Assembly (NCBI GenBank): GCA_016927185.1
Contig: JAFGND010000094.1
Span: forward strand, 1 to 46,936
Direction of reading: 5' to 3'
Source: Candidatus Coatesbacteria bacterium
GTDB lineage: Bacteria; JAFGND01
Length of the DNA: 46,936 nt
The position numbers and the translations under genes were made by a program. Shown one piece after another: positions 1 through 46,936 of the stretch. The notes beneath the pieces are model-generated. The model worked only from the letters and a program-made list of their open reading frames with translations, ran no database searches and was not told where the DNA came from. Each line of letters begins with the position of its first letter. Position 1 is the stretch's first letter.

Positions 1-83
1 ATATAACCAATATATCTTCTATGCTCAATAAATTCTTTTTGTTCTTGACATAAATAGTGGAAAATCAGTCGTTCATCATTGTT

Positions 84-1619
84 ATGTTGGCAAAATGTCA
101 AAGTGCTTCTCTTTTTGGTCTTGATGCTTATATTGTTGATGTTGAAGTAGATATAAGCCCTGGATTGCCTCAGTTTTCTATTGTTGGTCTGCCAGATGGA
201 GCGGTCAAGGAAGCAAAGGAGAGAGTGAGAGCAGCAATCATCAATTCAGGTTTCATCTTCCCGATAAAAAAAATTACTGTAAATATGGCACCAGCTGATT
301 TAAGAAAGCAGGGAACTTCTTATGATTTGTCCATAGCTCTTGGTATTCTTGCAGCAAGCAGACAAATCCCCTCTGAAAAGCTTAGTGATTCAGTAATTCT
401 TGGAGAATTGTCTCTTGATGGAACAGTCAAGGAAATACATGGTGCTCTCGCAATTGCTTCATCAATCAATGGCGAGAATATAAAGTCATTGATAATCCCC
501 TCATCAAACGCTAAAGAAGCAGCACTTTCAGGAAATTTTTCAGTTTATCCTGTTGACACTCTAGTGCAGACAATAGACTTTGTTTCAGAATCAGAGGAAA
601 TACTTCCAATATCTATTGATGCTGATAAACTATTGGAAGAGTCTTCCTTTTACCTTGATTTCGCAGAAGTCAGAGGACAAGCCCATGTTAAAAGAGGCTT
701 AGAAGTAGCTGCTGCTGGAGGTCATAATGTTCTTTTAATAGGTCCACCAGGATCTGGAAAGACGATGATGGCAAAAAGACTTCCAGGAATAGTCCCAAGT
801 CTTACTTTGGAGGAAGCATTATCAATAACAAAGATATACAGTGTTGCAGGGAGACTTCCAGAAAATACTCCACTGATTACTGTCAGACCTTTCAGAAGCC
901 CACATCATACTATTTCTGATGCAGGCTTGATTGGAGGAGGACAATTTCCAAAACCTGGAGAAATAAGTCTAGCACATCATGGAGTTCTCTTCCTGGATGA
1001 ACTCACTGAATTCCCAGTAAAAATTCTTGAAATGCTGAGACAGCCGCTCGAAGATGGGCAGGTAACGATTTCTCGCGCCAATGCTTCATTAACTTATCCC
1101 GCAAGCATAATGCTAGTTGCTGCCATGAATCCATGTCCTTGTGGATATATGGGTGATCCGAAACATCCTTGTACATGCAGCAATGTAGCCATAGAAAAAT
1201 ACTTGACAAAACTATCCGGTCCTCTTCTAGACAGAATTGATATTCAACTAGAGGCACCAGCTGTAAGTTATCAAGATCTTGTATCAAGAGCAAAGGAAGA
1301 ATCGTCTGAGTTAATCAGGGAAAGAGTCCAGAAAGCAAGACAAGTACAGAAAGAAAGACTGCAGAAGTACAAGAATGTTCATTACAATTCTGCAATGTCA
1401 CCTTCCCAGGTAAAGAAATATTGCGAACTTGATGAAAACGGGCACAAATTGATGGAACAGGCAATGAGTAGATTAGGATTATCTGCCAGAGCTCATAACA
1501 GGATACTCAAGGTTGCAAGAACAATCGCAGATTTGGCATACGAGGAAAAGATACAAGTTTGTCATCTTGCTGAAGCAATTGGATATAGAAGTCTTGACAG
1601 AAGATTAAACAGACTCTAA
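84..1619 (+). CDS. comM: YifB/ComM family Mg-chelatase-like AAA+ ATPase
   Basis: N-terminal Lon-like domain (IVGLPD..VKEAKERVRAA), Walker A GPPGSGKT, PFRSPHH, GEISLAHHGVLFLDE, NPCPCG, LSAR..RILKVARTIADL. Start moved from GTG 57 to ATG 84 (MLAK...) by family N-terminus. Confidence 0.93.
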   Translation: MLAKCQSASLFGLDAYIVDVEVDISPGLPQFSIVGLPDGAVKEAKERVRAAIINSGFIFPIKKITVNMAPADLRKQGTSYDLSIALGILAASRQIPSEKLSDSVILGELSLDGTVKEIHGALAIASSINGENIKSLIIPSSNAKEAALSGNFSVYPVDTLVQTIDFVSESEEILPISIDADKLLEESSFYLDFAEVRGQAHVKRGLEVAAAGGHNVLLIGPPGSGKTMMAKRLPGIVPSLTLEEALSITKIYSVAGRLPENTPLITVRPFRSPHHTISDAGLIGGGQFPKPGEISLAHHGVLFLDELTEFPVKILEMLRQPLEDGQVTISRANASLTYPASIMLVAAMNPCPCGYMGDPKHPCTCSNVAIEKYLTKLSGPLLDRIDIQLEAPAVSYQDLVSRAKEESSELIRERVQKARQVQKERLQKYKNVHYNSAMSPSQVKKYCELDENGHKLMEQAMSRLGLSARAHNRILKVARTIADLAYEEKIQVCHLAEAIGYRSLDRRLNRL

Positions 1620-1653
1620 TAATTAATTATAATATTTATCTTCTCATATTCCC

Positions 1654-1682
1654 TTGACTAAAATGTACTTTCTTGATATTAT
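1654..1682 (+). promoter_or_regulatory. sigma70-type promoter for the nifS-nifU operon
   Basis: TTGACT (1654-1659), 17 bp spacer, TATTAT (1677-1682) preceded by an extended -10 TG; RBS AAGGAG at 1701-1706. Confidence 0.6.
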
Positions 1683-1712
1683 GTAAAAAGAGTTATGCTT
1701 AAGGAGCGGAAT

Positions 1713-2882
1713 ATGGATTTTATATATCTAGATAATAATGCAACAACACCCCTAAATCCTGTTGTTCTTGAATCCATGCTGCCTTTTCTCAAGGAGGATT
1801 ATGGTAATGCTTCAAGTGTTCATGAACTTGGAAGACGTGCAAGAACAGCACTTGAGAAATCCAGGGGGCAAATAGCTGATCTTTTCAATGCAAAACCTGA
1901 AGAAATAATTTTCACAAGTTGTGGTACTGAAAGTGACAACTATGCTATTCTTGGAACAGCATATCTTCCTGAAAACCGCCACAAGCAAATAATTACTAGC
2001 AAGATAGAGCATCATGCTGTTCTTCATACTGTTGAATTCCTTGAAAAACAAGGTTATCCAGCCGTTTATCTTGATGTTGATGAAAACGGCATAATAAAAC
2101 TTGATCAGTTGGAAAAAGCTCTTGAAAAAGAAACAAGTCTTGTATCAATAATGTATGCAAATAATGAGGTTGGCTCTTTACAGCCTATAGAGCAGATCGC
2201 AAAAATGTGTAATGAAAAGGGAGTCAAATTTCATACTGATGCTGTACAGGCTTTTGCAAAACATCCTGTTGACATGTCTAAAATCCCGATAGATATGCTT
2301 TCTCTTTCAGCTCATAAGATATACGGTCCAAAAGGTGTTGGAGCAATGTATATAAGAAAAGGCGTTAAACTATTCAGACTTATGCATGGGGGACATCATG
2401 AAAAAAACAAGCGCCCTGGCACCGAAAATGTTGCTGGAATAGTTGGTCTGGCAACTGCTGCCAGAAGGCTGCAGAATAATCATGAAGAGGAGAATAAAAG
2501 ATTATCTTTACTTAGAGATAAACTGCAAACAGCCTTACTGAATAATATACCAGATTGTTACGTAAACGGAATGAATGCAGCCAGGCTAGCAAATACCCTT
2601 AATATAAGATTCGATTATGTTGAAGGAGAATCTATTTTACTTCATCTTGATATGGAAGGTATTTGTGCTTCATCAGGAAGTGCATGTACATCAGATACTT
2701 TGGAACCTTCTCATGTATTGCTTGCAATGTGTGTTCCCAAGGAAAGAGCACATGGTTCTATCAGATTCAGTCTTGGAGAGACAAACACTGAAGAACAAAT
2801 AGATAAAGTAATAGATTTGATGCCCACCTTGATAAAAAAACTAAGATCAATGAGTCCTCTTGGACATAAGTCAAATAAATAA
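1713..2882 (+). CDS. nifS: Cysteine desulfurase (NifS/IscS type, PLP-dependent)
   Basis: IYLDNNATT, FTSCGTESDN, HTDAVQ, SAHKIYGPKG (PLP Lys), SSGSACTS (catalytic Cys). ATG 1713 follows AAGGAG. Confidence 0.95.
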   Translation: MDFIYLDNNATTPLNPVVLESMLPFLKEDYGNASSVHELGRRARTALEKSRGQIADLFNAKPEEIIFTSCGTESDNYAILGTAYLPENRHKQIITSKIEHHAVLHTVEFLEKQGYPAVYLDVDENGIIKLDQLEKALEKETSLVSIMYANNEVGSLQPIEQIAKMCNEKGVKFHTDAVQAFAKHPVDMSKIPIDMLSLSAHKIYGPKGVGAMYIRKGVKLFRLMHGGHHEKNKRPGTENVAGIVGLATAARRLQNNHEEENKRLSLLRDKLQTALLNNIPDCYVNGMNAARLANTLNIRFDYVEGESILLHLDMEGICASSGSACTSDTLEPSHVLLAMCVPKERAHGSIRFSLGETNTEEQIDKVIDLMPTLIKKLRSMSPLGHKSNK

Positions 2883-2899
2883 GGATTAGGAGAGAAGAG

Positions 2900-3319
2900 A
2901 TGTATAGCGAAAAAGTAATGGATCATGTAAGGAATCCAAGAAATGTTGGTGAAATAAAAGATCCTGATGGATATGGCATGGTAGGGAATCCATGTTGTGG
3001 AGATGTAATGGAGATGTTTTTAAAAATCGAGAATAATATAATAGTAGATATAAAATTCAGAACATTTGGTTGTGGTGCTGCAATTGCAACAAGCTCAATG
3101 GTTACTGAAATGATAAAGGGCAAGACACTGGAAGAGGCACTTAATGTAACAAATAAACAGGTAACTAAAGCACTTGATGGATTACCAGAGCAAAAAATGC
3201 ATTGCAGTGTTCTTGCAGAGCAAGGAATCAGGGCTGCACTATATGATTATTATTCTAAACACAATCTCCCTGTTCCTGAAGGCTTGAAACAATCCAAAAC
3301 AGTAAAATGTGCTGACTAA
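2900..3319 (+). CDS. nifU: Fe-S cluster scaffold, IscU/NifU N-terminal type
   Basis: YSEKVMDH..NPRNVG, GNPCCGD, FRTFGCGAAIATSS, KMHCSVLA; AGGAG RBS; directly after nifS. Confidence 0.95.
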   Translation: MYSEKVMDHVRNPRNVGEIKDPDGYGMVGNPCCGDVMEMFLKIENNIIVDIKFRTFGCGAAIATSSMVTEMIKGKTLEEALNVTNKQVTKALDGLPEQKMHCSVLAEQGIRAALYDYYSKHNLPVPEGLKQSKTVKCAD

Positions 3320-3752
3320 AACTATGAAAGAATCGGACTTTATAGAAGATGGCATTGACAGTGAGATCCCTTCTGTAAAAGAATTGTTACAATATTTGAA
3401 TTCATCTGAAGATTTCATGAGATGGAGAGCAGCAAAAGCTCTTGGTATAATGAATATAAAAGAAGCAATTCCTAATCTGATAAAAAAACTTGAGACGGAT
3501 AAAAGCTGGGGAGTCAGGATGAACGCTGCTGAAGCTTTAGGTATGCTTGAAGCGAAAGAGGCTATTCCAGTTTTAATAGAAGCACTTCTGAAGGATGAGG
3601 ATGAACAAGTTAGAGAGATTTCAGCGAATGCATTAGGAAATTTCAATGAAAAAAGTATTAAGAAAGCTCTTAAGGAAGCATTAAATGATGAGTGTGAAGA
3701 TGTTAAGCTGGCTGCAAAGAAAATATTAGAAAGTTATGATGGATCAGATTAA
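3309..3752 (+). CDS. HEAT-repeat (PBS lyase-like) protein
   Basis: Repeats RWRAAKALG, VRMNAAEALG, VREISANALG, VKLAAKKIL with AIP.LI..L linkers. Start may be 3324. Confidence 0.85.
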   Translation: MLTKTMKESDFIEDGIDSEIPSVKELLQYLNSSEDFMRWRAAKALGIMNIKEAIPNLIKKLETDKSWGVRMNAAEALGMLEAKEAIPVLIEALLKDEDEQVREISANALGNFNEKSIKKALKEALNDECEDVKLAAKKILESYDGSD

Positions 3753-4908
3753 ACCAGTTTTCTTTCTTATTCCTATAGCTTTTTTCCTGGTAGTTATGAC
3801 TTTACTATCAATAATCAATTATTTATCATTTGCAAAATTGTTTAATGTTAAGAAAAAGCCCTATATTCTATTCATCTCCATACCTACTCTACTATTCACT
3901 TCTTTCTGGATAACAGGAATATATACAGGCTCAAGACCGTTAATATCATTAGGCGCTAATTCAGTTGCGCTTATTCTAATATTTACAATTTCACTATTAT
4001 TGATGTTACCTATTTCGCGCTTCATTAATCATTTTGATAATGAAAAAGGAAAGAGCAAGGTGGATTTGAAAAGAAGAAATTTGATAAAAACACTGATTTA
4101 TATTCCACCAATAGTTGGTGCAGGTCTTGGATTGAAAGGCTTCAAGAATTCCCATAACAGAATCAGAATTCATAAATTACCCCTTAAGTTCAAGGATCTT
4201 CCAGAGGATTTGGATGGATTCAGAATTCTCCATTTAACAGATCTGCATATCGGGATGTTTACCTATATGGGAGAACTAAACAACCTTGTAAGCAGGGCAA
4301 CCTCAACTGAACCTGATTTAGTATTGATAACTGGGGACATGTGTGACTATCCACCTATGCTTGAAAAGGTAATAGAAGTAATTAAAACATTGAATCCCAA
4401 ATACGATTTTTATGGAAGTCTGGGTAATCATGATTATATAAGAGGTGCTGATGTAATAATCAAGAATTTCAATAAAAACAATATAAAGATGCTTGTCAAT
4501 GATAATCAAATTATCGAGGTAAAAAATACCAGGATGCTTCTTACTGGTATTGACGATCCTCAGAGATTAAGAGGAGATACAGTCACCTTTTTAAGAAGAT
4601 GCCTTTCAGAGGCAATAGCAAAAGCTCCTGAAGCTTCTTTCAAGATACTCTTAAGTCATAGACCGAATGGAATAGTACCTGCTTCTGAATATCATTATGA
4701 TCTGGTTCTATCAGGTCACACTCATGGTCATCAGATAGGAATTTTCAATAAAAGCATATTTGAAGTAATGGGAGTAAAAGGTTACTATTATGGTTTCTAT
4801 GAAAGAGATAATACCCAGTTATATGTTTCTGGTGGAATGGGTCACTGGTTTCCATTCAGACTAGGTATTCCCCAGGAAGCAACTCTTGTGGTTCTTAATA
4901 AGGCTTAA
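3736..4908 (+). CDS. Membrane-anchored metallophosphoesterase (YkuE/YaeI-like)
   Basis: Three N-terminal TM segments, internal KRRNLIK, then motifs DLH, GD..D, GNHD, LLSHRP, SGHTHG. Confidence 0.9.
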   Translation: MMDQIKPVFFLIPIAFFLVVMTLLSIINYLSFAKLFNVKKKPYILFISIPTLLFTSFWITGIYTGSRPLISLGANSVALILIFTISLLLMLPISRFINHFDNEKGKSKVDLKRRNLIKTLIYIPPIVGAGLGLKGFKNSHNRIRIHKLPLKFKDLPEDLDGFRILHLTDLHIGMFTYMGELNNLVSRATSTEPDLVLITGDMCDYPPMLEKVIEVIKTLNPKYDFYGSLGNHDYIRGADVIIKNFNKNNIKMLVNDNQIIEVKNTRMLLTGIDDPQRLRGDTVTFLRRCLSEAIAKAPEASFKILLSHRPNGIVPASEYHYDLVLSGHTHGHQIGIFNKSIFEVMGVKGYYYGFYERDNTQLYVSGGMGHWFPFRLGIPQEATLVVLNKA

Positions 4909-5945
4909 GGTGCATCCAATTCTTCAGTTTCAAAAAGAGTAGCTGGATTCTTAAATCTGACATGCATATGATCTTTATGATTCGGCCAATGTCTCACTCT
5001 TTTATTCCATTCAGACATGTAAAAAGGATGCCCTTTTGATATCTGATTGATGGAAAATCTGATTATATCCTGTAATCCTTTATCTATGAAGATTTTATCT
5101 ATCATTCTTGAATCAAATAATCCCATTATCAGAAGTGCAGTCCTTGAAGAGTCTATACTTCCAGTATCTGCCACCTTGAATGTTTTCAATTCAGCGTTAT
5201 CCAGAAAGTAATATCCAATATCAACATCTAATCCATTTCTGTGAGAAGCATGTCTTGCAATTGTGCCTCCATGCTCAAATGAAAGATCACCTACAACTGC
5301 TAATGAAGTATCAGGGAAATAATATGCTACTTTTGCAATTGCATCTATTACCCATTGAACAACCTTGTGATTAGCATAATAAGCTCTTCGTTCCAGATTT
5401 TTCCTATAATATACTCCAGGCATAGGTGGTAATGCAGCTGCATTAGATAAACTTCCATTTGTTGGTGTCCCATTTGAGTAGGAAAAAAATCTGAAACCTG
5501 GAACCATGTATAATCTTTGTCCTAAATATATTTTGTTGTTTCTTAGATTATTCATCGCTGAAATCAATTCAACATGTGTTCCAAATCGCTTTGATATTTT
5601 TTCAATATTATCGTTTAGTTGAACATAGTAAACATAACCATACCAGGGAAACCATAATTCATTAGATGGCGTTAAATTCTCAGTTTTTGAAAGTTTTTCT
5701 TCAGATATTTTTATTTCTCTTATTTTTATTTTTAATTCAGTTCCAATTGGTGGAAGTTTCCTTTCTTTCAGATTATTTATTGACAATAATTCCTCAATAG
5801 ACATTTGAAACTCATTTGCTATTGCTTCAAGCGTATCACCATCTCTTATTACATATGTCTGAGTGCTATCAGATTGACTGCAATAGACACTTGCAAAAAG
5901 AGATATTATAAGAAAAAATATCTGATGCTTTCTGAAAAATACCAT
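4905..5945 (-). CDS. LysM-domain murein endopeptidase (MepA/LAS-type Zn peptidase)
   Basis: Signal peptide; two LysM domains (YVIRDGDTLEAIA; YYVQLNDNIEKIS); GDLS..HGG..HASHRNGLDVD and HKDHMHVR Zn motifs. Confidence 0.85.
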   Translation of the reverse strand: MVFFRKHQIFFLIISLFASVYCSQSDSTQTYVIRDGDTLEAIANEFQMSIEELLSINNLKERKLPPIGTELKIKIREIKISEEKLSKTENLTPSNELWFPWYGYVYYVQLNDNIEKISKRFGTHVELISAMNNLRNNKIYLGQRLYMVPGFRFFSYSNGTPTNGSLSNAAALPPMPGVYYRKNLERRAYYANHKVVQWVIDAIAKVAYYFPDTSLAVVGDLSFEHGGTIARHASHRNGLDVDIGYYFLDNAELKTFKVADTGSIDSSRTALLIMGLFDSRMIDKIFIDKGLQDIIRFSINQISKGHPFYMSEWNKRVRHWPNHKDHMHVRFKNPATLFETEELDAP

Positions 5946-5954
5946 TCTTAAATA

Positions 5955-5982
5955 ATTATAACCAATTGAGAGTAATTGTCAA
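5955..5982 (-). promoter_or_regulatory. Consensus sigma70 promoter for the LysM-MepA gene
   Basis: Minus strand TTGACA (5982-5977), 16 bp spacer, TATAAT (5960-5955). ATG lies only 9 nt past the -10 and there is no SD. Confidence 0.7.
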
Positions 5983-5989
5983 ATGACTG

Positions 5990-6958
5990 CTATTGTTTGA
6001 GTTTAGAACCTTTATTTCCACTTAATGTATAACCAATTGAAATTGAATGAGTTTGGCCTAGTCCCCCATAAAATGACAATCCATAATCAAGGTTTATTTT
6101 CCTGTAAAACAACCCTAGACCGGTAGAAAATCCTCCCAGAAAATCACTATCCTGGCCTGTATCATAATCAGTTCCTTTTGAATTATAGCCTAATCTTAAT
6201 GCCAATAAATCTCCATAAGGTAATACTTCTACTCCTGCTGAAAAGAATTTTGTTTTGCTTTCCACTTCATAAGTATAATTACCTGCAACAGAGAATCTAT
6301 TCAAGAGAAATTGACTGGCTCCCAATCCAATATTTACAGGCAGTCTTGTTTCTGTTGATTCTTCATCTGTTTCATCGGTATATTTTGATATCTGCCATCC
6401 AAAATTCTTAAGAACCAATCCAAATTGAATTCCATCCTTTTCTTTGGAATAATTCAATCCCAAATCAAAAACCATACCACTGCTTTTGCTTTCCTCTATT
6501 CTTGATAAAACAGGTTTAACTGAAAAACCTGCCTGAAGTCTTGGAGCTATCTCTCTCGAAATACTTGCATTGAAAACCATGTCCAATGCAGAAAATTCTC
6601 CCAGACCTTCACCTGTAGGATTATCTATTGTTGTTTTCTTCATACTGCCATAAGCAATAAACTGAATTCCTCCACCTATTCCTGTTTTATCATCCAGTTT
6701 GTAAACTCCTCCAAGATTTCCGATATTAGTATCAACAAGATAACTCCTGAAACCAGCATATAGAGAATGATCGTCTGCTATTGCATATCTTGCAGGATTC
6801 AATCCCCTTCCATTCCAGTCCATAGTATAATTATATCCACCTAATCCATTGTCTCTGGCATCAGTTGTAATATTGAGAAAATCAAAAACTGCTTCACTAT
6901 ACAGAATTGCTGAAGAAAACGAAATAAATATCAAACTAATCCAAAATAAACGGTTCAT
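5990..6958 (-). CDS. PorQ/PorV-family outer-membrane beta-barrel (T9SS-associated)
   Basis: Signal peptide; FDFLNITTDARDNGLGG, NPA, GEFSALD, D.GL.Y, GLVLKNFG.Q, LRLGYN, GFSTGLG, LDYG....GGLGQTHSISIGY. Start at ATG 6958 or GTG 6970. Confidence 0.8.
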   Translation of the reverse strand: MNRLFWISLIFISFSSAILYSEAVFDFLNITTDARDNGLGGYNYTMDWNGRGLNPARYAIADDHSLYAGFRSYLVDTNIGNLGGVYKLDDKTGIGGGIQFIAYGSMKKTTIDNPTGEGLGEFSALDMVFNASISREIAPRLQAGFSVKPVLSRIEESKSSGMVFDLGLNYSKEKDGIQFGLVLKNFGWQISKYTDETDEESTETRLPVNIGLGASQFLLNRFSVAGNYTYEVESKTKFFSAGVEVLPYGDLLALRLGYNSKGTDYDTGQDSDFLGGFSTGLGLFYRKINLDYGLSFYGGLGQTHSISIGYTLSGNKGSKLKQ

Positions 6959-8240
6959 ATTCACCTTCACCTACAATTATCTGGAAACCTTTATTAGGCA
7001 GTATTTCTTTAACCAGCTTGTTTATAGCTGCTACGCCTATAGAGTTTATTTCAACAAGTATTTTGTCAAGCGATATTTGTTTGTTATAGAGCATCTGATT
7101 TCTAAGCATGAAACCCAGTCTAGAATGAAGAGACTCCATACTCAAAATAATATTCCTCCTGAACTGCCTTTTGATTCTTTTCAAGTTATCTTCATCAAAA
7201 CCTTTTCTCCTGAATTCAGTAAGTAATCTCTTCAACTCAATCAATGCCTTTTTTGTCGTGTCTTTACTTGTACTGAAATGCACTATCCAATATCCCATAT
7301 CAGACTTCAAACTGTCGAATGTTTGAATTGAATAAACCAAACCCATTTTCTCTCTAAGTTCCTTGAAAAGAAGAGAATTCATTCCTCCTCCAAGATAACT
7401 GGATATTATTGCCAGCGACAGTCTTCTATGATCATTTGCCGGAAATGCCTTGAAAGCAATTGCTACCTGATTTTGTGTCAATTCCGGTCTCAGGATAGTA
7501 AAAGAACCTTTTGTACTCCACCTGGGAATATTTCTTTGAATAACTTCCCCTTCTGGAATTTTTGTCCATTTATTCTTAACTAAATCCATTAGGTCTCTGG
7601 ATTCAAAATTTCCACAAACTCCAAGTATCATTCTATTAGCTCTGTAAGTTTTCTTGTAATAATCAAGCAAAGATTTCTTGTTAATACAGCTTATGGATTT
7701 CTCTGTTCCAAGTATATCTCTGCCTAATGGATGTCTAGGCCACAGTTTGTTGTAAAGCCTGTCCATAAGGAGCTCGTCTGGTTGATCAGAAGATTCCTTG
7801 ATTTCCTCAAGTATTACTTTTTTCTCTTGTTCAATATCATCCAGGGTGAACTTTGGCGAAGTAACAAGTTCATGAACAAGGTCTAGTCCCTGATCCAGAT
7901 ATTCCGACAAAGTGTGAACATGAAATGCAGTATCTTCCCTTCCTGTACTGGCATTTACATGTCCTCCTAAATCTTCAATCCATTCAGAGAGTTCATCAAC
8001 ATCATGTTTCTGAGTTCCCCTGAAGAGAATATGCTCAATAAAGTGGCTTATTCCCTCTGGAAATCCATGTTCATCCCTTACTCCAACTCTTACAATCAAA
8101 CCTATGGCTACACTTCTGAAGAATGGAATCCTCTGATGTACCAAACATAGTCCATTTTTCAAATAATGAATGTCTGGTTCTGCAATTAACGAATCAATGG
8201 CTTCTGTTTTGGATGACTCACTTATTTGCTTCAATTTCAC
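6936..8240 (-). CDS. M16 family (pitrilysin-like) zinc peptidase
   Basis: GISHFIEHILFRGT (HxxEH), NASTGRE, EKKVILEE, LFKELREKMGLVYS; common position downstream of pnp. Confidence 0.92.
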   Translation of the reverse strand: MKLKQISESSKTEAIDSLIAEPDIHYLKNGLCLVHQRIPFFRSVAIGLIVRVGVRDEHGFPEGISHFIEHILFRGTQKHDVDELSEWIEDLGGHVNASTGREDTAFHVHTLSEYLDQGLDLVHELVTSPKFTLDDIEQEKKVILEEIKESSDQPDELLMDRLYNKLWPRHPLGRDILGTEKSISCINKKSLLDYYKKTYRANRMILGVCGNFESRDLMDLVKNKWTKIPEGEVIQRNIPRWSTKGSFTILRPELTQNQVAIAFKAFPANDHRRLSLAIISSYLGGGMNSLLFKELREKMGLVYSIQTFDSLKSDMGYWIVHFSTSKDTTKKALIELKRLLTEFRRKGFDEDNLKRIKRQFRRNIILSMESLHSRLGFMLRNQMLYNKQISLDKILVEINSIGVAAINKLVKEILPNKGFQIIVGEGEYEPFILD

Positions 8241-10314
8241 GTATAGCTTCTTTATAACTTAGTGAAACCCCTTTTTGTTCGTCTATTTTGATGATCTTGA
8301 CCTTGATTTCATCTCCAACATTAATGACATCTTCAACTTTTGCAACTTTTTTATCAGCTAGCTGAGAAATATGAACCAAGCCTTCCTGGTTTGGCAGAAA
8401 CTCCACAAAAGCGCCAAATGTTGCAATTTTCTTGACTTTGCCTGTATATATCTTTCCTAGTTCAGGTACTGCAAGAATATTTTCGATAATCTCTTTTGCT
8501 CTCAAATTATTCTCTTTGTTCATAGAGCTTATTGTTACTTTCCCATCATCTTCTATATTGATTTCAGTTCCAGTTGTTTCTATAATAGAACGAATACTTC
8601 TTCCTCCCTGACCTATTACCTCGCCAATTCTCTCATTATCAATATCAAAACTAAGTATTTGCGGAGCGAATTCTGATAATTCAGCTCTTGGTTTATCGAG
8701 TGTCTGTTTCATTATGCTTATTATCTTGAAATGAGCATCCCTCGCCTGCTTTATGCCACATCTCAGTATATCTTCGTTTATACCCTTAATCTTGATATCA
8801 AGTTGAATAGCAGTAATGCCATCTTCAGTTCCTGCAACCTTGAAATCCATGTCTCCATGGTGATCTTCATCACCAATTATGTCAGTTATTGTTATAAAAT
8901 CATTATTATCCTTGAGTAAGCCTATACTTACACCAGCAACAGGAGATTTTATTGGAACTCCTGCATCCATTAAAGCCATTGAAGCACCACATACTGTTGC
9001 CATTGAACTGCTTCCATTGCTCTCAAGTATTTCGCTGACTATTCTTATAGTATAAGGGAAAATCTCTTCTGCCGGAATGACCGCTGCCAAAGCTCTTTCT
9101 GCAAGATTACCATGCCCTATTTCCCTTCTTCCCGGTCCTCTCAATCCTCCTATCTCACCAACACTGAAAGCAGGAAAATTATAATGCAGCATATAGCTTT
9201 TCCATGATTCTCCCTCAAGATCATCAATAAGCTGCCTGTCATTAACTGTTCCTAGCGTCGTTGTTACAAGAGCCTGGGTTTCTCCCCTTGTGAAAATTGA
9301 GCTACCATGAGCTCTGGGAAGCACTCCTATCATTATATCAATGGGTCTTATTTCAGAAAAACCTCTGTTTCCAATCCTTTTCTTATCCTTGAAGAGCATA
9401 TTTCTTATTAATGAATGCATCTTTCTTTCAAAATAATAAGAAATGATTTTTTCATTATTTTCTTCTTCATTCTTGAATTTCTCCCTCGTTAGACTAAGAA
9501 GTCTCTTGTATTCTTGCTTTCTTAAGTTTTTATCACTGATATCCAACAAAGCAGGCAGTTTGTCTTCAAGGAAAGAAGAAACTTGTTCCTTTAGCTCTGG
9601 AAATTGTTCAAATGGATTAACATATTCCATTTTTTTAGTGTCGAAATTGCTGATAAACTCCTTTTGTATCTTGTTTATTTTCCTTATTTCGTCGTGGGCA
9701 AAATTTATCGCATCAACTAAATCATCTTCTGATACTTCCCTCATCTCACCTTCAACCATTATTATAGCATCATCAGTAGCTACTACAACAATATTAATAT
9801 CGCTGTATGGTATCTGCGAAAAAGTTGGGTTTAAAACCAGGCTTCCTCCAAGTCTCCCAATTCTCACTGCTGAAATAACTTCTTCAAATGGAATACATGA
9901 AATGTTGAGAGCAATAGAAGATCCAATTATTCCTAATATATCTCCATCATTTTCCATGTCTGATGAAAGGATACTAACAACAATCTGAACATCATTAAAA
10001 AAACCTTCAGGAAAAAGTGGTCTTATTGGTCTATCAATTAATCTTGAAGACAATATCTCTTTTTCTCTAGGCTTTCCTTCCCTTTTGAAAAAACCTCCAG
10101 GTATCTTGCCTGCAGCATATGTTTTTTCTCTATATTCAACAGTTAAAGGGAAAAAATCTCTCAATTCCCTGGGGGGTTCTTTATCTGACACAACAGTAAT
10201 CAAGGCAATTGTGTCTCCATATCTTACCCATGCTGCTCCATCAGTTTGCCTGGCAATTCTGCCAGTTTCGATAAAAAGCGTTCTTCCACCTAGCTCAGTT
10301 TGTATACTATGCAT
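8218..10314 (-). CDS. pnp: Polyribonucleotide nucleotidyltransferase (PNPase)
   Basis: DFFPLTVEYRE, GKIPGGFFKREG, RREIGHG, ESNGSSSMA, GDMDFKVAGT; C-terminal KH and S1 domains; GGAG RBS. Confidence 0.98.
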   Translation of the reverse strand: MHSIQTELGGRTLFIETGRIARQTDGAAWVRYGDTIALITVVSDKEPPRELRDFFPLTVEYREKTYAAGKIPGGFFKREGKPREKEILSSRLIDRPIRPLFPEGFFNDVQIVVSILSSDMENDGDILGIIGSSIALNISCIPFEEVISAVRIGRLGGSLVLNPTFSQIPYSDINIVVVATDDAIIMVEGEMREVSEDDLVDAINFAHDEIRKINKIQKEFISNFDTKKMEYVNPFEQFPELKEQVSSFLEDKLPALLDISDKNLRKQEYKRLLSLTREKFKNEEENNEKIISYYFERKMHSLIRNMLFKDKKRIGNRGFSEIRPIDIMIGVLPRAHGSSIFTRGETQALVTTTLGTVNDRQLIDDLEGESWKSYMLHYNFPAFSVGEIGGLRGPGRREIGHGNLAERALAAVIPAEEIFPYTIRIVSEILESNGSSSMATVCGASMALMDAGVPIKSPVAGVSIGLLKDNNDFITITDIIGDEDHHGDMDFKVAGTEDGITAIQLDIKIKGINEDILRCGIKQARDAHFKIISIMKQTLDKPRAELSEFAPQILSFDIDNERIGEVIGQGGRSIRSIIETTGTEINIEDDGKVTISSMNKENNLRAKEIIENILAVPELGKIYTGKVKKIATFGAFVEFLPNQEGLVHISQLADKKVAKVEDVINVGDEIKVKIIKIDEQKGVSLSYKEAIREIEANK

Positions 10315-10360
10315 AAAATAACTCCTTCGATGCTAAAATAGGGTTAAAAATCACTTGGGA

Positions 10361-10627
10361 TTATCTTCTTATTCCCAATTTGGTGATAATGGAACGATAT
10401 CTATTGATATCTTTTGAAGATAAATACTTCAAGTGCCTTCTTCTTTGACCAACAAGAATAAGCAAACCTCTTCTTGAATCATGATCTTTCGGATGCTTCT
10501 TCAAATGATCTGTAAGTTTATTAATTCTTTCAGTTAGAAGAGCAATCTGGACTTCTGGTGAACCGGTATCATTTTCACCAAGTTTGTGTTTGTTAATGAT
10601 GGCAATTTTTTCTTCCGGGTAAAGCAT
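10361..10627 (-). CDS. rpsO: 30S ribosomal protein S15
   Basis: [40 protein letters not shown]; upstream of pnp. Confidence 0.98.
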
Positions 10628-10700
10628 CTAGGTGCCTCCTTCCTATGTGTTAATAATTACCCAACTAGTATTCATGAGAGGCAGAATATTTAGTCAGGAT
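10628..10700 (-). promoter_or_regulatory. Putative rpsO (S15) autoregulatory leader RNA
   Basis: mRNA hairpin CCUGACUA-AA-UAUUC / loop UGCCUCUCAU / GAAUA-C-UAGUUGGG (10698-10660). Loop UGCCUCU is complementary to GGAGGCA in the SD region (10639-10633). Confidence 0.6.
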
Positions 10701-10939
10701 CTGAGAAACCAAAACCTGAGTATGTTTATTTATGTCAAGGTTATTCATATATTTATCATACTCAACAAAACCCAATCTAATGTTTCAGCACATTTTCTCA
10801 AATATCTTTTGTTTCTGAATAGAAAATTGTCAGATTCAATTCAATTATCTTGAAGATCTCAATATTAAGTAACTTCAGTTTTAAGTTGACAAGAATGTGT
10901 TTTTTTCTGCCTAAAAAACCTAGGAATATTTAGGGAGGT

Positions 10940-11524
10940 TTGATGATACGTTTAATAGATGTCAGAAATGGAAATGTTTTGGGAGAGACTACTTTAGATA
11001 GAATAAGAACATTCCTTGGAAACACTCTTGAAGAAGAAGATGTTTCAAATCAATATGTATTCATACCAGATGAGCTTTTTGAAGAAATAGACGAAGATTA
11101 TTCTGATATCAAGCACCTGTTGAATAATCTCACTAGAAAGGCAATAAAAGACTCGCCAAAATACGTATCTTATGGTATTCTGGGATTTCAGGAGATAGAG
11201 AATAGTGATAATTTTTGTATAAAAGGCAGAATAACTGATAAAAATGATAACAAACCATTAGGGGGATTACTGATAGAAGCCTATGAAAAAGGCTTGTTAA
11301 GCGGTGACTTTCTTGGATGGGCTTTCTCTAATGAAAATGGTGATTTTGAAATTTTTTTTGGTGAACATGATTTCCAAATGGAAATCCCGATAACTCTTGA
11401 AACTAAGCTTGAAATAAAATTGCTTATTTTTAAAGTTGTCGAAGAAAATGAAGAAGAATTATATTCTTCAGATATAATTGACATGAATGAAAACCTGCTA
11501 AATGTAGGAGAAATAAGAGTTTAG
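10940..11524 (+). CDS. Hypothetical two-domain acidic protein with a C-terminal transthyretin/carboxypeptidase-regulatory-like beta-sandwich
   Basis: 194-aa ORF with GGAGG RBS; C-half IKGRITDK...PLGGLLIEAYEK....DFLGWAFSNENGDFEI resembles prealbumin-like folds. Confidence 0.65.
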   Translation: MMIRLIDVRNGNVLGETTLDRIRTFLGNTLEEEDVSNQYVFIPDELFEEIDEDYSDIKHLLNNLTRKAIKDSPKYVSYGILGFQEIENSDNFCIKGRITDKNDNKPLGGLLIEAYEKGLLSGDFLGWAFSNENGDFEIFFGEHDFQMEIPITLETKLEIKLLIFKVVEENEEELYSSDIIDMNENLLNVGEIRV

Positions 11525-11533
11525 GAGAAACTA

Positions 11534-12889
11534 ATGAAATGCCCTAATTGTGGTTCTGTAAATAATGACGATGCTAGATTTTGTTTCAGATGTGGTCAAT
11601 CGCTACCAGAGAAGACCCAGGCTATACAGAGCGATGAACATGAACAGGAATGGGTTTCAAAAGCCTTTGGTGGCAAATATCAGATTATTCGCGAATTGGG
11701 CAGAGGGGGAATGGCAATCGTATATGAAGCATTTGATATAATGCTTGATAGGAAAGTTGCTGTTAAGATATTACCAAAGCAATTCGCTTTTGACGAGGAA
11801 TTTGTAAAGAGATTTGAAAAAGAAGCTAAAATTGCTGCCCAATTAGATCATCCTAATATAGTGAAAATATTCGATATTGGAAGACAATCAGAAATTCATT
11901 ATTTCGTAATGAATTATCTGCCAGGAGATACCTTGAAAAGAAGAATCCATGAAAAAGGATTTCTTGATTTGTCTGAAATAAAAAGCACCTCACTGCAGAT
12001 GTGCAAGGCGCTTCAATATGCTCACAACAAAGGCATAATCCATAGAGATTTGAAACCATCAAATATAATGTATGATCACCACGGTAATATAGTGCTGATG
12101 GATTTTGGCATTGCATATGCAGCATTTGGTACAAAGATTACGTCAACTGGAACACAAATGGGAACTCCTCACTATATGTCTCCGGAGCAAGCAAGTGGAG
12201 AGAAAGTGGATCACAGAGCTGATTTATATTCACTGGGAATAATTCTCTACGAAATGGCAACCGGTCAAGTTCCATTCCAGGCAGATAGTAGCCTTGCTGT
12301 TTTGCACAAGCAAATATATGAAAAGCCTCAAAATCCAGCTGAAATAAAACCTGATAATCCCTCCTGGCTTACAAGAATCATCCTTACTTGTCTGGAAAAA
12401 GACAAGGAGTTAAGATATCAATCAGCAGACGAGATTCTCAATGAATTTGAATTAACTGGCGTTGTACAAGTAAAAGAGGAAAAACAGATAGAGGAATCAA
12501 GGATAAAAGATGAACCTGATGTAAAAGATCATATAGAACCGGTAGTTGATAAGACAGTAACATCTTCAAAGGCAGATGCTAATAAGACTGCACCTTCAGT
12601 CCCTTCTGTTACATCTGAGGAAATCAGTCCTTTATCAACTGAAGATGCGTCAAATAAACCAGTTGCGAAGGATGAAAAAAAGGAAACTTATTCCAAACAA
12701 GCTCTTAAAGAAATAGATGAAGAAAAGCAGAAGGAAGCTGTTCCTGATGATAAAAAAGAGGTTGTTGAATCTAAAAAAGCAGGAAATCTTGCCTTGAAAA
12801 TAATAGTAGGATTAGCGATTATATTCATTATTCCTATTGCTTTTGTTATTGTATATGCTTTTGCAACAGGAATTCTCTACTTTGAGTAA
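11534..12889 (+). CDS. Hanks-type Ser/Thr protein kinase with N-terminal zinc ribbon and C-terminal TM anchor
   Basis: CPNC..CFRC ribbon; LGRGGMAIVY, VAVK, HRDLKPSN, DFGIA, GTPHYMSPEQ, DLYSLG; acidic low-complexity linker; hydrophobic C-terminus; AGGAG RBS. Confidence 0.95.
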   Translation: MKCPNCGSVNNDDARFCFRCGQSLPEKTQAIQSDEHEQEWVSKAFGGKYQIIRELGRGGMAIVYEAFDIMLDRKVAVKILPKQFAFDEEFVKRFEKEAKIAAQLDHPNIVKIFDIGRQSEIHYFVMNYLPGDTLKRRIHEKGFLDLSEIKSTSLQMCKALQYAHNKGIIHRDLKPSNIMYDHHGNIVLMDFGIAYAAFGTKITSTGTQMGTPHYMSPEQASGEKVDHRADLYSLGIILYEMATGQVPFQADSSLAVLHKQIYEKPQNPAEIKPDNPSWLTRIILTCLEKDKELRYQSADEILNEFELTGVVQVKEEKQIEESRIKDEPDVKDHIEPVVDKTVTSSKADANKTAPSVPSVTSEEISPLSTEDASNKPVAKDEKKETYSKQALKEIDEEKQKEAVPDDKKEVVESKKAGNLALKIIVGLAIIFIIPIAFVIVYAFATGILYFE

Positions 12890-12899
12890 GAAATGAATT

Positions 12900-14399
12900 T
12901 TATTTCTTGATAACCAAGAAATCTCTTAACTTAAGATACAATCTAGGAAAATTAGTCCTGATGAAAGATTTTAATCTATTTATGTTTGCTTTTATACTCA
13001 TTGCTATTTTGTTAAGTATTTTATGAGGTTTTTTCTTTGTAATAACTATTTTATCAAGGATTTTTTCAAGAAACCTGGCAAGTCCATCAGGAAAATTTTT
13101 AATAATAGAGTAGATTCTTATAAGTAGTTTGCTATATGTGCTTATGAAATCCACCTCTTCATCTGGAAATTGAGGTTGAGAAAGCCTTACTTCATCTGCA
13201 TAAGAAAGATTGTCTGGAATATATCCTTTCTGTATAGAATATTCATACAAAGAGGTTTTAGGATAAGGGTAAAAGATAGCCATTAGCATTCTCTCTGGTT
13301 TTAGTATAGAGTTAAGTTTAATGGTATCAAGTGCTTTGACAAGATCTTCATCTGGCAATCCAACCATATTATATGCAAGAGTTGATAAACCATGCTTATG
13401 ACATAAATCAAATGCATTTATAAGCTGCTCCCTGTTTATTGCTCTTTTCAAGATAACATTGCTCATATGATCATTACCAGTTTCAACTCCGAAGTGAACA
13501 AGATAACATCCTGCATTCTTAAGAGCAATGATGACTTCTTCCTTGACCAGGTTAGCCCTGTATCTGCAAGCAAAAGGAAGATTAATCTCTTTTTTATATC
13601 TCTCGCTGAAATCAATGAACCAGTCAATATTGAAAGGCAGTATATTGTCCCTGAAATCTACATATTTCATATCAGGATATTTTTCAAGTATTGCTTTAAT
13701 ATATTCTATTGACTTCTCAGGTGTAAAAAAACGGGTATATTCATTGATATTGGGGTACACCTGTTTTATTTGATGATTGCAGCAATAGGTGCACATGAAA
13801 GGACAGCCTCTGCTAAGCATTACAGGTATAGTCTTTATTGAAGGAGAAAAAAGCGATTTATAATCAAAAATCTCAAAGTCAGGAATAGGGAGCTGACTCA
13901 ATGGCGTAATACAGGGACGAGCTTCACCTTTCAAAATTTCTCCATTCTCTTTCCTGTAAATACCTGCTATCCTTAAATCAGGTTTACAACCATTTTCTAC
14001 CCAGTCAATATATTCCTTCAGGTTGAATTCTCCATCTCCTATACTTACTGCATCAACTTCAGGTTCCGATATGACTTCATCTGGAACTAATGTTGCATGT
14101 ACCCCACCAATAATTAAGGGAGTATATGGTAATGCCGCCTTAGACCATTGAGAGAACTGCTTGGTGTAATTATATATTGATGTTCTTGTTGATATTCCTA
14201 TTAAATCAGGTGAAAAATTCCTTATTTGAGATTTGAATTCATCTTCCTCGACTGAGTGAACTAGATGAAATAGATTAACCTGATGGCCTTCCTGCTTGAT
14301 ATATGCAGAAAGAGCTGCTATCCCGTCTGAATAGAAACCTTTTCCTGAAGGATTATCACCAGAGGCATTAAAATCAGGATATATAAGTAATAATTTCAT
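12900..14399 (-). CDS. B12-binding domain radical SAM protein
   Basis: N-terminal cobalamin-binding domain (PDLIGIS, IIGGVHAT, IGDGE); SRGCPFMCTYC (CxxxCxxC); FGVETG. Confidence 0.92.
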   Translation of the reverse strand: MKLLLIYPDFNASGDNPSGKGFYSDGIAALSAYIKQEGHQVNLFHLVHSVEEDEFKSQIRNFSPDLIGISTRTSIYNYTKQFSQWSKAALPYTPLIIGGVHATLVPDEVISEPEVDAVSIGDGEFNLKEYIDWVENGCKPDLRIAGIYRKENGEILKGEARPCITPLSQLPIPDFEIFDYKSLFSPSIKTIPVMLSRGCPFMCTYCCNHQIKQVYPNINEYTRFFTPEKSIEYIKAILEKYPDMKYVDFRDNILPFNIDWFIDFSERYKKEINLPFACRYRANLVKEEVIIALKNAGCYLVHFGVETGNDHMSNVILKRAINREQLINAFDLCHKHGLSTLAYNMVGLPDEDLVKALDTIKLNSILKPERMLMAIFYPYPKTSLYEYSIQKGYIPDNLSYADEVRLSQPQFPDEEVDFISTYSKLLIRIYSIIKNFPDGLARFLEKILDKIVITKKKPHKILNKIAMSIKANINRLKSFIRTNFPRLYLKLRDFLVIKK

Positions 14400-14443
14400 G
14401 CTAGTTCTGAGATGATAAAGTTATAAGCATGTCAATGGAATTG

Positions 14444-15529
14444 TTATTGATTATCTATTGATACAGCATATAATGTCTTTTCGTTCTTGCCAAAGAAAAG
14501 CTTCTCATTACACGTTCCATGCCAGGGAGAATTATCTTTGTTTAGCATCCAGACGGGAGAACCATCCATTACATCAAGCGCATAGATCTTATTATCATAA
14601 CTTGCGAAAACTCTATTTTTTGAAGCACACATCCCCCAATAATTCCTCTTAGACCAGTAAGTACTTCCTGATTCTGAGTTCTTGCAAATTAGTGCAGAAG
14701 ATGGAGATAATACATTATAAAAAATTCTGCCAGAAGCAGAAAATACATTTAAGAACTCCCAGAAGTCTAAATCTACCCATTTAATTTCTCCTATTCTTGT
14801 GCTTCTAGCTTCTATATTTCCTCCTTTATAATACTGATTAAAAAGGAGTGATCCGCAAACATTGAAAAGAGGTATTGGTTCTCCAACCATGCTAGAACCA
14901 TCAGACCAATCATATTTTAATGTATTTGCATTCAAGGCATATATGTTACTATTCTCTTCAAGAGTATAACTGTCTTTAGTATAAACACTGAAAAAGAAAT
15001 ATCCATCACCGCAAACTAAATCATGGAAGTTACAGCAACATCCTTCGTATAGCTTGTTCCAGTTTCCTTCATCAACCACTTCAAAAACTGAATGAAAGTA
15101 CCAGTCGTTATATTCATAAACTATGAATGCCTTACCATATCCAGCTTCATAAGATTTTACTCTCCTCGATGATTCTGACTCCCATACCCTTGATCCATCA
15201 TTAGCATTTAAAACTACTATTTGCCTTGAATTAGTTAATTTATAAATATAATTATCCCTGAGGATAAAGCTCCTGATAAAGTCATCTTCCTGCCATTCAA
15301 TATTTCCACTATCTGAATTTAATGAAAATAATGTATAGTTTGCACAAACAAAGACTCTGCTATTATTTGCATGTACTGAATTGAAAGGATATTCTTCAAA
15401 GTTTCTTTTCCATATCAGAGTTGCATCAGGAATGTTATCTTGATTTTCATCTCCATAGTTTCCATCGTTACAACCAAAGGCAGTAAAAATCGCGAAAAAA
15501 GAAAGGTATAGCATTGCTAATTTTCTCAT
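14444..15529 (-). CDS. PQQ-like beta-propeller lipoprotein
   Basis: Lipobox FTAFG-C; repeats LFSLNSDSGNIEW, LNANDGSRVW, IYALNA, IYALDVMDGSPVW; GGAG RBS. Confidence 0.8.
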   Translation of the reverse strand: MRKLAMLYLSFFAIFTAFGCNDGNYGDENQDNIPDATLIWKRNFEEYPFNSVHANNSRVFVCANYTLFSLNSDSGNIEWQEDDFIRSFILRDNYIYKLTNSRQIVVLNANDGSRVWESESSRRVKSYEAGYGKAFIVYEYNDWYFHSVFEVVDEGNWNKLYEGCCCNFHDLVCGDGYFFFSVYTKDSYTLEENSNIYALNANTLKYDWSDGSSMVGEPIPLFNVCGSLLFNQYYKGGNIEARSTRIGEIKWVDLDFWEFLNVFSASGRIFYNVLSPSSALICKNSESGSTYWSKRNYWGMCASKNRVFASYDNKIYALDVMDGSPVWMLNKDNSPWHGTCNEKLFFGKNEKTLYAVSIDNQ

Positions 15530-15637
15530 TTTATTACTCCATGAATTTCATAAGCAAAATGACTAAATTGAATAAAATTGTCAATACTAATTACTTTACA
15601 TTTGACATTAAAAATCTGTTTTCATGCTTTAATTGCT

Positions 15638-17188
15638 ATGATAGACAACTGGAAACGAATACTCAATCTATGTTTAGTACTCAGCTCCTTGCTTATTATC
15701 ACCTCGTTCTTGTTCATATCTTTCTCAAGAATTAATTATGGATTTGATCTGGAATGGGTTGAAGGTTCGCTTCTGGATCATGTCTGGAGATTATATGACA
15801 GACTCCCACTTTACATTGAACCTTCAGCTGATTTCATAACAACTAATTATGCACCTCTGTATTATTATGCATGCATCATCCTCTGGAAGATAAGTGAACC
15901 TGATTACTGGCAGGGGAGGCTTATCTCAATTATCTCAACATTGATTATTGCATTTTTCATTTTCAGGATAGTTGTCAGGGAAAGAAAAGACTGGATTACT
16001 GGTCTGGCTTGTGCTGGACTATTCATTTCAACTTATGCAAGAACAGGATACTGGTTTGATCTTATAAGAAATGACATGCTTACAATTGCTTTTTTCATTA
16101 TTTCAATATATCTGGCACTTGATAAACAAAGCATCAGAAATATTATTCTTTCTGGCATCTTTTCTGCTCTGGCAATCCTTACAAAGCAGAACTTCATTAT
16201 ATCAGCCTTTTTCATGGCCTTAGGTATCATTTATATGCAAAACCTGAAGCAGGCTTTAATCTATGTTTCATCTCTGCTTCTATTCTTGATACCTGTACTT
16301 TTATTCTTCCACTTCACAAGCAATGGATGGTCTACTTACCATATGTTTATCCTGCCTGCTTATACACCACTTGCATATAATCCAATAAGTTTCATAAAAT
16401 TGTTGTTTTTCAATGATATAGGTATTTATTCCATACCCATAATTGCAATCATTATACTTATAATATATCTTTTTTCCATGAAGATAATATCTTTATCAAA
16501 AGAAATAGTATTCTTGATAATCTTGTTAGCTGGATCATTCATTCAATCCATCAATAACAGAATACATTTCGGTTCATTCATTAATCAATATATAATAGTC
16601 TATGTCTTATTATCCTTGTTGATTGGTTTATTTGCAGTTAAATTAAACTCAACAAACATGAAAATTAGATTATTATTCTCAGTACTAATTCTTTTTCAAT
16701 CAATATGCTTTTATGCAATTTGGGATTTCTATGTTCCCAGTGCAAAAGAAAAGCAGAAAGTTTTAGAATTCAGGAAAAAACTGGATACACTAAGCAAATT
16801 CGGGAATATATATATGCCCTATCACGGTTTCCTATCAAGAAAACACTCCAAAAATACCACAATTCATTTAATGACTGCCCTATCACATTTCAATACAACT
16901 GATAAATGTAAAACCAGGAAACAAGCTTATATTTCTTTTATTGATAGTATACAAAAACGTAAATATGAAGTGATCATTTGGGATAAATTTAGGAATGTCA
17001 ATATAAGAAAAATTCCATATGAGGAATACCTTCTATATACAAATAATTACAAGCCCGTTGCTTTTTTCAAGGATCCACCATTATTAATGAACAAACTTAC
17101 ATTGATGGATGTTCATCCATTTCAGATACTCATCAGAAGAGACATTCCTGATGAAAAAATCAAAGAAGTAATGAATCTGGCGAAATAA
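15638..17188 (+). CDS. Polytopic membrane glycosyltransferase (GT-C fold, ArnT/PMT-like)
   Basis: About 11-13 TM helices; DLEWVEG, NYAPLYY, GRLISIIS, WFDLIRND, LAILTKQ. Start moved from TTG 15578 to ATG 15638. Confidence 0.75.
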   Translation: MIDNWKRILNLCLVLSSLLIITSFLFISFSRINYGFDLEWVEGSLLDHVWRLYDRLPLYIEPSADFITTNYAPLYYYACIILWKISEPDYWQGRLISIISTLIIAFFIFRIVVRERKDWITGLACAGLFISTYARTGYWFDLIRNDMLTIAFFIISIYLALDKQSIRNIILSGIFSALAILTKQNFIISAFFMALGIIYMQNLKQALIYVSSLLLFLIPVLLFFHFTSNGWSTYHMFILPAYTPLAYNPISFIKLLFFNDIGIYSIPIIAIIILIIYLFSMKIISLSKEIVFLIILLAGSFIQSINNRIHFGSFINQYIIVYVLLSLLIGLFAVKLNSTNMKIRLLFSVLILFQSICFYAIWDFYVPSAKEKQKVLEFRKKLDTLSKFGNIYMPYHGFLSRKHSKNTTIHLMTALSHFNTTDKCKTRKQAYISFIDSIQKRKYEVIIWDKFRNVNIRKIPYEEYLLYTNNYKPVAFFKDPPLLMNKLTLMDVHPFQILIRRDIPDEKIKEVMNLAK

Positions 17189-17202
17189 ATCAGTTGTAGT
17201 TC

Positions 17203-18195
17203 TTAATATTTCTTTCCAAATAAGTATTCAATCAATCCCCAAATAATCCCCAGCTCCACAAAAACCAAATCAAGAGGAAGAAACCATAAAGACCAGAAAA
17301 ACACATTATATGAAGTATTTTTAAGTATCAAAGAAAGCAATCTATCATTCAAGGCATAAATCAGTGAAAAAGATACTGTGAATATTATTGATGGGATTAA
17401 TCCATACAGAAAAATCAATATAAAGGCAACCAGAGAGATAAAAGGAAGGGGAACAGAAAACATGAAGGAATATGGAACTGAAGCACCTTTTATTTTCTCC
17501 AATTTCTCTCTTAATATCACTTTTACCAGAGATGCTGAACGTCTGAAATCCAATTTGAGAACGCTCCAGGTGGAATACTCCTTCAGATGAATTACTTGAA
17601 TATCTTTTGCATTAAGAATTTTAGCTCCCATTCTTGCAAACTGTCTTCCAAGAACAGTATCCTCTACAGAAGGATAGGTATAATTCTCGTTAAAACCTTT
17701 GCTTTCCATAAATAGACTTCTTTTTATACATGCAAAACTTGTATAGAATCCTGATATGAAATCAGGCAAAACAGAATAAGTATAATGCATCCAGAGATTC
17801 TTGTATATCGTGGCTTCATTGCTATATGGGATTTCCAAAGACAATAATCCCACAAGACCATCGCAGTTTTCATTATTTATCCTTTTACAAATCTGTGAAA
17901 TTGTATTCTCATTAACAAGAATATCAGAATCAAGAAAAAGGATATACTTCCCTTTTGCCTGCTTTGCACCGTAATTTCTTGCTTTTGAAACACCTCCTGA
18001 AATACTGAATAATTTCACAGGATAGTGCTTCATGAGATCAGCTGTTCCATCAGTTGAATCATTATCTACAACTATGATTTCAGTTTTATATTGAACCTTA
18101 TTGCAGGAGTTTTTTAAAGCAGGCAGGATTTTGGGTAAAATTGAATGACCATTTTTTACTGGAATAATGCAGCTTAAAAATACATCTTCTTCCAT
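17203..18195 (-). CDS. Glycosyltransferase family 2 with C-terminal TM segments
   Basis: SCIIPVKN, IIVVDNDSTDGT, SKARNYGA, LFLDSD, ED acceptor motif; hydrophobic C-terminus. Confidence 0.92.
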   Translation of the reverse strand: MEEDVFLSCIIPVKNGHSILPKILPALKNSCNKVQYKTEIIVVDNDSTDGTADLMKHYPVKLFSISGGVSKARNYGAKQAKGKYILFLDSDILVNENTISQICKRINNENCDGLVGLLSLEIPYSNEATIYKNLWMHYTYSVLPDFISGFYTSFACIKRSLFMESKGFNENYTYPSVEDTVLGRQFARMGAKILNAKDIQVIHLKEYSTWSVLKLDFRRSASLVKVILREKLEKIKGASVPYSFMFSVPLPFISLVAFILIFLYGLIPSIIFTVSFSLIYALNDRLLSLILKNTSYNVFFWSLWFLPLDLVFVELGIIWGLIEYLFGKKY

Positions 18196-19445
18196 TAAAA
18201 TATTATCATTTCTTCCCTTTTGGGGCCATAACTTACTAATGCAATTGGTGTATCAAGATATTCTTCTATGAAATCAAGATATTTTGAAAAATTGGCTGGT
18301 AGTTTATTTCTATTAGAGGTTTTTCTTATCTCCTGTTCCCATCCTTCAAGTTCAATATAAACAGGTTTTGCTTCAAGCAGCTCCTCTGATAAAGTAGGGA
18401 AATAACTGATTTCCTCTCCCTTACAGGAATATTTCACTGCAACATAGATTTTCTCAAACTGGCTTAAGACATCAACTTTTGTCAGTATAATTTCGGTTAC
18501 TCCGTTTATTTCTATTGCATGCTTGACAGCAACAAGATCCAGCCATCCACATTTTCTTGGTCTTCCAGTTGTTGCTCCGAATTCCCTACCTGTCGCTCTC
18601 ATTCTTTGTCCTGATATCCCGTCATCTTCAGTTGGGAATGGTCCTTCTCCAACTCTTGTTGTATAAGCTTTTACAAGACCTATTACTCTATCCAGAGAAA
18701 AAGGTGAAAGACCTGATCCTGATATCAAGCCACCAATAGTTGTATTACTGCTTGTTACATAAGGGTAAGTGCCGTGATCTATGTCTAGTAAAGCACCCTG
18801 TGCACCCTCTAGTAGAATTTTTTTACCTTCTTTGAAGGCTCTATTAAGGTAATTCTGACTGTCTATTAAAAGTGGTGATACTTCTGATATTGCCCCAAGT
18901 AAATATGCTGTATTATAATCCTTATCCTTGCTGCTTATTTCATGCTGATCACAAAACTTGCTGAAAAAATCAGTAAGCACGCTTTCATAGAATAGCAAAC
19001 CTGCTCTGATTCCAATGCGTAGAGCCTTGTCTGAATAACAAGGGCCTATTCCTCTTCCTGTTGTACCTATCAGAGAATCCTTCCTGTTCTCTTCTTGCTT
19101 TTGATCAAGGTATTTATGGAAAGGAAGAACAATATGTGAGTTTTTACTAATTTTAATTCTCTCTTTTATCCCTGGACTTAGATTTTCTGCTTCATTGATT
19201 TCTTTTATTATCTCCCAGAGATCTATTACTACTCCATTCCCTATTACCAACTCTACCTGCTTTTGTAGAACAGCAGCGGGTAACAGGTGAGTTATCATAT
19301 TATTTTCCCCAGCTTCTACACTATGGCCAGCATTAGCACCCCCCTGGCATCTAACTACTATATCAAAACCTGATGCCAAATAATCAGTGCATTTTCCTTT
19401 TCCTTCGTCTCCCCATTGCAGACCAAGAAGTGCTGCTACAGGCAT
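18195..19445 (-). CDS. purA: Adenylosuccinate synthetase
   Basis: QWGDEGKGK, QGGANAGH, IGTTGRGIGPCY.DK, EGAQG.LLDIDHGTYPYVTSS, EFGATTGRPR.CGWLD. Confidence 0.98.
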   Translation of the reverse strand: MPVAALLGLQWGDEGKGKCTDYLASGFDIVVRCQGGANAGHSVEAGENNMITHLLPAAVLQKQVELVIGNGVVIDLWEIIKEINEAENLSPGIKERIKISKNSHIVLPFHKYLDQKQEENRKDSLIGTTGRGIGPCYSDKALRIGIRAGLLFYESVLTDFFSKFCDQHEISSKDKDYNTAYLLGAISEVSPLLIDSQNYLNRAFKEGKKILLEGAQGALLDIDHGTYPYVTSSNTTIGGLISGSGLSPFSLDRVIGLVKAYTTRVGEGPFPTEDDGISGQRMRATGREFGATTGRPRKCGWLDLVAVKHAIEINGVTEIILTKVDVLSQFEKIYVAVKYSCKGEEISYFPTLSEELLEAKPVYIELEGWEQEIRKTSNRNKLPANFSKYLDFIEEYLDTPIALVSYGPKREEMIIF

Positions 19446-19448
19446 ATT

Positions 19449-20030
19449 TTACTCCTCTTCTTCTTCCTCGTCATAGCTTATATTGTATTCAATATATTCT
19501 TCTAATAGTTCTTCCAGCTCTTCCTGCTTGCTTGTTTGTTCTGGATCAATTCTCAAGCTTTCTTTAAGAGCTTCTATTGCTTTCTGGGGCATTTCTCTTT
19601 GCTCATAAATTATTGCAAGTAAATTCCATGCCTCCACATTTTCTGGATCAAGATCAAGTGATTTGTTAAATGCATCTATGGCTAATTCTGCAAGTAATTC
19701 TTCATCTGTTCTGTCTTCCCACAGCTCTTCAATGGATAAATCCTTGAAAAAAACCATTCCATATAGTCTTCCTAGATTCATATGAACTTCAGGATTAAGG
19801 GGATCAATCTCCTGGGCTTTCTTCAGTAATTCTTCTGCCCTGTTGAGCTTCTGCTCTTCTGCTTCTTCAATAGCCTTATCAAGCAGGAAATTACCAATTG
19901 TGTCAATCGCTTCATTAGGATCCTTCAAGGTATTCAATTCATCCAGATATTTCTCTGCATCCAGATATTCATCATTTAGAGCAGCTTCGATAATAAGCTT
20001 TTCGAGATTTTTTATTTTATTTTTATCCAT
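19449..20030 (-). CDS. Acidic TPR-repeat protein
   Basis: TPR patterns A.ELLKKAQEIDPLNPEVHMNLG, AFNKSLDLDPENVEAWNLLA, A..ALKESLRIDPE; poly-Glu tail; AGGAG RBS. Confidence 0.85.
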   Translation of the reverse strand: MDKNKIKNLEKLIIEAALNDEYLDAEKYLDELNTLKDPNEAIDTIGNFLLDKAIEEAEEQKLNRAEELLKKAQEIDPLNPEVHMNLGRLYGMVFFKDLSIEELWEDRTDEELLAELAIDAFNKSLDLDPENVEAWNLLAIIYEQREMPQKAIEALKESLRIDPEQTSKQEELEELLEEYIEYNISYDEEEEEE

Positions 20031-20241
20031 TTGACTCCTTTCTTATCCACATGTGCCAAACTTCTAACTATCTTATTTTTGTCAAGTATTCAGAAATCAT
20101 TTTTTGATGCAGAATTGATTAATCCATAAAGTAATAATAGCTTCATTTTTAAAAGATCTATATAAGATATATTAATTTTTTAATTAGCATATTTTGGCTT
20201 TATCTTGACAAAAACCTTTTTCATAAATTAACGAATAACCA

Positions 20242-21354
20242 ATGACTTCAAACAAGATAATCCTGAAAGCAAATTCAAGGATACTTATAATATCCTTACC
20301 TGGAGTAGGAGATACTCTCCTTGCAACACCATCCATCAAAGCTCTCAAGGAAAGATATAAAGATTCCATTATTGATGTTTTTGTCATGTTTAAACCATCA
20401 AAAGAAATTTTGACTGGTAATCCATATATAAATGAAATCCTGTTCTTTAATATATTGAAAGAAGGAACATTAAAAACTATCAAGTATGTTTTGAAGCTCA
20501 GGAAAAGAAAATATGATGCTTCAGTTCTGGTTTATCCAGGAAACAGAAGAGAGTATAATATAATCAGCTGGTTATTGGGAGCAAGATACCGGCTTGCCCA
20601 TAGATATAATCATGAACATGGTTTTACGTGTCCCTGGTTGAATACTAATACAATTTTAGAAAATGATTGTTTGCACAATGTTGAAGAAGATTATGCAATT
20701 ATGAAGATACTTGATGCGACACCAGAAAAATATGAAAAACCGAGAATCTATATGAATGATACTGATTATGCGAAAGCTCAAGACTGGATAAATCAAAATA
20801 TTAAAGAAAAACAGAAGATGCTTATAGGATTTCATTTAGGCACCGCTGAATTCAAGAACCAAATAATGAGAAGATGGGATTACAGAAAATTCGCGGAACT
20901 AGGAAAAAGGCTGAATGAAAATTATAATGCATCAATCCTCATCTTTGGTGGCAGTAATGAAAAAGAATTGAAGACCAATTGTAAAAAACTAATGGAAGCC
21001 TTTGCCTTCGATATTGAAACTGAAAATATTATTGATACTGCAGCCTTGATTAGTAAATGTAATTTGTTCATATCTAATGATTCTGCTCTAATGCATATTT
21101 CTGCGGCATTGGATGTACCGACAGTTGCCATATTCGGTCCTACTAATCCCACGTGGGTTAAACCATATAAATGTAAGCATTTAATTGCATCCAGCAAAAA
21201 TCTTGATTGCATGCCCTGTTTTTATTATTCCATAAAACCTCTTACATGCAGGAAATATGGTGATTTCCGCTGCATCAAAGATCTTAATGTTGATATTGTC
21301 TTTAATGCAGCAGATGAACTGATTACTTCTTTGTTGTCAACAAATCAGAGCTGA
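20242..21354 (+). CDS. Glycosyltransferase family 9 (ADP-heptose:LPS heptosyltransferase)
   Basis: GVGDTLLATP.IKALK, RRW...FAEL, ISNDSALMHISAAL.VPTVAIFGPT, C.PC...C...CIKDL. Confidence 0.92.
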   Translation: MTSNKIILKANSRILIISLPGVGDTLLATPSIKALKERYKDSIIDVFVMFKPSKEILTGNPYINEILFFNILKEGTLKTIKYVLKLRKRKYDASVLVYPGNRREYNIISWLLGARYRLAHRYNHEHGFTCPWLNTNTILENDCLHNVEEDYAIMKILDATPEKYEKPRIYMNDTDYAKAQDWINQNIKEKQKMLIGFHLGTAEFKNQIMRRWDYRKFAELGKRLNENYNASILIFGGSNEKELKTNCKKLMEAFAFDIETENIIDTAALISKCNLFISNDSALMHISAALDVPTVAIFGPTNPTWVKPYKCKHLIASSKNLDCMPCFYYSIKPLTCRKYGDFRCIKDLNVDIVFNAADELITSLLSTNQS

Positions 21355-22498
21355 AAAAAATCTCATTTATAAAGAATTTTTTATCCTTTATTTCTGTTTT
21401 AACTCTCAATGTTGCATTACTGTCTTTCTCAAACTCACATTTGTAAGTTACAACATAACCTTCCGAGGTTTTCTTTCTTTTCGAATATTTAAGTGAGTTC
21501 CATTTACCTAGTTTGGAAGTCACTTGTTTGTATTCATTTTGAAATTTCTGTTGATTATAAGCATTTTTAAAATTGGGCAAGAAATCCTTTGAGAAGTCTG
21601 CATATTTTTTCGAATCGAAATTCTGTTGAAGATTAGTGCCAATTGATCTCAGTGTGTCACTAACAAATTTGTTATTCTGCTTTATTTTAGGACTTTGCAG
21701 ATTAAATCTCTTCACTTTTGGTAGTGAAATTGAAGATTGTTCCTTTTTATCTTCATTTTTATGTTTCTTTGCAAAAAGATCAAGAACCATCTCAATTTCT
21801 ACTATCTCTTCTTCAGTAAATTCTGCTTGATAAATCACATAAACATCCTTGTTTTTTTCATAAGCTCTTAAAGCCTTATAGGTTTTAAATTCCCCTATCA
21901 ATCCCAGCCATTCCTGTCTGTACAATTTGAAAACATCTTCAGTTATCTTGCTCTTGAAGTTGTCAGTGAAATCCTTTGTGTAAGAAGGATAATCTCCTTT
22001 ATTATATGCAGTAAGTATGTTCAAGATAATCCCATCAGCTTCTTTTGGAATTTCCAGAGGGTGACCTTCTTTCTCTCCTGGTTTTGCGAATATTTTAGAT
22101 TCAAAATGAAATGCATTGATTTTGATATTTTTTTCGTTCTCAACCTTGAAAGCGATATGAATTAATGCAGATTTATCGTTTTCAAAATCAAGTGAGTAGG
22201 CTTTCTCAAAAGAAGTTGTTCCCTTGTGTTCATGATCAAATTGAGCAGCATTAAGCTTCCCCAACTTTTCTTTTACCTCTTTTGAAAACTCCAGATAAGT
22301 CTTTTCCGGGTATTTTTCAAGCAGATCCTTTGTAAAATCTCTTGAAAATTCCTTGTAATTAGAGCTTGTCAAATTCTGAAGAAAATTGTCAGCAATCTGA
22401 TCAACATTCATGCTTCCCTTTTTTTCTTCTTCTTTCCTTGCACTACTGCCACATCCCAGAACAAAAAGGATTAACAGCAGTAAAAAAACCTTTTTCAT
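21323..22498 (-). CDS. Lipoprotein with three tandem DUF3887-like repeats
   Basis: Lipobox FVLG-C; three repeats sharing N/D/K-Y..F/Y..DF and ...LG/IG-K/E followed by Y...FE; 4-bp overlap with the obgE stop. Confidence 0.75.
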   Translation of the reverse strand: MKKVFLLLLILFVLGCGSSARKEEEKKGSMNVDQIADNFLQNLTSSNYKEFSRDFTKDLLEKYPEKTYLEFSKEVKEKLGKLNAAQFDHEHKGTTSFEKAYSLDFENDKSALIHIAFKVENEKNIKINAFHFESKIFAKPGEKEGHPLEIPKEADGIILNILTAYNKGDYPSYTKDFTDNFKSKITEDVFKLYRQEWLGLIGEFKTYKALRAYEKNKDVYVIYQAEFTEEEIVEIEMVLDLFAKKHKNEDKKEQSSISLPKVKRFNLQSPKIKQNNKFVSDTLRSIGTNLQQNFDSKKYADFSKDFLPNFKNAYNQQKFQNEYKQVTSKLGKWNSLKYSKRKKTSEGYVVTYKCEFEKDSNATLRVKTEIKDKKFFINEIFFSSDLLTTKK

Positions 22499-23511
22499 TC
22501 TACCTCCTTTTCTTTCTCTCTCATTTTCTGAACTTCTCCTATTATCAATAATATCAGTTTGTCTATATTTTCACCAGTTATACCTGAAACCGATAAATTG
22601 CATACAATATCGCAGTTCCTTTCGAATTCTGATTTTATATCTGATTTGGTTAGAATCAATAAATGTGTCCTGTTTGCTATCTCTTCATTGAAACTTGATA
22701 ATTCCTTCTTAAGCAATTCATATTGTTTTTTTATGCTATCCTGACTAGGATCAAGAAGGAATAATAGCAAAAGAGTTCTTTCAATATGCCTCAAGAAATC
22801 CAATCCCATACCTTTTCCTGAACTAGCTCCTTCTATCAAACCTGGAATGTCAGCAATAACTATATCATTATCATATCCTGAAAATAAGACACCAAGATTT
22901 GGTATTAAGGTAGTGAAAGGGTATGCACCAACTTTTGGATTAGCTTTTGTTAATCTTGAAAGGAGTGTGCTTTTTCCTGCATTAGGATATCCAATCAGAC
23001 CGACATCTGCTAAAAGCTTTAGCTCAAGCCTTACATTGAAGGTTTCTCCTTCTTTTCCTTCTGTAGCAAAATCAGGTGATTGTCTTGTGGAACTAACAAA
23101 ACTAGCATTACCCTTTCCGGGTAACCCTCCTTTTGCAATAAGTATTAGTTCTTTATCTTCAAGTATTTCACCTATGTATTCAATTGATTTTTCCTGAGTA
23201 TTTTCATCTATCTTCTCAAGAGATACTTGAGTTCCTAAAGGGACATGTATTACAAGATCTTCTCCATTACTCCCAGTTTTATTACTTCCAGACCCTGGCT
23301 TGCCATTTTTTGCTTTGAATTTCTGCCTGTAGTGAAATTGAAGAAGAGAATTAATAGAAGAATCTCCTATGAAAAAAACATCTCCACCTTTTCCGCCATT
23401 GCCTCCATCAGGTCCACCTTTGGGTACATATTTCTCTCTCCTGAAAGAAACACATCCATCTCCACCTTTACCAGCAAAAATCGAGATTCTAGCTTTATCT
23501 ATAAAGTTCAT
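22495..23511 (-). CDS. obgE: GTPase ObgE/CgtA (short form, no C-terminal OCT domain)
   Basis: FID.A.I...AGKGGDG.VSFRREKYVPKGGPDGGNGG; ADVGLIGYPNAGKST; YPFTT; DIPGLIEGA; TKSD. Confidence 0.98.
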   Translation of the reverse strand: MNFIDKARISIFAGKGGDGCVSFRREKYVPKGGPDGGNGGKGGDVFFIGDSSINSLLQFHYRQKFKAKNGKPGSGSNKTGSNGEDLVIHVPLGTQVSLEKIDENTQEKSIEYIGEILEDKELILIAKGGLPGKGNASFVSSTRQSPDFATEGKEGETFNVRLELKLLADVGLIGYPNAGKSTLLSRLTKANPKVGAYPFTTLIPNLGVLFSGYDNDIVIADIPGLIEGASSGKGMGLDFLRHIERTLLLLFLLDPSQDSIKKQYELLKKELSSFNEEIANRTHLLILTKSDIKSEFERNCDIVCNLSVSGITGENIDKLILLIIGEVQKMREKEKEVE

Positions 23512-23611
23512 AATAATTTCATTAAAAAAACAAATACACTAGCTTTTTTGTCAAGAAGTTTTTATTTAGAATAAAAAAAAATGCTGATTGAAGACACAAG
23601 GATTTCTTTTG

Positions 23612-26521
23612 TTAACTATTGTCCATGCGTTTCTTTTTCTTTGCATCAAGCAATCGCTTGGTAAAAAGTTCCACATTTTCTTCTGTCTTAGGTTCATCAG
23701 ATTCTTGTTTTTCAAGAGTAGATTTTGGAACTGTGTTTTCCTCTTTCTGGATTTTTTCCTTGACTTCAATTTTTGGAACATATGTCTTGGATATTTTAGG
23801 GATTTCTGCAGTCTCACTTTCATCTCTGTTGATTTTTTTCTTATCTAGAAGACGTTTAAGTGAATCTTCTGTCTCTTTGACTTCTTTTCTCTTGCTTATG
23901 CTTATTGTAAAGAAAGATCTAAGAAAAACCCAGATTTTCTCCCATAACTCTCTTCCAATGATAATTCTTCTAATTGCTACATCAAGAGGGAAAAGTAGAA
24001 GAGCTAAAACAAGCAGATATTCCCATACAGGCTTGGAAACCATAACAACAGGTCTTGTTCTGAAAATCTCTTCAGATTCAGGCTTGAATATACCTTTCGT
24101 TTCTTTTGCCAAAATAGACAAATACTCCTTGGGCAGGTTTTGTAAAGAGAACTCCTTCGAATACGGAAATACATGAGCGATTGTCTCGCTCAACTTGACA
24201 TTTCCTGTTGAATCCCTCGCAGTTAGCTTGAATAAATAGGTTCCCTTCTTTATATTAGGAAGTTCCGCAGCATATTGACCTAAACCTTCTTGCTTCATAC
24301 TTATCTTTTCTATCTTGCCATCAGGTGATATCAATGTAATCTTGCTTTCCATTAAATTAAGGCTTTTTCCTTCATCATCAAATAAATCGGCCTGTATCTT
24401 CAATTTTCCATTTTCAAATTCGCTAACATTCATTTCTGCTTTGCCTTCAGATTCACTTCTTGATAAGGATCTTGCAAGTTGCTTGAATAAACCTCCAGCT
24501 TCTGGCCATTTTGTCCATTCTTTACCCCATCTTGGTTGAACATCAGAGGTAAAAGCCGCACTTTTTCCAATCCCATAATTCCATATAGCAAGGAGAGGAT
24601 CATCTTTATGTGTTATCAAGATAGATTGAGCAATCTTGCTGCTTTTCAAGGTTGTTGCATTATAACCAAATAAAGGGGGAATACCCTTGTCTAATCCGCT
24701 TAATATCTCGGAGTAACTTGATTTTTTTGGAATAAATCTCTCCTCAATAACACTGTGGCCAACTGCTCTCATTGCCTCCTGAGTAAATATTTGAGGTAAA
24801 GCCTGGACATTCTGGGAAAAATAGAACTTGCCTCCTCCCCACTTTGCAAGTTCCTGCAAAAAATCAACATCAGCATCTTTACCAATTCCAACTGTACTCA
24901 ATGTTATTTTAGCATTGGTTATTGTGCTTGCGAGATTCTGGAAATCCCCTCCCTGGGTCTGCCCGTCAGTCAAGGTTATCATATGTTTCTTGAATGCTTT
25001 TATATTACTTAATTCTTTATATGCTTCATCAAGAGCTGGATACATATTAGTTCCTCCACCTTCTCTCAGCGAAGCTATTTCCTCAATTATCTTGTCTTTG
25101 TTGGATACCTTTATTGGTCTTATAACCCATTTGGCTTCACCATCAAATGCTACTACTCCCAGGTAATCGTTGGGACCCAATAATTCCGCTGTTAAGATAG
25201 CAGCTTCTTTGGCTAACTCAATTTTAGGAACTCCTCCCTCGCCCATACCCATTGATCCTGATTTATCTATTACTAATATAAGGGCACTGCTTGGATATAT
25301 TCCTCTTTTTTCCACATCCATCCTTACAGGAAGAACCTCCTCAATAGGAGTTTTGAAATATCCTCCAACTCCATAAGATTTAGAACCTCCTATCATCAGC
25401 AAACCGCCTCCCAACTCCTCAACATAAGTCTTTAATGACTTCATTCGTTCTTCGCCCAAAGTTGGAGCATCAACATTATTCAGTATTATCAAGTCATAAT
25501 TTTCCAGATCAACAAGATTAAGAGGACAACTGCTGCCTGGTAATACAGTCACATAATATCTTCCCATGCTCTGCAAAATCTCAGTTAAATACTCATTTCC
25601 TCCAGTCTCATCCAGAAACAATATCCTGGGTTTTGCTTTTACTTGAACAGGAGCAATTGCCTGGTTGTTCTCTAGAAGATTATCATCCTTTGGTTGAACA
25701 ATTGCTCTGAAATTATGTATTCCTGCAATTTGCTCCCTGTAAGAAAACCTGAATCTATTCTTGCCTTCCTTCAAATCCACAATTTCCTTTGTTATAAGCT
25801 TTTCTCCTTGAAATATTGATAGAGGTACAGCTTTCATTTCCCTGGGAGATGATACTACTATATCAATATTGAAAGGCTGGTCTTCAGAAATCTTCCAGGG
25901 AGCTCTTATAGATGTTATTGCAACTTCATCAGATATATAACTCGATAATGGAATTACATCGATAGGAACTTTCTGAAGATTGAATCTGCCAATTATCTCC
26001 AGCGCTTTTCCTTCTGTTTCCTGTCCATCAGATATCAATACAACTTTACCTGCCTTATCTTGAGGTAATGCAGCTAAAGCCAATTCAAGCCCTTTGAAAA
26101 TATTAGTTCCATCCTGCCCTGGTTTGCTTTCATAATCAACAAAAGAAAACTCATTTTTGCTAAAAGGTGGACATTCCATCAAAGCTTCTTGTCCAAAAAG
26201 CACTATTCCAATCCTGTCTTCCTTGCCCATTTCCTTAGTGCTATTTGTAATGAATTCTGCTGTTTCCTTGAAACTATTAGGTGGGATTGATAAACTCCTG
26301 TCAATAACGTAAAAAACTGTCAAACCTTCACTTTTTCTTTTTATTTCTATTTGTGAAATAGCAAGTATTATCAATGAATAAATAAGTATCCTTATAAACA
26401 AGGATATTGCTGATCTTATTCTACCCAGTCCTGTATTACCCTGATAAAAACTTATGAAAAAAACAGGTATGAAGAATAGCAACAAAAGATAATATGGATT
26501 TAGAATATTAAACAAATCCAA
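23612..26521 (-). CDS. Large membrane protein with two vWA domains and a glutamine-amidotransferase-like domain
   Basis: N-terminal TMs; MIDAS motifs DRSLS and DKSGS; ISDGQE; GGGLLMIGG..SYGVGGY..TPIEE.LPV; GGTNMYPAL; LTDG; PLLA.W.YG.GK.AAFTSD; C-terminal TM and basic tail. Confidence 0.9.
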   Translation of the reverse strand: MDLFNILNPYYLLLLFFIPVFFISFYQGNTGLGRIRSAISLFIRILIYSLIILAISQIEIKRKSEGLTVFYVIDRSLSIPPNSFKETAEFITNSTKEMGKEDRIGIVLFGQEALMECPPFSKNEFSFVDYESKPGQDGTNIFKGLELALAALPQDKAGKVVLISDGQETEGKALEIIGRFNLQKVPIDVIPLSSYISDEVAITSIRAPWKISEDQPFNIDIVVSSPREMKAVPLSIFQGEKLITKEIVDLKEGKNRFRFSYREQIAGIHNFRAIVQPKDDNLLENNQAIAPVQVKAKPRILFLDETGGNEYLTEILQSMGRYYVTVLPGSSCPLNLVDLENYDLIILNNVDAPTLGEERMKSLKTYVEELGGGLLMIGGSKSYGVGGYFKTPIEEVLPVRMDVEKRGIYPSSALILVIDKSGSMGMGEGGVPKIELAKEAAILTAELLGPNDYLGVVAFDGEAKWVIRPIKVSNKDKIIEEIASLREGGGTNMYPALDEAYKELSNIKAFKKHMITLTDGQTQGGDFQNLASTITNAKITLSTVGIGKDADVDFLQELAKWGGGKFYFSQNVQALPQIFTQEAMRAVGHSVIEERFIPKKSSYSEILSGLDKGIPPLFGYNATTLKSSKIAQSILITHKDDPLLAIWNYGIGKSAAFTSDVQPRWGKEWTKWPEAGGLFKQLARSLSRSESEGKAEMNVSEFENGKLKIQADLFDDEGKSLNLMESKITLISPDGKIEKISMKQEGLGQYAAELPNIKKGTYLFKLTARDSTGNVKLSETIAHVFPYSKEFSLQNLPKEYLSILAKETKGIFKPESEEIFRTRPVVMVSKPVWEYLLVLALLLFPLDVAIRRIIIGRELWEKIWVFLRSFFTISISKRKEVKETEDSLKRLLDKKKINRDESETAEIPKISKTYVPKIEVKEKIQKEENTVPKSTLEKQESDEPKTEENVELFTKRLLDAKKKKRMDNS

Positions 26522-26524
26522 CTG

Positions 26525-27403
26525 CTATCTCCTTTTAAATCTGGAGAATTCTCCCCTTAATAAAAGATTGAGAATTATTTCCTTGAAATCCAGATTTGAA
26601 CTTACAAAAGTATATCCTATTCCGTATCGTTTGGAAAACTGATCAATCTCTTCTTTATAAAGCCTCAATCTGTATTTATATCCATCCAGGTAACTTTTAT
26701 TAATAGTTATGGGCAATTCACTTTCAGTTTCCTTGTCTATGAGTTTCAAATTACCATCCAGATCGGGATTTATTTCAAAAGGTGACAAAATCTGAATCAA
26801 GGATAAATCATGTTTTCGGAATATCAAATACTTGAAAGCATCCAGTGAAGAAGAACAATAAAAATCTGATATAAAAACAACAAGCCCGGAGTTTCTTGTC
26901 CTTATACAGAAATCCTTGACTGCTTCAAGCAGATTTGTTTCCCCTTTTGTTTCAAGGCTATCTATGTAGTTTATTAGAGAAAAAATCTGTCCTTTTCCTC
27001 TTACTCTCTTTGAAGATGAAGATATTGAGTTGGAAAAGCTGGTGATTTGTGTCCTGTTACCGCTTGTTAAACCAATATAAGCAATAGCAAGTGCCAATCT
27101 GCAAGCCAGATCAAATTTCCCTTCAAAATCCATGCTTTTTGAACAATCAAGAAAAACGTGCACAGTTAAATCTTCCTCAAGTAGATATATTTTTACGAAC
27201 AATTCTCTCAGCCTCATGAAAATATTCCAGTCAACTGATCTAAAATCGTCTCCAGGTACATATTTCTTATAATCAGCAAATTCCAGGGAAAATCCCCTTT
27301 TCTTTGTAAGTCTTATGCCTGAAAGCTGACCCTTCAAAATCTTTCTTGCTATTACTGCAATCCTGTCTAGCTCTTTTATTATTTCTTCTCTGTTAGTTAA
27401 CAT
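26525..27403 (-). CDS. DUF58 family protein (MoxR partner)
   Basis: G.SLEFADYKKYVPGDDFRSVDWN, LDCSKSM, VFISDF. Confidence 0.95.
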   Translation of the reverse strand: MLTNREEIIKELDRIAVIARKILKGQLSGIRLTKKRGFSLEFADYKKYVPGDDFRSVDWNIFMRLRELFVKIYLLEEDLTVHVFLDCSKSMDFEGKFDLACRLALAIAYIGLTSGNRTQITSFSNSISSSSKRVRGKGQIFSLINYIDSLETKGETNLLEAVKDFCIRTRNSGLVVFISDFYCSSSLDAFKYLIFRKHDLSLIQILSPFEINPDLDGNLKLIDKETESELPITINKSYLDGYKYRLRLYKEEIDQFSKRYGIGYTFVSSNLDFKEIILNLLLRGEFSRFKRR

Positions 27404-27404
27404 A

Positions 27405-28370
27405 TCAAATAGTTAATATTTCCTCTATAATTGTATCAGGTTTTATTCCTTCAGCTTCTCCTTCAAAACTCAAAATCATTCTATGTCTCAATGCAGGTTT
27501 TGCAACTGCTTTTATATCATCAATAGCTACATTGTATCTCCCTGAAAGCAGGGCATTAATTTTGGCACCAAGTATTAAAACTTGCATTCCCCTAGGTGAA
27601 GAACCATACTTTATATACTTTTTTGATAAAGGATGACTGTTTTCTATTTCAGGATGAGTAGCTAGGACTATTCTGGCTGCATATTCCAAAACTCCTTCAG
27701 CAACAGGCACCTCCCTTATCAGACTCCTGTATGTAAGCAAAGTCTGTCCATCTGCCACTTTTTTGAGATCAACTTCTTCCTGGGAAGTTGTTCTTTTGCT
27801 TATCAATACTAGTTCCTCAACGGATGGAAAAAACACATCCAGTTTAAAGAAAAATCTATCAACCTGAGCTTCTGGAAGTGGGTAGGTTCCCTCCATTTCA
27901 ATAGGATTTTGAGTTGCCAGAACAATAAAAGGTTCTACAAGCTTGTATGTTTTACCCATCACAGTAACCTGATGCTCCTGCATGGCTTCAAGCAAGGCAG
28001 ATTGGGTTTTAGGAGTTGCCCTGTTTATTTCATCAGCAAGAACTATCTGTGCAAATAAAGGACCTTTCTGAAACTCAAATAATTGCTTATCTCCTTCTCC
28101 CTGAACTATTACATTTGTACCTATTATATCTGAAGGCATTAAATCCGGAGTAAATTGTATTCTTGAAAATTCAAGATCCAGTACTTTTGACAGGGATTTT
28201 ACCAGAACAGTCTTGCCAAGACCTGGAACTCCTTCTAAAAGAATATTACCTCCAGAAAACAAACCAAATAAAACGAATCTTATAAGCTCTTCTTGCCCTA
28301 CTATCATTTTGCTTATTTCTGAACCAATCTCCTGAAAGGTAGTTCTAAACTTTGCTACCCTCTCTTCCAT
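27405..28370 (-). CDS. moxR: MoxR family AAA+ ATPase
   Basis: LLEGVPGLGKT, FSRIQFTPDLMPSDIIG, LADEINRATPKTQSALLEAMQE, ATQNPIEMEGTYPLPEAQ.DRF; GGAGG RBS. Confidence 0.97.
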   Translation of the reverse strand: MEERVAKFRTTFQEIGSEISKMIVGQEELIRFVLFGLFSGGNILLEGVPGLGKTVLVKSLSKVLDLEFSRIQFTPDLMPSDIIGTNVIVQGEGDKQLFEFQKGPLFAQIVLADEINRATPKTQSALLEAMQEHQVTVMGKTYKLVEPFIVLATQNPIEMEGTYPLPEAQVDRFFFKLDVFFPSVEELVLISKRTTSQEEVDLKKVADGQTLLTYRSLIREVPVAEGVLEYAARIVLATHPEIENSHPLSKKYIKYGSSPRGMQVLILGAKINALLSGRYNVAIDDIKAVAKPALRHRMILSFEGEAEGIKPDTIIEEILTI

Positions 28371-30234
28371 AATCCTCCCCTTTAATTATTCCAAGACGAA
28401 TCATTAATTCCCTTGGTTTTCGCCATCTTGTAAAAATAAACCATTCTATAAAAAGCAGAAGCAGACCTAATAAAGCTATATATGTCCACCACTCTGCTTG
28501 TGATATAATCTTCTTGTCAATTTCCTTGCCTTGTCTTGCTCTTAGATTTGGAATGTCAGAAGGTGAGATAGCAGATTCAGATGAAGAAATAAAATTGGCT
28601 GCAATGGATTGTCTTATTCCTTCATCTCCTTCTATTGTATAAAATCCTGCGCTATCTACTGGTAATATGCTACCGACTTTTATATCCTTCTTGATTTTTT
28701 CTTTTCTGAGAAAGGAATTTTTATATAATGCGATATCAGGAACTGTAAAATCCTTGCTTAGATTGTGATAATAGACAATATTACTTGCTTCAAACCATTC
28801 AAGAGTATTTATTATTGCAAATACGAAAGATGTATGAATTGGCAAATCAGTTTCCGATAGTGCAAATTCCCATGAGAGATATTTTATTCCTTTTTGTTCT
28901 CCTGCCCAGATTATTGGATTACTGCCAATATAAAGAAGCGGATAAGCAAAATCAGGCATCCTTATATCTGTGTTAAAAGAGCTGAAAAGTACCTCATTCC
29001 ACTGTATATACTTGTTAAGAGGATTTTTTGCATCCCAGTCTATTATCTGATATACCTGTTCTCTTGCTTTCTTTCCAGTAGATGCTGGGCTGGATCCAAT
29101 AAAAAAAGTTGGATATGGTGGATATGATTTTACCGAAATGTTATCAAGTATTATAAGATCGGAAGGAAGATTTGTAAAGTCAAATTCAGCTGAAACCTGT
29201 GAATAAAATTTGACATCAACATTTTTATATGCAAAAAGCAACCCGGCCAAAAAACCCGGATTGGATGAAAAAACAGATACTTTAGGTTTGATTTTTCCCT
29301 TCAGAACTGCATATACTTGATTATCTATGGAATAAGAATCATCATTCAATATCTTGAAGGTGATTTTATCCCATGACCTGTCTAAATTTATTATGCTTCC
29401 TTTGCTTTCTTGAGGTGATAGAGTGTAATTGAATATATCTAATTGCCTATTATCAACTATCTGGGAGATTGAAAAATCTTTTTTTTCATTTCCATAATTT
29501 TTTACTTCCAGAAAACATTGAAATATCTCTCTGTTGCCTTCTTCAAAACGCTTGATTGAAAAATTGCTGATGCCAATGTTTTCTTTTACTTCACCTATCT
29601 TCTTGAATAATATCTTCCCAGGAAAAAAGAATTTATCATCAGGTGAAATTGTTACCCCATCAGAGAGAATAAACAAATAGGAATTTGAGTTTTCTTTTGC
29701 CATTGATGTAAGGAGGTTTAGGCCTGACGAAAGATCAGTAGGTCTTATACTTTGTGATATCTGCTTTATGAAAAGCCTCAATTTTGATTTCTCGTCACTA
29801 AGTCCTGATACGCTTTCTATTCTGTTACTACAAGTGACTATTATCATCTTGTCATTTGACTTCAGATTATCAATAAGCTTTAATGCCTCATTTTTAGCTA
29901 TGTCCAGTCTTGTTTTATTGCCTTCATTTGTTGTCATTGATGCAGAATTATCTATCAAAACACAATATAACGAGTTGGGAGCAATGAAACTCTCCCAATA
30001 AGGTCTAAGTAAGGCAAAAACAATAAATCCTATGAAAAGTATCTGTAAAAATAAAAGTAAATTTTTTCTCAATCTCTGGAAAAGAGAATTTGCCTGTTTA
30101 TCCATAAGGAATTTCTGCCATAGAAAAAGGCTAGGTATCAGATATTTCTCTCTTTTCAATTTAAGAAAATAGAAAATTATTATCAGAGGAATTAATCCAA
30201 GTAGTGGCAAGGCAGATAAATTTAAAAACTTCAT
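28345..30234 (-). CDS. BatA-like N-terminus plus vWA domain membrane protein
   Basis: MKFLN....L..IPLIIIFYFLK.KR....IPSL.LW (BatA-like); MIDAS DNSASM; LSDG; C-terminal W....LL.LLLL.IEW. Confidence 0.9.
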   Translation of the reverse strand: MKFLNLSALPLLGLIPLIIIFYFLKLKREKYLIPSLFLWQKFLMDKQANSLFQRLRKNLLLFLQILFIGFIVFALLRPYWESFIAPNSLYCVLIDNSASMTTNEGNKTRLDIAKNEALKLIDNLKSNDKMIIVTCSNRIESVSGLSDEKSKLRLFIKQISQSIRPTDLSSGLNLLTSMAKENSNSYLFILSDGVTISPDDKFFFPGKILFKKIGEVKENIGISNFSIKRFEEGNREIFQCFLEVKNYGNEKKDFSISQIVDNRQLDIFNYTLSPQESKGSIINLDRSWDKITFKILNDDSYSIDNQVYAVLKGKIKPKVSVFSSNPGFLAGLLFAYKNVDVKFYSQVSAEFDFTNLPSDLIILDNISVKSYPPYPTFFIGSSPASTGKKAREQVYQIIDWDAKNPLNKYIQWNEVLFSSFNTDIRMPDFAYPLLYIGSNPIIWAGEQKGIKYLSWEFALSETDLPIHTSFVFAIINTLEWFEASNIVYYHNLSKDFTVPDIALYKNSFLRKEKIKKDIKVGSILPVDSAGFYTIEGDEGIRQSIAANFISSSESAISPSDIPNLRARQGKEIDKKIISQAEWWTYIALLGLLLLFIEWFIFTRWRKPRELMIRLGIIKGEDYGREGSKV

Positions 30235-31854
30235 CTATTCCATTGATTTGTAATATTCTCTTATCAAGTCTTTGTATCTTACAGGAACCTGTTTCTCCTG
30301 TATGGCTTCTTCTTCGGTTCTCTTGATATCCTTTATCAACTCTCCTTCATCAGTTATCAATGTTTTCATATCATCAATACCCTGAAATTTGAACTGTGTA
30401 ATCTCCTCCTTATCAGAGACCTTACCCTCAACTTTTGTTGCATAACCTTTGCTTTTTGTTCTCATTGAATCATACATTTTTTTGTATTCACCGATTTTCT
30501 GGGATTTATCCTTGTTTATCTTTTTTTCACTTTTCAAAACATCAGGTGCCTCTTTATCTGTTTTCTCATGTTCATTAGTACTGCTGGTACCAGGTTTCAA
30601 TCCCTGTTCAGTTTTCAATTCTCCCTTTTTCCATTTTTCAAGAAGCTCTTTCCTGTGTTTCAGCAATTCATCAAGTTGATCCTTAGAAATCTTGTCTCCA
30701 CCTGTTTGAATTTTGGTTGAGGACTTGTTTAGCTGATCCATAGTCTCACCTAGACTTTTACATCCTGAACTGCTTCAGGTTCCTTCCTTTTTCTCTTTTG
30801 ATAACTGTTCCAGCTTGTTCTCCAGATCCTTTAATGTCTTTGAAGCTTCTTTCTGTTGATTGTTCTTAAGCTGCTGAGACAATTTCTGCATCTGTTCTGC
30901 CAGTTTCGGATCAGCTGACTTCAAGTCATTAGCTGAATTCTCTATTGATTTTGCAGCATCTTTTATAGACTCCTTGTCTGCTTTATTTTCCGATAGTGTT
31001 TTTTTAACTTTTTCAAGTTCCTTCTTTGCTTTCTCCCATTCCTGTTTCTGCATCCCTTTGGCAGTTTCACCTAGTTCCTTATTCTTGGATAAATCCTGTC
31101 CCATTTTTGTAAGCTTGTTTTTTAGTTCTTCCTTCCTGGCTTGATCTGAAAACTCTTCTTTCATTTTCTCCATTTGGTATTTCATTTCATTCATCGCTTC
31201 TTTTCTTGTTAATTCTTTGTTTGCAAGAAGCTTCTCAAGTCTCTTTTCCATGTTTTCATATTTTTTTGCAATTATCGGATTCTTTTCTGAGGCTCTTTTT
31301 GTTTTATAAAATTCTTTGAGTTCTTTCAGTTCCTTCACAACATCGGGTTCCTGTTTGATTGTGGCTTTAGTAGATTTTGCAGATAATGGAGGAAGGTACA
31401 GTAAACCTAAGATTGAAGTTAATAATAATATTGGTATCAGCCAAGAAAATTTTTCAAACTTCAGTGGAAAAGTATTTCTGATATCCAGATTAGTAAGTGT
31501 ATCTCTGCAATCATCAAGGAGTGCATTAATCAGTGGACTTGTCTTATTCTTGAATTCTAAACCGGTTTGTATTTTCTCTTTCAACTTTAATTGTTTATCT
31601 AATAATCTTGCAGTTCTTATGGAATCAAGAGGAGCTGCTATTCCATATACTATTGCTGCCAAAAATGCAATCAAGAGTATTGAAAATCCCCAATACCAAG
31701 GATAGTTCAGGGAAAATAGCTTAAATGCAATTGTCCATAACAGAAGAAATGCCATACCTAGAAGAAAAGCTTTTTGCAATAAGGATGTAATGAATTGCAT
31801 CCTGTGTTTTCTTCTTACTGGCTTGAAAAGAATATCCAACTCAGACATAATCAA
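30235..31854 (-). CDS. Membrane-anchored coiled-coil protein of the MoxR-vWA operon, read through an in-frame TGA at 30777-30775 (candidate selenoprotein, about 539 aa)
   Basis: The 359-aa and 168-aa ORFs share one frame (31854-30741=1113, divisible by 3). Between them are only TGA plus 11 sense codons (SSSGCKSLGET). N-part: TMs, D..LKLKEKI.TGLEF, coiled coil. C-part ends VPVRYKDLIREYY. Confidence 0.7.
30731..30779 (-). promoter_or_regulatory. Putative bacterial SECIS-like stem-loop downstream of the in-frame UGA
   Basis: mRNA ACC UGA AGC AGU UCA GGA UGU AAA AGUCU-AGGUG-AGACU AUG GAU CAG CU. 5-bp upper stem with a GGU-containing loop starting 23 nt after UGA; possible lower stem AGCAGUUCA/UGGAUCAGCU. 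Confidence 0.5.
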
Positions 31855-33446
31855 TAATCCTCAAGATTTGGTAGATAGATTTTCAATTGATTCAAGGGTT
31901 TCAAGGCAATATCAAGAAGTATCCAGAATACTGAAGTAAAAAAGCAAATCGATAAGTTTACTGAAGTGTACAAGATGAAATCTGTTTTTATTATCCCTTG
32001 ATTAGAAAAGCCGTCTTTAATAGTATCGGAAACAAAATACAATGCATTCATAGATCCCAGGATAAAATCAGCTGGAGACTTAAGTGCTTTTGTACTATTG
32101 AGTATAAAAGTAATTCCCAAATAGACTAGTACCAAGATAAAATATAAAGTGACTGCTATTCTTTTCTTGGGCATGATGTTCTGGAGTAATCTTGAGAAAG
32201 TTACATATGGAACTAAAGAAAGAAAAGTCATAAGAAAATAGTAAAATACTATCTTATCTTGTCCAGTAAAAGTCTTTGGGAAAAAGATAATACTTAGAAA
32301 TGGTCCAATAAGAATCACTGAAAAATAAAGCAGAAACTTAACTATATCATCCCCAGCATTCCTCGGAAGATTTAGTGGAAACAAATACCTATCATTAGGT
32401 AATAATTCATTACTTTTGCATCTCGGGATAATTGGGAAAAAAGGTATTGCAGAAATGAAAAATATTGAAACATACAAAAAGTAAGCAGAAAAAAATCTTA
32501 AAGTGTTATCTATATTAGAATAAGATATCCTTGAAGAGGTTATCATACTTGTAGTTCTTGAATAGGAAGACCAGAACGACAAAAACAGGATCAACAAAAA
32601 GCATGCAATGATCCCAAGATTATATTTAGGTGGTAACAACGTAATTGGCTCATCAAAACGCTTGATGGATCTTGCAGATAGATAATTAAAAAAAACTATG
32701 AATAATCCAAGTATCAAAATGGTTGGAATCCAGAAGGGTATCTTGAATTTAAAAATAAGGAAATTTACACTTCCATTCGCAAAACCATATATTATATTTA
32801 TCGGGAAAAGTACTGATATCAATGGTAAATTCTGGGTTTTTGAGTAATACCTGAATACCTCTACAAAAATCAAAGAAATAATAAAAATACAAAAATTGAA
32901 GCCTAGCATGAAGAATATTGCTGATCTATTATTTCTGACAACGCTTGATATAAAAACACCAATACTAGACAAAAAAATGCTGTAGATAAGCATGAAAAAC
33001 ATGAATGAAATAATTGTAAAAATATCAATTCCGCCTACTACTGTTCCTATTATCTTAAGAGGCAGAGAAACACTCAGAAGAAGTACTATTAAAATAAAAG
33101 TTGAAGCCAGCTTTCCAAAAATAATGCTTCCAGCCGACATAGGCGAGCTTAGAATGAAACCAAATGTCTTTGCTTTCAATTCAGATATTATAGCTTGAGA
33201 GGTGATTATTGACAAATATACAGAAAGCAGTATAAATTCAGCATATGCTATTGTATAGAAAAACTGCTGTCCAAGAACTACATTATTTTGTCTTTTTGTT
33301 TCAATATCCAGATAGGATACTAGAAATATGAAAGCTATTATTAAAATATAGATTACTATAGTAACAAGAATTGCAGGATTTCTGACTCTTTGCCTTAATT
33401 CTAGAGCAAGAATTGGATTGTCCATTATCCTTGAAAGGACTTTCAC
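31851..33446 (-). CDS. ABC-2 type transporter permease (large, about 12 TM)
   Basis: NPILALELRQRVR, SQAIISE...KTF..ILSSPMS.GSIIFGKL, many TMs. Start GTG 33446 or ATG 33425. Confidence 0.88.
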   Translation of the reverse strand: MKVLSRIMDNPILALELRQRVRNPAILVTIVIYILIIAFIFLVSYLDIETKRQNNVVLGQQFFYTIAYAEFILLSVYLSIITSQAIISELKAKTFGFILSSPMSAGSIIFGKLASTFILIVLLLSVSLPLKIIGTVVGGIDIFTIISFMFFMLIYSIFLSSIGVFISSVVRNNRSAIFFMLGFNFCIFIISLIFVEVFRYYSKTQNLPLISVLFPINIIYGFANGSVNFLIFKFKIPFWIPTILILGLFIVFFNYLSARSIKRFDEPITLLPPKYNLGIIACFLLILFLSFWSSYSRTTSMITSSRISYSNIDNTLRFFSAYFLYVSIFFISAIPFFPIIPRCKSNELLPNDRYLFPLNLPRNAGDDIVKFLLYFSVILIGPFLSIIFFPKTFTGQDKIVFYYFLMTFLSLVPYVTFSRLLQNIMPKKRIAVTLYFILVLVYLGITFILNSTKALKSPADFILGSMNALYFVSDTIKDGFSNQGIIKTDFILYTSVNLSICFFTSVFWILLDIALKPLNQLKIYLPNLEDY

Positions 33447-34375
33447 TGCACTTTTCCTTTTGTAATTTTCATAAAAACTTCATCCAGATTATATTTTCTG
33501 GGAGAAAAAGAAATTATCGGAAAGTCACTCATAATAAGATGTTTCATTATTTTTTTTATAGATTCATCTCCATCATTACAAAGAATGGTGTACTCCTTTC
33601 CCTCCCCTTTCATTTCAATAACATCTTCTATTTCAAGGATTGCTTCATTTTCAGGCTTACTAAGCTCTCTGTAAAAACCTAAAGAGATGTAATTACCGCT
33701 CCTTAACTTGATTTGAATATCATCAAGAGAACCTTCAAAGACCATTTCCCCAGCTTCAATAATTCCAAATCTATCGCACAAACCCTCCATTTCACTTAGA
33801 ATATGTGATGAAATGAGGATTGTCTTTCCCATGGATTTCAGCTCCTTCAAAAGCATGAGCAATTCTATTCTTGCTCTTGGATCAAGACCTGAGGCAGGTT
33901 CATCAAGTAACAATATCTTGGGATTATGAACAAGTGTTTTTGCAAGAAGAAGTCTCTGAGTCATTCCTCTTGAAAGATGCCCTACCAATGAATTCTTTTT
34001 CTCACTTAAATCTACCAAAGCCAAACAGTCGTCAATTATCTTATTCCTTTTGCTGGGTGGAACTTCATATGCTCTACAGAAAAAATCAAGGTATTCCCAT
34101 ACAAATATATGTCTGTAAATACCTACAACATCGGGCATGAAGCCTATCTGTTTTCGTAATTCATATCTATTATTAATATCCAAATGCATATTATCAATTA
34201 CTACTTCTCCTTCATAGTCTCTTGTTAATGTTGAAAGTATTCTTAAAGTAGTAGATTTACCTGCTCCATTTGGTCCAATGAATCCATATATTTCCTTGAA
34301 ATTAATACTCATGTCAATACCTTTCAAGGCATTCAAATTACCGTAATTCTTTTTTAATCTGATTATTTCTATCAT
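33443..34375 (-). CDS. ABC transporter ATP-binding protein
   Basis: GPNGAGKST, LSRGMTQR, LLLDEPASGLDPRAR, ISSHILSE. Confidence 0.96.
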   Translation of the reverse strand: MIEIIRLKKNYGNLNALKGIDMSINFKEIYGFIGPNGAGKSTTLRILSTLTRDYEGEVVIDNMHLDINNRYELRKQIGFMPDVVGIYRHIFVWEYLDFFCRAYEVPPSKRNKIIDDCLALVDLSEKKNSLVGHLSRGMTQRLLLAKTLVHNPKILLLDEPASGLDPRARIELLMLLKELKSMGKTILISSHILSEMEGLCDRFGIIEAGEMVFEGSLDDIQIKLRSGNYISLGFYRELSKPENEAILEIEDVIEMKGEGKEYTILCNDGDESIKKIMKHLIMSDFPIISFSPRKYNLDEVFMKITKGKVQ

Positions 34376-36588
34376 TTCAATGTAACATTATATTCAAACA
34401 TAAAAAAGTCAATATTTAACCTTTTTGATTCCTTTGAAATCATGAATGTTCTTGGTTGCTTATTATTCCATCCGCATATATATAGTCTTTTATCATCCCT
34501 GCTAATTGGATTCCCTCTCATTGTGCTTGAGAAGTACTTGTAGAATTTCTTGCCACTTATACTTCCATTATCCAATGATGCCCAGATCATTGCCTTTATG
34601 AAATCAGTATGATTTTTCTCATCATCCTTATCTTCAGCTAGCAATTTAAAATCATTTATTATTTTGGAGTGAATAAGTCCTGAAGCAGGATATGAATATG
34701 ATGCATATTTATGAGAAGTTTTACCTGTTTTGGGATTGTATGCAGCAGTTGGTTTTGAAGTTTTGACCATAGGTATTTTGATTATTGCTTTTACATCCTT
34801 TCCGGATTTGAATTTTCCTATTATCTTATAATTTTCTCCATAAATCAAAATAGCATCATCAAGATCATAAGGGAGATTATTGGTAATTGAAAAGTGTATT
34901 GTACTGTCTCTCATTATTTTATGTTCACATGAAATATTCCCTTTCAAATCAATGCTCTTATAAGTTAAAAAACTCTTGGTTTCTCCAGGTGAAAACCAGA
35001 TGGATGAAAACTCTCTCCCTCCCTTGTCAATTTCCCAGATAGTATTCATTTTATAATTATTTGAAACAGGATAGAAGAAAATATCATCAGAAACTGTTCT
35101 TATTGTAAAGTTTTGCCTGACTGGAGAAAAAACAGAATTGAGTGTAATTATAGACGCATTATTCTGTTTTACATAAGCTGAGACAAAATTCAATTCAGTC
35201 GTATATACGTCCTTCTCTGTGTGAAGAAAAACAATAAGATATGCTGCCAACGTCCATAACAAAGCTGAAGCTGGCACAGAATACCATAGCAATATCCTCT
35301 TTTTCAAGTAACTGAAAAGGAAATAGTTTACAGGTCCAATGAAAATAATATATGCAAAAAGGAAAAACGAGATAAAAAGAAGGGTTGGTATCTTTATTTT
35401 ACCATGATAATCAAAGGAATTCTCCATGTTACTAAGCAGCTTCTTTTTTTCATTTTGATCATAATAGCTTTTTTCTTTTCTCGAATTATCCCATGGAATT
35501 CGTGAAAGAAGCGGAATGTTTCTTGTATCCTGCATATTGAATGCCATAACCAGTATACTTCCAAGTCCATATTTGTAACTTGCCCATATTAAATCATTAT
35601 TATATCTTTCTTCCTTGAAAGGACTAATAATTGACTGTATCTTATAGTTTTCAAGCTTTAACTCTATTTTTTGAAGTACTACCTTTGTTGAATCAATCTG
35701 ATTAACAATTGAGGAATCCTTCTCTGCAATATTATGATTATTAAGGGCATCATTTGTATCCGGCATTTCTATAGTTGTTGGAGAATCCATATTTTCATTT
35801 ATCTCATATTTAACCGCATTTGAATCAGATATTGAAGAATTCCAAAGGATTTCGGAACCTTTTTCATACTGAAATGGAAATGATTTGGGAATCTGATCTT
35901 TTAGAAGAAGCCATTGAGGATTAGGTGAAACTATAAGCAATCCTCCCTGACTTATCCAGTCACTTAGTGCTCTTGTGAAAACATATCTTTTCGCATTATC
36001 AGGAGATATGTCACCAATCACAATCACTTTTACTGAAGAAAGACCTATTGATGAATGAGGAAGCTTCTCTGGATGAATTACCTGCATATTATGATTATCT
36101 GAGAAAAGCTTTATAACAGGAAATGTCATTTGCTCACTAATGAAAAGAACCAGAAAGCTGTTATATTCAAGATTATTCATTTTTATTGGGATGATACCAG
36201 GCTTGGCTGGTCCGGATTTTCTATATCTTGTATATTCACCTTGTTTGATTATTTTGCCGTCTTTTGAAACAAGATTAACCTCAAGGCTATTGAACCATTG
36301 TGGTAATGGAAGCAACATTTCAAATGATTTGCTGTTCTGAGGACCTGGCATAGATACTCTTGTTTTCCATGTAAAAGATGCATCATTATCATTTGTCCTG
36401 TGAATAACTGCCTCAAGCCTACCTTCAAAATCACCATTAGTAGTCTCAATGTCTATAATCAATGGATAATAAGATCCTTCTTCAAAATAGCCATTAAAGC
36501 AAGGTTTAATATCAAATTTAACTATATCCCCAGCATCCAGCAAAACTGCTTTGAATACTAATATAAACAAAATTAAAAATCTACTCAT
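34372..36588 (-). CDS. Exported/membrane accessory protein of the ABC-MoxR module (Ig-like and GATase-like regions)
   Basis: Signal peptide; G.F..G.Y.P; L..WI.QGG.LIV; YGLGSI; TM pair FL.AYIIFIGPVNY...KKR.LLW.SVP, typical of genes beside such ABC pairs. Confidence 0.7.
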   Translation of the reverse strand: MSRFLILFILVFKAVLLDAGDIVKFDIKPCFNGYFEEGSYYPLIIDIETTNGDFEGRLEAVIHRTNDNDASFTWKTRVSMPGPQNSKSFEMLLPLPQWFNSLEVNLVSKDGKIIKQGEYTRYRKSGPAKPGIIPIKMNNLEYNSFLVLFISEQMTFPVIKLFSDNHNMQVIHPEKLPHSSIGLSSVKVIVIGDISPDNAKRYVFTRALSDWISQGGLLIVSPNPQWLLLKDQIPKSFPFQYEKGSEILWNSSISDSNAVKYEINENMDSPTTIEMPDTNDALNNHNIAEKDSSIVNQIDSTKVVLQKIELKLENYKIQSIISPFKEERYNNDLIWASYKYGLGSILVMAFNMQDTRNIPLLSRIPWDNSRKEKSYYDQNEKKKLLSNMENSFDYHGKIKIPTLLFISFFLFAYIIFIGPVNYFLFSYLKKRILLWYSVPASALLWTLAAYLIVFLHTEKDVYTTELNFVSAYVKQNNASIITLNSVFSPVRQNFTIRTVSDDIFFYPVSNNYKMNTIWEIDKGGREFSSIWFSPGETKSFLTYKSIDLKGNISCEHKIMRDSTIHFSITNNLPYDLDDAILIYGENYKIIGKFKSGKDVKAIIKIPMVKTSKPTAAYNPKTGKTSHKYASYSYPASGLIHSKIINDFKLLAEDKDDEKNHTDFIKAMIWASLDNGSISGKKFYKYFSSTMRGNPISRDDKRLYICGWNNKQPRTFMISKESKRLNIDFFMFEYNVTLK

Positions 36589-37288
36589 CCTTTTCTCTTT
36601 TTCCTATAATAAACTCGGTATATTCAAAATCCTCCGCTTTAGTAATTTTCAGATTATTTGTGGAGTGAAGCAAAACATCAATATCATATCCAGCTTTCAA
36701 TACAAGTATTATGTCATCTGAAGCGTTTTCAATTTTCTGCTCCCTTGCTTTTTGATGTGCATCCCATATGATCGGAAACCTGAATGTCTGAGGAGTTTCA
36801 GCTGAAATCAATTTGCTTCTATTCAATTGCTGAAATACTCTATCACTTTGCTTATATATTGAATCAGTTACTCCTTTTGCGACCAAACAAGCTCCTTTTT
36901 CCAATGCAATCTTGAAGCTTTTTTCTATAATTTCACTTTTTGTAAATGGTCTTGCTGTATCATGAATTGCTACAATAATATTTTCCTTATTCTTTTCTTT
37001 GTTTATTCTTTTCAGCGCATTAAATGAAGATTGCTGTCTTGTCTTACCACCTTTTATTAAAACTATATTGCTGAGTTTATAGTCACCTATATATTTTTCT
37101 GTCAACTCCATATAATTCTCAGGCATTACTAATACTATCTTTTTTATTGGTTTATATTCCAGAAAACACAATAGACTATGAATAAATAAGGGTTTACCGG
37201 CAATTTCTACAAATTGCTTGGGGAGATTCTTTCCTGTTCTCCTGCCAATTCCTCCTGATAAAAATACTATCCAGTGCTCAAAATTCAT
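36581..37288 (-). CDS. ispD: 2-C-methyl-D-erythritol 4-phosphate cytidylyltransferase (IspD/TarI family)
   Basis: SGG.G.R....PKQF..I.GKP, GG.TRQ.S, IHD.ARPF, ETPQTF, SDD, NLKIT..ED. Confidence 0.88.
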   Translation of the reverse strand: MNFEHWIVFLSGGIGRRTGKNLPKQFVEIAGKPLFIHSLLCFLEYKPIKKIVLVMPENYMELTEKYIGDYKLSNIVLIKGGKTRQQSSFNALKRINKEKNKENIIVAIHDTARPFTKSEIIEKSFKIALEKGACLVAKGVTDSIYKQSDRVFQQLNRSKLISAETPQTFRFPIIWDAHQKAREQKIENASDDIILVLKAGYDIDVLLHSTNNLKITKAEDFEYTEFIIGKREKDE

Positions 37289-37316
37289 ATAGTTTCAATC
37301 CAAGATAACAAAGAAA

Positions 37317-37351
37317 TTGACAATATATTTTTAAAGGGGCACACATGTCAA
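37317..37351. promoter_or_regulatory. Overlapping divergent promoters (TTGACA-N23-TGTCAA) for the ispD-MoxR operon and the USP gene
   Basis: TTGACA 37317-37322 (+) and TGTCAA 37346-37351; the minus-strand unit has TATATT at an 18-bp spacer. Confidence 0.45.
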
Positions 37352-37369
37352 AAACAATGGAGGCTAGTA

Positions 37370-38203
37370 ATGTTTGATAAAATACTGGTAGCAATTGATA
37401 GCAGTGAGTGCAGTTTAATGGCATTAGACTATGGAATCTATCTTGCGAAAAACTTGAATGCAGAGTTCTCTATAATGCATGTCATCGATAGCAAATATTT
37501 CAACTGGGTGCTTGTTTATGATTTCTCAAGTTATCTGGGAGTAAATCCCCAGTTGCATGTGGAGGAAAACCTAAGAAAAAGTCTCTATAAAAGAGGAAAG
37601 ACTTTGATTGAAGCAGCAGAACAAAGATGCAATGATTCCCAAATATTTCCTGAGACTTTTATTGAAGAAGGTAATGTAAGGGAGGTTGTTTGTAAAAAGG
37701 CTCATACAGTTGATCTTGTTATTATAGGTGAATGTGGAGAAAGCAAAAAAGATAATAGTAAATTTCTGGGCTCTAATGCAGAAGAAATTTCAAGGGGAAT
37801 AAATAAACCTTTAATAATTGCTCCTGCACTTCATCCAAAATTAAGCAAAATACTTCTGGCATATGATGGAAGTAATTATGCAAATGATACTTTGAACGTA
37901 ATAAAGGTTTTAAGCAACAAATTAAAATTTTCATTAACTATATTAAATGTTGGTGATAATGAAGAAGGGCAATTGATTCTTCAAGAGGCAAAAAAAGCAA
38001 TTGAACCTGTGAACTTGACTATTGATTACATATGTAAAAATGGTGATCCAGAAGATGAGATAGTAAAGTATGCTAACAGAGAAGCAATTGATTTGATTGC
38101 CATGGGAGCTTATGGAAACGGAAGAATTATTGATCTTATTTTAGGCTCTACTACTGAATATGTTCTAAGAAATTCAAGCGTTCCTGTACTGCTGATGCGT
38201 TAA
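37370..38203 (+). CDS. Universal stress protein (tandem USP domains)
   Basis: MFDKILVAIDSS; G...LGSNAEEI; KILLAYDGS; DLIAMGAYG..RI..LILGSTTEYVLR.S.VPVL. ATG 37370 follows GGAGG. Confidence 0.93.
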   Translation: MFDKILVAIDSSECSLMALDYGIYLAKNLNAEFSIMHVIDSKYFNWVLVYDFSSYLGVNPQLHVEENLRKSLYKRGKTLIEAAEQRCNDSQIFPETFIEEGNVREVVCKKAHTVDLVIIGECGESKKDNSKFLGSNAEEISRGINKPLIIAPALHPKLSKILLAYDGSNYANDTLNVIKVLSNKLKFSLTILNVGDNEEGQLILQEAKKAIEPVNLTIDYICKNGDPEDEIVKYANREAIDLIAMGAYGNGRIIDLILGSTTEYVLRNSSVPVLLMR

Positions 38204-39111
38204 TCCTGAGGCAAAGAATCTTGGACTTCTGGGTAGAAACATGATATGTAGAAATAAAATAAAATATCAACAGAACCTGCTCCCTGATTGAAAATATAAT
38301 CATGAGGGCCATCCAGAATTACAAAAGAATGTTTTAATCCATGCTTTTTTAGAATATCTTTCATTTCAATAACATCTTGTTTAAGATAATCTCTCTCTGA
38401 TGTGACCAATCTGATATTGCTTTTCTTTAATTCCTCTCTGTTTGCAACCAGATTTCTTTCAATTTTCTGGGAGTGCTTTTTGAAAGCACCTTGTTGATTG
38501 CCAATAAACCTGTAAAATTCTGGATGAGACGTTCCCAGGTACAAAGACCATAAACCTCCCAATGAAATCCCATTTATACCTATTTTGCTTTCATCTATTT
38601 TATATTTTTCCGAAAGAAAAGGTATCAACTCAAGCCTTAAGAACTTCTCAAATCTATCAAAATCGTAATTTTCCCTGTCAATATCAGGTGTTTTGGGAGA
38701 AATTATAAAAAACTCCTTAAATGGATACTTTTTTAAAAGCGTAGAGTAAGCATTATAGTGTTTCTCTTTGACATTATTCAGGAATATCTTTTGAGGTAGT
38801 TTCTGGTCTCTCATTTGTGCATAGATGTTTTGAATACCATAGTATTTGGTCCATGCACGTGCTCCTTCAATAGGGGATCTTATTGCTTCTCCCCTGCCTG
38901 ACATTAATATCAATGCAGGTAACTTATTGCGTTTTTTAGCTTCTCTCGGAATTATCAAGACAAAAGGTTGCCTTGAATCTAAATACTTCGAATATATACA
39001 GAACTCTTTTATCTCAGGAAGCTCAAGCTGTTTATCTGCTAATGGTGATTTATAAGGTTTGGAACATGAAAGCATAATTATAACAGGCAACAATAATCTT
39101 CTATAATGCAT
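38200..39111 (-). CDS. Alpha/beta-hydrolase (esterase family) lipoprotein
   Basis: Lipobox-like IIMLS-C; GINGISLGG nucleophile elbow; ELIPF; GPH catalytic His. Confidence 0.82.
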   Translation of the reverse strand: MHYRRLLLPVIIMLSCSKPYKSPLADKQLELPEIKEFCIYSKYLDSRQPFVLIIPREAKKRNKLPALILMSGRGEAIRSPIEGARAWTKYYGIQNIYAQMRDQKLPQKIFLNNVKEKHYNAYSTLLKKYPFKEFFIISPKTPDIDRENYDFDRFEKFLRLELIPFLSEKYKIDESKIGINGISLGGLWSLYLGTSHPEFYRFIGNQQGAFKKHSQKIERNLVANREELKKSNIRLVTSERDYLKQDVIEMKDILKKHGLKHSFVILDGPHDYIFNQGAGSVDILFYFYISCFYPEVQDSLPQD

Positions 39112-39209
39112 TGCGTTAGCAATATTTAAGAAAAAGAATCGGTCAAGATTTTTCTCTTGACAATAATTCTTTTAGCTTTGAAGCCAATGAAAAAATAAGG
39201 AAGGTTTTT

Positions 39210-40157
39210 ATGCGTATTTTATCTCTTGTTTTATTGCTTTTTTCATTTTCTCTTCTTTTAGCAGATGAGCCTGTCTTCCTGCTGACAGGTTTTGATAAAT
39301 GGGGTGGTGCTTCTTATAATATAGCTTGGGAAAGCATTGCACATCTTGATAGCACGCTTGTTGAAGGATATAGAATTCACTGTGTTAAAATTCCTGTTGA
39401 ATGGAGACGTGGATTAGAGGTATTTCTTGAAGCTCTTGATAAATATAAGCCTGTCTATGTAATGTCTTATGGAAGTGGCTATAATAATGCATCTCATGTC
39501 GAGCATGTTGCCAAAAATAGATGCGGACATCATAAAGATGAAGCACAGGAATTCCCTCCCTCTGAGTATTGCGTTCCTGGAGGTCCTGCACAATTATCAA
39601 GTACCTTACCTTGCTCTACTATTGTTGATTCAGTAAATTCAGAGGTTACGTGGGAATTTACAGAAGCAGTTGCTGCCCATGGATATAATGCTGGAGATTA
39701 TTTATGCAACTATATTTTCTATCACCTAATGTACTACTGTCAGACACATCCTGAAATTCTGGCAGCAGGTTTTATTCATGTCAGACAGGATACACCAATA
39801 CCAATAGCTGAACTCTGCAGGGATATTGAAGTCAGGGTAGTAATAAGAGAAGAAATGGGATTTGGTAAGAGAAATTTTGTAAAAGCTGTTCCCAGAAAAT
39901 CAAATCAAATCAAAATTTATCCAAATCCCGCCAGGAAGACTGTCAATGTTTCATTTTCATTGGATCATGATTCATCAATAGTTTTCAAACTGATTGATAT
40001 GAATGGGAGAATAAGAAAAGCTTGGTTCCCACAATTCTATAAATCAGGAACACATAATTTCACCGCAAACACCTCACTTCCGCAAGGAAGGTATTTTTTA
40101 CATGTCACAGAAAACAATTCGACACTTTTCAAGTATCCTTTTGTTATTATACCATGA
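39210..40157 (+). CDS. Secreted pyroglutamyl-peptidase I (C15) with T9SS type A C-terminal sorting domain
   Basis: Signal peptide; LLTGF..WGG...N; VE.VA.N (Glu); AGDYLCNY (Cys); AGFIHV (His); C-terminal IYPNP...LIDMNGR...L.QG.YFL. Confidence 0.88.
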   Translation: MRILSLVLLLFSFSLLLADEPVFLLTGFDKWGGASYNIAWESIAHLDSTLVEGYRIHCVKIPVEWRRGLEVFLEALDKYKPVYVMSYGSGYNNASHVEHVAKNRCGHHKDEAQEFPPSEYCVPGGPAQLSSTLPCSTIVDSVNSEVTWEFTEAVAAHGYNAGDYLCNYIFYHLMYYCQTHPEILAAGFIHVRQDTPIPIAELCRDIEVRVVIREEMGFGKRNFVKAVPRKSNQIKIYPNPARKTVNVSFSLDHDSSIVFKLIDMNGRIRKAWFPQFYKSGTHNFTANTSLPQGRYFLHVTENNSTLFKYPFVIIP

Positions 40158-41693
40158 TTATTGTTTTTCCATTATTCTTATCTCAAGACTTGGCTCCTTA
40201 AATTCCCTGAGGAGCTTCAAGTTTTGTGCACTATCAAGGAATGACTTCTCAACTCTTGCATTGAATCTTGGACAATACCATGAATCCCAGATAATTATAG
40301 AACCTTTTTCAGAATTGTTCAAAGTAGATAAATCAAGATGACGGATATCCTTTCCTATATCAATATCATTTTCTGCATATTGATAAAACTTTGGATGATA
40401 GGCATAAACAGGTTTCTTTTCATTAAGCACTTCTTTCCAATATATATATGCCTTTAATACAGTCTTTTGCCTTATCCCAGGTCTTGATCCTCTGAAAAGA
40501 TTGAAATATAAACTATAAACGATTAAAAAAGCAAGTATCATATTTAAAAAGAATCTGGAAGGTTTCCTCAGGAAAACCCCACCTAGAATTGTTATTACTA
40601 TTCCAAAAATGAGTATTTTATTGCCATCCCAGCTTTTCCAAACAGGGTGAGGCCATCCACAGATCAACCTGATTGCTAATATTATGAACATAAAACCAAT
40701 AATAGCAAAACGAGTTCTGCCCTCCTCACCTTCTTTAAAAACATCAAATGCTTTCATTGCAATATAAGCATAAAGAGGTGATACGAAGGCAAAAAACCTT
40801 GGATGATTACCACTACCTCCTTTTCCAGAAACCGTTATGGCAATTTCAGATATAAAAAATACAGATAGAAGGAAAAAAGGCATGTTTTTATAAGTATTCG
40901 GTTGTGAAAATCTTATAAGAAACATCCATAGCAAGCAAAGTATCATAATGCTTGGACCTAATATATATAATTGCTGATGCAGCCAGTAAAATGGATCTCC
41001 CATTCTCGGTACGATATTATAATACATTTCCTTGTGCCAATTTATTATTGCTTCATACAACCAGAAAATCCTATGAGTTAGAATAAATCCTGCAAAATTC
41101 CAAACTAAAAGACCAGCTAACAAAAATATAATAATAAAGAATTTTCTTTTAATTGCATAAATCAACATAATAGCAATAACAAGAAAAATGCCTTCAAATC
41201 TTGTCAGGGGAAGGAGTGAAGCTATAAGAGCTGCAATTATATCCTTGTGAGAATAATAAAAATAAAGAAACAATGACAATATGAATGCAGCTGTTATTTC
41301 AGTATATGTATCATAAGCTATTGAAAAAAAAACTGGTTGAGCAAAAATAAAAAAGACTATAACATCATAATCATCTGATTCTGGATAAGCCTTTTTATAA
41401 GCAAATGCTGTAAAAAGAGCAGTTAAAATGGAAAGAAGAACTGTTTCTAACCTGGCAAATAATTGACCAAATTGAGATGGTATCAAGTACAATAAATTGA
41501 ATATCGGTTTTGCCCATGGATCTATAAGAATGTGTGTATTACTTAAGCTCAACCTGGCTTTGAGATAATGAGAAACACCATCATCAGTCCATGAATCTTT
41601 TGCTGTCAAGGACAAAAAAACAAGAAGTACAGAAAATAATGCAAGCCAGATATATATCCTTCTTTCCGGGAAACCAAGTATTCTATTCTTCAT
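40158..41693 (-). CDS. Polytopic membrane protein, probable GT-C fold glycosyltransferase
   Basis: DD..SHYL.AR.......L.D.WAKP.F, TE, LP..R.EG, many TMs, soluble C-terminal domain. Confidence 0.7.
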   Translation of the reverse strand: MKNRILGFPERRIYIWLALFSVLLVFLSLTAKDSWTDDGVSHYLKARLSLSNTHILIDPWAKPIFNLLYLIPSQFGQLFARLETVLLSILTALFTAFAYKKAYPESDDYDVIVFFIFAQPVFFSIAYDTYTEITAAFILSLFLYFYYSHKDIIAALIASLLPLTRFEGIFLVIAIMLIYAIKRKFFIIIFLLAGLLVWNFAGFILTHRIFWLYEAIINWHKEMYYNIVPRMGDPFYWLHQQLYILGPSIMILCLLWMFLIRFSQPNTYKNMPFFLLSVFFISEIAITVSGKGGSGNHPRFFAFVSPLYAYIAMKAFDVFKEGEEGRTRFAIIGFMFIILAIRLICGWPHPVWKSWDGNKILIFGIVITILGGVFLRKPSRFFLNMILAFLIVYSLYFNLFRGSRPGIRQKTVLKAYIYWKEVLNEKKPVYAYHPKFYQYAENDIDIGKDIRHLDLSTLNNSEKGSIIIWDSWYCPRFNARVEKSFLDSAQNLKLLREFKEPSLEIRIMEKQ

Positions 41694-42849
41694 CCTTCAT
41701 TTCTTTTTTGCTAGAATATTCATTGAATTCGCACTTCCATATCTCGTCTATATCAAAACTTTCGTTTATAAGTTTACTCTTGCATAGTTGTATTAAGACT
41801 GCTATTGCTGCCAACTTATGACCAATTTCATTAGGGTGTAAAGGATCTATAGTACCATTATCCATTCTGATATGAATAGCTTTCTTGCTTAATGATGTAT
41901 AACTTCTGTAGGTATTCAAAAGATCAAGACCATATATCCCAAATCTTAATCCAGCCTTTCTTATCTTATCATGAACATCTAAGAGTGGGTAATTATCAAG
42001 ATTAAGTAAAACAGGAAAAACTAAAATAAATGGTTTGAAATTATATTTTTCAGATAATTTCTTGAATACATAAATTTTGTCATTTAAAAAAACCTCTCCA
42101 CCATCAATATACAAGTTTCTGTAATAATCTGCCCATGTATAATTCTTAATGCTTATCCACTCTTTATCAATATTTCTCTGTAACTCCTTCTTCTGAATAT
42201 AGAAAATTCTGTATTTTAAAAATCTGTACAGGTTGCTTTCAAGAAGGATTTTATTTTTTCCCTTTTTCCAGTCTTCATACAAACTCAGTTCATTATTGGA
42301 TAACTGGCTTTTCAATTCTCCATATTCATAAGAATAATCCTGCAAATCATTGAGACAATAAGCTATCAGGACAATATCAGGTTTCAATTCCTTCCATTTT
42401 TCTATAAGCCTTAACTCCTGATTCAGATTATATCCCGGTACTGAAATATTAACAACTTCATATTTAGTATTTTTATCCTTACTGTATTTGTTTAACATTG
42501 TCTGCAGTAAAAATGGAAAGACCATGTTTCTTTTTATATTCACTCCATAAGCAATAGAATCACCAACAATCATTAATCTTGTAATGCTCGTTCCCTTTTT
42601 TATACTGATACTATCACTCCTGAAACCAAATGAATTCAAAGTATCACCATATGAAGTTGATTTATATGGAATCATTTCATATAAAAGCTCTTTGTCATTA
42701 CTCATTTTCAAGGATGATGATTCAAACATGAAAACTGCAGGAGCGAATTTGCCAATTCTAATGACTAATTCAGCAATAAATAGAGAAACTAGAAAACCTG
42801 AAAAAAGCAGCAAAAAGCGAAGAATATACTTCCGCTTTTTCACTACCAC
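41683..42849 (-). CDS. SGNH/GDSL hydrolase family protein with N-terminal anchor
   Basis: [14 protein letters not shown] (block I), N..VPGYN (II), YCLND (III), DPLHPN..GH (V). Confidence 0.9.
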
Positions 42850-43259
42850 TCCAGTTTGACTTTCCCAATACCGTCTCTATCCAAACCTATAGCTTTGGCA
42901 GCTGCATAGGATAGATCTATTATCCTTCCTTCTTTGTAAGGACCTCTATCATTTATTCTTACAGTTACTGATTTTCCATTCTTAAGGTAAGTAACCTTGA
43001 CTTCTGTATTAAAGGGAAGTTTGCGATGAGCTGCTGTCATCATATGCATATCAAACTTCTCACCAGAAGCGGTTCTTCTTCCTTGAAAAGCCTGCCCATA
43101 CCAGCTTGCTATACCCTCTTCAGTATTCTGTTTGTCATTATTCTTATCTGACTGGCTATATCTATCAGAGGTTTTTGAATTATCATAACCATACCAGTTC
43201 AAACTGGCACAGCTTGCAAGAATAAAACAAAGTGAAAGAAATAATGCCAATAACTTCAT
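42843..43259 (-). CDS. rlpA: Septal ring lytic transglycosylase RlpA family lipoprotein (DPBB domain only)
   Basis: Lipobox ILAS-C; G.ASWYG..F.GR.TASGE.FD...[17 protein letters not shown]....[13 protein letters not shown] 43259 overlaps the upstream stop (TGATG). Confidence 0.93.
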
Positions 43260-43993
43260 CAGTAAACAAATACTGGATCTCCTACTTTCAAATACTTGTA
43301 AAGTATTTCGAGATCCGCTTTCCCAACTCTTATACAACCATGACTTGCATTTCTACCTAATTCTTTACCATAATGGATGAATATGCCGTCACCTAAACCC
43401 ATTTTATATTTACCCAACTCTCCTGGAACTACTGTTACTCTGTCTTTCTCTTCTTCTGTTAATTCATTATACATTTTTCTAGCTTCACCAGGATTAAGAT
43501 TTCTAGGTATCTTTATAATAGAATCAGGATAGGCTTTACCTTTTTCCTTCCAGTACCAGGGAGGTCTGTGCCACCATGGATTCTCTTGTTTATACAAGAT
43601 ATTAAAGGCACCCGTTGGAGTATAAAACTTGAAAGTCGTGCTGCCTACTTGTGTTTCTCCTTTTCCAAGTGCTACAACACCACTTCGTATCAGTTTGTCT
43701 CCTCTTCTTAAATAATAACGCATTTCAGTTTGATCTATCACAAGATAATAACCCTGGTTTTTTAAAGCTTCATTTTGTAATTTCAGTTTTGCATTTTCTC
43801 TTTCCAGCTCTAATATCTTTGCTTGAGATATGAATTGTTTGTTCTTCATTAAATCCTGGTATGCAAACATTCTCTTTTCATCATCCTGGCTATATGATGG
43901 TATGTCATTATCCCTGGATTTGCTTAATAAATTACAGGATGATAATATCATGCAAATAGAAAAACTCAATATAACATATCTGATGGGTTTCAT
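43259..43993 (-). CDS. L,D-transpeptidase (YkuD domain) lipoprotein
   Basis: Lipobox ILSS-C; coiled coil; TPTG.F; IFIH......ASHGCIR (His/Cys); VGDPV. Confidence 0.9.
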
Positions 43994-43994
43994 T

Positions 43995-45326
43995 TTATCC
44001 TTTCTTGTTCTGAATTCTGAAAGCTTCTGCCATTACTTCAGCAGCTTGAGTATATTGCTCCATTCCCCTTAAAACCTCAGCTAACAATGCATATGCTTTC
44101 AATTCTCCATTCCATTGAGAAATTATGAATCTGTATATTTCACTGCTACGTTTCAAATTCTTGCCCTCATGAAACCACGCAGCAGTTTGATAAAGAGCTT
44201 CCAGATTATCAAGGTATTCAAATGTATAATCAAGCAGGGTAATTCCTTCCCCCATCCTATCCTGCATGCAGTAAGAATATCCAAGCCATGCTTGCCCCGT
44301 ATAGTCAGTCTCAGGAAAAGTTTCCGACCATCTTTCAAGCTCTTTCCATGCTTTCTGTGATATAAGTTCAGTTATATAAAGATCCTGGTACTTTTCTTTC
44401 CTGTCTGATTCATAGACAAGCTTTCGCAAATACGATAAAACTTCCTTATCTTTATTAAGCAACTTACCTATTCTTATCAAGGCATCCAGGGCATTCAAAT
44501 TACCTGTTGCAAAAGACAGAGATTTCTCATATTCTCTCCATGCAATCTCATATTCCTGCATTGATTCATAAACAAGACCAAATGCTTCATGAATTTTATG
44601 GCTTTTGGGAGTTGTTTGAAGAGCTTTATTAAGTTCCTCAAGAGCTTGCTTGTGTTTGTTCTCTTTTACATATGATAAGGCATTATAGTAGTAAACATCT
44701 TCTTTGTTATGCTTTGTTTGAGCTTCTTCTTCTTTCATTTCTTCCAGAAACACTCTAAGCTTTGTATCAGCATCATTAACTGTTAATAGTTTTTCTACTA
44801 ATCCCTTCGCCTTTTCATAACGATGAGTTTTTCTGTAAATATAAGCAAGATTAAGATTCGCTGACCTGTTATATAAATCCTTTACCAGAATACTCTCCAA
44901 AACTTCTTCAGCTTCAGTAAAAAGCCCCATTCTTTTCAAGACAACAGCAAGATTATTCATGGCAATCAAGTCATTTGGAAAATACTTCAAGTATTGCTTA
45001 TAATATCTTTCTGCTGCTTGCTGCTTACCAAGATTATCTTGAGTATAGGCTAGATAAAACAGTAGTTTATCAGGAATATAATCCTCTTTTATACATATTT
45101 TTCTGAATATCTCAGCAGCTTTATTGAAGTTCCTGTTTTTCAAATAGGCTAAGCCAATATTAGAAAGGATTTCTTTATCATTCTCTTTTATTTCAAGAGC
45201 CCTATTATACCAACCAATGGAAGCTTCATACATACCCTTCATTGAACAGCTCTCAGCATGTTCAAGAATCTGCTTCAAAGATTCATCATCTGGATCTATA
45301 GGTACTTCTTGTTTCTGATCATCCAT
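43995..45326 (-). CDS. TPR-repeat protein
   Basis: Multiple TPRs (YNRALEI...ILSNIGLAY; AMNNLAVVL; NLNLAYIY; HEAFGLVYE). Start ATG 45326 or 45353. Confidence 0.88.
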   Translation of the reverse strand: MDDQKQEVPIDPDDESLKQILEHAESCSMKGMYEASIGWYNRALEIKENDKEILSNIGLAYLKNRNFNKAAEIFRKICIKEDYIPDKLLFYLAYTQDNLGKQQAAERYYKQYLKYFPNDLIAMNNLAVVLKRMGLFTEAEEVLESILVKDLYNRSANLNLAYIYRKTHRYEKAKGLVEKLLTVNDADTKLRVFLEEMKEEEAQTKHNKEDVYYYNALSYVKENKHKQALEELNKALQTTPKSHKIHEAFGLVYESMQEYEIAWREYEKSLSFATGNLNALDALIRIGKLLNKDKEVLSYLRKLVYESDRKEKYQDLYITELISQKAWKELERWSETFPETDYTGQAWLGYSYCMQDRMGEGITLLDYTFEYLDNLEALYQTAAWFHEGKNLKRSSEIYRFIISQWNGELKAYALLAEVLRGMEQYTQAAEVMAEAFRIQNKKG

Positions 45327-45594
45327 CCTTAAAAACCTCTTTTTTATTCTCATCTAATACCTTATAAAGCAATACTGCTTCTTGCTTCTTAAGGTTTTTC
45401 ATGGGTATTCCTAATACCTCAATCCTTTTATAAAATGAAACACTTTCTATCTCAATTATATCCCCAACTTTGATTTTGCTAGAAGCTTTTACTATTCTAC
45501 CATTCACTTTTACTGCCCCATTATCACATGCAGTTTTTGCTATGCTTCTGGATTTAATGAGTCTGCTTTTATCCAGAAAAATATCTATTCTCAT
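45319..45594 (-). CDS. Small S4-domain RNA-binding protein (RqcP/YabO/Hsp15-like)
   Basis: MRID.FL...RLIK.R..AK.ACD.G.V.VNG...KAS..IKVGD.I.I; about 91 aa from ATG 45594. Confidence 0.88.
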   Translation of the reverse strand: MRIDIFLDKSRLIKSRSIAKTACDNGAVKVNGRIVKASSKIKVGDIIEIESVSFYKRIEVLGIPMKNLKKQEAVLLYKVLDENKKEVFKDG

Positions 45595-45598
45595 ATCG

Positions 45599-46897
45599 CT
45601 AAATGAGTTTGTCATATGGTTCAAAAACCTTTATATATATCTGCTTCTTCAGTAAACTAATCCTGTTCTCTATTAGTTTCTGCATCTTCTGTATACGGAG
45701 AATTCTCTTTATATCCTCATAAAGTTGATCCAATGTACATTCCTTGTTTTCCTTCTTGAATAAAACATAAAACTGGAAAGAACTTTCAGAAGAACCGACA
45801 TCGGTTGCCTCATTGTCTTTCATTTTCCTTATATCTGCTGGAATACCCAAGTCTGCCATATTTGTTTCTGTTAACCATCCTAAATCTACCTGTTTTGCTT
45901 CCTTGAACTTGTCCTTCAACATGACCAAGGATGTCCCTTTCTTATATTCTGAAAGTGCTTCTTCTGTCAAAAGTTTTGCTTTCTCAAAAACTTCTGTATT
46001 CTGTTTAGGTTTTAGAAGGATGAGACTTACTCTTAAATTATCCTCTATTCTTTCTGTAACTTTAAATAACCACCAGCTTCCTTTCCAGAAGATCCAGTTA
46101 GATATCTGACCTGTTTGCAGATGTTTTATCTGCTGGAAGAGACTAGCTTCCATATTGGTAACCATTCCTATATCGCCACCATTAGCTTTATTGGGACCTT
46201 CAGTATAATTTCTTGCTACTTCTGAAAAATTCTCTCCCTTGGCTATTTCTTGAAGTATTTTATTCTTTAATATATTCATTCTTTCCTGTTCTTCTTTAGA
46301 AGCTTTTGTGCTGATTATAAATTGACCAACATGATACTGATCTTGCTTCAATGTTTGCTTTTCTTTGTTCTCATTGTAAAACTTCTTTATTTCATCATTC
46401 GTTATTTTAACTTCAGTCATAATATATCTTCTTGTATAGTATTGTATATATAAACCTTCTTCAACTTCCTTCTTGAAGAGCTTTACATATTCTTCCTTAT
46501 TCTTGAAGCCATTGGTTCTAAGATATGTTTCTTGCTCCTTCTGATCAGGATAAGCTTTATTTAAATTGCTAATTTGCGCATTTACTTTTTCCAGGATCTC
46601 ATTTTCTTGTACAAATATTGTAGAATCCTCTTTAGCTGCCATCAGGAAAATTGCATTCTCATATAGCGATTTGAATGCTTTCTTCCTGTACTCTTCAGCC
46701 AGGCTCTTATTCAAACCTATATCTTTTTTTTCGTAGTAAGCGAATTCCATTGCCCTTCTTTCAACATCACTGTACAAAATTGGAACATCACCAATAACTG
46801 CAACAATTCCATCAATAATATCAACACTCTTGGTTGTTTCGCCAAATAAAAAACCTTGGCAAACAAATATTATCATTACTAAAATTTTACCTTTCAT
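45599..46897 (-). CDS. SurA-like periplasmic chaperone / parvulin PPIase
   Basis: Signal peptide; IIDGIVAVIGD.PIL.SDV (SurA N-terminus); F.EVARNY.EGP....GGDIG (rotamase); second degenerate DLGW domain. Confidence 0.85.
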   Translation of the reverse strand: MKGKILVMIIFVCQGFLFGETTKSVDIIDGIVAVIGDVPILYSDVERRAMEFAYYEKKDIGLNKSLAEEYRKKAFKSLYENAIFLMAAKEDSTIFVQENEILEKVNAQISNLNKAYPDQKEQETYLRTNGFKNKEEYVKLFKKEVEEGLYIQYYTRRYIMTEVKITNDEIKKFYNENKEKQTLKQDQYHVGQFIISTKASKEEQERMNILKNKILQEIAKGENFSEVARNYTEGPNKANGGDIGMVTNMEASLFQQIKHLQTGQISNWIFWKGSWWLFKVTERIEDNLRVSLILLKPKQNTEVFEKAKLLTEEALSEYKKGTSLVMLKDKFKEAKQVDLGWLTETNMADLGIPADIRKMKDNEATDVGSSESSFQFYVLFKKENKECTLDQLYEDIKRILRIQKMQKLIENRISLLKKQIYIKVFEPYDKLI

Positions 46898-46936
46898 AGT
46901 AATTATAAACCTTCCCGGATTTCTTGATTTTATAAA
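46887..46936 (-). CDS. Possible 3' end of an upstream gene truncated by the window edge
   Basis: Open frame ...YKIKKSGKVYNYYER* overlapping the SurA-like start; only 15 codons visible. Confidence 0.3.
   Translation of the reverse strand, partial: YKIKKSGKVYNYYER

Follow-up and report, generated by a model that had tools for sequence, protein, structure and literature searches.

A Candidate Selenocysteine Codon in a Widespread Family of Predicted Helical Stalk Proteins From a Coatesbacteria Genome

Gene Organization and the In-Frame TGA

The DNA analyzed here, referred to as the window, is a 46,936-nt contig (JAFGND010000094.1) of a Candidatus Coatesbacteria genome. On its minus strand, genes for an ABC ATPase (33443-34375) and an ABC-2 permease (31851-33446) lie upstream of the gene under study, and genes for a BatA_N/VWA protein (28345-30234), a MoxR AAA_3 protein (27405-28370), a DUF58 protein (26525-27403), and a VWA/GATase1-like protein (23612-26521) lie downstream. 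The permease stop codon overlaps the start region of the gene under study, which the initial annotation had described as two open reading frames (ORFs) in one frame parted by a lone TGA. This arrangement was confirmed, with the TGA at 30777-30775 on the minus strand. The upstream ORF (31854..30775, minus) encodes 359 aa from a TTG codon and has an ATG start at 31848, and the downstream ORF (30741..30235, minus, same frame) encodes 168 aa. Read through, the whole gene (30235..31848, minus) extends from ATG 31848 to the TAG at 30237-30235 and encodes 537 aa. Counted from TTG 31854, as in the residue numbers given below, the readthrough product has 539 residues; the database protein entry P0002, which begins MSELD, agrees with the ATG start. 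The TGA, in the nucleotide context ACC UGA AGC, is the proposed selenocysteine (Sec, U) codon and would encode U360 (U358 from the ATG). The read-through junction is ...KEKKEGT-U-SSSG-C-KSLGET-MDQLNK..., in which Cys365 (codon TGT, 30762-30760, minus) would be the partner of U360 in a U-x4-C pair.

Contigs from three other sequencing runs, belonging to two other studies, span the TGA and carry it in identical form. The contig from run X2 covers 30674-32000 with 14 differences from the window, that from X4 covers 30544-31094 with four, and that from X5 covers 30722-30929 with two, none of these differences falling at the TGA; among the matches listed for a divergent strain (run X3), the TGA was not visibly covered. 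Because independent contigs carry the identical codon, we conclude that the TGA is real and that a sequencing or assembly error is ruled out. Genome-wide reassignment of TGA is ruled out as well, given that, of 1446 genomic ORFs with 300 codons or more, 378 terminate in TGA; in the window, 10 of the 33 ORFs with 200 codons or more do so, in line with the earlier observation that TGA is an ordinary stop elsewhere in this DNA. Between them, error and reassignment retain a negligible probability.

Protein Family and Architecture

When 1.84 billion representative proteins were scanned in full with the readthrough product as query, 1255 matched at E ≤ 0.001. The best 150 of these were mostly single chains of 500-650 aa, and 25 of the 150 aligned unbroken, with the alignment running from the N terminus through to the final residues. 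The family profile likewise matched the window gene at positions 1-511 of 514, crossing one TGA. That the two halves are the ends of one protein, as first suggested from the sequence, is therefore borne out by homologues that span both halves as single chains. When the C-terminal half alone served as query, the sole match of near length was the window's own protein.

Two hydrophobic helices near the N terminus (31636..31770, minus; residues ~29-47 and ~55-73) presumably form a hairpin inserted in the membrane, and the predicted model places helices at residues 2-47 and 53-73 with pLDDT ~90. A third hydrophobic helix (31390..31446, minus; residues ~137-155) lies ahead of an invariant Pro155. 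Across a 33-sequence alignment, the shared N-terminal parts are the membrane hairpin, a D..L.LKERLSTALE motif, and the third hydrophobic helix with its terminal invariant Pro; these are followed by a long coiled coil, then by a variable linker rich in Gly, and finally by a motif with the consensus IPxxYRxxVRxYF at the C terminus. In the window protein this last motif is VPVRYKDLIREYY (30250..30288, minus), within which P524 is invariant and Y534 nearly invariant across the alignment. The AlphaFold model of the window protein is all-helical (pLDDT 76.7, pTM 0.44), with U360 in a short loop joining helices 334-356 and 362-383, and with residues 413-503 disordered. A PDB fold search with this model gave no match at E ≤ 0.001, a Pfam search of the protein gave no family at E ≤ 0.01, and an NCBIfam search gave only coiled-coil noise far below cut-offs. 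DUF4175 (PF13779), a precomputed assignment for the distant match P0009, was not adopted, the window protein having no Pfam match at E ≤ 0.01.

Several database entries end within the region that holds the TGA. The entries P0003 (90% identity) and P0004 (51%) end where the first ORF of the window ends. Among more distant cluster representatives, four (P0104, P0106, P0091, and P0057) end in "GGT", three (P0048, P0120, and P0154) stop at LKxCxx, a site at which P0081, a full-length protein, reads LKECLGC, and the last residues of another (P0007), within this region, are "LSGC". The entry P0012, in turn, is a 60%-identical relative of the C-terminal half of the window protein. A related-locus search of genome and metagenome contigs found no DNA for P0003, P0004, or P0012, and a second genome scan recovered only the Cys-form locus of P0081.

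Cysteine Correspondence of the Motif

In the 134 full-length homologues, a C-x2-5-C pair occurs in the linker of 71, with CxxC in 50 and Cx4C in 32; the narrower pattern C-x-[GSN]-G-x-C occurs in 19. These counts agree with a C-x3-G-C motif that the initial annotation had suggested for some homologues. To count individual columns, the Sec position was masked by X before the homologues were aligned. A Cys then stood opposite Cys365 in 21 of 103 homologues, in proteins whose overall Cys content is 0.67%, and column 360 was filled by Cys in only 1 of 103; with a Cys placeholder at this position the count rises to 21 of 110, a figure biased by the placeholder itself. The expectation that homologues would show Cys or a conserved TGA at position 360 thus holds at the level of the motif, where Cys forms and TGA-bearing relatives (below) are both found, but not as a fixed Cys column. 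Because Cys fills column 360 in only that one homologue, the Sec/Cys match is, as far as the sequences tell, one of a motif with variable spacing.

The frequency of Cys in this motif raises the possibility of a recent nonsense mutation, in which one base change would have converted a Cys codon (TGT or TGC) to TGA and left a decaying gene. We consider this very improbable. The same TGA is present in runs from three studies, and P0003 and P0004, at 90 and 51% identity, stop there too. The C-terminal half has also stayed open, keeps the family-invariant residues, and has its 60%-identical relative in P0012.

Selenocysteine Machinery of the Genome

The window genome is 93% complete and contains selA (342 bits), selB (335 bits), selD (327 bits), and tRNA-Sec (68 bits), so that all four components for which a search had been proposed score above the curated cut-offs. 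The organism uses selenocysteine. Its selD itself carries an in-frame TGA (SCAG-U-ASKLG), its fdhA has a TGA at the classical CARLU site, its AhpC/TSA-like genes have a TGA at the known Sec site (UxxC), and a DUF1858 protein reads CxxU; there are further selenoprotein candidates besides. A codon-usage scan for TGA-joined ORFs produced 11204 pairs, which is too noisy for a census of the selenoproteome, and it served only for spotting known motifs by eye. In selA, the ORF opens only at the core domain, and ~85 N-terminal residues are absent in frame.

TGA-Bearing Relatives in Other Genomes

Family members were sought in two sets of genomes. The first scan covered 401 genomes from the phylum of the planctomycete Cys-form locus, with the protein of that locus as query, and found a family match in 52, of which four had 3, 2, 1, and 3 in-frame TGA codons. 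In the second, the family profile was run against 401 broadly sampled genomes, with no relative of the window genome among them closer than the level of domain; a family match was found in 60, and three of these (G000, G026, and G747) had one TGA each. No TAA or TAG was found inside any family member, either in the 52 matching genomes of the first scan or in the 60 of the second. All 12 in-frame stops, in the seven genomes with an interrupted family member, are therefore TGA. TGA-containing homologues are present in six other Sec-using genomes (G286, G376, G064, G416, G026, and G747), and with TGA read as U the frame continues to the conserved C-terminal motif in every case.

A tRNA-Sec scoring 59-72 bits is present in each of the seven TGA genomes, and selB is above cut-off in three of the four TGA-bearing planctomycetes. 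Five planctomycete genomes with uninterrupted family genes have tRNA-Sec scores of at most 50.6 bits, and one Cys-form genome (G041) has no selB above cut-off.

The closest correspondence to the window motif is found in G747, which reads SGGT-U-SGGS-C-GQLIAQLN where the window reads EGT-U-SSSG-C-KSLGETMDQLN; the two have in common GT-U-S-x-x-x-C followed by a ..L....QLN helix. G026 reads C-QGGT-U-RGG. The nucleotide context is ACU UGA AG(U/G) in G747 and G026, and ACY-UGA-AG is common to G747 and the window. In a MAFFT global alignment of the window, G747, and G026 proteins, the U motifs fall out of register; those of the window and G747 misalign because G747 has a Q-rich insert. The planctomycete members carry up to three Sec within 18-19 residues. 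The locus L033 reads CPS-U-GEKKDGPSG-U-KGKSGEG-U-PGG, and G416 reads similarly with three U. L053 reads CPSC...GG-U...QG-U-PGG, so that L053, with CPSC, has Cys at the site where L033 and G416, with CPSU, would have Sec. A further locus, L046, reads CEECAQKGEP-U-GGNGRC. Sec forms would then occur in at least three distant lineages.

The UGA codons of the relatives are followed by good hairpins of the bacterial Sec insertion element (SECIS) type. G747 has GCGGUC-AGUU-GAUCGC, G026 has GGCC-AGUU-GGCC, the L046 and G416 hairpins have GGUC loops, and those of L033 and L053 have GGUA loops; in these relatives the loops begin 18-19 nt after the UGA.

The Hairpin After the TGA

The hairpin AGUCU-AGGUG-AGACU described in the initial annotation is present at 30742..30756 (minus; stem 30756-30752, loop 30751-30747, stem 30746-30742), with 23 nt between the UGA and the loop. 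The lower stem claimed for it (30774-30766 with 30740-31) does pair, but imperfectly, with A.A and U.U mismatches. RNA folding near the TGA did not favor the hairpin. The minimum-free-energy fold of 30715-30780 does not contain it, and the energy of that fold (-14.2 kcal/mol, z = -0.69) was equaled by 42 of 200 shuffles. An Rfam search of 30600-30900 gave no family matching the hairpin; two snoRNA matches in that search (E > 6) were set aside as chance.

A hairpin pattern was drawn up post hoc, with the candidate already seen. It asked for 5 bp or more in the stem and for a 3-7-nt loop that begins 14-26 nt past the codon and either contains GGU or AGUU or has GU as its first two letters. The window hairpin fits this pattern; among random in-frame sites 46 of 2892 fit as well (1.6%), and among the ordinary TGA stops of the genome 9 of 378 (2.4%). 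The five clearest SECIS of the genome, in selD, fdhA, two Trx-like genes, and a beta-helix protein, have stems of 5-8 bp, loops of AGUUA, AGUUU, AGUUAAG, GGUCU, and GUC, and loop starts 16-18 nt after the UGA, compared with 23 nt for the window hairpin. Among less certain candidates in the same genome, one (C22x) has a GUC loop at 23 nt, and two papain-family genes have, on a reading of their folds by eye, G(G)CUU loops further out. The SECIS of E. coli fdhF has a GGUC apical loop ~18 nt after the UGA. GGUC loops like this one occur, 16-18 nt after the UGA, in selD and fdhA of the window genome and in the family members of G064 and G416; the window hairpin differs from it in its AGGUG loop at 23 nt, its 5-bp stem, and its overlap with a Shine-Dalgarno (SD) sequence and start codon. 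We conclude that the window hairpin is only moderately SECIS-like.

A Possible Restart Site and the Split-Gene Alternative

The loop and 3' arm of the hairpin contain AGGUGA (30746..30751, minus), a perfect 6-nt SD match, not noted in the initial annotation, to the end of the genome's 16S rRNA, which reads GGATCACCTCCTTTCT and is canonical. Its AGG core lies 7 nt before ATG 30741 (30739..30741, minus; Met372), where the 168-aa ORF begins if the two ORFs are separate. In this genome a 6-nt SD precedes 22.6% of 1339 proxy starts vs. 1.4% of 12056 internal ATGs, and is thus ~16 times commoner at real starts. The locus could therefore be a split gene, given this perfect SD, encoding a 357-aa membrane-anchored coiled-coil protein and, after restart at ATG 30741, a separate 168-aa protein. 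The ideal spacing of the SD and its place before the first ATG past the stop favor this arrangement, as does a hairpin that is atypical for the genome. Gene calling also yields two separate halves, both for the window and for P0003, P0004, and P0012, although a Sec gene would give the same result. In one variant, the lineage may derive from a Sec-containing ancestor and have lost decoding.

Other evidence makes a purely split gene unlikely. No family member is broken by TAA or TAG in either 401-genome scan, and the break in the window sits exactly at the Sec position of G747's GT-U-Sxxx-C motif. No Met follows the TGA in G026, and the nearest Met in G747 is not preceded by an SD. The restart start is not visibly conserved, because the called start of P0012 lies 33 residues downstream of Met372. 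A split gene would also place Cys, five codons past the stop, in a spacer. Restart at Met372 could, however, possibly take place alongside Sec decoding.

Interpretation as a Candidate Selenoprotein

Judged by sequence comparison, the TGA at 30777-30775 is probably a selenocysteine codon, and we put the probability of this reading at roughly 75%. It is the most likely reading because distant relatives in Sec-using bacteria carry TGA within a matching small Cys motif. The original suggestion of a selenoprotein is thus supported, the Sec genes being present, the TGA being no error, and homologues being single chains. The family is likely a new bacterial selenoprotein family of the SelB- and SECIS-dependent kind already known.

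Under the selenocysteine reading, the gene would encode one chain of ~537 aa with three N-terminal hydrophobic helices and a long Lys/Glu-rich coiled coil. The U-x4-C pair would lie in a short interhelix loop; beyond it would come a disordered stretch rich in Gly and Lys and then, at the C terminus, the conserved two-helix motif. The protein would belong to a widespread family in which about half of the members have CxxC, Cx4C, or DnaJ-like CxxCxGxG at the motif site, with Sec taking the place of one or more of the motif Cys in Sec-using lineages. Decoding would proceed through the organism's own SelB and tRNA-Sec and the hairpin just 3' of the UGA, which SelB presumably accepts. The Sec/Cys pair may serve as a selenylsulfide redox site or a metal-binding site at the tip of the stalk. 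Gene callers cut at the TGA, and because of this the databases would hold truncated proteins and an orphaned C-terminal domain.

A more speculative and rather improbable extension is that the UGA, hairpin, and start site together form a selenium-gated switch between fused and split products. Because the downstream SD sits in the SECIS-like loop, binding of SelB and of the 30S subunit would be mutually exclusive. With SelB bound, Sec would be inserted and one membrane-tethered full-length protein made; with the 30S subunit bound, termination and restart at AUG 30741 would yield a truncated anchor along with an untethered C-terminal domain. If such a switch operates, the architecture of a protein associated with a transporter and MoxR/vWA genes would depend on selenium supply.

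Comparison With Known Selenoproteins and Related Systems

Nearly all bacterial selenoproteins known to us are redox enzymes or thioredoxin-fold proteins. The UxxC/CxxU selenoproteins (thioredoxin-like, AhpC/TSA-like, and FdhA) resemble the window gene in having an in-frame UGA near a Cys, homologues in both Cys and TGA form, a hairpin with a small G-rich loop after the UGA, and selA, selB, selD, and tRNA-Sec in the genome. Unlike them, the window protein has no thioredoxin fold or recognizable enzyme domain, its spacing is U-x4-C, and its motif lies in a loop of a helical stalk. Some family members (P0118, P0055, and P0135) carry CxxCxGxGCxxCxGxG at the motif site, as in a DnaJ-type zinc finger; the window protein differs in having a single U-x4-C pair, which does not supply enough ligands for one chain to form a zinc site like that of DnaJ. 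If the selenocysteine reading is correct, Sec occurs in a widespread family of membrane-anchored helical stalk proteins without a recognizable enzyme fold, and the alternation of Sec and Cys marks the small motif as the functional center of the family and offers a concrete residue to mutate.

No such protein family appears in Table 1 (87 families) of a 2022 review of prokaryotic selenoproteins, although a few domain-less "hypothetical" families in that table could, judged by name alone, still correspond to it. In the passages covered, deep-Sep (2025), BSepDB (2026, 111 families), and a 2026 AEM review describe no membrane, coiled-coil, vWA, MoxR, or planctomycete selenoprotein. The passages covered of a 2016 planctomycete genome paper likewise report nothing like the family, and a literature search pairing selenoprotein with MoxR returned nothing relevant.

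Genomic Neighborhood of the Family

Genes for ABC-2 transporters and for MoxR/vWA systems are among the neighbors of family members. The window gene is directly followed, on the same strand, by a MoxR/DUF58/BatA-type vWA cluster of the Bat ("aerotolerance") kind; unlike the proteins of that cluster, the product of the window gene lacks BatA, vWA, and DUF58 domains. The placement in a MoxR operon, as initially annotated, therefore holds for the window, but no MoxR or vWA neighbor was found in the flanks viewed at three planctomycete loci (L033, L046, and L053; ~1.5 kb of flanking DNA), and "MoxR-operon protein" may not be a label that defines the family. Because these flanks are without MoxR or vWA genes and one of them has an ABC-2 permease, the ABC-2 transporter may be the steadier partner. 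The flank with the permease, which lies upstream of the family gene, is that of L053, and a solute-binding protein is also encoded there; a solute-binding protein and a DUF4760 protein flank L033, and an NHL-repeat protein flanks L046.

In-Frame TGA Codons in Family Members and Other Proteins

In three planctomycete members of the membrane-anchored coiled-coil family (L033, L053, and L080, from genomes G286, G376, and G416, respectively), two or three in-frame TGA codons fall inside 18–19 codons, in the arrangement CPSU..GU..GU (U, in-frame TGA read as Sec). Because the TGA codons are so tightly spaced, successive SECIS hairpins in these loci must overlap the next Sec codons.

In-frame TGA codons were also seen in secreted proteins of the genome from which the window derives. 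A beta-helix/DUF5123-like secreted protein (L060; G000:C68:81443-82216) carries one within KNCGG-U-GQTW, with a clean hairpin, GGGAGC-AGUUU-GCUCCU, 16 nt 3′ of the TGA, and looks like another selenoprotein candidate of non-enzyme type. Together with L063, L064, and L065, it belongs to four secreted TGA-containing proteins having a common C-terminal tail, ..(T/S)WGGIK(K/R/S)(L/M)Y(R/K) (WGAIKKLNKK in the L063 variant), which may be a C-terminal sorting signal.

The same genome encodes a papain-family cysteine protease (L062; G000:C43:257-1342; Peptidase_C1 match, E = 1.3e-30) with an in-frame TGA at the expected place of the catalytic Cys, DFGHG-U-TSSSVFA. A paralogue (G000:C66 near 53944, plus strand) has a TGA at RNAN-U-SERC, where L062 has Cys. 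A Peptidase_C1 selenoprotein is absent from the 87 prokaryotic selenoprotein families listed in Table 1 of a 2022 review.

A narrow SECIS pattern (hairpin loop at 15–19 nt) was applied to those ORFs of this genome that are 300 codons or longer and end in TGA; it occurred after 7 of the 378 TGA stops vs. 0.6% of random sites. In some of these seven cases, the TGA may encode Sec and be followed by a short C-terminal extension.

An Unassigned ORF and a Short selA ORF

Pfam and NCBIfam searches returned no match for a 738-aa ORF at 34372-36588 of the window (minus strand), between ispD and an ABC ATPase gene. Elsewhere in the genome, the selA ORF (G000:C83, about 7300-8483) begins MRKVINATG, is missing approximately 85 residues at the N terminus relative to the SelA family profile, and lies directly downstream of the end of a YraN-like ORF.
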